Assembly (NCBI GenBank): GCA_030390025.1
Contig: CM059432.1
Coordinates: forward strand, 54,934,001 to 54,998,000
Length of the DNA: 64,000 bases
Source of the DNA: Squalus acanthias
Taxonomy: Eukaryota
Direction of reading: 5' to 3'
In this document: positions 1 through 64,000 of the stretch, in pieces
Position numbering within the stretch: the stretch's first letter is position 1
Layout: every line of letters begins with the position of its first letter
Position numbers and translations under genes: made by a program
Notes under the pieces: model-generated
What the model saw: only the letters and a program-made list of their open reading frames with translations
Database searches by the model: none
What the model was told of the DNA's origin: nothing

Positions 1-96
1 GCAGTCAGGAGGATTAAATGTAGTCGTCTGCCATTGTACATTTCACATGCATTGTTCTCTATCTATATATGCTTTGTCGATTTGTATTCCTTTACT

Positions 97-134
97 TCAC
101 CTGACGAAGGAGCAGCCGCTCCGAAAGCTTGTGA
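97..134 (+). ncRNA. Minimal hammerhead-like motif in a Penelope-like remnant (about 1-185)
   Basis: tcac-CTGACGA-a-ggagc-agcc-gctcc-GAAA-gc-TT-gtga followed by aataaaactgttggactataacctggtgttgtg, as at 16645-16720. Confidence 0.65.
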
Positions 135-1199
135 TTTCAAATAAAACTGTTGGACTATAACCTGGTGTTGTGCGGCTTATCCTTATCACAGCCCAAAATT
201 GTTCATTCACTCCTAAAGTTTACAAAGGTGGCAGAAAACCACTTGATTAGGTTCATGAGTTATGTCGTATTCTGCATTTCAAAACTTCAAAGGTTTGACT
301 TCTCACCTCAGAAAAGTCATCAGAGACACGATGTCTACAATACTAAGGGAGTTTGTTTATCTCTGTTGTCTCTGACTACCCCCTGCAGTCACAACCATGT
401 TTCCTGCCTTATCAGTGAAAGACTGCTTGTTACATTCACCAATTTTATTCCACTTTGTAAAACCTTTTTGCCTGGCAAAGCATTTCAAGAAATATTAAAA
501 ATTAAGGGTCTGTATATACTTTCTACACCCCTGAACTCTAATATGATTGCATTGCTTCGATTGCGAGACCGAAGGTATGAACTCAGTCACCGTTTCACTT
601 CCTTAGAAGATTGTTCACCAAAAAAATCTTAAAATAGAAATTAAAATATAACAAATTTTTAAGAGACACTTGTGGTATAAACAATATACAGATCAGGGTG
701 ACGATGGTGAAAAATTCTCTGGATCTGTAGCAATTATAGGTTATGTGCCTGCAGTGCTTAGGTTTACTTTCTGTGAAACATCACTTTGAAATGGTCAGTG
801 GTGAAGAATTGATATTTCAATTGTTTCATTGTTAATGTTTTTATTCTGTCAGTTTTTAATCATCTGAGCAGAATCACACAGGGCTGCTGAGAGACCTGTA
901 AAATGCAGGGGCTGAATTGGTGCAGATTAAAAAGAGCAGGGTCTGTGGGAACAGTAAATACTATGGAAATTTGGGAAAATTGTCCAATAAAGGAGAGTTA
1001 AGACTCGTGACAAATATGTTCAAAAATGGTATTTAAGTTATACATTATTGCCAAACTCCTCAAAGTTTGTGCAGACTTAAATAATTTTCAAATCAATTTG
1101 TTGAATCGTACTGGAAAGTGCTTGTGTGGATCTCAGGTGAAGACTGGTTCAGGTTCAGCTGGAATGCCCTCTACAGTCTAAGACCCTGCCCACACCCAG

Positions 1200-1343
1200 A
1201 GGGTAAATGTAACTTTTAATGGCAGGTGAAAAACAAGTGATAGTTGCACGTCGCCGCAAAAAGAAAATTGAGCGGAGTGTAAAACGGGCAACCGTTTCAC
1301 TATTGCTTGTTTCTCACCCAGCGCTAAAAGTTAAAATGACCCC
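1200..1343. mobile_element. Short MITE-like inverted-repeat element
   Basis: gggtaaatgtaactttta ... taaaagttaaaatgaccc, with inner ggtgaaaaacaag / cttgtttctcacc. Confidence 0.55.
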
Positions 1344-2452
1344 CTCCCAGTCTCGACGCATGAAGAAAGGCCACTCAGAGGAACACCCAGCATCCATGCA
1401 GTCAAACCCCAGCAACAGTCAGCACCTTTAGAAGTGGAGAGAGGAAAGGGAATAAAATTGGAATAAAAAATGCGGTATTAAATCTGAATTCAAGTGACTT
1501 ACCATACATTGAAAAAAGAATTGTGACACATCCCAAATGGGGGAACAATATAATTCATTCAATCTAGTATAAGGTTCTGAACTAACTTCTGTCACACTCT
1601 CTTTGAGCATATAGCAGTGACTTTTTTCTGAAGTATGCTGTGGGAAAAAACTCTGACAATACGACAGGCCTATCAAATCCAGTGTCCAGCACAAAACGGC
1701 TACAGTACTTTATCAAACATCACATGACATTGCATTCAGATGAAACAATATCGAAAAATCTCCCCATCAAAGAAACGGATCCATGCAGTTGTAAGACATG
1801 CTGTTTTAAACAGAAATGTTCTCTCTGGTGTTTATACTGCTCCTGTGGGGGTACAGACCATTGAATCAATTTTTTTGTTATTTAATGGTCTCTCGTTTGC
1901 ATAATTTATTTAGGAGCAGGAACTGTGACTGATTTCCTACTGCACTCATTCCTTGGAACTGTTTCAATTAATGCTTTGAATATAATGTATTTTAATCATT
2001 TGTTATGGTCTCAATTTTTAACACAGTGATTCACTGGCACTCTAAATAAAATTATACTTTTAAATTGGCAGTTCTAGAAGTAACTGAAGAGCAGGATGTC
2101 TCAGTGACAGCAATAAATTCTTGTGCTGGTATTAACAAAATTCCCTGACATACTTGTAAGCCGGAATTTTCTTTACCTGGACGGGTCGGGTGCGGGCGGT
2201 CAGTGTGGTGGGTTGTGATCCCGTTCCTGCTTCCATCACGCTGCAGAAATTGACCTTGCTCTAATGGGCACTATTAAGCTCGTCCTGCGCATTACCCGGC
2301 CCTATTAAATGGTGCGGGTCTGATGACATCATCGATGACGCGTTTTCAGCTGGGATATTTAAAGGAGCCATGGCCACATTGCATTTGAAGGTTCATCTAG
2401 GAGTGTGCAGTCACTGTATTGGAGGCTTTGATTGCTCCAAACACTTGGAGAC

Positions 2453-5273
2453 ATGACTGCACAGAGGCAGAGGGTTGCACCCAGGTTCTCCGATGACTCC
2501 CTCCATATGCTTGTGGAGGGAGTCAGAGCACGCAGGGAGGTCCTCTTCCCTTCGAATGAGCGTTAGAGACCTCCCCAGGAGACAAAAAGAGCCTGGCTCC
2601 AAATTGCAGAGGAAGTCAACAGCAGGGATGTGTTCAGGAGGACCTGGGTGCAGTGCTGGAAACGTCTCAATGATTTCATTAGATCAGGAAAGGTGAGTAC
2701 AAAGTCACACTCAACTTCATCCTGCTGTGCCTCTCATCACATCCCCATCACTCTGCCTTCCCAACCCTACTCCTGCACATCCTTACTCAGACCAACATAC
2801 CTTGCATGTCCACTCATCCCCCTCTCTCTATCTACATTATCACATCCCCATCTGACTAGCTACCCCTCACACTCACCCTCATCCTAATGCAATCATACCA
2901 ACTAACAACACGCAAGGAGGCCACTTGGCATTGTCACCCCACTCCATCATAGTCACCTTCTAAAGATGTAACCCATCCATTCTTCACACCCATTCTTTAC
3001 AATCTATATTAATGACTTGGATGAAGGGACCGAGTGTAATGTAGCCAAATTTGCTGATGATACAAAGAGAGGTGGGAAAGCAAGTTGTGAGGAGTACACA
3101 AAGAGTCTGCAAAGGGATATAGATAGGTTAAGTGAGTGGGAAAAAATTTGGCAGATGGAGTATAATGTGGGAAAATGTGAGGTTATCCACTTTGGTAGGA
3201 AGAATAAAAAAGCAAAATATTATTTAAATGGAGAGAGACTACAGAATGCTGCGGTACAGAGGGATCTGGTTGTCCTCGTACATGAAACACAAAAAGTTAG
3301 CATGCAGGTACAGCAAGTAATTAGGAAGGCAAATGGAATATTGGCCTTTATAGCAAGGGGGATGGAGTATAAAAGTAGGGAAGTCTTGCTACAACTGTAC
3401 AGGGCGTTGGTGAGACCACATCTGGAGTACTGCATACAGTTTTGGTCTCCTTATTTAAGGAAGGATATACTTGCATTGGAGGCAGTTCAAAGAAGGTTCA
3501 CTAGGTTGATTCCGGAGATGAAGGGGTTGTCTTATGAGGAAAGGTTGAGCAGGTTGGGCCTATACTCATCGGAGTTTAGAAGAATGAGAGGTGATCTTAT
3601 TGAAACATATAAGATTCTGAGGGGGCTTGACAGGGTAGATGCAGAGTGGATGTTTCCACTCGTGGTGGAATCTAGAACTAGGGGGCACAGTTTCAGAATA
3701 AGGGGTCGCCCATTTAAAACTGAGATGAGAGGAATTTCTTCTCTCAGAGGGTCTTGAATCTTTGGAATTCTCTACCCCAGAGAGCTGTGGAGGCTGAGTC
3801 ATTGAATATATTCAAGGCTGAGATAGACAGATATTTGAGCTACGGGGGAGTCAAGGGTTATGGGGAGCGGGCAGGGAAGTGCAGTTGAGGCCAAGATCAG
3901 ATCAGCCATGATCTTAAGGAATGGCGGAGCAGGCTCGAGGGGCCGAATGGCCTATTGCTGCTCCTATTTCTTATGTTCTTATTCCATCAGTCTCACTCAA
4001 CCTTCTCTTCTTTCCCTCCTTGCAGGAAAAGAGAGCTCACAATAAGAGGGCTAGGGAGAGAACTGGAGGTGGAGCTCCATGATTTGCCAATCTCACAACA
4101 GCAGAGGAGGCTGCGTTGGAAGCATCGGGGGTGGCCGAGCACCTGGAAGTGGGAGACGGACAGAGGGGTACATCTCAGCATCCTGGTGACAGAATTACAT
4201 ATCATACAGCTACATGGCATATATCAGTCACTCATATGGGGACTGATGTCATCAGCCACTGAATGGTCATCATGTGTATAATGTAGCCATTCTTCATATG
4301 GCATATCTAACTCATCTCTTTACTCTCCCACAGGTCCATCAAGAGCCCCCGCCCCCCCGTCCAGGAGGAGAGGAAGACGACTCCTCAGAGGAGCCTCCAG
4401 CCACTGAGGGCGCAGCATCACCAGACATAAGCGCACCCAGTACTAGCGCAAAGACGCACACCTCGGTGGGTCCCACGCAAGATAGAGTAGTGTTGTCACC
4501 GGGTCTGTCACAAGTGAGCAAGAGCAGATGGTGGAGACTCCTCGCTGGAGGACATAGGACGCGTCCAGCTCTGCACAGCTGCATGCAGACGCTGAGCCTC
4601 GGGGGCCATCCAGAAAGAGGGTGATCCTGGAGGTGCAGGAAGAAATGCAGAGGGCTCTGACCGCGATGTCAGAGAATGGAGGAGTCCATCTCCAACATGA
4701 GCACCACCGTATCGCAGGCGACAGCGACTGTAGGCTCTTCCATGGTTAGGATGGCCACCTGCATGGAGCAGCTAATGCGCCACTCACAGGAGCACATGGT
4801 CTCTATGGAGAATAGATGGCTATCTATGGAGCATAGATGGCAGAGGTTCATAGACCTCCTGTACGAGGGTGTCAGTGTAGACGTGGGTTCTCATGGCCCC
4901 ACTGATATGCAGCAAGGTGCTCTCCAGCTCCTTGCTAGCAGGGAAGTGCAGGTGGCCCATGAGAAAGATGACGGTGAAGTGGGACATAGAAGTGTGGGCT
5001 CCTCTCAAAGTGCTTACACTTTTCCCCCATTGCCATCCCATCAGTCAGAGCCCCAGATGCCTCCTCGGACAGCGATGGCCGAGCCTGCCCCTACAGTCGC
5101 AGGAGGAGCAGACTTTGGTGAGGCCATCACAGGCTCCAAAACCCAGAGGACGTCCGCCAAGAGTGTCTAAGCAGTCACAGCAGGGAAGTGAGCAGACTGC
5201 CTCTACCTCTGCTGAAGCCATAGGTGTAGCACCTCGTAGAAGCACACGTAAGAGAAAGATGACACACAAATAG
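2453..5273 (+). pseudogene. Harbinger Myb/SANT-like DNA-binding protein, 3 exons (about 2453-2692, 4026-4185, 4334-5273), disrupted
   Basis: Exon 1 reads MTAQRQRVAPRFSDDSLHMLVEGVRARREVLFP...AWLQIAEEVNS...TWVQCWKRLNDF then |GTGAGT, with an in-frame TAG at 2564-2566. Exon 2 starts ttgcag|EKRAHNKRARERTGGG. Basic C-terminus RRSTRKRK. Confidence 0.8.
2995..3982 (+). mobile_element. CR1 LINE 3' fragment (RT C-terminus and 3'UTR) in the Harbinger Myb intron
   Basis: ORF 3017-3757 with KFADDTK, YRALVRPHLEYCIQFWSP and RGDLIETYKI; typical tail tttcttatgttcttat. Confidence 0.93.
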
Positions 5274-5790
5274 ATTCACAAAGGTAGCCACATGGGTGTT
5301 TTATTCAATGTTAATGTCAAGTTTCCATTACTGTGAAGTCAACCATAAAAATCTTTATTTTCAGCACTTTCCAGTCTTGGACAAATTTGTGTGCATCTTT
5401 GGAAGTGGCTTAGTGAGTTGCAGTGAATGGTGAGACATAACGTTACCTCCGGCAATGGTGGTCAGTGTGAAAGGAATGGCTTGGTCAGTATAGGGATCCT
5501 TTATGGTGTTGCTGTGGGATGGAGCCAACCTGGCGCAGCATGTGGCAGCCATATGGGTGTATTGCATAAAGTTAAGTAAATCTGGCCATGATGAGCCCAT
5601 CCCTGGCCTCCCGGGCAGCAATGTGCTCGGGTGCTAGTGGGATCTGGCCCGCAGGTTCCTCCAGCTCCTGCTCCTCCTCATCTTTCAGCTGATGCTCCTC
5701 CTGCTCCTTCTCCTCTGAAGAGGCTGTGCGCTCAGTGCCTTGCTTCTCATGCAGCGCTAATCCTTGCTGCGGCACTATGTTGTGCTGGGC

Positions 5791-6933
5791 TTAGCAGACC
5801 ACAACGATTCTGGAGACCCTGGCTGGTGCGTACTGAGGGGCTCCTCCAGATCTGTCAAGGCATCTGAAGTGCATTTTGAGTGTGCCTATTATCTGCTCTA
5901 TGACACATCTGGTGGAAATATGGCTTTCATTATATCTCTCCTCCGCCTCAGTACTTGGCCTCCTCAAGGGTGTCATGAGCCACGTCTTCAGTGGAGAGCC
6001 CTTGACTCCAAGCAGCCAGCCAGGTAGTCTGTTTGGAGGAGCGAAGAGCTGAGGGAGGGTGGACTGGTGAGGGACAAAAGAGTCATGGCAGCTGCCAGGG
6101 AATTTGGCACACACATGCATGATGATCTTCCTGTGGTTGTAGACCAGCTGCACATTCATGGAGTGGAAGCCTTGGCGGTTGACAAAGACTCCTGGGTTAT
6201 GATGGGGTGCTCTGATGGCCACATGTCTGCAGTCGATGACGCCCTGCACCTGCGGGAAGCCAGCCAGAGCAGCAAAACCGAGCGTCCGCTCACTAACACT
6301 GGCTTCATCAGTGGCAAAGTTGATATAATTGGCTGACTTGTTAAAAAGGGCATCGGTGACCTGTGTGATGCATCCGTGGGCAGCCGACTGCGAGATGCCA
6401 CAAATATCTGCTGCAGAGAACTGGAAGAAGCCTGAGACGAAGAAGTTGAGGGTGCTGGTGACTTTGACAGCCACTGGTAAGGCGTGTCCACCCGTTCCTC
6501 TGGGCTGCAGGTCTTGCTCCAGCAATCTGCTAATGTCTGCGATGACCTGGTTCGATAGCCTGAGCCTCCTTTGACACTGCTGCTCAGTCATGTTGAGGAA
6601 GCTCATCCTCTGCCTGTATACCGTGTTGGGCATATCGCCTCCAGTGCGGTGCAGCCCTGCGCTGATGTCCTCTGTCCTGTGCAGCATCAGGTGGTTGAGG
6701 AGAAGGTTGGTGGTGTTGCTGTTGGTGCTGGTGCTGCTGGTGTTGGGGCTCATCGTAGTCCAATTCTGAGGACCAAGGTGAGACAGTATAAATGGCACCC
6801 ATGCTGATGTAATAGATGGCAGGTCAAGTAGAGATGAGAGAAGCAATCTGTCAATGGAGTGATAGGTTGTACCAGTGAGGTGAGACTGGATGGTGACTTT
6901 GCTGCAAACACTTGCAGCCTGTAGAAAGCTCAA
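5791..6933 (-). pseudogene. Harbinger transposase (HARBI1-like DDE nuclease), defective
   Basis: Motifs [50 protein letters not shown]. The GD(K)GY motif reads GVKGS, and the ORF stops before the usual LHN motif. Confidence 0.88.
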
Positions 6934-8691
6934 TGTGTTCTGGGAATGCAGTAGGTAGGCTGAAAAAGGCGCTTAAGGTCTGACAACAAGGTGGTAATGA
7001 TTTGAATTAGGTCGCCCACCTCTGCCAGTCGGGTCGCTGCCGCACTGGCAAACACGCCCGAGGGAAAGGCGCGTGGGGGCGGGATGATGGCAGGTTCCCG
7101 ATCGCTCCAACTTATTTCAAATTTCCGATCACGCCTGCATGGACACCAGAAAATTCTAGCCGTAATATTTGGAATTTGACAAAGCCAAGAAAGCTAGAAA
7201 TTTAAAGTGCATGACGCTTATCCACAATGGATAATTGTTCCACTGCATAACAATTGGGAGCTTTGCACACTGATCACAAGATAGGCTTGGATGAAGGAGT
7301 CCCTTCTTCCCATTTGATTTCATCCTTGCAGAATACCAACCCTACCACATTTCCATTAGAGCAGCTAGTTGTTTGTTACATCTCCTGGTCTCAATTGCTC
7401 TTCCTGACAATCCATTCCATCTGTCGCTCACCCTCTGTGTAAAGAAATACTTCTGGTGTCTATCCTAAACTTGCCTTTTACAACCTTTTAGCTGTGCCAT
7501 TTAACCTGCTGCCCTGGTGTATCTGCAGATCGTCTTCTGGTGTGAAGGAGGCAGCAGTCAAACACAACCAATGTGTCTTTTGGATGAGACATTAAACTGA
7601 GGCCCCCATCTGCCCCCTCAGGTGGATGTAAATGATTCGTGACACTATTCAAAGAAGAGCAGAAGAGCTATATTGGTGTCCTGGTCAACAATTATCCCTC
7701 AACCAACATCACTCAAACAGATAATCTGGTTATTTATTTAATTGATCTTTGTGGGATCTTGCAGTGCACAAGTTGGCTGTCGCATTTCCCTACATTACAA
7801 CAGTGACTACACTTCAAAAATACTTTCATTGGTCGTGAAGCAGTGTTGCTAATCCAGTTGCTAACACCTACAGTAGATTATTACCAGTAACATTGGTAAT
7901 GTTGGAAAATTGGTTTTACCTGGTGATCACTATAACCAACAGGTAAACCACTGGAAATCAAGTGATTAAAGTAATAGGGCTGATTCCTCAATTGTACGCT
8001 CGCAGGGAGCACTGGTTGGGAAATTGCGGGCCTGCATTGCCTGATTTTCCATCCACTTAAATGAATGGATGGAAAATCAGGCACAGCAGGCCTCTGATTT
8101 TCTGACCAGTGCTGTCTGCTTTGCACCTGGAGCACCTGATTGGTCCTAACTGGGAGGAAGAAGGGAAAGAAACAGGACTCGAATAGACTAGTGGCTTAGC
8201 ACAAGAAGGATAGTCTTTTGACTTTGTGCTCTTGGCAGGGAACCTCACCTACTGACAGTGCAAATCAGAAATTTGGGTGGCTGCTGCCAATGATTTTATT
8301 GTTAGAAGTTGTTGGCAGTACATGCCCACGTTTCCAATATGTGCTCTTAGTGGCCAAGGGTCCCCACTGGGTACGTAAAGTCAGAAAATGACCCCAAATG
8401 TTCTTTTCACTTCTTGCACTTGTTTCAAATCCTGCCCAAATTGATGGGATGAAAGTGTCTGTTGACCATAAAGGCGCTATATGATATGTTTTTGGGGTAT
8501 TTTCAGTCATATGGGTGCTTGGCCATTCCCCAAAACTATGCAAAATTTACTAGTAGTTGACAGTAAACTGACAAATCTCACCGAGAGAGGCCACAGGATG
8601 GTTGATGTGGTAAATAGAAATGAAATGCAGGCTGAGTAGAGGATGATTTACTGTGTCTAATGATGCTGGACCTGACCAGAGTCTGCTGAAA

Positions 8692-9386
8692 ACCTTGATT
8701 TTAACCCTCACGCCCCAATAGAACAAGACATGATGGGAGGGGGTTGGGTTAAAATTGTGCTGCTAACCATCTTTGTGCCACACTCACGCCCTGCGCCATT
8801 ATAACATGTGCGTGTTGGACAACGTCGCAGACTCTCTCCCCAGACAGGCGAGGGCTTCAACAGATGCAAAAGTCGTGGTCTGATGACATCATTCAGACCC
8901 TGACCTTATTTTAGCCCCAGGCCACGCAAACCATGCACAGTGCCCGGGGAAGTTGGGATGAGAATGCTCCAGGGCCAGGAGAGACCCAGTAAGTAAAAAT
9001 GTTTAATTTTTTGAAGGTTTCCTTATGGGCCAGAAGAAGCAGTAGTGCTCTGCCAGGCCTCACAAAGAATCCTTGGGCCTCGCCTGCCCTAGACTTCCTT
9101 TCCCCATCCCGAATCCACAATCGGTTTAAAATACCCCCCCCCCCCCCACCCCCGACACTACCTTTAGACCAGGGTCTGTTTTCTTGGGTCCTTGGCGATA
9201 TCCCGCTCCCACCCGGTGGCCTCTATGTCATTCTCGGCGGGTTCAGGCAGAGGTCGGGACTGGACGATGGTAGTGAGGCCCGGAATTTAAAATTGCCGGG
9301 GCCTCACGTCAGCGAGTCAGAACGAGCCTGCCACTTGCCTCGCCGCCCCCACACTGAACTCGCACCTCGTATTAAAATCAGGTGCC
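8692..9386. mobile_element. Probable MITE
   Basis: Ends ccttgattttaac / attaaaatcaggtgcc are imperfect inverted repeats; GC-rich arms; no coding capacity. Confidence 0.55.
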
Positions 9387-11229
9387 TGAAATAAAAAAGT
9401 GTTCCATTACCCAGTATTTTGTTATTATATGTCTCCTCACTTTGATGAACACCAAATTAAAAGTAATCCCCATGGAAAAGGCGAGCCCCTGCTGTTTTCC
9501 CCAGTAACAGACATATTCAGCATTACCAACAATCTGCTCATGTAAATCATGTTACAGACTTAAAGAAAGAGGTCATGCAATTCAGCCACAGCAGCTGTTC
9601 TCAATTCCCTGTGGGGGTTTGTATGCTAAAGAGGGTCCAATAATGCATCATTTGTTTTTATGAATGAGTTTGTACGTGCAAATATGCTAATAGTGATCAT
9701 TAAGCACTTTGCACCCAATGACATGAAGAAATCCCAAGGCAATGCTGTTTTTTCTAACGGTCTTTGCATTCACTGCTACTTCTTAACACAACCTATCCTG
9801 TCCCCACTACTGCACCAGAAAGGTGTTTCCAAACACAAATTTTCCTTTTCTTGAGTGAGATTAGTACATTTTCATGAACATTCTGTACTGTGGGCATTTT
9901 GCAATGGGAGATGGAGTGAGAATGCAAATCTCCTTTCATCTGTGACCCATTACAGCTGGTGAGGGGACATGGAACAAAGGACCTTATCCCCTTCACTCTC
10001 TTTGGGGTCCAGGAGGTAATAAGTGTATATAGGGATAGTGTCATACTCAGTTTATTACACTAAGGAGAAATAAGTAACTCTTATACACTGGGTTTCATAA
10101 TGGCCTACGAGACCATCTCCACAGCAGTAGAGTTCTACAAGACACTCTGGCAAACTGGGATCATGCTTCCAGGGATATCATTCTGGCTCCCCTTGAAGTT
10201 GAAAATGGGCTAGAACAAAAAGTTTCTTCCATGGTCAATCCAAATTTTTCAAGTTACCCAGCACTGATAGTAAGGCAAAGAGTATTGAGCAGGCAAATGG
10301 CCAACCTCTTATTGCAGGACAAAGTGCTTTTTAGTGCCCAGCGGTCTTCTGGCTGTTGCTCTTCAGCAGCAGTCAGAAGGCCCCGACTCCAGTGGCCAGA
10401 CCCACAGATGCAGGCACTCAAGCCCGATTCCCGGTGCAAGGCCATGCCATGAGGCGGGCCTGTACTGGAAATGTGACCAGGCCAGGTTAACGGCCCGGCC
10501 CACCAAATTCAGGCAGTCTGGACAAATGGATCACAACGGATTTATTCTGCTTGTCCTGTGCTTGGGTAAGGGTGGGGCAATGAATATCGGGTCTATAGTT
10601 AGTGAATCACTGCTCAGTGGAAATTGTTTTTTCTTAATTACTTTATGAAAGGCCCCTCATAATTTTGAATAGCTCTAGCATATCTCCTCTTAACTTTCTC
10701 TATTCTAGTGAAAAGAGTCCCAGGTATTCTGTTTAGTCCTTATAACTAAAGCAACTTTTTCCTGAAATTATTATTGCAGAGGTTTCCAAAGTTGTTTGAA
10801 GGTGAAGGTAAAGCCATGTGATATAGAGCAAAGGGCTAGTACTGATGTCATCATGCAGCACCTGGGATTCCTTCATCAGACTTCCAGTGTCAGTATGTAA
10901 TTTGTTTTAATACATTACTGGAATAATCCTTATCTGGCATATATTGTAGAAATCTACCCTGTAACCAGTTAACCCAGTAATTAATATCCTGCTTCCCGTC
11001 AAATAAGGCTTCTCCACAGCTGAATATTCTACCCCTAGCAATCAGTAGATTGACCTGAACCTAGTGATGCGCACAGTATGACTAATTTTAGCTATAATGG
11101 AAATTCAATTACTGTATGGGAAAATTATACTGTCAGTTGAACTCATCAACAATGTTAAGTATGGAAAATGTGGTTTATTTTCCCTTCACTCTTTTGTTGC
11201 TAATTTTCTACCCTCCCATTTTCCCTGAA

Positions 11230-11580
11230 TGCACTGACACATTGCTGATGTATAGTTTTGCATTCGCCAATCCTACTCAAGTGGCCATTTGTCATGAGTG
11301 GCCATTTGTCACATGTGAACAGTAAGTGTCAAACCGCCGGGGTGGGGGCGTGTGGTGGGTGCACAGGTGAGCCTGACCCTGTCCACGGCTGATATCCACA
11401 ACCATGCACTTTCCAACAGGGTTTACTGAATAGCAATCAAGAGTGGGCAGCAGGCCAATTCTCCCCACTCTAACCCATTCCAGCTAACCCAGTCCACAAT
11501 AGGGATCGAACTCAGCATCTTACCAGCCTGTGTGGTTTAGCGACTCACTAGATAAACCCACTCAGCCATTGAGGAGCAGA
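11230..11580 (-). mobile_element. Old tRNA-derived SINE family (LF-SINE-like, tentative)
   Basis: The minus strand begins with tRNA-like tggctgagtgg...agttcgatccc. Shared diverged blocks (gcactttccaacagg...tcact, caagtggccatt) recur at about 24640-24900, 41930-42330, 42900-43200, 43570-43755 and 49980-50370. Confidence 0.45.
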
Positions 11581-13853
11581 GAATGTGGGGGATTATGTTA
11601 ACTCACAGATCTCATAAGTGGCATCATTCATTAATCAGAGGATATGGACATACAAAAAAGAACAGGAACAGACCAGCTGGTCTGTCAACCCTGTCTCATC
11701 CTGACATGGTAAAACTTACACACACCATCAACCTCCGCCACCCCTCCCCCAAAAAATCACTCAATCTCCTAAGACAAGCAAATAGAGAGAAAATGAGGAT
11801 ACATGAACTTATAACAGGAATGTTATACCATGCAATGCACAATGTACTAATATATGATACTAGTCAATTTCTCTTGGCATTGCACATGGGGAGTCAAGAC
11901 AAGTGTAGTGTTCAAGTGAAGTGGGGTTAGAGGGCAGGGGATAATTGAGCTGGTGTGTGCAGACTCAATTCAGTAACCATTTTAAAGTCACGCATTCCAT
12001 CCTTTATTTCACTATTTGTTCTCAGAATATGGGTAAAACCAGCAAGCTCACATGTATTCTCCATCCCTAGTTGCCCTAAGAAGGTGGTGGTGCATTTTCT
12101 CCTTGAAGTGCTGCTGTCCCTGAATAGATGTTGCTCCTGAAATAGTGTTAGGTAGAGAATTCCAGGAATTTAACCTAGCAACAATGAAGGAATAGTGATG
12201 TAAGTCCTAGTCAGGAACATAGGAACAGGGGAAGGCCATTCAGGCCCTCGGGCCTATTCCACCATTCAATTGGATCAGGACTATGTGTGACTTAGACCGG
12301 AAGTGTTTTTGCAAATGATGATGTTCCCAAGATATTACTGCTCTTGTCTTTCTTAGTGGTAAAGGTCGATAGGCTGGGAGGTGCTGTCAAAGTAAGCTTG
12401 GTTAAGTTGCTGCAGTGCATCCTGTAGATAGTACTTACTGAGTGGAGGCTGGGGTCTCAGAGGGTCTGATATTCCTGCTGAATGTGGGGGGAGGGGTCCT
12501 GACATTGATGGGACATGTGGAGGAGGGAGGCTCTGCAAATGAAGTTGAATGTGTGGTTGCAGAAACTTGTTTACAGATTGGTATGCAAGGAAATTAAATT
12601 TGGATGGAATCTTACTCTCACTTTTTCAGCCCAGATACAACTTACAGGAATGGCAATCACTGGGTTGGTGCTGTCAGCAGTGGCTACGTTGCTCCAGGGT
12701 TGGCAACTGTGGATGGGCTGACAGTTCGGGGCAAAAAAGTGGAATGCTGATGGTCAGGCCTCTCTTGGAGCAAGTGTTGCAATTTCCAGAAGCGGTATTT
12801 ACAGATGGGTTGCAGTGTTCCAAACAGGAAATCCAGACCAAGTGAAGTATTCAGCTCAAGCAGATTTATGGATAATTGAACCAAGGCTCGGAAAGAGGCA
12901 GATGAGTAGGGGTGGAGAGGGAGGGTCAAGAAGCAGAGAGGAGGGTTGGGAAGAGTAACAAGGGATGGCAGTGGGGAAGTGGACAGTGGAAAGATAAGGT
13001 GGATAGGGTACGTGACTGCCAAGGATCCATTTGTAGGGCTCAAAAACATATGCTTTGCCGTGGGGAGAAGCTGGCTGGCGATAGGGCTACAGGCCCAGAA
13101 ACTGTAATCAGGGATGTGTGTGTGTGGGTGGGGTGGGGGGAATGGCTGCTGACATGGACTGTCCCATGGGGCCTGGAGAATATTCTGCAGAGGGGGCTAG
13201 GCCTGTAAAGAGATTCAGCAGGGTGGGCAGGGCATCTGCCAGGGGTCTGATCACAGGGACCAAAAAAACTCTCCATGGGCAGAGGTGGATTGTAATTGCC
13301 AGGGCTAAGGTCGCAGAGCCCCAACCATGCTCATGTGGGAGAGATACAAAGGAAACCAGGGAGAGACTGGCAGATCGGAGGGAAACTGCAGATGAAGGAG
13401 GCACCAGGTAACCTTTGCTAGGACAGAATTTTACAAAATTGATTTAAATTTACAATTTCCTATCTTGCCTTTTCATGTTACCTTTCCTTTCCTTTAGCAA
13501 TGTGACTGATGCCACACAGCGCTGGCCCTGGAGATGTAAATGAAGAGAGGGTGACGTGCACAGTGACTTAACGTCACCTCTGTGAACTTCGATCTTAGCG
13601 CTGAGTTCAGCACTGGGTCCTAAGCTCGCTCTGAAAAGCGAGCGTTCAGCAGATTGATAGAGACGCTGTCAGCACCTCTTAAAGGGACACACACATCTTT
13701 CAGGTAAGTTTTCATTTAAGCTTTTGGACTGGATTATTTTTATTTTATTGAAGTTGTGGCTTGGTGCAATACATGTTAAAAGTTTTTTTAAGTAAGCAGG
13801 CAGTGCTGATGGACGCTTGCAAGGCCTCAGGTAATAAAGGAAGGCCTCTGAAG

Positions 13854-13983
13854 ACAGAAAATGCTGGAAATACTCAGCAGGTCAGGCAGCATCCGTGGAG
13901 AGAGAAACACAGTTCACATCTCAGGTCAAGATGCTGCCTGACCTGCTGAGTATTTCCAGCATTTATTTCAGATTTACAGCATC
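13854..13983. repeat. Small Penelope-like palindromic remnant
   Basis: 35-bp arms 13859-13893 and 13930-13964; homologous to 60990-61060. Further remnants at about 53398-53470 and 62320-62395. Confidence 0.7.
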
Positions 13984-15169
13984 CCCGTACAGAGGGAAGA
14001 GCAAGATGAGGAAGAAGACGTAGAAGAGGAGGAAGCAAAAGGAAGGATGCAACCCAGACAGACCCTTTCTGGCCGGGATATCCAGGATGGAATCATCTGC
14101 CTGTGGTACCAGTGAACACAACCCCAATTCCCCTTTCAACATTTGTCCCACACCTTACCTTCCCTCTGCCACTGACCATCACAGCGTCCTCTTGGCCACA
14201 ATGCTGAAATTAAAGCCACCACAAAACAAACTTTCCAATCCAACTTTATACATCTATCCATCCAATATGACATCAAGAAATCAACTCATCACCCTTAGGC
14301 ATTCCCTTAGTGACTGTCTTGTGTGCATCTTTGCCTATCCTACTGCTGTCACGCAGTGCTACCCCAGTGGCTGCAGCATGGCTGGTGGAAGGCTGCTGAC
14401 TTTGTGGTGAAGACTGCAGATTGACTTGCAGGTCAACCTTGAGGAGCTGGTGGCTGGGAGTGTGAAATCGAGTGACTATGTGGTATTTCTTCTTCTTCAC
14501 TCTCATCTCCCTCTTCTTGGTCACCCACTGGCTGAGCAGGCTGGTTTTCTTGAGTGTGTGAAATAAGGAAGGCACAAGGTTGGAGTTGTGGTAAGGGGAG
14601 GGCGGGAAAGCAAGAGGTGCATGCGAGAAGGAGGATAACGTATGAGGATACCAGCATCTTGTATCCTTTCAGCCCCGCTGCTGGCCAAAGGCTCAGCCAT
14701 GCCCCTGCCAAGAATGGCCAGCACTGTCTCCTCCAAGGGGGTGGTGAAGCTAGGAATGGGAGGTGTGCCTCGTGTTTGGTACAGATTGTTGGTAGGTGAG
14801 TAATTTGGTGGGTAGGGGTGGGGGGGTCGTGCAATGAGCAATGTGTGAGGCAAGTGGTGCAGTTGGTAGGAGACGGCTCTTGAAGATGCATTTACTGACC
14901 TTGACCAGTGGTCTGATGTCATGAAGCTTCTTTGAGCACTGGAGCCAGGTCGTGGGGTCAACACTGCTGGCAGTGACAGCCTTGGTAATGTGGTCCCACG
15001 TCATTCTTTCTGGAGGGCCTCCTGGCCCCTATGGGTAGAGGACCTCTCTTGCAGTGTTGACCCCCTGCACAAAGCTGGAGTGCTGCATCCGAGACCCTGG
15101 GTGCCCCTTCCCTGGCATTTGTGTTAGCGCTAAAGCACTTTTCCCATTTTTTGTTAGGTTTTTAAAACA

Positions 15170-15597
15170 AATTGTTTTATGGGATGTGGGCGTTGCTGGC
15201 AAAGCCAGCATTTATTGCCCATCCCCAATTGCCCTTCAGAAGGTGGTGGTGAGCTGCCTTCTTGAACAGCTGCAGTCCGTGTGGTTCAAGAAGGCACTCA
15301 CACAGTGCTGTTAGGTAGGGAGTTCCAGGATTTTGACCCAGTGATGATGAAGGATCAGCAATATATTTCTAAGTCAGGATGGTGTGTGACTTGAGGGGAA
15401 CTTGGAGGTGGTGGTGTTCCCATGCACCTGCTGCCCTGGTCCTTCTAGGTGGAGGAGGTTGCGGATTTGAGAGGTGCTGCCGAAGAAGCCTTGGCGAATT
15501 GCTGCAGTGAATCTTGTAGATGGTACACACTGCAGCCACGGTACGCCGGAGGTGGAGGGAGTGAATGTTTAAGGTGGTGGATGGGGTGCCAATCAAG
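15170..15597 (-). mobile_element. LINE 3' fragment (same family as 54715-55325)
   Basis: ORF 15369-15596 IGTPSTTLNIHSLHLRRTVAAVCTIYKIHCSNSPRLLRQHL. Confidence 0.8.
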
Positions 15598-16558
15598 GTG
15601 AAGGGAATTCAGCTTTAAGAGCTGAAGACTGCCATTTCGGAATTCTTTTTAAAGTTATTTTTTTTCAGAAGGCAGTTGAGCTGCAAGGGCTAAAAACTGC
15701 CTATTTTTACGATTTTAATGTTTTTCATTTCAGAAGGCAATTCCACTGCTTTCTGAAATGACAGCCTTGCTTTCAGAGCAGGCTGTTCTTGCTGCAATGA
15801 TGCAGCGGTCACATTACATTGGGGCCTCCTTCCGGGACCAATACCACCAGGACGGCGTTGCACTGTGAGTTTAGCGCTGGGCTAATGTTAATAATTCCCC
15901 AGCGCCACCATTTTCAGCGGCCTTGAACACCGGCACCGGCAGCTTTTTTGCCGTCCACGAATTTCTAGGCCAACGTGTTATAACAGTTAGATATAAAACC
16001 AATATTTCCTACATTACAACAGTATCTATACTGTAAAAGTACTTCATTGACTGTAAACCTCTTTGGGACATCCTGAAGTTGTGAAAGGAGCTAAAGAAAT
16101 GGAAGTCTTTCCTTTCCTTTCTGTTATCTGAAACTTTAATGGCGAAAAAAAAAACCCTCATCGCAATGCCACCTACAGGCATAATAGGTATTGCAGGTGC
16201 ATTCACTGGAAATATCCCATATAGTTAATAGTGGTTTTCAATGTATTTTGAAATGTAATGTTGTGACCCACCTACCATTTTTAATATATATGTTAGATAT
16301 ATAGTTACTCTCCCATGGTGCTGCTGACAGACAACAAAACATATGCTTTCTTTCAAGCACATAATCAAGGTTGGCACTTTAGTGCAATATTGTGGGATTG
16401 CTGCAGAGTCAGAGGTGCTGTCCTTTAGTGAAGACATTAAACCAAGGTATCATCTACCTTTTTGGGTGCTTCAGATGGATGTTAAACATCTCATAGCACC
16501 ATCCAAAAAACATCTCCTGATGTCCTGGCCAACTTTCAACCTATATCATGGAAAATAT

Positions 16559-16766
16559 AGAAGTCGCACAACACCAGGTTATAGTCCAACAGTTTTATTT
16601 TAAATCACAAGCTTTCGGAGCTGCTGCTCCTTCGTCAGGTGACTTCACCTGACGAAGGGGCAGCAGCTCCGAAAGCTTGTGATTTAAAATAAAACTGTTG
16701 GACTATAACCTGGTGTTGTGCGACTTCTCACTTTTGTCCACCCCAGTCCAACACCGGCATCTCCGC
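16559..16766. mobile_element. Penelope-like terminal-repeat remnant as an 84-bp-arm inverted repeat plus tail
   Basis: 16559-16642 pairs with 16645-16728 (1 mismatch). Flanked by atcatggaaaatataga (16545-16561, 16767-16783). Same family as 97-172. Confidence 0.82.
16645..16682 (+). ncRNA. Minimal hammerhead-like motif (mirror copy on the minus strand at 16605-16642)
   Basis: tcac-CTGACGA-a-ggggc-agca-gctcc-GAAA-gc-TT-gtga, with palindromic AAGCTT stem III. Confidence 0.65.
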
Positions 16767-16916
16767 ATCATGGAAAATATAGATTAATTGGACATTCATT
16801 TAATTGCTGTTTGTTGAATATCGCTGGTGCAGAATGGCTGCTGTGTTTGCCCATGTAACAACAATTACTGGTCTGCAAAAGGAAATATTATAAGTGCTTT
16901 GAGATGTTTTGACTTG

Positions 16917-19025
<2,109 letters not shown>

Positions 19026-19074
19026 TATATATATATAATATATATATATATATACACACAGTCATTTCTTTCTG

Positions 19075-21290
19075 TGTTCTATAGAAGGTTAGAAGTTTAC
19101 AGCACAGGAGGCCATTCAGCCCATCATGTCTGTGCTTTTGGCTAGAGCAATCCAAAACTAATCTGACTGATCTGTCCTTTCCCCATAACCCTGTATCAGC
19201 CTCAGTTTCAAACGTTTATCTACTCATCCCTTAAAAGGTGCAAGGGTTTTTCCCTATTCACATCAAAATCCTTCATAATTTTAAAATGCTCTATTGAATC
19301 CTCTCTTAACTTTCTCTGCTCCAATAGAGAAGGTTAAGGGGGGGGCGGGATTTGATACATAATTTTAAGTATCTTGAGTCTCTTCTCATAACTATATAGT
19401 TATCCCGGATATCATCTTGGTGAATCTACGTTGTACAGTATGGTTTTAATGTCCTTTCTACGCCATACAGTACTCCAACTGGAGCCTAACCAGTGTCTTG
19501 TACAAACTTATTACCTCTTTGCTCTTGTATTCTATGCCCTTATTCATAAAAACACAAAATACTGTTGGCCTTTATCATGGCTATCTGTATTGTCTATCTG
19601 CACCTGCAGGGAGTTCCGTATTTGTACCCCAAGATCTCTCTGTTCCTCTACCCTCCTCCATATCTTTCTATTGAGTGTGTTTTCCCATTCCTTGTTTTTC
19701 CTTCCAAAATGCATTTCCCCTTTTAATCTGCCACCTGCCTGCAGTTTCTGCTAACCGACATCCCCCTGAAGCCTTTTAGTATTTCCCCTCTTTTTTTGTG
19801 TTGTTAGCAAATTTTGATATTGTGCTTCCTGCACCCAAGACCAAGTTATCTATTATGTACACATACTGAGAGCAAAAATAGGCCCAGCACTGACCATTCC
19901 AACCCTTCTCCATTCCAAGCAACACCCACTAACTCTAAGGGCTGGATTTTGTGAATGGAGGCAAGGTGGAGGCAGGACTGCTGCTTGTCGTGTCAATGTC
20001 CCGCCTCCATCCTCGCCTGAACAACCAGAGGGATTTTCCCCTGATTGAGCTTGTTAAGCACGCCCTGCGGGCTCAGCAGGCCAATTAGGGAGGAAGTCAC
20101 TGACAAATCACGTCAACGTCAGACGTGCTATCTGTCAAGACTTTTTGAAAGAAGAAATGTCAGTGTTTGACAGCTCTGTGAAGCTGTCAAACACTGACAT
20201 TCTCTTTAGTTTGATGAGTCCTTGTGTTCAGGACTCATCAAACCTTTCAAAGTTGTAAATTTCACATGGTTATTGGAACGGAGGTTCCAACAGCCAGTCT
20301 GTGAAATTGATAAGCAGGATGTCTGCTCTCCCGATCCACCGTGGCTAAAGGCTGTAGGAAGAAAACAAGGTAAGTGAACACTTTTTTAAACTTATCACTC
20401 ACCTTGTATACTTACCACTCCACACTTGCACCCATCACTCACCTCTACATCTTACTTCCAGGTGCCTCCGACCGCCGCAGACCTCCTCCTCGTCTCCTCC
20501 AACCCGGCGGGGTTCTCCGAGGTCGGGAAGCCTTCACCTGTGAAGGTAAAATGGCACTAATCCTTTTTTCTACCTGTTAACTGGCAGTTAAAAGGATTAA
20601 ATGCCTTTCCTGCCTCCAGGAGACGGGACCCGAAGCTGCACATCTTCCCACCTCCTGGCAAAAGGGCACGGAGGCGGGATGGGGGCGGCTTTGCCATCCG
20701 CCCCCACTTTCTCCGAGTTTACCGGCTGTCCCATGGGGCTTGGAAAATCCAGCCCTAAATCTTTGTTTCCTGTCTGCCAACTTTCATTCATGCTGCTCCA
20801 TTTCCTCTTATACCACACACCTCAATTTTTCTGACAAGCCTCTAGTGAGACACCTTGGTGGAACGCCTTCTGAAAATCCATGTACACTACATCTACCGCC
20901 TTCCCTTTATATATACAAATTGGTCACTTCTTTAAAAAAAAACTCCACTGAATTTGTCAAACATGATTTGCCTTTAACAAATACATGCTGGTTGTTCTTG
21001 ATTAACCTATGCATTTCTAAATGCTCACTAATTTTATCTTTGAATTATGATTTTAGGTCTTTCATTATAACTATAGGAGTGATTTCTACTTCTGACCTGT
21101 GCTCAGTTCACCCATTAAATCTTCTCATCCCTAGTATCATCAAACTCAATCTCTGCTGCACCTTATCCATGGCTTAAATATCCTTTCTATAAACTGCACA
21201 GCAAACAGTTCTCCAATCAGTGCCATATAAATTCATTACCTCTGTTTTTGTATCCAATGTATACATACATATACACAACTTTAAATGTAA
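19075..21290 (-). mobile_element. Old degraded CR1 fragments, split by MITE B
   Basis: Reverse-complement CR1 3'UTR (ggaggccattcagccc) and decayed RT segments (tttgtcaaacatgatttgcctttaacaaat). Confidence 0.7.
19939..20755. mobile_element. Harbinger/Tourist-type MITE, family B
   Basis: TIR gggctggatttt / aaaatccagccc with TAA TSD on both sides; inserted into an old CR1. Confidence 0.88.
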
Positions 21291-22900
21291 AAATGAAAGA
21301 GCTGTCCAATTTAGTCCTACACCCCAGCTTTTTCCCCATAACCCTGTAAATTAGTCTTCTTCAAGTACATGTCCAATTGCCTTTTGAAAGTTCGATGGAA
21401 TTTGCTTCCACCACCCTTTCAGATAGTGTATTTACAAATCTCTGTGAAAATAATTCTCCTAATTTCCCCTCTAGTTCTTTTGCCAATTATTTTAAATCTA
21501 TGACCTCTGGTTATCGACCCATTTGCCAGAGGAAAGTTTCTCCCTATTTGCTCTGTCAAAACCCCTCATTATTTTGAATACCTCTATTTGGTCTCCCCTT
21601 AACCTTCTTTGCTCTAAGGAGAACAATCCCAGTTTCTCCAATCTCTCCACATAACAGAAGTTTCTCATCCCTGATATCATTCTGGTAAACCTCCTATGTA
21701 CCCTCTCCGAGGCCTTGACATCTTTCCTAAAATGTGGTGCCCAGAATTGTACACAATACTCCAGCTGAGGCCTACCCAGTGATTTGTAAAAGTTTAACAT
21801 GACTTGTTTGCTTTTATATTCAATGCCCCTATTTACAAAGCCAAGTATCCCATACGCTTTCTTAACTGCCTTATCAACTTGCCCTGCCACCTTCAAAGAC
21901 TTGTGAATATGCACCTAGAGGTCACTCTGCTCTTGCACCCCACTCAAAATACCTCGATTAGGTCTCCCCTTAATCTTCAAAATAGTATTATTTAGAGTAT
22001 ACTGCCTCTCCATGTTGTTCCTCCCAAAATGCATCACTTCACACTTATCCACACTAAATTGCATCTGCCATGTACCTGCGCATTTTACCAGTCTGTGTCC
22101 TCCTGAAATCTGCTACTATCTGCCTCACTATTTACTGTAATACGTTGGCAAGTCCTGTATCATCCGCAAACTTCAAAATTGTACTCCCTATACCCAAATC
22201 CAGGTCAATTATATATAACAAGAAAAGCAATGATCCCAATATTGAATCCTGGGGGACCCCACTGCACACTTCACTCGAGTCAGAAAAACATCCGTTCACC
22301 ACTACACTCTGCCCATCACTTAGCCAATCGTGTACCCAAGTTACCACAGTCCCTCTAATCCCACGTGCTTATATTTTACGAATAAGTCTGTTATGTGGTA
22401 CTTTATCAAATGCCTTTTGAAAGTCCATATATACATCTACTGCACTACCTTCCTCAACCCTGTTACTTTATCAAAGTACTCAGTCAGGTTACTCAGACAC
22501 AATTTGCCTTTAACAAATCCGTGCTCGCTGTCCCTTATTAACCCATTCTTCTCCAAGTGAGAATTAATTTTGTCCTCGACACTGGTCTCCAGTAGTTTTC
22601 CCACCACTGACGTTAGACTAACTGGCCTGTAGTTACCAGGTTTATCGCTCTCTCTTTTTTTTTTTGAATAGGGCTGTAACATTTGCAATCCTCCAGTCCT
22701 CTGGCACCACTCCCATATCCAAGGAGGACTGAAAGATTGTGGTCAGAGCATCTGTTATCTCCACCCTTGCTTCCCTCAGCCATCTAGGATGTATCCCATC
22801 TGGATCAGGTGGCTTGTTAACTTTGAATGATACCAACCTATTTAGCACCTCCTTTCTATCTATTTTTACCCTATCCAATATCACTACTCCCTTCTCCTCT
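21290..22900 (-). mobile_element. CR1 LINE ORF2 fragment
   Basis: Minus-strand ORFs with PGNYRPVSLTSVVGKLLE, SGVPQDSILG, KFADDT and RPQLEYCVQFWAPH; frameshifted. Confidence 0.92.
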
Positions 22901-23017
22901 ACTGAACTTTTAGATTTAACACTGGTGTAATCAAACCTGCTCCTAAGTTTAACACTATATGACCCAAGAATAGATGCTTCTGCAATCCAGAGAGAAAAAA
23001 GTACCTTTACAGACCAG

Positions 23018-23906
23018 GGGGGAGAAATTCAGTATCGCCCCATTTGGGGCGCAATTATCGGCCGGGTGCAAAGATTAGCGCCTGGCGCTAATTATCACCA
23101 CCGACTGCAAACTTGACTTTTATCGCCCCTGGGAGGTGATTGCAGCGCTAAATCAGGCGCTTCACACCTGTCTTAAGGCACAAAGGCCGAGGAGCGAGGC
23201 GCTACCTCAGAGCGCTGGCGAAGCTAATGTAATGTCAGTCAGCAATGGAACACACACACAATGCCACGGGCCAGTTCTTAAAGGGGATGGTTAATCTTGC
23301 TTTCCATCCACATCCTGCTCATTGCAGCCTTGAATCTCGGCCTGGAGAGACCTGCACATCAAATCTGCTGGTAAGAACAATGGAGAGTACCAGGCAAAGA
23401 GCTCAGAGTGCAGCCCCCACAGTCTCTTCTAAATCAATACAAGGAATGGCAAATCAAAATGAACCTGCAAAGTGCTGCTCAGTACCAAAAACTCCTTCAC
23501 ACAACGTTGAATCTCTCCAGAAGTCTCTCCCTCTCAGAATGCGTAGTTCAAAGATGGCACCAACAATAAAAGGCAGGAAGCGGTCACCTTTAAATAGCGC
23601 TCCCCCCTTTCCCTTCATGACTGGAGAACGCTCCCCTCAACCTGTCGTTGCTAGCGTCAGGCGGTAAGGCAGGGGGCGCCACTCAATATCCGCTTCGGGG
23701 CGATACCGGGGCGTTGCGCACTCGACTGACGTCACAATCTGCCGGCGCAGGAGATCGTGGCGGTAGTGTTTAGCGCCGCCGCAAAATGTCTAGTTAATTT
23801 CGCGAGCGGCGCAAACTTCGCCGTGCCTGGGCGCCAGATGCTTTGCGCCCCATTAGCGCCCTCTTAAGGCGCTAACGGGAGGCGCAACCAACTGAATTTT
23901 CCCCCC
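23018..23906. mobile_element. Non-autonomous Harbinger-type element, family C
   Basis: TIR gggggagaaattcagt / actgaattttcccccc; CAG flanks both sides; CpG-rich subterminal repeats. Confidence 0.8.
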
Positions 23907-25209
23907 CAGGAATTTAACTAACATTTTTGATTAAAAGGGAACGTGCTCAACTGGGCCAAAGTGTAGCCTAACACATACTTTACCCCCACCTAGTTTACAC
24001 ATTTTCCTTACTTGAGCTCATACTCCTTTCACAGTCCACCATCACTCAAGTATCTAAAGTTCTCCTACCAGCTCCGGCATCTCAATCTCTGATTCTTGTG
24101 TGGTCCTATACTCTGATTCAATAATTTATTCTCCCTTATCACGTTGTAATTGTGCAGCATACTGATTCTACTCCTTACCGTTACTGAGAAATCTGCTTCA
24201 AACACTGCACTGAATTAGACTTCGTGCCGAGGCCTTCAGCTACCAATTTACATCAATCACAGCTCGATAGTTCAGAATTTTTTATGGAATGCTCAGTTTT
24301 TTGCAGGAATGTTTGATGTCACCGGCAGGGCTTAGGCGCATGGTAACGAGGAAGCAGCGAATACATAGTAATCTACTGCAGTCTTTATTTTGTGAGTAGG
24401 CAGTGTTTGTAACATATGTGGTGCTAGTCTTACAATATTAGTTTTCCTTTGTGATTCCATATATTTAAATTCTGATCATAGCCAGGGTGTCTGGGTGGTG
24501 CCTTTGTGGATAAGGAAATTCAGAGGGCAAACTATTTCTGCACTGCTCCTGTATACTAACCAGCAGTGGCTAGTTCAGCAATATTGGCAGAAAGCAATAC
24601 AGATGTATAAAAAGATGCCTACCATCTTAGCTAGGTAATGGTGGAAGACAGACTCTTGCTGGGGCATACTTCCACAGATACCACCTGCCTTCCAGTACCT
24701 CGTTCAAACAGTCATTCTTTACGAGGCTAGATAGCTATTGCTGACAGACTACTCAACCATGGAAGATATAACCGAGTCCAATGTCACTCTCACCAGATGT
24801 TCTCACACATACACAATCTCCAGTAGGGGGGTCACTGAATAGCAAAGAGGAGCGGGAACTCTGGTCAATTTTTATCATCTGAAGCTTAGGGATACTAATC
24901 CGATTACAGCTAATGAATGTCTTGTAAGTTTACTTGTAAATAATTGCAATTTAAAATGCCAGTAGAGTGCAATTTACAGATGAATCTTTGATCGCGCATT
25001 ATAGGGTCTTGTCCTCATGTATTCTTTAATGAAAACTTAAGCAATTCAACAACTTATTGGTATCTTTTGAAAATATACCTCCTAAAAACCTACATCCTTA
25101 TTCCAAGAGTACTGTGAAAACAAAGCATTATGTCCTTTATCCTTCAGTAACAGATACTGCGCTGAATTAATCATCAGCACAAATTTTGTAAAACTACTGA
25201 AATGAAATG

Positions 25210-28200
25210 GGGGGGGGGGGGAAGCTTAACCACCAAGAACAGGTGGGGGGTAAAATTTTTTTTAGAGCAGGTGCGCAACCTGGCTCCAACACACTCACTT
25301 CCGGGTTTAACGGAGGCGCATTTGGATGCTGGTGATAAACCTACACACCAAAGTCGGGGATTTAATTATTGCATGCGAGCAGGTACTTATTGGCCCAATT
25401 AACATCCTTAGGAGACGATATTGAGATCTTTGCAAATTGTTTTTAAATTTAGCTCCAAATTTAACTTGTGCAGCACTGGTTTCCTGGGGCTCGGGAAACT
25501 GACCAGGAGAACGGAGGCAGGTTTGAGCAGCAGTTCAGATGGGCATTTAAATTGGTCATTGTCCCATCTGAATAAAAGTTCACTTATTGCAGCTGGTGTC
25601 TCAGTTCCCTCTAGCAAACGTTTGGCAGAGAGTACATGTGTGGATACAGCTTTTTTCAAACTGGAAGGTTTTCAAATGGACATCAGGATGGGAGGCGTAC
25701 TGGAGGTTTTGACAGAACATCAGAAGAGGAAGCCCATCACCATCCATATGCTGTGGTGGGATCAGCACAGGAGGGAGGCCGAAGTTGCAGGAGGCACTAC
25801 CCACATCACAGGGTTTACAGACAGAGGCTCGGTTTCCTTGACCTCTCGGAAAAGCAGTGTTCCCGCAGGCTGAGGTTGTTATGTCAGGTGGTGGCAGCCA
25901 TCTGCAGCCTTCTAGTGGAAGGCCTGCTCCCTGCTGGCCATGAGTTACCAGTAGCTGTGAAAGTGACCATCACGCTCAACTTTTTCACCTCCGGATCCTA
26001 CCAGGGTGCTGCCGGAGACATATTCAGGTCTCCCAATTGGCTGCACATAACTGCACAAGGCAGGTCGCTGATGGCTTGTTTGCCAGGGCCAATAATGATG
26101 TAAATTTCCCATGACGACACCAGCCAGAGTGAGCGGGCACTTGGCTTCGCCTCCGACAGGATTCCCACAGGTAGAGGGTGCCATCAACTACACACATGTG
26201 GCAATCTGAGCACCACCACAGGAACCAGGAGTGTTTATAAACCACAAGGAATATTCATCCATCAATGCGCAGCTGGTGTGCAACCACAAGAGGTTCATGC
26301 AGGTGCGCGCCAGATTCCAGTGGAGCGGTCATGATGCCTTCATACTGCAGCAGTCTAACATACCAGAACATTTTGTTCCAGGAAACAGACTCCTTCAAAC
26401 TTGGCTCATGACACCGGTGAGGAACCCCACCAATGAGGCGCAGGAGCGCTACGAGAGCCACATGACCACCAGGTGTGTCATCGAGCAAGCCATTTGAATG
26501 TTGAAGATGCACTTCAGGAGGCTGAATAGTTCTGGAGGCATCCTTCAACTCGCTAGCGAGGGTATCCAGAATAAGTGTGCTGCGTCTTGTACAGCCTTGC
26601 ACAGCAGAGAGGATTGAAGGTGGAGGACGACAAAAAGGCTCATCAATCAACTTTGGATGAGGAGCAGGTGGAAGAGGAGGATGAAGATGGGGCATCCATC
26701 ACCAGACCAGCTGCCCTAATATCACAACAGTTCACCTAGTGCAAAACATAAGAAATGAAGTCCTGCGGTTTGCTCCCACCACCAGGACCATCCCTGCCTC
26801 CCCTTTGCACTAAACAGACCTTCAACCACTTATCCACCCATTGCACCGCTGCTCAATGTATAGTCATGCATTAACATTCATCATGAGAAAAGTGAAAGGG
26901 CGAGTTGGCACTTGGGATGCAATAATGGGCAAGATGTGGAAATGGTGCTAATTAATAAATTTTATGTGGGATTAAAAAAAGGAAACTTAACACAACATTC
27001 TGTCAAAGACCCATGTGGATACCCTTGGTGAACTACAATTTCTTCAAATTATGCTTCCCACTGCTTCTACGTGGTGCATCTTGTGTGGCTTTAGCATGGC
27101 TCAGACCCCTACTCTGACTATTGAGATGCTTTTGGCCTACACCCTCCAAGATTTGGAGCCCCCAGGGTCCCAAAGACTGCTCCACCTGCACCTGCACAGG
27201 GGCAGACTTGGCCATCAGGAGCCGAGGCAGCATGTTGGGTACTGGCTGGGGGAGTGAGGGGGGCAACAGGTGAGAAGTGGAAGTGCTTTGAGTGGAGTTC
27301 TCACTCCCATGTCCCCTTTCACGATCATCCCTCTCCTGGGCCAGTGCCACATCACCCCTACCACTCTGCTGCACGCCAACTTGATGGAGATCAGTGACGT
27401 GTTGTAAGATGACGGATAAGGTAGGTCATCCTGTTTAAGGTGGCAGACAAATTAGCATCCAAAGTCTGCATGGGCGTAGTCATGGCCTACATGGACTCAT
27501 TTGAGAGCCGTGCTTGAAGCTCCAAGGAGGCGGCCATTCTCTGCATTGCAGACATTCTAGCAATTCCTTGCGTCACCAACCCACGAGCGATCGAGTTGGA
27601 CTCCTCCATCCGCTTTGCTATTTTGGGGAGTGTGCGTGGCACGCCTGTCAGTACCTGGCCAAGTTGCTGAAGCACCTCTAGCATTCTTCTTCTCAACAAT
27701 AGCCCCCAGGGTTCAGCATCTGTGTCCAGCTGAGCAGAGCTTGGATAGGATTGTGCCCCACGACGCAAACTCTGCACAGCTGTCCCTGCCACCAGTGTCT
27801 GCTCGTGGTCTCTTGAGGTGTGAATCACCAGATGAAAACACAACTATCCAAGTGGCTCCACCAAAGTGTGAGTATCTGCGCTGGTGCATGGCTGTAAGTG
27901 TGACAGTGCACCCTCAGAAGGAATGAGGTCCTCTGAGGAATCATCCTCATTATGTCCTGCGACTCAGTCATGGCAAAGTCATAATCTTGCCAACCATACT
28001 CAATCTTCTCATTGTTCAGTCATTGGTGAAATAAATGTGTCAGAGGTATTTATAATTGTCCCTGTCTCTCCATCTCTGATTGAGAGGGATGCAGACTAGC
28101 CACTTATCTCCAGGGCATCCTCCTCTGTATCTGTGAACTAGACTATTTGTGGCAGCCCACCTCCAATCCCCTCCCTCACACTTTACGCTCTCTTCTCCTA

Positions 28201-28950
28201 CAAGGGGCGAAAAAAACAGACCAGAGTGAGTGAAGGGGAGGATGGATTCAGCCGATGGATGCAGTGCATTCGGTGAGGGTGACTACGAGACAGATGCAGC
28301 ACATTGCATAAGAATTGGGGTGAGTGGCAATGATGGATGAATGGGGAGGTGATGAAGTACATAGAAAGTGAAGGCTGGGTGCTGCTGAAAGTTGAGTGGG
28401 TGTGAGGAGTGATGTGAGAGAATGCTTGGCAAGACAGAGTGGTGGGGGGTGGGCTTAAAGCACAGGATGTAGGTGAATCAGCAAATGTACTCACTTTCCC
28501 AGACTAGGTTTGGTCATTAAACCACTTCCTACATTGCATCCAAGACCTGGGCACCACACTCCTGTTACTCACTTCCTCAGCTATCTCCAAACACATCATC
28601 TTGGTGAGAGCTGCAGGTTTCTTCCTCCCATTGCAGGGGAAAAGTATGTCTTTCCTGCTCCGAGCAGTAGTTCCAGTGATGCATCATTGAATCTGGGTGC
28701 TGCCCTTGCTCTATGTCCACCATCCATCCTGAACTCCTCCAATTTCCATATGTGCATTGTCCCTTTAAATACAGCTGAGATCACATCATGAGTCTGTGCA
28801 TCACGCCCGCTGCGCAGCTTGGAGACGCGAAGCCTGGAAGTCAAAATTAATTGGTACAATTGAGTTGAGATTGCAGATTCTGACCCACTCATTTGACTTC
28901 CAGGTTTCATCCATGCAACTCCATCCCCCCGGCTGGAAAGTCACCTTCTT
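25210..28950. mobile_element. Older, diverged two-gene Harbinger element
   Basis: + strand nuclease relics ([47 protein letters not shown]) at about 25680-26740. Minus-strand Myb relic (ARAAPRFNDASLELLL) near 28500-28725. Ends approximate. Confidence 0.75.
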
Positions 28951-29539
28951 AGTAATATCAGGGCCAATGTTTCTGGAATTGGAACAATATTACAATAGCA
29001 AAGATATAAACTTGTACCTGAATCGTGAGAAAAAAAAAGGAAAAATCAACACTTTCAAAACAGGATTTTTGCAAAGAACCTTGTAATTATAGCAAGGGTC
29101 ACTGCTTTACAGTCACTGAATAAGTCACATTGCATGCGATTCCATAATGTTCACTGTTATATTAGGGATTGTATTCTGCAATTCCATCCATTTTGCTGTG
29201 AAAACCACACGATCAGTGGCCTTATAAGGTTGCAAGGGACTACTGGAGTTTATGCTTAGTAATGCTACCTTGTTCCAGGGAAAGAAAATAATTTCCAAAA
29301 TGGCAATTTACATAAACAAATTGTAGACTTCTGCAAAAAAAAGTGGATGCTCTTTTATGTTAAACCTAAACAAACTTAATTTGGGCCGGCCTGATTTTCT
29401 TACTGCATGTCGCTGTTTTGAAGGCCATTCGAAGGATGCAGTTCCCCACACAAAATTGAAGGGACCAGTCCCCTCTTTACTGATGTTTTAAAAAAAATTG
29501 TTATGGAGTTTCATGCTTTTCTTACTTCAGTCTCAACCT

Positions 29540-29549
29540 TTTATTTATT
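29540..29549 (-). terminator. Candidate TYMS polyadenylation signal(s)
   Basis: Overlapping AATAAATAAA on the minus strand about 30 nt downstream of the TYMS stop codon. Confidence 0.5.
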
Positions 29550-29575
29550 ATCAGCTCAGGCAGGCAGAAGTAGTG

Positions 29576-29713
29576 TTACACAGCCATCGCCATCTTGATA
29601 GTTGGGTGTGGATCATAGCCTTCTAACCTGAAGTCTTCTGTTTTGAAGTCATTGATATTTTCCACATTGCGCAAGATCTTCAATTTTGGAAAAGGCCTGG
29701 GTTCACGCTGGAG
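29576..29713 (-). CDS. TYMS: Thymidylate synthase exon 7 (last coding exon)
   Basis: 138 nt after ttgacag|; encodes LQREPRPFPKLKILRNVENINDFKTEDFRLEGYDPHPTIKMAMAV*. The seven exons total 873 nt, one open frame. Confidence 0.97.
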   Translation of the reverse strand, partial: LQREPRPFPKLKILRNVENINDFKTEDFRLEGYDPHPTIKMAMAV

Positions 29714-31555
29714 CTGTCAAAGTAGAACAGATGTGTTGAGGTTTCACAAAACCTGTTCTGTGCTTTAAAACACACTTCAAACTTATGAACACTGTATATT
29801 TGTGTATGTAACATCTCAGCTTCATGTAAATGGAAGATAGCTAAAAATCCAGCTGTATAAAAAGGATACCTTTCTTCTTTTTAAAATAATGGTAAATAGA
29901 AGTGTTACATTCCCACACATACTTTCATACAAGGCCCTGTGAATTTTGCATGAAAAGTTACAGTATGATACAAACACCTGTCAATATTAAAGAAACCTCA
30001 TCCTACTCTCCCCAAGAAGCTCTGGGCATATGGAATAGATCCCCAGTAAGTGCCTTGGGAGGTTTTTCTACATTAAAGACACTAAATAAATGCAAATTTG
30101 TGTTTCAGCTACTCTCTTAACATAGACCAGGGTGGTCCACGGTTCACTGAGTTAGCAGATTTCAACAGGGGCAACAGAAGGGGAGCTACAATTGGCCTTA
30201 GAACCCCTGTTAAGTGGGGTGAGGTGGGGGGAGATGGAAAGGAGAATGAATGGATGGATAGATAGGATATAGTGGGTAGGGTTCAAGCTCCTGATTATCC
30301 ATTAACTCCCTGTTGCTGTGAACACACCCCCCATGATTGAATATCCTTTCGAAGTTCCCCATTGACACACACGTGAATAATGTCCCTTCGAGAGGAATTT
30401 CGGTGCCTGGCAACTGTGGAACTGAAACACAGTTAAGAAATCAATGTTTTTCATATCTGGAGAGGAGTTAAAAGTATCTAAATATATCTGCTTAACATAA
30501 CTGATGGAAAGACACCGATAATGAAACACATGCTGGAACATGATAATTAATGTGCTTTTGAGATCTGTAAAATAATACACAAGTATGAATTCATTTCATT
30601 AAGCTGAACGTCAGTTCCTTTTGGGGGTTAGGGGAAAATCTTTGTAGAGCTTAATTTATGGTTGGTTATCATCACTGATTTAATTTTCACACCCACACAA
30701 AAAAGGACTGAATGACAAAATGATGGCTCCTAAAAATCTGGTAAAAATACCAGAATCCAAAGTAAACAGAACATAATTTGACTTCACCGTCACCCATAGG
30801 AGATTGTGTGGAGTTGGCAGAGTGCATGTGATCTGTGGAGAGAACAGGCTTGATTTGCCTTCTCCTTTAAGGGTCCAATTTCAATGGGGTTTCTCAATCA
30901 TCTGCTTCTACTTAAGCAGGCAATCAAGAAAGCCCTGTGGGAATTTAACCCCTATGTTCTTATGACATCAGTTTCAAAATATCCGTCATTGCTCATGCAG
31001 TCAGATCCATTTGTGATTAAATACGGTGAAGTGCGACAAATGCAGTCTATTCCTCTTAAGTTGAAGTTAGTTAATTCAAATCTGTTCAAGATTTAAAAAA
31101 ACAGTATTTTCTTTACATTGCTTAATTCAAATGATTGGATAATTCAATTTAAAAAAACTTGTTCAAACCAAGAATATACAGTAATATCTATCACACAAAA
31201 TGGAGGATAATTTACTTCCAACTCAAGTTTAGGCAGATCATTGAGGAAGCTTTTATCCTCCAGTTTCCTGTGAAATGACTGAATGAGAGAGTTGGATCAA
31301 TCTTCCACTAAAACAGGAATTAGTGGTTTCAATTCAGTGGGCTGGAATCCATTTGGATTAAGTTAGAGCTGTGCATGCCGGGAACACTTGCACGTTTCGG
31401 CAGCTGAACTGTCTGAATTGTGTATAAACCTACATTTTAAAAAGCTTATCAATTGGGTCTGGGAAAGTGATGCTAAAAAGACCCCTGTGGACCACTTGCG
31501 GCCCCCATCCCCCTTCAACCAACCACTCATTAGTATCTGGCACTGCTCTTCCTAT

Positions 31556-34500
31556 GGCCAGAATTTTCTAGGGTCCGTGTGGGCGTGACCGGAGGCAGGT
31601 CGGTGGGAAATTTGAAATAAGTTGGAGCGGGTCGGCAACGTGCCATTATCCCGTCCCCCACGCGCCTTTCCTGTTGCGGTAGCGACCCGACGAAGAGGCG
31701 GGCGACCTAATTCAAATCATTACCAGCTTGTTGTCAGACCCTTAAGTGCCTTTTTCAGCCTACCTTTCAAATTTCCCTGGCTGCCCACGAGATTCACACA
31801 GCTCGGGAACCACGTCTGTCAGCCTGAGGCGGGAGTTGAGTGGCCATTGCTCCAGCTGATTAAATGACAGCATGAAATGTACTATAAAAGCTCCCACCTC
31901 ACAGCTGATCACTTTCCTCAGGCAGACACTGTTGCTGACTGCATTTAGCTTTCTACAGGCTGCAAAAGTTTGCAGCAGTCACCATCCAGTCTCACCTCAC
32001 TGGTACAACCTATCACTCCATTGACAGATTGCTTCCCTCATCTCTACTTGACCTGCCATCTATTACATCAGCATGGGTGCCATTTATACTGTCTCACCTT
32101 GGTCCTCAGAATCGGACCACGATGAGCCCCAACACTAGCCGGACCAACATCACTAACCTTCTCCTCAACCACCTGATGCTGCACAGGACAGAGGGAATCA
32201 GCGCAGGGCTGCACCGCGCCGGAGACGATATGCCCAACAGAGGGGATACAGGCAGAGGATGAGCTTCCTTAATATGACCGAGCAGCAGTGCGAAAGGAGG
32301 CTCAGGCTATCGTGGCAGGTTGTCACAGACATCTGCACATTGCTAAAGCAAGACCTGCAGCCCAGAGGAGCGGGTGGACACGCCTTACTAGTGGCAGTCA
32401 GTCATCAGCACCCTCAACTTCTTCACCTCAGGCTCCTTCCAGGGATCTGCAGCAAACATTTGTGGCATCTCACAGTCGGCCGCCCACAGATGCATCACAC
32501 CGATGCCCTCTTTGACAAGTCAGCCAATTATATTGGGCCAGAAATTCGGCTTTCCGGCTTCCTGCGGGTGCAAGCATCGCGCGCGTACTTGCCTGCCGTT
32601 GTGCTTTGGGCCCACGAGGACTTCGGGTCCTGGGCCTCCTCCAGCTGCCGGCGCGCAGTGCTTGTGTATCCCAGGGGCGCAGTTAGTTCGAAGCGTCCCC
32701 TGGGATCACGTGGGCCATGGAGAGCCAATCCTAGCAGGACATTTTCATTCATAGATTTGACAGGAAGACCTGTCAAATCTATGAATAGAGATCAGCCCCA
32801 AAACCGCACTTAAACTTCAAATAAATTGAAAAAAACATCACATTTTTAAAATAACTATAAGTTAAATAAATTAACTACTTTAAACAAAAATTTAATTTTT
32901 GAAAAAATTAATTATACTTTTTAACAGTGCTAAAAATAAACTTACCTTTCTTTAAAGTATCTAAAAAAGATAAACCTGTTGAAAAAATGTTTAAATTGTA
33001 ATTAATTAACCACTTACCTTGTTAAAAACAGGCCTTGCGCCTCCTTTTTAAATGATGCAGAGATGCCGGTGTTGGACTTTTTAAAAAAGTGCAGCTTCTC
33101 CATACTTACCTTCCCGGAGAAACCTGAAAAAAAAAACCTAAGTTCGCTGCGTACGCGCAGCCTCTCCCGCGCACGCGTTCGACTTCTGAACCCCTCCCTT
33201 CAGGGGAACGGAAGTTCCGGTTTCCCGCGCATGCAGGAAACCGGCACTTCAGATGGCCTTACGGGTGAGTACACAGCACGTACTCACCCGACAACAGCCG
33301 AATTTACTTCGCCACTGATGAAGCCAGTGTTACTGAGTGGTCACTCGGCTTTGCCGCTCTGGCTGGCTTCCCATGGGTACAGGGCATCATTGACTGCACA
33401 CATGTGGCCGTCAGGGCATCCCATCATAACCCAGGAGTCTTTGTCAACCGCAAGGGCTTCCACTCAATGTGCAGCTGGTCTGCAACTATAGGAAGATCAT
33501 CATGCATGTGTGTGCCAAATTCCCTGGCAGCTGCCATGACTCTTTCGTCCTTCGCCAATCCACCCTCCCTCAGCTCTTCGCTCCTCCAAACATACTTTCA
33601 AGCTGGCTGCTTGGAGACAAGGGAGACTGAAGACGTGACTCATGACACCCTTGAGGAGACCAAGTACTGAGGCCGAGGAGAGATATAATAAAAGCCACAT
33701 TTCCACCAGATATGTCATAGAGCAGACAATAGGTATGCTCAAAATGCACTTCAGATGCCTTGACAGAACTGGAGGAGCCCTGCAGTATGTACTAGCTAGG
33801 GTCTCTAGATTAGTCGTGGTCTACTGCGCCCTGCAAAACATAGCGCAACAGCGAGGAGCAAGGCACCGAACACACAGCCTCTACAGAGGAGGAGCTGGAG
33901 GAACCTGTGGCCCAGATCCCACCAGCACCCGAGCACATTGCTGCCTGGGAACCAGGGATGGCCTCATCATGGCCAGATTTACTTAACTTTACGCAGTACA
34001 CCCATATGGCTGCCACATGCTGCGCCAGGTTGGCACCATCCCACAGCAACACCATAAAGGAGCCCTACACTGACCAAGCCATTCCTTTCACACTGACCAC
34101 CATTGCTGGAGGTACAGTTATGGCTCATCATTCACTGCAACTCACTAAGCCACTTCCAAAGGAGCACACAAATTTGTCTAAGATCGGAAAGTGGTGAAAA
34201 TAAAGATTTTTATGGTTGACATCACATTAACAGAAACTTGACATTAACATTGAATAAAACACCCAAGTGGCTACCCTTGTGAATCATCTTTCTCTTACGC
34301 GTGGTTCTACGAGGTGTGACCCGTGGCTTCAGCAGATGTAGAGGCAGTCTGCTCACTTCCCTGCTGCGACTGCTTAAGACACTCTTGGCAGACGTCCTCT
34401 GGGTTTTTGAACCGGTTAAGGCCTCGCCAAAGTCTGCTCCTCCTGCGACTGTGCAGGGGCAGACTCGGCTATCGCTGTTCGAGGAGGCATCTGGGGCTCT

Positions 34501-36398
34501 GACTGAGGGGATGGCAACGGGAGGGAAGTGTAAGCACTTTGAGAGGAGCCCACACTTCCATGTCCCCTCTCACGGGCCACCCGCACTTCCTTGCTAGCAA
34601 GGAGCTGGAGAGCACCTTGCTGCATATCAGTGGGGCCATGAGGACCCATGTCTATGCGGACATCCCTCCTAGACAGGAGGTCTATGTACCTCTGCCATCT
34701 ATGCTCCATAGATAGCCATCTAATCTCCATAGAGACCATGTGCTCCTGTGAGTGGCGCATTAGCTGCTCCATGCAGGTGACCATCCTATCCATGGAAGAG
34801 CCTAGTCTCCATCGCCTGCGACACGGTGGTGCTCGTGTTGGAGATGGACTCCTCCATTCTTTGAAGATTTGCGGATATCGTGGTTGCAAAACCTGTCAGA
34901 GCCCCCTGCACCTCCAGGATCGCCCTCTTTCTGGATGGCCCCCAAGGCTCAGCGTCTGCATGCAGCTGAGCAGAGCTGGGAGTGTCCTGCGTTCTCCAGC
35001 GAAGAGTCTCCACTGCTGTCCTGTCTCCACCATCTGCTCTTGCTCACTTGTGACAACACTACTCTATCTTGCGTGGGACCCACCGAGGTGTGCGTCTCTG
35101 TGCTGGTGCTGGGTGCGCTTATGTCTGGTGATGCTGCGCCCTCAGAGGCTGGAGGCTCCTCTGAGGAGTCGTCTTCCTCTCGTCCGAGGAGTCGTCTTCC
35201 TCTCCTCCTGGACAGTGGAGGGAGGGGGGGAGGCACTTGATGGACCTGTGGGAGAGTAAAGAGATGAGTTAGATATGCCATATGAAGAATGGGTACAGAT
35301 ACCATTATACACATGATGACCATTCAGTGGCTGATGACATCAGTCCCTATGAGTGATTGATGTATGCCCTGTAGCTGTATGATATGCAATTCTGTCACCA
35401 GGTTGCTGAGATGTCCCCCTCTTTCCATCTCCCACCTCCTGCTGCTCGGCCACTCCTGATACTTCCAACGTAGCCTCCTCTGCTGCTGAGGGTGACAAAT
35501 GATGGAGGCCCCCTCCAGTTCTCTTCCTCTCCTTGTGCGCTCTCTTTTCCTGCAAGGAGGGAAAGAAGAGAAGGTTGAGTGAGTGTTAAAATGAGTGTAA
35601 GGAATGGATGGGTTACATCTGTAGAGGGTGACTGATGGAGTGGGGTGGCAATGCCAAGTGGCCTCCTTGTGTGTTGTTTGTTGGTATGATTGCATTAGGA
35701 TGAGAGGGAGATGTGATAATGTAGATAGAGAGAGGGGGATGGGTGGGCGTGCAAGGTATATTGGTGTGAATAAAGATATGCAGGAGTAGGGTTGGGAAGG
35801 CAGAGTGATGAGGATGTGATGAGAGGCACAGCAGGATGAAGTTGAGTGTGGCTTTGCACTCACCTTTCCTGATCTAATGAGATCATTGAAACATTTCTGG
35901 CACTGCACCCAGGTCCTCCTGAACACATCCCTGCTGTTCACCTCCTTTGCAATTTGGAGCCAGGCTCTTTTTGTCTCCTGCGGAGGTCTCTTCCGCCCAT
36001 CCGAAGGGAAGAGGACCTCCCTGCATGCTCGGACTCCCTCCACAAGCATATGGAGGGAGTCATCAGAGAACCTGGGGTGCAGCCCTCTGCCTCTGAACAG
36101 TCATGTCTCCAAAGTGTTTGGTGCAATCAAAGCCTCCAATGCAGTGACTGCACATTCCTAGATGAACCTTCAAATGCAATGTGGCCATGGCTCCTTTAAA
36201 TATCCCAGCTGAAAACACATCATTGATGAAGTCATCAGACCCGCACCATTTAAGAGGGCCGGTTAAGCACAGGGTGGGCTTAATAGGGCCCATTAGTGCA
36301 AAGTCTATTTCTGCAGCGGGATGGAAGCAACAACAGGATCGCGACCCACCATGCCGACCGCCCGCACCCAACCCGCCCAGGTAAAGAAAATTCCGGCC
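31556..36398. mobile_element. PIF/Harbinger transposon copy 2 (same family as copy 1, inverted) in TYMS intron 6
   Basis: TIRs ggccagaattttct / agaaaattccggcc; flanks tat/ttt. Frameshifted nuclease on + (about 32070-33986) interrupted by a MITE; Myb/SANT gene on - (about 34280-36105). Colinear with the reverse complement of 2159-7161. Confidence 0.9.
32535..33305. mobile_element. MITE family A nested in the Harbinger copy-2 nuclease gene
   Basis: Reverse-orientation homolog of 43820-44581. Left TIR intact after ATT; right TIR truncated (gccgaattt). The host nuclease resumes at acttcgccactgatgaag. Confidence 0.88.
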
Positions 36399-36744
36399 TT
36401 TCGAGGAAATTTTAAAAACAGAAATCAATTTTCAGTGCGTATGCAGATTCGTGCTACTGGAGGTATGATGCATGGCCTCTATTTATAGACTGTTTGCGTG
36501 CAACACATGGGAAGGCTTGGAACATCATTCAATGACGTATGCAACAAGCCTGGGCATTGAAACAGCTGTTGTGGTACACGTACGCACATGTAACCAGTTC
36601 AGGACATTTAGCAAACCATACGAGGAGCTGCTAATCCGATGACCGGTCACAAGAATCACACACGCAAAAAAGTCAATAGCAGCATCGGTTCCCTGGACAA
36701 CAGGGGGATAGAGTTTGCGCTTGTTTCCGCTAGTTTTGCGTCTC

Positions 36745-37910
36745 ATTGAAATGTCTGACATTCTTAGAGGGCTCGACAGGGTAGATGCTGAGAGGCTGTT
36801 TCCCCTGTCTGGTAAGTTTAGAACTAGGGGTCATAGTCTCCGGATAAGGGGTCAGCCATTTAGGACTGAAGTAATCCATGTTGGTAGGAAAAATAGAAAA
36901 GCAGAGTATTTTTAAATAGTGAGAGATTGGGAAATATTGGTGTTCAGAAGGACCTGGGTGTCCTTGTACACGAATCACTGAAAGTTAACATGTAGGTACA
37001 GCAAGCAATTAGGAAAGCAAATGGTATGTTGGCCTTTATTACAGGAGGATTTGAGTATAAGAGTAAAGACATCTTACTGCAATTATATAGGGCCCTGGTG
37101 AGACCACACCTGGAGTATTGTGTAGTTTTGGTCTCCTTACCCAAGGAAGGATATACTTGCCATAGAGGGAGTGCAACGAAGGTTCACCAGACTGGTTCCT
37201 GGGATGGGGGGGGGATTGTCCTAGGAGGACAGATTGAGTAGACTAGGCCTATATTCTCTAGAGCTTAGAAGAATGAGAGGTGATCTCATTGAAACACACA
37301 AAATTCTTACAGGGCTTGACAGGGTAGATGCAGGGAGGATGTTTCCCCTGGCTGGGGAGTCTAGAACCAGGGGTCACAGTCTCAGAATAAGGGGTCGGCC
37401 ATTTAGGACTGAGATGAGGAGAAATTTCTTCACTCAGAGGGTGGTGAATCTTTGGAATTCTCTACCCTGGAGGGCTGTGGAGGCTCAGTTGTGGAGTATA
37501 TTCAAGACAGAGATCGATAGATAGATTTTTGAATATTAAGGGAGTCAAGGCATATGGGGATAGTGCAGGAAAGTGGAGGTGAAGTAGAAGATCAGCCATG
37601 ATCTTATTGAATGGTGGAGCAGGCTCAAAGGGCCAAATGGCCTACTCCTGCTCCTATTTCTTATGTTCTTATGACTGATGGAGAAATTTCTTCACTTAAG
37701 AGGGTTGTGAATCTATGGAATTCTCTATCCCAGAGGGCTGTGAATGCCCAGTCATTGAGTATATTCAAGACCAAGATCGATAGATTTTTAGGGCACTAAC
37801 CGAATCAAGGGATATGGTGGGAAAGTGGAGTTGAGGTTGATGAAGAACCATGATCTTATTGAAGCAGTTTTAAGGGGCCGTATGGCCTACTCCTGCTCCT
37901 ATTTCTTATT
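36745..37910 (+). mobile_element. Nested CR1 3' fragments (inner copy 36870-37672)
   Basis: RT C-terminal ORFs. The inner copy ends ttcttatgttcttat and is flanked by GACTGA (36864-36869, 37673-37678). Confidence 0.88.
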
Positions 37911-38944
37911 CCAGTGCAAATCGGTCGAACCAGCACAAAAGATTGGTGAATTTTAAACGTAAGCGAGTTATGCCTAAAAAATTTGCATTTGTGTTTTCCG
38001 CAATCTTTTACCCCAGTTCAAGATTCAATTCACCCTAATCAGGCCCCGCCCACAAGCTGGCCACACCCACGGGTCGAAATTTCTGCCGATTGCGCTGGTT
38101 GGAGAAGGCTCTGCACATTGCGCTCATTTTCTTCGGCGCACAGGCTCCTAACTTTTCAAATCAATATATATTTAATTTAATAAAGAAACTGACTAGTGTA
38201 TACCAATGAACTATTAAATGGTTCAGTTTTGCTTTTTTACGTCATTTTCAGCGGTTTTAAATCAGGTTACTCACAGGTAGAGGACGGAACCCTTCTTAAG
38301 CTGCTTATTTTTGGTGAGAAACCCATTTTCAGCTGTATTAATAAAACTGCACCAGGTTACCACTCTTAAGTACATCAAGGAATACTTTTTAATGGAAAGA
38401 AAAAAAATTACGTTCGATTACGCTGCGGGGTTGCACTAGTTCACGGAAGACTTTAAGTTTGGGATTATACAAATAAGTTTTCGCGGAAACTTGAACTGCA
38501 ACCTAAGCAGCGCAATTTCAAGCGCATTTTGGTTCCAATTTTCCAATTGCGCCCAAAGTGGAAGCTCTACTCCATGGTATTTGTATTTGGGAGTGCCCTA
38601 GCAGTCCCATCTAAAAATTGGTGATTGGAATTCACACTTCTTGTTTTTTATATCCAGAGGTTAAATAATGGCAACCTAGCTGTAGAGGGTTAATTTTTTA
38701 AATCAACTCAGATTGGATAATGTACAGAAGAAAATGAAACTGCTGGAATAAATTAGTTTGCAGCGTTAAAATGGTTGTGAAATTGAGCATTCCTTTCCAG
38801 ATATCCATTCCACTTTGCACCTACCCCCTTGGGAGTTACAGATGAAACACCAATTCATCTCGCGGTGGGTCTTTGTACTTGTAAGAATTTACAATAAGGG
38901 GCGAAATTATGTTTACTTCAGGTCATTGAAAGTGCAACATTTAC

Positions 38945-39016
38945 CTGAATTTTCAATGCCTCAATGTGGTTCTTGTAAATATGAGCATCACCCAGTGTGT
39001 GTACAAAGTCACCAGG
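38945..39016 (-). CDS. TYMS: Thymidylate synthase exon 6
   Basis: 72 nt, ctttcag|...|gtaaat; encodes [24 protein letters not shown]. Confidence 0.97.
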
Positions 39017-39733
39017 CTGAAAGGAGAGCAAATAGTCATTAGGAGAATATCTCGGCAGGCACTTGTCACTGCAGATTATCTAGTCAAGGAATTTTGTTAC
39101 ATTTGTCAAACATTATGGAAAGTCATTAAACTGGTTATGGAGAAGAAAGGCCAGTGGTCTGACACTGGCCAGACTGACCACTGCCTTTTTAGAGTGATTG
39201 TATCTCCACTAAATGACCGTGCAAATTTACTTCACACTTCCCTCAGCAGTTGCCAGAAAATGTATGAGCAAGTTTTGAGAAAGTCACGACTACCACCAGA
39301 AATAATGGTCAGTGGTGGAGAAAAGCCTAGATAGAGTTAATAGAAGATTTAAAACAAACTTGTGCCACCAAGCCAAAGACACAACAATGGTATTGTGTTG
39401 TGTGGAAAAAAAAGGTTGCAATACTGTGGAGTTACAATACACTGTAGCCAATGCAGGCAATAGAAATAACTGAAGATTAACACAACAGGAAATATCCTTA
39501 TATAGCACAAGACAAAGATCTCAGACACTACTGCTTGTTTTGCTACCGTTGGGTGAGCAATTAAAAACAGATTTCACATTAAATTATATTCCTGTTGCCA
39601 AATTATTGGAATACCAAATTCACTTTTCATATGCAAGAAGCTAAAATGTTATTCACAGATGCTGAGGTGCCAACCTGTTAATCTAAAAAAAAATCAGCTG
39701 CTTCTTTTACATAATCCCATTTTTAGAAGCATT

Positions 39734-40469
39734 GGCCCGGAATCTGCAATGAGAATAACAGGTGAGGCCATCAGCGCTCACCGTTGTAATGGAGCAAATA
39801 TAACAGCAACTTCTGGCATCCGCACATGCACCGTTAAACACAAATCCAGAAGTTACTGTCAGAGATACCCGGCTCCTCCCCAAGGTGCACTGTTGCAGTC
39901 TTTGCCGATAGGCTCGGCACTGAAATGACTGCAACTGTGTGCACTTGCTGCTTTTAACCCACTAGTTCCGCACTGAAAGTGTTAGGGCTGGTGCATTCAG
40001 GAGTAAGTGAGTTTTTAAATGGCGCGATGTGATAATTACTGCTGAACAACCTCTCTAGCCCTGAAAAATTAATTTTACAAGTGTGGAGTTTCATTCCTTC
40101 AGAAGAAAAATAGTGTTTGAGATTTTAACTTTTGGTTTGTCTCTCATCTCGCTCCCCCTTAATCCATCTGTATTTCCCAATCTTTATTTCGCTTTCTATA
40201 CATCATTTAAATCTAATTTATATTTCCTGCTTTATACTTCCTGGTTTGGACTGTCTCGGTAAGGATTTTTCAATCGGATTGTTGAAGAGCATCGCTGTTG
40301 CTATCCCTGCTGACAGCCACCACAGATCCCCTGTAGAGGGCACCACGCTGGAAAAGATGCCAGATGAGAGGAAATCTCCACTGACAAGCTTGTGAAAAGT
40401 CTGTAGGCAGCTGTCGGCGAGGTGAATGGCAAGCACCGTTCCTTCGCTGCTCAGAGCAAAATCCGGGTC
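39734..40469. mobile_element. MITE family D (TYMS intron 5)
   Basis: Imperfect TIR ggcccggaatctgc / gcaaaatccgggtc with ATT TSD. Confidence 0.75.
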
Positions 40470-40957
40470 ATTATATCAACATCCATGTTCACTCCCATTG
40501 AAAGACTATGGTAAGAATCAATTTCCACTGCTTTAACGCCATCAATGCTTTTAATCAAATATCTACTTGGCTTGGTTGGTAGCACTCTCCTGCGAGTCAG
40601 AAGAAATGGAAAAAGCAACTAGGACTTGAGCATATAATCATTAACAGTGCTGCATTGTCCCAACTGCTGCCTGTCAGATGAGATATTAAAGAGACAACCA
40701 GTTGGATATAAAAAAGTTCCCAAGTGCGCTATTCAAAGAGCAGGGAGTTCTCCCATTACCTTGGCTAACATTCCTCCATCAATCAACACCACCAAAAAAA
40801 ACAGATTAACTGGTCACTTATCTCATTTGCTGTTTGCAGGATCTTGGTGCGTTATATTTGCCAACATAATTGTGATTACACTTCAAAAGTAATACATTGG
40901 TGTGAAGCACTTTGGTCTTTGGTATGGATAATGTTATATAAATACAAAACAAGCTCA

Positions 40958-41212
<255 letters not shown>

Positions 41213-42382
41213 TTAATGCACTGAAACTAAAGTAGAAAGTTTGTATATTCACTGAAATTCAAACTAGTATCTAGCCCTCAGTGTTAAGTGTCCTTATAAA
41301 CTCCATTTAGCTTTGTTGCCATGTTTCCAGACTGCTTGACTAGGTGACATGTTGCAATTTGATTCAGCTAGTGGAACTAAAGATAAAAGGTTTATCGCTC
41401 CACTAATTTACCATTGTATTGATTGTTCATCTCTGTAGTCACTATATGCAGTCACAAAACCATAGAACCTTCAGCACAAAAGGTGGCCAATAGGCCCATC
41501 ATGCTTATGCTTCTACTAGCTTCATATTGGGGCTATATCCCGTACACTTCCATATTTTTCTTCAAGCATTTAGCCAATTTCCTCTTAAATGCTGCGATTG
41601 TCTTTGCTTCGATAGCCACTTGAGTACACATCCCAGCTCACTTGCTCAATAGTTTTGAACAGGAAGTTCTAAAATTTACTATTTCCTCTAAACAGCTAAA
41701 GCATATTTTTAGCTTTAACATTCTTTTAAAAGGTTTACGCTAAATCAAACCCTCTTCATCTTTTGCTGCCCCCCTCCCCCGAAAGAGATAGTGCGTATGA
41801 AAATCATGCTGTTAGAGTCCTATGAAAACAGGTAACATTATAAGTACAGGTTATACTCGCAGACTTTGTAACTGGATTAAACTACTCGTTAATGTTGCCC
41901 AATTTCATTTTTTGCCAATTTTCTCACCAACTTTTCTGCTGAAGGCATTGCCCGATGCGGAGGTACAGTTTCACAGGCTCTGATGACCCTTCGGTAATCT
42001 CATCTGAGAGAGTTCATTCTTCAGGTGCGAGCCTAGACAGTATGTGTCGGCAGGCCATTTGACTGGGGGTGAAGGAGGAGGGGATGAAAGAACATCGCAA
42101 TCAAAGCTGGTCCTATTCTTACTAGACAGCCACATTTGTGTGCTTTCCAGCAGGAGTCACTAGATTGCAATCAAGAGCGAGAACAGTGACCAATTTTCCC
42201 CATCCCAACAGGATGCTGTGGTCAATAGTAATATCTCACTGCCATCGCAGCTGAAACTGGCTAATTTAGACTGTGGATCGAACCTGGGACCATCTAGCAT
42301 ATACAATTGCCTTCACCAACTAACCCCTTGGAGGCTCCAACTTCACTTAGATTCTCAGTTTGTGTGTGTCATTTTTTTTTAC

Positions 42383-42484
42383 CTTTAGGGTTCCAAGCGC
42401 ACATGATGATTCTGCGATTCTCCGGGTTGGTTATGATGGTATCGATTACATTCTGGAGCTGATCGACTCCTTGTCCAGAGTAAT
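42383..42484 (-). CDS. TYMS: Thymidylate synthase exon 4
   Basis: 102 nt, ttgtag|...|gtaaaa; encodes (D)[33 protein letters not shown], including the phosphate-binding RR. Confidence 0.97.
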
Positions 42485-42650
42485 CTACAATCAAAGAAAC
42501 TTAATGAGAAAAGCAAACTTCCCCAAAACATTCAGTTGACTAGTTTAGACTAGTTTTATATTAGTCAGTTTCTTCCCAACAGAAATACCGCTATTCCAGA
42601 AACCCAAAACTAATTCTTTGAGATGTGGTATAACACTGTAATCTTTCCTA

Positions 42651-42932
<282 letters not shown>

Positions 42933-43819
42933 CTATACAGCAAATGCTGTCTGGTATTCAAACCAGAGAGCTGCCACGCCGTTCTAGATCATGTCTGAAC
43001 TTAACCTCCAAACACATGCACTTTCCAACAGGGATCACTGGAGCGTGATCAGCACCAGGAATTCTGGTCACTTTCTAATCCTCAGCCAATCGTAGCACCT
43101 CAATTGCTGTCCTGGCTGAGATTATGTAACTCAGCACAGACCAGGGTTAAACCTGGATCTTCCTGATCTGTAGAGCTCTATCATGCCACACAGAGCCACC
43201 AAGGGAGGCCCATTCAAGTGTTTTTTAATTCTTTAAAAAAAAAAGTGATCCAAGAGTGCAAGCCAGAAAATCCCCTGATTTTTACTTCTCCTGGGACATG
43301 CTGCAGGGCAGAAGATATCAGAACAGAATACAATTAACTAAACGCTTCTCATTCTATACCAGGAACATTTTCAAAAGCAATGTGCTTTTTTTTAAAAAAA
43401 AAAGTATTTTCCCCTAGTGTACACAGCACTGTGCAAAGTGCTCCATTCTCGCATTGCTAGCTAATTTCAGAAAAACATGGCAAAACTGCATTCAACCTAT
43501 TATAACTTGGAAAGGATGAAATTAACTATTCTAAAAGTATTGGGTAGTTGAGGTTTGATAGCATACCGATAGAGCTACCTGAATGGTCTAGTGGTTTAGC
43601 ACTAAACCACATAGGCTGGAAGGTCCCATGTTTAACTTGCAGTTTGTGCTAAGTTGGCTGAATGAGAACAGGACTAGACTTAGCAGTGATGCACTGGACG
43701 GTCAAATAATCTGCTGGAGCCGATTGTCTAGGTTCACATATGAAGAATGACCACTTATGAAGTCAGAAATAAGCATGCATAGGAAAGGAGTATTGGAAAG
43801 TATTTTTTAAATACATATT

Positions 43820-44581
43820 GGGCCAGAAATTCGGCTGTTGTCGGGTGAGTATGTGCTGTGTACTCACCCGTAAGACCACCTGAAGTGCCGGTTTCCTGCA
43901 TGCACTGCGCATGCGCGGGAAACTGGAACTTCCGTTCCCCTGAAGGGAGGGGTTCAGAAGTTGAACGCGTGCGCGGGAGAGGCTGCGCGCACGCAGCGAA
44001 CTTCAGGTTTTTTTTCAGGTTTCTCCGGGAAGGTAAGTATGAAGAAGCTGCGCTTTTAAAAAGGAGGCGCAAGGCCTGTTTTTAACAAGGTAAGTGGTTA
44101 ATTAATTACAATTTAAACATTTTTCCAACAGGTTTATCTTTTTTAGATACTTTAAAGAAAGGTAAGTTTATTTTTAGCACCATTAAAAAGTATAATTAAT
44201 TTTTTCAAAAATTTAAATTTTTGTTTAAAGTAGTTAATTTATGTAACTTAGTTATTTTAAAAATGTGATTAAAAAAAAAAATGTATTTGAAGTTTAAGTG
44301 TGGTTTTGGGGCCGATCTCTATTCATAGATTTGACAGGTCTTCCTGTCAAATCTATGAATGAAAATGCCCTGTTAGGATTGGCTCTCCATGGCCCACGTG
44401 ATCCCAGGGGACGCTTCGAACTAACTGCGCCCCTGGGATACACAAGCACTGCGCGCCGGCAGCTGGAGGAGGCCCAGGAGCCGAAGTCCTCGTGGGCCCA
44501 AAGCACAACTGCAGGCGCGGTAGGCGAGTACGCGCGCGATGCTTGCACCCGCAGGAAGCCGGAAAGCCGAATTTCTGGCCC
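43820..44581. mobile_element. Harbinger/Tourist-type MITE, family A (TYMS intron 2)
   Basis: Perfect 16-bp TIR gggccagaaattcggc / gccgaatttctggccc, TSD ATT, non-coding, GC-rich arms with an AT-rich core. Confidence 0.9.
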
Positions 44582-45723
44582 ATTGTTTACTAATGAGGAA
44601 AATATCCAAGGTCAAGACAGCTTCTGGACTCACTTGCCCTCCACACCTGCCTCTGAACCTTTCTTCATTGACTCCATCAACTGCGTCAACTTTATCCCAC
44701 CACAAGACCTCTGACTAACTCTGGACTCCCTCCTATTGTCTCCTCTCTATTCCCTGCTTATTATCAGGACCTATCTATCTTAATCTTGCATGTAACCATG
44801 CCTGTGTAGCTCGAGTTCAGTGTCCATTTGTGCGTGCGGTTTGGCTGTCGCTCCAAAACCGAGCCCATCACTTCTATTTCCCCTCTTTACCCCTCATAGG
44901 CTCCTCTATCCTGTCGTCATGCCTCCTTTCGCATCGCCCCTCTCGGGTACTCTGCCCTCACAAATCCTTACCCCAACCCATCGGCACTCCTCAACCTTCC
45001 TACTTCCCTGCCGCCGTCCTCAGCTTGACTCCTCTTTGATAAGTCTACAGATTTCCTCTGTGTCCCTCTTGGAATACTCCCAAGGGCCCATCAAGGCACT
45101 CATTACTGCCTCCTTAGGAGCAGCAACCCCAACGTCCCCATCCTACTCTCTCGCCAACCTTTCTGCCCAGCACGCCTGCTGATTGCTAATCTCACCAACC
45201 TCCTTCCCGTCCCTCTCATGGCTAACCCTGTGGACTCTGCCAGTGGATCGGCTATCACCGTCTCTCTCCACATCTCCCTCCAGAACGTCCATTCACTTGC
45301 GAACAAGGCCCTTGCCATCCATCAGCATATTGTGGTTGATTGCATAAACATCATGACCTTGACAGAGACCTGGCTGAGGGGGTGATGACAACTTCCCCCT
45401 TTAATGAAGCTTCACCACCCCCAACCACATGCCTTGCCTTGCCCAAGCCACCGCAATGGCGGTATAGTCTCATCACCAAATCACACCTTGGTCTACCCAA
45501 GGGACACAGACTTGAACATCTATGGCAGACAACTGGTTTAACCATTTACCGCCAGATCTGGCTAGACCACATAAAGCTTTCCTGTCAAAACTGATCACTA
45601 TTCCAGGATCATCCTGGAATGCAAAGTTAACACCCGGTTCTCTTCTCGACTACAAACCGTTTTCTTAAACCCCTCTCCCCCACCCTTACCAACAACAAGT
45701 GCGAGGAGCTCATGGACTTCATC

Positions 45724-46030
45724 GGCAACACGGTGGCATAGTGGTTAGCACTGTTGCCTCACAGCGCCAGGGACCCGGGTTCGAATCCGGCCAAGGGTGA
45801 CTGTCTGTGTGGAGTTTGCACATTCTCCCCGTGTCTGCGTGGGTTTCCTCCGGGTGCTCCGGTTTCCTCCCACAGTCCAAAGATGTGTGGGTTAGGTTGA
45901 TTTGGCTATGATAAATTGACCCTTAGTGTTAGGGGGATTAAATACGTGGGGTTACGGGGATAGGGTGGGATATGTGTCGGTGCAGGCTCGATGGGCCGAA
46001 ATGGCCTCTATCTGCACTGTGGGGATTCTG
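45724..46030 (+). mobile_element. tRNA-derived V-SINE (HE1-like)
   Basis: Pol III A box TGGCATAGTGG and B box GGTTCGAATCC; V-domain gtgtggagtttgcacattctccccgtgtctgcgtgggtttcctccgggtgctccggtttcctcccaca; CR1-like tail. Confidence 0.88.
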
Positions 46031-47449
46031 TGATCACTGAGGCCACCAGTTCAGCTGCATCTGCCGCTTCCCTCCCTTCCCCGAGCACACCAGGCAAAAT
46101 TTCCCCCCCAAGATACCCCTGCCCTATCCCTGAACGCGCATCTTTCTCTAGGTTTCTCTCCTATCGCCTCTCATGTCCTCTGCAAACATATCCTGTCCAC
46201 GAGACCCACCTCCCGTTCCCTTGACCCTATTCCCATCAGACTACTGACTTCCCTACCTGGCCCCCATGGTAGCTGATGTTAACAGTTCGCGCTCCTCAGG
46301 TACTGTTCCCCCTCCCCCCACCAAAAGCAAATCTACTGTCATCACCCTTCCCCTTAAAAAAAACACCTTGACCCCTCTGCCCTACCGCCCCATCTCCAAC
46401 CTGCATTTCCTCTCCAATGTCCTCGAATGTGTTTTCACCTCCCAAATCTGTGCCCATCTTTTCCAAATGCCATATTTGAATCCCTCCAATCAGGTTTCCG
46501 CCACAGTACTGAAATGGCCCTTAAATAAACGACAAATGTTTTAATGTGACCGTAGTAAACTATCCCTCCTCAACCTGTCTGCAGCCTTCGACACGGCTGA
46601 CCACACCATCGTCCGCCAACACCTTTCCTCCTTTGTCCATTTGGGTGGGACTGCCCTTGCCTGGTTCCATTCTTATCTATGCAGTCATAGCCAGAGAATC
46701 ACTTGCAATGGCTTCGCTTCCTGCTCCCGTAACGTTAGCTCTGGAGTCCCCCAAGGATCTATCCTTAACCCCTCCTATTTCTCATCTACGTGCTACCCCA
46801 CAGCGATATCATCTGAAAACACAATTTCAGGTTCCACATGTACACTGACGACACTCAGCTCTACCTCACCACCTCCTCTCTTGACCCCTCTACTGCCTTG
46901 GATTTGTCACACTGCTTGTCTGACATCTAGTACTGGATGAGCAGAAATTTAGTCGAATTAAATATAGGGAAGACCGAAGCCACTGTCTACAGTCCCCGCC
47001 ACAAACTCCGTTCCCTAGCCACTGACTCCATCCCACTCCCTGGCAACGGTCGAGGCTGAACCAGACTGTTCGCAACCTTGGTGTCGTGTTTGAACCCAGG
47101 ATGAGCTTCCGACCACATAACCGCTTCATCACCAAGACTGCTTACTTCCACCTCAATAACATCGCCCGACTCTGCTCCTGCTGAAACCCTCATCCATGCA
47201 TTTATTACCTCTAGACTTGACTATTCCAATGCTCTCCTGACTGGCCTTCCATCTTCTACCCTAAATAAACTGGAGCTCATTTAAAACTTTGCTGCCCGTA
47301 TCCTAACTCCTAACCAAGTCCTGTTTACCCATCACCCCTGTGCTCGCTGGCCTACATTGGCTCCCGGTCCAGCAACACCTCAACTTTAAAATTCTCATCC
47401 TGGTTTTCAAATCCCTACATGGCCTCACCCATCACTATCACTGTAACCT

Positions 47450-48670
47450 GTGACTAGGTGTGTCGATGAGGGTAGTGCAGTTGATGTAGTCTACATGGAC
47501 TTCAGTAAGGCTTTTGACAAAGTCCCACATGGGAGACTGGTCAAGAAGGTAAGAGCCCATGGGATCCAGGGCAATTTGGCACATTGGATCCAAAATTGGC
47601 TTAGTGGCAGGAGGCAGAGGGTGATGGTCGAAGGTTGTTTTTGTGACTGGAAGCCTGTGTCCAGTGGTGTACCGCAGGGATTGGTGCTGGGTCCTTTGCT
47701 GTTTGTAGTGTACATTAATGATTTAGATATTAATGTAGGAGGTATGATCAGTAAGTTTGCAGATGACACAAAAATTGGTGGAGAGGTAAATAGCGACGAG
47801 GGAAGCCTCAGGCTACAGGACGATATAGAGGGGTTGGTCAGATGGGCAGAACAGTGGCAAATGGAATTTAACCCTGAAAAGTGAGGGGTGATGCATTTTG
47901 GAAGGACTAACAAGGCAAGGGAATACACAATGAATGGTAGGATTCTAGGAAGGACAGAGGATCAGAGGGATCTTGGTGTGCATGTACATAAATCCCTGAA
48001 GGCAGCAGGACAGGTAGATAAGGTGGTTAAAAAGGCATATGGGATACTTGCCTTCATTAGCGGAGACATAGAATATAAGAGCAGGGAGGTTATGATGGAG
48101 CTGTACAAAATGCTAGTTAGGCCACAGCTGGAATACTGTGTGCAGTTCTGGTCGCCACACTATAGGAAGGATGTGATTGCATTGGAGAGGGTGCAGAGGA
48201 GATTCACCAGGTTGTTACCTGGGCTGGAGTGCTTCAGCTAAGGGAGGCTGGACAGGCTGGGGTTGTTTTCCTTAGAGCAGAGAAGGCTGAGGGGGGACCT
48301 GATTGAGGTGTACAAAATTATGAGGGGCATAGATAGGGTACATAGAAACGAACTTTTCCCCTTAGTAAAGGGGTCAATAACCAGGGGGCATAGTTTCAAG
48401 GTAAGGGGCAGGAGGTTTAGAGGGGATTTGAGGAAAAACTTTTTCATCCAGAGGGTGGTTGGAATCTGGAACTCACTGACTGAAAGGGTGGTAGAGGCAG
48501 GAACCCTCAACATTCAAGAAGCATTTAGATGAGCACTTGAAACGCCATAGCATACAAGGCTACGGACCAAGTGCTGGAAAATGGGATTAGAATAGATAGG
48601 GCTTGATGGCCGGCGTGGACACGATGGGCCGAAGGGCCTCTTTCTATGCTGTATAAATCTATGACTATGA
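47450..48670 (+). mobile_element. CR1 LINE 3' fragment nested in L2
   Basis: VDVVYMDFSKAFDKVPH, SGVPQGLVLGP, KFADDTKIG; tail ctatgactatga. Confidence 0.93.
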
Positions 48671-49188
48671 CTGACCTCTTCCTTCTCTACAAACCTTCGA
48701 GATCTCTGCACTCCAATTCTGGCCTCTTGCACATCCCCAAATTTAACCGTTCCACCACTGGCTGCTGTGCCTTCAGCTGCCTAGACCCTAAGCTCTGAAA
48801 CTCCCTCCCTAAACCTCTTCTTTAAGAAGCTCCTTAATAACCTACCTCTTTCACCAAGCTTTGGATCATTTGTCGTGTTATCTCCTTATGTGGCTCGGTG
48901 TCAAATTTTGTTCGATAACGCTAGTGAAGCACCTTGGGACATTTTACTACATTAAAAAGGTGCTATATAAATGTTTTGTTCTATTCATCGCTTGCATATA
49001 ACAAGCATTAGTTTTGTAAAGAATTTGCAGTTACAACTATACAACAATAAATACGATTTAATGCATTCTTTTTCCCCCCCACTCGAGTACATGCAAAGTA
49101 TCCAGGGATACAAACAAATTTCAAAAAACACATTATACAGTTGGTTTGATAAACCTAATTAAAGGAGGTCACAAGATGATGCTACTTA

Positions 49189-49443
<255 letters not shown>

Positions 49444-50752
49444 TCACTGATCACTGGCTGGCTTTAATGTCAATTTAGCCAATTTACTGGTTTGATCGCT
49501 GCAATCTTCTACAAAAAAGAGAAAAGGAAAAACTAACTCTGCACCCAGGGGTGGGTCCCTACCTATGCTATAAGCATTAAGGCCCAGTGAAAATGCACTT
49601 ATTTGAAGAGCAGACTAAGTATTTGAAAGATTCATACCACTAGCAATTCCTAGCAGAAAACATATGATAAAAGGCCAATTTTTCTGACCATTCATACCAG
49701 CATCTGCAGATTTACAAGCAGCACACAAAAAACTAGCAGTCAAATCTAGCAGTTTAAAAAATAGAAGTCTTGGACGATTAAAGAGAGTCAGTCAATAGAG
49801 TAAAGCTTTATTTTTTAATAAGCTGTCTGAAACAGGTGTGGCGATGCTGAAAAAAGCTGCAAAGTTTGCTCAAGATATTTTAATTTAGATTTCCATAAAT
49901 ATCATGGACACACCATTTATAGGAGCAGCTTTATAAAAATGAAACATGAAACCACCCCCCAAAATATAGTCTGTAACTACCCTGAAGGCTTAGTTGGTAA
50001 AGGCACAACAGGTTGTGATAGTGAGCTGCCTAGATCATGAAGATTTGATCCCTAATATCAGTACTGAATCAGCAGATCTCAGCTAGAGCAGCAATTGTGG
50101 TGCTATGCTTAGTCTTAAAGTCCATGAGTAAGGAGAAAAAGAGTCAGTCGAGGTTTTACTCCAAAACCCCTGAACTATTGCTGGAACATGAATGTGTGGC
50201 CAACTACAGTAGTAAGAACAGGATGTGGGTCAGTCAAGTCCCACCACTTGTTGAACAGCCTACCAATGCACCATATAAGCCCAGACATTAAAATACTTGC
50301 ACGAGGTAATGGAGGACCACTGGCTACTGTGGAACCACAGCCCAGTACAACTCAGTGGCTTGAGCAAAGGAATGAAAATTTGGTTTAAAAAAGGCATGTG
50401 AATTTTTTAAAAGTTCCAGACATTCCTACTATCCTACACCACCAAAAATACCAGATCCAACATTTCTAATGTTCTTTATTTTAGTTACTATTGTCACTGA
50501 AATTCACAGATTTTAACATGATATGTTACAATTGGACAAACTACAAATAGTTTTTCCTCATGTCTGGTGTAAAAGCTCCAAATATTTACACAGGTAAACT
50601 CACACTCCATATGAACTGACAAATTATTTTTTGTGTAAAGCAATATGGGAGAGTAAGCTACAGGGTGAACAATTAATCTTTTTACTGATGAGGTACACAT
50701 CGAAAATTACAGATGATCGTTAACTCTGGATCTCTGTAATTGGCAGACCATG

Positions 50753-51300
50753 ACCCTGAATTTGCAGCCAGTGGCGAAACAACGGTGATCACTGCCCATA
50801 AAGATCTCGAAATGTGGCGAAAACTTTAGCTTTCTCATCCTTAATTTGATTGTAGCGCTGTTAAAAGGGGACCCCCAACGTAGAGCAGCAGTGATGTCAT
50901 CAAGCTGTCAAAGCAGCCAATCAAATTGAAGAATTCGCACATTCAGCAAACCAAGAAATAAAAAGCACTGATTATCAATTCACTTTTTAAAAATTTGAGA
51001 ATATGAAATAAAGATTGGGACATACACATTGGGTTAAGGTAGAAGTTAAAATGTCATAAACGTTAAAAAAATTTTTTTTAAATCTAGTAACTTTTATCAT
51101 AATGGAGAAATTTGACATTCCACAAATATAAAGTTACTTTTGCAGGGCCAGAATGGTTGTTCAGCAGTCAATACGCCGTTAAAACTCCAGTTACACCTAT
51201 TCCAGCAAGGCGTAACTTTTTACGGGGTGTTTAACAGCGATATTAGAGCAGAAAAGTTTATGTTTTTGACAGTTTAACCTATTGCCAGAGTTTTTCACTA
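50753..51300. mobile_element. Partial MITE related to family D (TYMS intron 1)
   Basis: Starts gaccctgaatttgc. Segment 51110-51220 resembles the reverse complement of 39990-40100. Confidence 0.55.
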
Positions 51301-51810
51301 TCTATTGCTACCTGGTGAAGCATAGGAGGATAATGGTAACACTGCCCACCCCCGCAATGAGATGTAAAACCGAGGTCCCATCTTCCCACACAGGTAAGTG
51401 TAAAAGATCCCATGACACTATTCGGGGGGTGGGGGGGGCATTTTATTCCTCAAACACCAGCAACAGTTTAATTGGCCATTTTCTCATTGTAGAACTTTGT
51501 TGTGCGCACATTCACCACCCTACATTATAACGACAACTACACTTTAAAAATATTTGTTTGGCTGTGAAGCGATTTGGAAGATCCGGGGGTGGCGAAAGGT
51601 GCTAGCTAAATGCTGCAAATTCTTTCTTTGTTTTCTTTATCCTAGTATAGATTCAAAAATTGGCGCCACATTTCCACTTAACTCTGCATCATCACGAAGT
51701 AGTCGTTCAGCCTAAAATCTGCATTTCTCAATTAAAACTTCCCCAGGCTGGGAAATCAAAGCCCAGGGCGGCATCTTTTCCCCTGGCCTGTCACCACACA
51801 GGTTACTTAC

Positions 51811-51946
51811 CCCTTAGATTATACCTAGCCTGCAACCCAAAAACTGAGACGGTGCCTGTGCCAGTCCGGTCATCTTTCTGGAAACCTGTTTCCAGAATAT
51901 GCCTGATGTGCTGCAAGTACTGGAGCTCATCATTGACTTGCTGCAT
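51811..51946 (-). CDS. TYMS: Thymidylate synthase exon 1 (coding part)
   Basis: Translates [45 protein letters not shown], matching the TS N-terminal ELQYL and DDRTGTGT motifs. Ends at donor G|GTAAGT. The first in-frame ATG is at 51946; the true start is uncertain. Confidence 0.93.
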
Positions 51947-51999
51947 CTCTGTCTCGGCGCGCACCTCCTGCAGCAGACCCTTTGCCGTGAGCGACTCTG

Positions 52000-52260
52000 C
52001 GGAATATTTTTTCCCGCCTTCTGCCTTGTTGCAAAATGAATGAGTCTCGCTTCCATTGGCTATTCCTTTTTGTGATGCGGCGTGCAGTCCAATCCGATCT
52101 AATCCAATCCACTGCCGGGTTGCCTATTGGCTGACGATGGGCTGTTTGTGACGTCCCCTCCCCTCTCTGGCCGCGGGTAATCCGGAACTGAAGGGGAATT
52201 TCCGCGCGCAGTTCTGCTTCGCGCGCCAAAGCGGCTCGCGCTCCAGGTCCAATGCTAATG
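52000..52260 (-). promoter_or_regulatory. TYMS proximal promoter/5'UTR (CpG-rich, TATA-less, G1/S type)
   Basis: E2F-type TTTCCCGC (52010-52017) and TTTGGCGCGCGAA (minus, 52218-52230). CCAAT/ATTGG at 52055, 52089, 52104, 52126 and 52249. CRE-like TGACGTC at 52149 and ETS-like CCGGAA at 52182. Lies immediately upstream of exon 1. Confidence 0.75.
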
Positions 52261-52457
52261 GTGGTGGGAAGTGTGTGCAGTGTTAGTGAAGGACCGCGAC
52301 AGCAGCAGCTTACAACAGGCTGTCAACGCACAGTATGTCAGTCAGTATCTGTGGAGAGAACAGACAGGTTCACTTTCACTGATAAGCTTGTTTATGATGT
52401 TAGAAGCAGCCAGGTATGTGACTGCTAGGTCACAGGTTGAAAACCCCACTGAAACAT

Positions 52458-53185
52458 GGCCCAGAAATTAGGCTCCCTGGCTTCCCGCGGGTGCAAGGAT
52501 CTCGCACGCACCTACCTACCGCGCCTGCCGTTGACCTCTGGGCCCACGGGGCCTGCCCCAACTGCCAGCGCGCAGTGCTTGCGTGTCCCAGGGGCGTAGT
52601 TAGTGCGATGCGTCCCCTGGGATCACGTGGGCCATGGATAGCCAATGGCAGCAGACCATCTTTCATGTCAAATCTATGAATTGAAATCGGCCCCAAAACA
52701 ACACCTAAACTTCAAATAAATGTTTTAAAAAACCATCACATTTTTAAAATAACTATAAGTTAAATAAATTAACTACTTTAAACAAAAATTTAAATTTAAA
52801 AAATAATTAAAATACTTTTTAACAGTGCTAAAAATAAACTTACCTTTCTTTAAAGTATCTAAAAAAGATAAACCTGTTGAAAAAATGTTTAAATTGTAAT
52901 TAATTAACCACTTACCTTGTTGAAAACTGGTCTTGCGCCTCCTTTTTAAAAGCGCAGGTTCTTCAATACTTACCCTCCCGGAGAAACCTGAAAAAAAACC
53001 TAAGTTTGCTGCGTGCGCGCAGCCTCTACCGCGCACGCGGTTCACCTCTGAACCGCTCACTTCACGAGACCGGAAGTTCCGGTTTCCCGTGCATGCGCAG
53101 TGCATGCAGGAAACCGGCACTTCAGGAGGCCTTACGGGTGAGTACACAGCGCGTACTCACCCGGCAAGTGCCGAATTTTTGGCCC
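52458..53185. mobile_element. MITE family A upstream of the TYMS promoter
   Basis: Homologous to 32535-33305; ends ggcccagaaattagg / ccgaatttttggccc. Confidence 0.85.
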
Positions 53186-53514
53186 ATAGTGTTTTAAGCA
53201 TCAACATTTTTACCCCCCCCTCACAGCAATTTCCAGGACTTGCCTCCCGAAGGTACTCCTTTTGGTGTATGAATGTATTTTAGTCATCTAATGGCGATCA
53301 GTTTAAAAGTGAAAAATACACAATTTTTATTATGGTAAATATGCCAGAGATGTCAGTTCCGATGAACTGCTCGGGACAGGCAGGAAGGAGGTGCGCACGT
53401 TAACTCTGTTTCTCTTTCCACAGATGTTGCCTGACCGGCTGAATGTTTCTAACATTTTCTGTTTTATTTCATGATTAGATTTCTGTATTTGTTGATTTAA
53501 TAAGCTTATTTTGG

Positions 53515-53930
53515 ATTGGGCTTAGTGGTAGCACTCTTGCTTTGGAGTCTGGTGGAGCCCCACTCCAGAGCACATAATCTAGGCTGACGCTTCAGTGAAG
53601 TGTTAGGGGGGCTGCACTGCCAAAGGTGCTGTCTTTCAGATGAGATGTTAAACTGAGGCCCTATCTGTCCACTGAGGTGGATGTAAGTGATCCACTATTC
53701 AGAAAAAAGCAGGAGAGTTGTCCTGGTCAACATGTATCCCCCAACCAACATCACTGAAAAACATTATCTGGTCATTTATCTCATTGCTGTTTGTGGGGTC
53801 TTGCTGTGCACTAATTAACTCTTGTGTTTCCCCACATTACAATAGTGACTACACTTCAAAAGTACTTAATTGGCTGTGAAATGCTTTGAAATGTCCTGAG
53901 GTTGTGAAAGGTGTGATATAAATGAAAATT
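53515..53930 (+). mobile_element. Deu-SINE-like (SacSINE1-type) SINE with L2-type tail
   Basis: ggtagcactcttgc...cataatctaggctgac...gtctttcagatgagatgttaaactgaggccc...aggtggatgtaa. Further copies at about 7575-7845, 16350-16915, 40570-40950 and 51330-51625. Confidence 0.7.
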
Positions 53931-54714
53931 GGTTAATTCATTAATAGTGTATTATTTTTGTCACCCTATATTAATTAAATACATTTTCTGCAATGATATG
54001 ACTTTAATTTTGGTCAGAAAGCACTATTTTGGAAGTTAAGATGGGGTTTTTCCACACACAAGTTTGAAAACCACTGGTTTGGAGACTATAATAATAGCCA
54101 TTATTTTCCATCAAGAATTGTACTTCTGCAAGCTCCTACAATCTCCTGATTCGAGACTTTTTGTCCCCACCATTGGTGGCAGAGCCTTTGGCCTTGGTCC
54201 TACTCTTTGGAATTCCGTCCATAGCTTTATCAACCTTTAAATATCTACTTCTCTCTTCCTAATCTCTCTTTAGCTCGGTGTCCATTTCCTACACTAATCT
54301 GTGAAGCACATTGGGACATTTCTTGCATTTCTACAAAAAATTCAAGTTGTCAGTGAAGTAGTGTTGAAAATACATTATCATTTGGACACTTTAACTCTCC
54401 ATCAAAAAGCAAAGAAATGACAGCAAAACACAATGATCTTAGTTGCAGAAAATCTGTATTTGAGGAAATTACGAAAAATAGTACATATTTTGTGACATCC
54501 TCTCCCATTTTCAACTTATCATTTACGAATCATGCATGAGCACAAGATATTTTATGGAATAGACTGCCATCTAATGGAATGAATGCAGAATTGGAGGAAT
54601 TACTTTGTTTATATTTAATGCTATATGGACAGTAACTGTTATAGTGGTCCATAACTCTAAAATTCATCACTCCCATCAAATCTCAATCCATCCATTTTCT
54701 CAAGTTCTAATCAC

Positions 54715-55325
54715 TACACCATTGACCAGAAACTTAACTGGACCAGCCACATAAATACTGTGGCAGCAAGAGCAGGTCAGAGGCTAGGTATTCTGCAGCG
54801 AGTGTCTCACCTCCTGACTCCCCAAAGTCTTTCCACCATCTACAAGGCACAAGTAAGGAGTGTGATGGAATACTCTCCACTTGCCAGATGAGTGCAGCTC
54901 CAACAACACTCAAGAAGCTCAACATTATCCAGGACAAAGCAGCCCGCTTGATTGGCACCTCATCCACCACCTTAAACATTCACTCCCTCCACCACTGGCG
55001 TACTGTGGCTGTAGTGTGTACCATCTACAAGATGCACTGCAGCAGCTCGCCAAGGCTTCTTCGGCAGCACCTCCCAAACCCGCAACCTCTACCATCTAGA
55101 AGGACAAGGGCAGCAGGCGCATGGGAACACCATCACCTCCATGTTCCCCTCCAAGTCACACACCAGCCTGACTTGGAAGTATATCGCCGTTCCTTCATTG
55201 TCGCTGGGTCAAAATCCTGGAACTCCCTCCCTAACAGCACTGTGGAGTACCATCACCACACGGACTGCAGCGGTTCAAGAAGGCAACTCACCACCACCTT
55301 CTCGAGGGCAATTGGGGATGGGCAG
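54715..55325 (+). mobile_element. 3' fragment of a second non-LTR retrotransposon family
   Basis: IYKAQVRSVMEYSPL...KLNIIQDKAARLIG...SLHHWRTVA is a typical LINE ORF2 C-terminus. Homologs on the minus strand at about 15170-15597 and 12010-12440. Confidence 0.8.
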
Positions 55326-56583
55326 TATATAGAGTCATAACGGCACAGAAGGAGGCCATTCGGCCCATCGAGTCTGTGCCAGCTCTCTGTAGAGCAATCC
55401 AGTCAGTCCCATTCCCCCGCTCTATCCCCGTAGCCCTGCAAGTTTATTTCCCTCAAGTCCCTAACCAATCTCCCCTTGAAAACATTGAGTGTCCGCTTCC
55501 ACCACTTCCGTCGGCAGTAAGTTCCAGGTCCTCGCCACTGGCTGCGTGAAATTTTTTTCCTCACATCCCCCCTGTATCTCTTGCCCAAAACCTTAAACCT
55601 AGTCCTTGTACCATCAACTAGTGGGAACAGCTTTTCCCCGTCTAGCCTATCCAAACCCGTCAATCTTGTACACCTCTACCAAATCACCCCTCAACCTCCT
55701 TTGCTCTAATGAAAACAAATCCAGCTTCTCCAACCTGTCCTTGTAGCTAAGATCCCCCATCCCCGGAACCATTCTAGTAAATCTCCTCTGCACCCTCTCA
55801 AGGGCCTTCACATCCTTCCTAAAGTGTGGTGACCAGAACTGGACGCAATACTCCGGTTGTGGCCTAACCAGCGCTTTATAAAGGTTCAGCATAACTTCTC
55901 TACTTTTGTACTCAATAACTCTATTTATGAAACCCAAGATCCCATATGCTTTACTAACCACTCTCTCAATATGTCCTGCCACCTTCAGGGACCTATGCAC
56001 ATTAACTCCCAGGTCCCTCTGTCCCTGCACACTCTTTAAAACTGCCATTAAGTGTATATTGCCTCTCCCTGTTCCTTCTGCCAAAATGCCTCACCTCACA
56101 CTTCTCTGTATTAAATTCCATCTACCCATTCTGCTAGCCTTTCTATGTCCTATTGCAATCGATTGGTATTATCCTCACTGTTTGCCACACCCCCAAGTTT
56201 GGTGTCATCGGCAAATTTAGAAATTCTACTTTGTATTCCAATATCCAGGTCATTCAGTGGCCCCAGCACTGACCCTTGGGGAACACCACTGTCTACCATC
56301 CTCCAGTCTGAAAAACAGCCATTTACTACAACTCGCTGTTTTCTGTCCTTAAGCCAATTCCTTATCCAAGCTGCCACTGACCCACCTATTACATGAGCCT
56401 CAATTTTTTTTAACCAGCCTTCTATAAGGTACTTTGTCAAACGCCTTCCTAAAATCCATGTAGACAACATCCATTGCATTCCCTTCATCGATCCTCCCTG
56501 TTACTTCATCAAAAAATTCAATTAGATTAGTCAAACATGATCTGCCTTTTACAAATCCGTGTTGGCTCTCCTTAATTAGCTTA

Positions 56584-57027
56584 GGGGCAACACGGTGGCA
56601 TAGTGGTTAGCACTGGTGCCTCACAGCGCCAGGGACCCGGGTTCGAATCTGGCCTCGGGTGACTGTCTGTGTGGAGTTTGCACATTCTCCCCGTGTCTGC
56701 GTGGGTTTCCTCCGGGTGCTCCGGTTTCCTCCCACAGTCCAAAAATGTGTGGGTTAGGTTGATTTGGCTATGATAAATTGACCCTTAGTGTTAGGGGGGG
56801 ATTAAATATGTGGGGTTACAGGGATAGGATGGGATATGTTAGGGGGAATTAAATACGTGGGGTTATGGGGATAGGGTGGGATATGTGTCGGTGCAGGCTC
56901 GATGGGGATTCTGTGTGAGAAAGCAGGGACAGGGTACTGGATTGGATGATCAGCCATGATCGTATTGAATGGTGGAGCAGGCTCGAATGGCCTACTCCTG
57001 CTCCTAGTTTCTATGTTTCTATGTTTC
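56584..57027 (+). mobile_element. V-SINE (HE1-like) plus CR1-type 3' tail, inserted in CR1
   Basis: 5' part nearly identical to 45724-46030; internal ~50-bp duplication; ends tttctatgtttctatgtttct. Confidence 0.85.
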
Positions 57028-59354
57028 TAAACCTCTCCAAGTGCCCGTTAATTTTTTCCTTGATTATTGTTTCTAAAACTTTACCCACCACTGATGTTAA
57101 ACTGACCGGCCTGTAGTTACTAGGATTGTCCTTACACCCTTTCTTGAACAATGGTGTCACATTTGCTACTTTCCAATCCTCAGGCACCTCCCCCGCATCT
57201 AGGGAAGATTGGAAAATTATGGCAAGCCCTTCTGCTATCTCCTCCCCCAATTCCCTTAGCAATCTGGGATGCAAGCCATCTGGACCAGGTGAGTTATCCA
57301 CTCTAAGCATACCTAGCCTTTCTAGTACATCCTGTCTATCAATTTTCACCACTTCCATTGCTTCTACCTTTTCCACTTCTACCGATATTTTGTCAGCATC
57401 CACCTCCTTAGTAAACACCATTCCAAGGTACTCATTGAGTATTCTAGCCTTGCCCTGCGCCTCTAAGCATATAACACCTTCTTTGTCGCTAATAGGCCCC
57501 ACCCCGCCTCTTACTATGCACTTACTGTTTACATGCCGGTAGAAGATTTTTGGGTTCCCTTTTACATTAACTGCCATTCTACTCTCATTCTCTTTTGCCA
57601 ATCTTATTTTCATCTTCACTTCCCCTCTCAACTTATTGTATTTGGTCTGGTTCTCCTTTGAAGAATTCATCTGACATGCATCATACACCCTCTTTTTTTG
57701 TTTCATCATCTTCTCTATCTCCCTCGTCATCCAAGGAGCCCTTGCTTTGGCTCCCTTACCCTTCCCTCTTGTTGGAATGTACCTAGCCTATACTTGGAAC
57801 ATCTCCTCCTTAAAGATCACCCATTGTTCTGTTACAGTTTTTCCTGTCAGTCTTTGGTTCCATTTTACCCTGGCTAGATCCTTTTGCATCCCATTGAAGT
57901 TAGCCCTATTCCAGTTTAGAAGTTCCACTCTAGATTGTTCCTTGCTCCTCTCCATTGCTAATCTAAATCTTATGATACGATGATCACTCGTACCCAAGTG
58001 TTCTCCCACAGACACTTGGTCGACCTGGCCCACCTCATTCCCCAGCACCAGATCCAGCAATGCCTCCTTCCTAGTTGGGCCAACAACATACTGGTCAAGG
58101 AAAGTCTCCTGAACACATTTCAGAAATTCCTCCCCCTCCTTTCCCTTTACCCTAGCATTATCCCAATCGATATTTGGGTAATTAAAGTCCCCCAATATCA
58201 CCACTCTATAGCTCTTGCATATCTCTGCGATTTCCCTGCAGATTTGCTCCTCTACCTCCCTCTCACTATTTGGAGGCCTATAGAATGCCCCCAATAGCGG
58301 GATCATACCCTTTTTGCTCCTCAACTCTAACCAAATGGATTCTGTCCTTGTCCCCTCAATAACATCCTCCTTTTCCAACACTACAATGTCTTCCTTAATC
58401 AGCACTGCCACCCCACCTCCCTTTTTTCCTTCCCTATCTTTTCTGAACACCTTGTACCCTTGAATATTAAGTGCCCAGTCCTCACCGTTTTTAAGCCACA
58501 TTTCTGTTATTGCCACAACATCATATTGCCACACGGCTAATTGTGCTTGTAGCTCGCCAACCTTATTCACCACACTTTGTGCGTTAATGTACATGCATTC
58601 TAAACCCATTTTTGAATTTTTCGTAGTCTTTCTTGGCCTGCTCCTATCTAATATGGTACTACTTCCGCCTCTGGTACTACTTTCTTCTCTAGTACTATCC
58701 AACACACTCACTCTTTTACGCCCCTTATTCCTCTTTTCTACTCCTATATGCTGGTGCCCATCCCCCTGCCAAGCTAGTTTAAACCCTCCCCAACAGCACT
58801 AACAAACCTCCCCGCGAGAATATTGGTCCCAGCTCTGTTGAGGTGTAACCCATCCGGCTTGTACAGGTCCCACCTTCCCTAGAAACAGTCCCAATGCATC
58901 AGTAATCTAAAGCCCTCCCTCCTGCGCCATCTATCCAACCACGCATTTATCTGTTCTATCCTCCTATTCCTGTACTCACTAGCACGTGGCACCGGGAGTA
59001 TTCCGGAGATTACTACCTTTGAGGTCCTGCTTTTTAATCTCTCTCCTAGCTTCCTAAACACTGCCTACAGGACCTCATCCCTGTTTCTTCCTATGTCGTT
59101 GGTACCGATATGGACAATGACCTCTGGCTGTTCACCCTCTCCCCTTCAGAGTGTCCTGCAGCCGCTCAGTGACATCCTTGACCCTGGCACCAGGGAGGCA
59201 ACATACCATCCTGGAGTCACGTCTGCGGCCACAAAAACACATGTCTGCTCCCCTAACTATCGAATCCCCTACCACTATTGCTCTTCCACTCTTTTTCCTC
59301 CCCCCCACTCCCCCGTGCAGCTGAGCCACCTGTGGTGCTGTGGACTTGTCTCTG

Positions 59355-60188
59355 GCTTCTTCTTAGGCAGTCCCTTGGAACCGAGGATGACTTGCTTCCA
59401 CATTAAAAATGAGTTCGTAGGTGACTGATGAGTCCAATGCGGGACCTACAGTCTCTGCCACAGGTGGGGCAGACGGTGGTTGAAGGGGCAGGTGGGTGGG
59501 GTGCTTGGGTTGACGTGCGCTGCCTGCGTTTGGCTTCCACTTGCTCCCAGCGAAGAGACTCGAGGTATTCGGTGCCTTCCCGGATGCTTCTCCTCCACTT
59601 TGTGCGGTCTTGGGCCAGGGATTCCCAGGTGTCGGTGGGGATGTTGCACTTTTTCAAGGAGGCTTTGAGGGTGTCCTTGAAGCGTTTCCTCTACCCACCT
59701 GGGGTTCTCTTGCCGTGCCGGAGCTCCGAGTAGTGCGCTTGTTTTGGGAGTCTCGTATCGGGCATGTGGACAATGTGACCTGTCCATCGGAGCTGATCGA
59801 GCGTGGTCAAAGCTTCGATGCTGGGGATGTTGGCCTGAGCAAGAACACTGACGTTGGTGCGCCTATCCTGCCAATGGATTTGCAGGATCTTGCGGAGGCA
59901 GCGTTGGTGGTACCTCTCCAGTGCTTTGAGGTGCCTGCTGTACATGGTCCATGTCTCTGAGTCATACAGCAGGGCGGGTATCACTGCTGCTCTGTAGACC
60001 ATGAGCTTAGTGCCGAGTTTGAGGTCCTGGTCTTCAAACACTCTCTTCCTCAGGCAACCGAAGGCTGCACTGGCACACTGAAGGCGGTGTTGGACTTCGA
60101 CGTCTGCCCTTGTTGACAGTAGGCTCCCGAGGTATGGAAAGTGGTCCACGTTGTCCAAGGCCTTGTCGTGGATTTTGATAATTTTGAT
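59355..60188 (-). mobile_element. RTE-clade LINE 3' fragment inserted in CR1 ORF1
   Basis: VDHFPYLGS, ALLYDSETWT, CLRKILQIHWQD, LRWTGHIVHMPDTRLPKQ; C-terminal CPTCGRDCRSRIGLISHLRTH; tail agggactgcctaagaagaa. Confidence 0.88.
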
Positions 60189-60949
60189 AGAGTGTCCTGC
60201 AGTTGCTCAGTGACATCCTTGACCCTGGCACCAGGGAGGCAACATACCATCCTGGAGTCACGTCTGCGGCCGCAAAAACACATGTCTGCTCCCCTAACTA
60301 TCGAATCCCCTACCACTATTGCTCTTCCACTCTTTTTCCTCCCCCCCGCCGTGCAGCTGAGCCACCCGTGGTGCCGTGGACTTGTCTCTGGCTTCTTCTT
60401 AGGCAGTCCCTCGGAACCGAGGATGCTGCACTCCCCACCAGAACACGGAACACAATACTGGTTGGAGAGTGAGATGCACTCCGGGGACTCCTACACTACC
60501 TGCCTGGTCCTCCTCTTCTGTCTGGCGGTCACCCATTCCCTCTCTGTCTGCACACTCTTAAGCTGTGGGGTGACTACCTCCAGAAACGTGCTCTCAGCTA
60601 GCGATGCCCAGATTCCATGAACGAATAAAAAAAAAGAGAGGTTTTTGAAATCACATTTTATTGGACTTGTTGACTTAAAAGCTGACAACTTTCATTTGGC
60701 TGTATAATTAAAACATCTAGCTTACAATTATAGGTTTGATTGAAGGGTTATGGTCCTTTAAAAAGGAATGCCTATCCTCACAGGTTCTCATCTGAAAGAA
60801 TTATTGGGGTATGCTATGAGTCACTAAGAATTGGCAGCAACTCTTGAAATTCAGTTTAGATCAAAATGCATATGCTAAAGATTATACTTATTCTGTTCTA
60901 CAAGTATGTCAGCGCAACAAATTAAAAAAACAACAAGATAATGTTTATG

Positions 60950-61874
60950 ATAGCAAAATACTGCAGATGCTGGAAATCCGAAATAACAACAGAAAACGCT
61001 GGAAAAACTCAGCAGGCCAGGCAGCATCCGTGGAGAGAGAAAGAGAGTTGACGTTTCAGGTCGATGACCTTTCATCAGAACTGGGAAGAGCTGGAAATCA
61101 AATAGATTTAAGGCCAGGGTAAAGCTGGGAAAAGGGGGAGGGGATAAAGGAACAAAGGAGGAGATGAAGAGACATTAAGAGACATTAAGAGATATGCAAG
61201 GCTAGAGGTGGTGTTAATGTGACAGATTAAGGCTGAATGAAGTGTGAAATCTACTGGCAGAATGAAGGACAGCTGCCAGCTTCTAGGAGGAAAAAAAAGG
61301 TGGGGGGGACAAATAAAAGGGTAGATAAAATAAAATATAAATGTGATTGGAGCTGAGGTTATGATCTAAAATTGTTGAACTCGATATTGAGTCCAGAGGG
61401 CTGTAGCGTGCCTAAACGAAAGATGAGGTGCTGTTCCTCGAGCTCGAGGAACAGCACCTCATCTTTCGTTTAGGCACGCTACAGCCCTCTGGACTCAATA
61501 TCGAGTTCAACAATTTTAGATCATAACCTCAGCTCCAATCACATTTATATTTTATTTTATCTACCCTTTTATTTGTCCCCCCCACCTTTTTTTTCCTCCT
61601 AGAAGCTGGCAGCTGTCCTTCATTCTGCCAGTAGATTTCACACTTCATTCAGCCTTAATCTGTCACATTAACACCACCTCTAGCCTTGCATATCTCTTAA
61701 TGTCTCTTAATGTCTCTTCATCTCCTCCTTTGTTCCTTTATCCCCTCCCCCTTTTCCCAGCTTTACCCTGGCCTTAAATCTATTTGATTTCCAGCTCTTC
61801 CCAGTTCTGATGAAAGGTCATCGACCTGAAACGTCAACTCTCTTTCTCTCTCCACGGATGCTGCCTGGCCTGCT
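60950..61874. mobile_element. Penelope-like element remnant forming a perfect palindrome (arms 61011-61442 and 61443-61874)
   Basis: Flanked by the 15-bp direct repeat aagataatgtttatg (60935-60949, 61875-61889). Encodes a GIY-YIG-type C-terminus LEEQHLIFRLGTLQPSGLNIEFNNFRS* (61443-61526) and carries a hammerhead motif. Confidence 0.88.
61803..61839 (+). ncRNA. Minimal type-I hammerhead ribozyme motif (mirror copy on the minus strand at 61046-61082)
   Basis: agtt-CTGATGA-a-aggtc-atc-gacct-GAAA-cg-TC-aact: core boxes, 5-bp stem II, 4-bp stem I, palindromic ACGT stem III. Confidence 0.8.
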
Positions 61875-62734
61875 AAGATAATGTTTATGGTGTTTCTCAG
61901 TGTATTTTATGGTGGTAGGGAAATCATGGGACTAAATGCAACAGAGTAAATCTTCCATGATTACGCTGAAAGCAGCTGCCTTTTTCATACAATTTCAGTG
62001 TAGATGAAAGCTGGGATTTTCCCTCAAACTCGGGTTTGATAATTAGGGTACAGCGAGACTTGGTGGATTGTAGACCAGGAATTTGCATACTTAGAAGTGC
62101 TTGCGGGTAGGCCAGCTGCCTTTTTTCCATTACATAATGTGGAGTGCCAACACCCAAAGTGTAGCAGCACTGTGGATGCTGAGGAATGCATTATCGATTC
62201 GTAGAGTTTTGTTCTGATACTAGAGGTTATGAAAAGATAAGCAACTCTTGTATCACTTTGGATCCAATTCAGGAATTGTGCAAAGTAAGAAAGAGATTCA
62301 CAATGAAAGAACTACACCTGAAGTGTTGGCTTGTCTGTTCTCTCTAAAGGTGCTGACTGACCTGTGTGTTTCCAGCATTTTCTATTTTTGTTTTAGAAAA
62401 CAGGTTAATTTTCTTGTATAAATATTATTTAAGATCGCAACAATTTCTGCTTCAAGACATCCATTTCTGCTTCTCTACTAGTTTGCCACAAGGCTGGCTT
62501 CCACAGACTGGATGAAGAGATTTCCAGTGTTCAGTTACAAGCTCAAACATGATTGTCTGTTGAACGATGACAGGGAGGAAGCCCTTAATTGTTAACCTGG
62601 ACAGTGAGAACTCAGGGCTAGAATTAAGCAGAGCAATCTGTCACTGATCCTAAAAGCTATATTTTTTTCACCAGAACAGTATAATTCTTTCTTATAACTG
62701 TAGTAAATGACTTCCAATAATGCACTATAAGGGT

Positions 62735-64000
62735 GGACACCTCGGGGGAGTGCAGTCTATAGCGCATCCACGGCACTGTGGGGCAAAATGACTGCACAGG
62801 GGAGCACAGCAAAGTGTAGAAGTGCAATGGTCATAGGAGATTTGATGGGGGGATAGACAGGCGGTTCTGCAATCGCCGACGTGAGTCCCGCATTGTGTGT
62901 TGCCTTCCTGGTGCCAGGGTAAAGGACATCACTGAGAGGGTGCAGAACATTTTGAGAGGGGAAAAGGGAATAGCCAGAAGTCGTGGTCCATGTGGGAACC
63001 AATGACATAGGAAGGAAAAGGGTTGAGGTCTTGCAATCAGAGTTTCAGGAGCTCGGGAGGAAATTAAAAAGCAGGACCTCAAAGGTAGTAATCTCTGGAT
63101 TATTCCCAGTGCCATGTGCTAGTGAGTATAGAAATAATAGGATAAAACAAGTTAATGTGTGGCTGGAGAAATGCTGCAGGTTGGAGGACTTCAGATTCCT
63201 GGGGCATTGGGACCACTTCTGGGGCAGGAGGGGCCTGTTCAAGGTGGACGGGTTGCACCTCAAGAGAGCTGGGACCAATGTCCTCGCAGGAAGGTTAATT
63301 AGTACTGTGGGGGAGGGTTTAAACTAATTTGACAGGGGGACAGCACCACGAAAAAACATTAGAAAGGAGGAACAAGGTGCACAGAGGGCTGGGAGAGACA
63401 AATAGCACTAAAGTAAAGAATAGTTAAGAAATAGGAGGGATCAGACGGGGGGCAAATGCGAGGCAGTCTAAGATGGGTTTGGAGTCCATGTCCGTAAATG
63501 CACGTAGCATGGTGAATAAGGTTGGTGAGCTGCAGGCACAAGTCGCCACATGGGACTATGATATAGTGGCAATATCAGAGACCTGGCTCAAAGAAGGGGT
63601 GGATTGGGAACGTAATATTCCTGGCTACAAGGTATTCAGGAAAGATAGGGAAGGAAAGAAAGGAGTGGGGTGGCAGTATTGATCAAATAAACTATTATAG
63701 CACTGGCAAGGGATGATGTAGTTGAGGGGTCAAAGATAGAATTTATTTGGTTACAATTAAGGAACAATAGAGCAGCTATTATGCTACTGAGTGTATACTA
63801 TAGGCCACCAAATAGTGGGAAGGAGATAGGGGAGCAAATTTGCTGTAGTGTAGTATTAATTGGGGTCTTCAATTATTCTAATATAGAGTGGGATAATAAC
63901 TAAAGGGCAAAGAGGGGGAGGAATTCCTGAAATGTGTACAAGAGAACTTTCTTGATCAGTATGTTTCCAGCCCAATAAGGAAGGAAGCAGTGCTGCATCT
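62735..64000 (+). mobile_element. CR1 LINE ORF1 (esterase-like) and start of ORF2 APE, running off the window
   Basis: VHVGTNDIG...DGLHL (SGNH blocks); SVNARSMVNK...AISETWL. Confidence 0.9.

What the first reader, a model, noticed from the sequence alone, without database searches (positions are those of the whole stretch)
60935..61889. 864-bp spacer-less perfect palindrome from a Penelope-like insertion, with a hammerhead ribozyme on each strand
Seen: 61011-61442 appears to be the exact reverse complement of 61443-61874, centred on CTCGAG|CTCGAG, and is bounded by a 15-bp direct repeat. Each arm holds the end of a GIY-YIG-type ORF (LGTLQPSGLN) and a hammerhead core (CTGATGA...GAAA..TC). Known: Penelope-like elements carry minimal hammerheads and often insert as inverted terminal repeats; long perfect palindromes extrude cruciforms and are unstable. 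Inference: a very young fold-back insertion primed at the short internal palindrome. Any read-through transcript would either self-cleave or fold into about 430 bp of dsRNA (endo-siRNA/ADAR substrate), about 9 kb upstream of TYMS.
Basis: partly seen in the sequence, partly recalled or inferred. Interest (0 to 1): 0.75.

Follow-up and report, generated by a model that had tools for sequence, protein, structure and literature searches.

The report
Young Penelope insertion forming perfect palindrome
A jumping gene of the Penelope type recently left two back-to-back copies of its tail end here, making an unusually long flawless DNA palindrome; the layout is already described for this class, and no effect on the nearby gene is shown.

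Summary
Observation confirmed: 61011-61442 and 61443-61874 are exact 432-bp reverse complements with no spacer, inside a 15-bp target duplication; the left copy carries 61 extra bases (a one-sided 'tail'). The arm's 27-codon frame is the extreme C-terminus of RT + GIY-YIG proteins. Each arm holds a minimal hammerhead. In 3 of 3 DNA runs laid, a flank contig stops matching exactly at the duplication's end and runs on, so the site is empty there: the insertion is young. Inverted copy + tail + duplication is the published Penelope layout. It recurs twice more in this window, and this scan noted it before in other shark DNA. What is unusual is the length and the zero spacer. In read-through RNA of either strand the ribozyme is buried in the 432-bp duplex (73 kcal/mol to free it), so self-cleavage is unlikely. 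Read-through and an effect on TYMS (9.0 kb away) are not shown. No run from the source individual was found, so the centre junction is unverified by reads.

The parts
60935..60949 (.). Target-site duplication, left copy (15 bp)
   Evidence: flank contigs of X1, X3 and X6 stop matching exactly at 60949
60950..61010 (-). One-sided 61-bp 3' extension ('tail') of the minus-strand copy, absent from the right copy
   Evidence: family ends cluster at 60949-60952 and 60976-60983 (table 7)
61011..61442 (-). Left arm: 5'-truncated Penelope-like 3' end (ORF end, 3' region, pLTR part), reading toward TYMS
61441..61444 (.). Centre: native self-complementary 4-mer AGCT, zero spacer
   Evidence: other family copies match through 61444 and then diverge (36 contigs in X1, 7 in X11)
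61443..61874 (+). Right arm: exact inverted copy, ending 61 nt short of the left copy's end
61443..61526 (+). Last 27 codons plus stop of an RT + C-terminal GIY-YIG ORF
   Evidence: HMM of 19 long RT proteins: match at positions 866-887 of 889, E 9.5e-5, best of 1000 shuffles E 6.7; 4 of 5 such proteins scanned match both RVT_1 and GIY-YIG
61359..61442 (-). Mirror copy of the ORF end
61803..61839 (+). Minimal type-I hammerhead: stem I 4 bp, CUGAUGA, bulged A, stem II 5 bp, GAAA-CG-UC, no loop III; GUC triplet, predicted cut after 61835
   Evidence: matches the description in PMC4209133
61046..61082 (-). Mirror minimal hammerhead, predicted cut after 61050
60950..61075 (-). Frame open from the ATG in the hammerhead core through the tail (42 codons); possibly the ORF start carried in the pLTR
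   Evidence: no match to the 22 homologous proteins compared, so unconfirmed
61875..61889 (.). Target-site duplication, right copy (15 bp)
51812..51946 (-). Context: thymidylate synthase (TYMS) first coding exon, 9.0 kb downstream of the left copy
   Evidence: Pfam PF00303 37.4 bits, cut-off 24.3

Best explanation
This is one recent insertion of an endonuclease-bearing Penelope-like retroelement (PLE), most likely in a cartilaginous fish. It consists of two 5'-truncated 3' ends joined head-to-head, with a tail on one side and a 15-bp target duplication. I put this identity at about 0.92. Most likely mechanism (inferred, about 0.55 given the identity): the GIY-YIG endonuclease nicked both target strands 15 bp apart. 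Each 3'-OH primed reverse transcription on RNA from one source copy, one at the usual outer start and one 61 nt inside. The two antisense cDNAs can pair with each other only at a self-complementary word; they annealed at the native AGCT, flaps were trimmed, and each strand was copied on the other. This gives a zero-spacer palindrome. The product is a dead, non-coding remnant. If it is read through, it forms a 432-bp hairpin that sequesters the ribozyme. It is probably unstable. Shown here: geometry, homology, the empty site in three runs, the native centre. Inferred: nicking, dual priming, annealing, instability.
For: Geometry and TSD. ORF-end homology. Family of 28067, 20419 and 35894 contigs laid in three DNA runs, with ends clustered at two sites about 30 nt apart; this fits the two RT start sites behind the tail in PMC11167929. 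Empty site in 3 of 3 DNA runs. Both arms share 6 letters that differ from the family majority, e.g. 61323, where 99% of depth in X1 and X3 has the other letter: one template, one event. The two letters past the centre match the native element (about 1 in 16 by chance; a single event). PAc cleaves and extends both target strands in vitro and is predicted to be a dimer. L1 insertions with opposite-orientation parts are attributed to joining of two RT-extended ends (PMC11702581 section 7). Inverted copy, palindromic junction, one-sided tail and TSD are described in PMC3846280 and PMC8557442. Read-through MFE keeps the full 432-bp stem on both strands.
Against: The right end (equivalent to 61011) is not among the 24 of 1178 loose-end rows shown, and 61 nt is twice the 30-40-bp tail in print, so dual priming needs a non-standard internal start (only 2-3 nt of primer-template pairing, one a wobble). 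A cDNA fold-back with a 4-nt AGCT loop, closed by a wobble or by one untemplated base, yields the same sequence. PMC3846280 interprets such junction palindromes as self-priming. The other two inverted pairs in the window have a 2-4-nt spacer or strong asymmetry and fit either model. The letters beyond 60949 in the empty-site contigs were not printed, and no laid run carries the insertion.
Confidence: 0.5

Rival explanations
1. The same PLE insertion, but made by self-priming: one cDNA primed at the left nick folded back at AGCT, was copied to 61 nt short of its start, and was then joined to the right target end.
For: PMC3846280 discussion. It explains identical arms and a right end away from the family's main start sites. 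A 4-nt AGCT loop is allowed in the DNA fold.
Against: The native sequence gives only a wobble or needs an untemplated base to close the loop; a better native fold-back 11 nt further on would leave a 7-nt spacer, which is not seen (inferred from the loose-end consensus). A self-complementary centre is then a 1-in-16 coincidence.
Confidence: 0.32
2. A PLE inverted insertion that first had a spacer or mismatches and was made perfect later by centre deletion or arm-to-arm gene conversion.
For: The other in-window pairs are imperfect. The native sequence carries AGCT twice, 11 nt apart, a possible deletion substrate.
Against: The insertion is young (absent in 3 of 3 DNA runs). Perfect spacer-less palindromes are the less stable form (PMC7999016 passages), so change toward perfection is the less expected direction (inference).
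Confidence: 0.07
3. Assembly or polishing artefact: a single arm mirrored by chimeric fold-back reads, or imperfect arms homogenised by polishing.
For: No read evidence for the centre was obtained. PLE inverted structures are noted to trouble assemblies (PMC8557442).
Against: The mirror stops inside the element and does not mirror tail or flank. It is followed by the second TSD copy and unique DNA. The 491 further letters of the X1 and X3 contigs would end at 62380, inside a repeat relic where a contig is expected to break. The same layout occurs at 16545-16783.
Confidence: 0.07
4. A functional regulatory module: a ribozyme switch or endo-siRNA/ADAR source acting on TYMS or on the PLE family.
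For: The left copy points toward TYMS on the same strand, 9.0 kb away. Read-through would give 432 bp of dsRNA matching an abundant family. Penelope copies yield small RNAs in a rotifer (PMC3846280).
Against: The site is empty in both samples of organism A and in organism B, so it is not conserved. The ribozyme is sequestered on both strands. Minimal hammerheads showed no cleavage as monomers and low cleavage as dimers (PMC4209133).
Confidence: 0.04

Closest known systems
Complex insertions of EN+ Penelope-like elements: inverted pLTR, tail, TSD (Adineta Pen2a, Pen2, Pen3a; PMC3846280, passages and discussion read; PMC8557442, passages read)
   Same: Head-to-head inverted 5'-truncated copy, palindrome at the junction, tail on one side only, TSD, AT-rich target.
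   Different: Only the last 27 codons are kept. The perfect palindrome is 864 bp, against the 18-38-bp junction palindromes reported there. The extension is 61 nt against 30-40 bp, and the TSD is 15 bp against 8-10 bp.
PAc, Poseidon element of Anolis carolinensis (PMC11167929, parts 1-2 of 4 read: results and start of methods)
   Same: RT plus C-terminal GIY-YIG, hammerhead in the pLTR, two family end sites about 30 nt apart, 96 and 126 nt after an ATG in the hammerhead.
   Different: This copy's second end is at 65 nt after that ATG, not at either main site. The PLE clade (Poseidon, Neptune or other) was not determined here.
Minimal hammerheads of metazoan PLEs (PMC4209133, parts 1-2 of 4 read)
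   Same: No loop III, palindromic ACGU at helix III, bulged base before stem II, 4-bp stem I. Pairs on opposite strands 100-700 bp apart are reported there.
   Different: Stem II is 5 bp. The triplet is GUC, where 86-94% of family depth in X1 and X3 has GUU. The two cores lie about 730 bp apart.
L1 twin priming and two-template inverted insertions (PMC11702581, passages and section 7 read)
   Same: Both target ends can be extended by RT; products join by microhomology; the TSD is kept.
   Different: L1 twin priming gives adjacent, nearly non-overlapping segments (1-10-bp overlap or gap); here both products cover the same 432 nt. Different enzyme class and no poly(A).

Membership tests
EN+ Penelope-like element | Single ORF with RT and C-terminal GIY-YIG endonuclease | tested here: met
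   Only the last 27 codons are present. They match the extreme C-terminus of 600-1100-aa proteins; 4 of 5 scanned match RVT_1 and GIY-YIG. The peptide alone has no Pfam hit.
EN+ Penelope-like element | Telomerase-related RT clade placement (Penelope/Poseidon, Neptune, Nematis) | not tested
   No RT sequence at this locus; no tree was built.
EN+ Penelope-like element | pLTR downstream of the ORF carrying a hammerhead motif | tested here: met
   Core at 61807, 284 nt after the last sense codon; not found by Rfam.
EN+ Penelope-like element | Adjacent inverted 5'-truncated copy, head-to-head | tested here: met
EN+ Penelope-like element | 30-40-bp tail at one end only | tested here: inconclusive
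   The family has two end clusters about 30 nt apart. This copy's one-sided extension is 61 nt.
EN+ Penelope-like element | Target-site duplication at an AT-rich site | tested here: met
   15 bp, 12 of 15 A/T; empty site in 3 of 3 DNA runs.
Minimal PLE hammerhead | CUGANGA, GAAA, UH, stems I and II, palindromic positions 15.2-16.2 | tested here: met
   stem II pair probabilities 0.93-0.95, stem I 0.11-0.50
Minimal PLE hammerhead | Self-cleavage as a dimer | not testable with these tools
   The modelled active dimer is -11.1 kcal/mol against a dimer MFE of -23.9; the model ignores core tertiary contacts. Needs an assay.
Non-LTR retrozyme | Head-to-tail tandem units, each with a hammerhead, non-coding | tested here: not met
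   The copies are inverted and hold a PLE ORF end; definition from 10.64898/2026.07.22.740005 passages.
Endo-siRNA hairpin locus | Transcription through both arms and processing into small RNAs | not testable with these tools
   No RNA run from a carrier was available.

The most novel reading that the evidence does not exclude
Penelope's inverted repeats are built by priming from both target nicks, and the two overlapping cDNAs are joined at self-complementary microhomology. A long zero-spacer palindrome centred on a native AGCT would then be a direct genomic footprint of that step. An active, very abundant family would be a running source of long perfect palindromes (fragile sites and family-wide dsRNA) in these genomes. 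I did not find this model stated for PLEs in searches, which cover open-licence papers only; PMC8557442 calls the origin of these structures undefined.
Probability: 0.4. Interest if true: 0.5.

Novelty: new member of a known kind. Interest (0 to 1): 0.25.

Why it matters
As a locus it matters little: it is one young remnant of a family with tens of thousands of matching contigs, in a published layout. As a specimen it is useful. How PLEs make inverted repeats is still open, and a flawless young copy with a known empty site, a zero spacer and a native AGCT centre sets up a genome-wide test between dual priming and fold-back. An 864-bp perfect palindrome is also rare (PMC7999016 cites 718 near-perfect palindromes over 200 bp in the human genome), so it is a natural substrate for watching palindrome decay in a vertebrate germ line.

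Tried and rejected
No whole genome is held, so no genome-wide count of junctions was possible. Rfam: 9 matches, none a hammerhead; 6 are microRNA models hitting the hairpin centre below their gathering scores and were rejected. The 27-aa peptide has no Pfam hit and the Atlas gave no usable hit. One search covered the whole of P0005 and returned only neuromedin-U receptors among the 120 of 1180 rows listed; it was uninformative. Two pattern scans of metagenome contigs found 0 matches. RNA run X11 has no depth on the unique flank 60658-60918; contigs do not show absence and that individual's genotype is unknown, so this is not used as evidence. Pfam on 45 ORFs picked from the longer list (three low-repeat zones between TYMS and 62760) found no host exon above a cut-off; this does not exclude an intron. 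The idea that the right arm ends opposite the family's second end site in a tail stem-loop was rejected: the fold is not better than shuffles (z -0.91, 34 of 200) and the site is blurred over 60976-60983. The hammerhead segment is also not unusually stable (z -1.19). The 42-codon frame from the hammerhead ATG matched none of 22 homologues. CTCGAG as the priming word was rejected: joining there would centre the palindrome on CTC|GAG. Supplement lists of PMC11167929 and PMC8557442 were seen but no file was read; they may hold junction data or shark families that bear on novelty. 10.1101/2024.08.27.596794 gave one irrelevant passage.

Full report
1. Observation. The palindrome is real in the assembly: arms 61011-61442 and 61443-61874, 432 bp, no mismatch, no spacer (one search reports 435 nt by extending over one mismatch). 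The next-longest perfect arm in the window is 9 bp, and 20 of 20 shuffles gave 7-12 bp. A 15-bp direct repeat at 60935-60949 and 61875-61889 occurs only there in the window. The insertion is asymmetric: the minus-strand copy runs 493 bp (60950-61442), the plus-strand copy 432 bp, so 61 bp are present on the left only. Both copies read outward from the centre (head-to-head).

2. Identity. The arm starts with 27 codons and a stop. The peptide has no Pfam hit alone. A search of 1.84 billion representatives with the 36-aa frame gave 7 hits at 66-81% identity, mostly short or chimeric gene models. Walking outward through P0005 and P0128 gave 19 proteins of 609-1127 aa, all with precomputed PF00078. 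A profile of those 19 matches the window peptide at positions 866-887 of 889 (E 9.5e-5; best of 1000 shuffles E 6.7). Of 5 scanned, 4 match both RVT_1 and GIY-YIG, and 1 matches RVT_1 only. So this is the end of an RT + C-terminal GIY-YIG ORF, the PLE layout. The closest named relatives are from Rhinoraja and Chiloscyllium, which points to a cartilaginous fish (inference). The PLE clade was not determined.

3. Hammerhead. A descriptor finds CUGAUGA at 61807, a bulged A, a 5-bp stem II, GAAA-CG-UC and a 4-bp stem I, with the cut after 61835 and its mirror. It found 5 hits in the window, all in PLE-like repeats, and none in 100 of 100 shuffles. Rfam lists no hammerhead among 9 matches. The motif fits the minimal hammerheads of PMC4209133 (parts 1-2 of 4 read): no loop III, palindromic 15.2-16.2, no cleavage as a monomer, low cleavage as a dimer. 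That paper also reports pairs on opposite strands. The active-like monomer scores -6.5 kcal/mol against an MFE of -9.6, and the active-like dimer -11.1 against -23.9; these numbers ignore tertiary contacts. In a read-through transcript of either strand, the antisense arm comes first and the MFE keeps the whole 432-bp stem; freeing the ribozyme segment costs 73 kcal/mol.

4. Age and family (4 of the 24 runs listed; contigs only; stretch 60600-61464, so the right arm and right flank were not in the reference). In X1 and X3 (organism A, two samples, two studies) one contig matches 60607-60949 and 60610-60949, and 491 more letters do not match the element. In X6 (organism B) a plus-strand contig matches 60603-60949 and runs 276 letters further. 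All three stop exactly at the end of the duplication, as an empty site would. The letters beyond were not printed. If they are the right flank, 491 letters end at 62380, inside a PLE relic where a contig should break. For X1 and X3 this reading assumes that record coordinates follow the record's own strand; X6 needs no such assumption. X1 and X3 differ from the window at 60638, 60682 and 60810 plus one gap, and X6 shares those three letters, so none is the source individual. Whether the insertion is polymorphic within one species or fixed in a close sister is open. Zero differences in 432 pairs bound arm divergence below about 0.7%. The family is large: 28067, 20419 and 35894 contigs were laid in the DNA runs and 2110 in X11. 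Its 3' ends cluster at 60949-60952 and 60976-60983 (24 of 1178 loose-end rows shown), the roughly 30-nt tail. Both arms share 6 letters that differ from the majority of family depth in X1 and X3 (depth is not copy number), which indicates one template.

5. Known layout. PMC3846280 (passages and discussion read) describes an inverted pLTR, a 31-bp tail on one side, TSDs of 8-10 bp and 18-38-bp palindromes at head-to-head junctions, read as self-priming on an antisense template. PMC8557442 (passages) calls the adjacent inverted 5'-truncated copy frequent and its origin undefined. The window holds two more such pairs: 16545-16783 (another family; 17-bp TSD, 84-bp arms with 1 mismatch, 2-nt spacer, one-sided 38-nt tail) and a decayed pair at 13854-13983. 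Earlier notes of this scan reported short palindromic PLE insertions in other shark genomes (unchecked AI notes).

6. Mechanism. At both ends a target 3' end runs into element antisense sequence, which both models allow. Other family copies match two letters past the centre, so the centre is the native self-complementary AGCT. Two antisense cDNAs can anneal only at such a word, and copying each on the other gives exactly a zero spacer. PAc cleaves and extends both target strands in vitro, starts RT internally and is predicted to be a dimer (PMC11167929, parts 1-2 of 4 read). Joining of two RT-extended ends is proposed for opposite-orientation L1 products (PMC11702581). Against this: the right end is not at a listed family end site, and a fold-back with an AGCT loop closed by a wobble or one untemplated base gives the same sequence. 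One junction is worth about 1 in 16, no more. I put dual priming at 0.50, fold-back at 0.32, later symmetrisation at 0.07, artefact at 0.07 and a functional module at 0.04.

7. Context and function. TYMS exons at 51812-51946 and within 42651-42932 (minus strand) pass the Pfam cut-off. The insertion is 9.0 kb upstream, beyond several kb of LINE-derived DNA. The left copy points toward TYMS, but nothing here shows transcription, small RNAs, editing or regulation, and the site is empty in the related genomes laid. Perfect spacer-less palindromes are the least stable kind (PMC7999016 passages), so decay is the expected fate (inference).

8. Verdict. A real, young PLE insertion in a published layout, extreme in length and perfection: new member of a known kind, interest 0.25. 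Its value is as a clean specimen for the open question of how PLEs build inverted repeats.

Noticed in passing
window 16545-16783: A second PLE family in the same layout: 17-bp TSD, 84-bp arms with 1 mismatch, 2-nt spacer, one-sided 38-nt tail, minimal hammerhead cores at 16638 (-) and 16649 (+).
   Followed up: partly
window about 94-180: A single copy of that second family with a minimal hammerhead core at 101 (+).
   Followed up: no
window 13854-13983: An older, asymmetric head-to-head pair of 3' ends related to the focal family (78-91% identity).
   Followed up: partly
window 52314-52378, 53397-53470, 62303-62393: Decayed single 3'-end relics of the same PLE group (67-83% identity); one lies about 370-430 bp upstream of the TYMS start codon.
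   Followed up: no
window about 16900-19050: A roughly 2.2-kb tetranucleotide microsatellite, seen as long SIYL-repeat frames.
   Followed up: no
window 5791-6972 (-): A 393-aa frame that resembles a PIF/Harbinger-type transposase (name recalled, not tested); related pieces lie near 26200, 32200 and 33300-34000.
   Followed up: no
window 59148-59389 and 60189-60425: Direct repeats of 159 bp (98%) and 88 bp (92%) about 1040 bp apart around an RT-like LINE fragment: possibly a nested insertion or local duplication.
   Followed up: no
proteins P0001, P0003, P0005: Database gene models fuse this PLE C-terminus to host proteins (VKOR-like, ATP synthase c-like, a Rhinoraja neuromedin-U receptor): mis-annotation or exonisation.
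   Followed up: no
window 61050 and 61835: This copy has a GUC cleavage triplet where 86-94% of family depth in X1 and X3 has GUU.
   Followed up: partly
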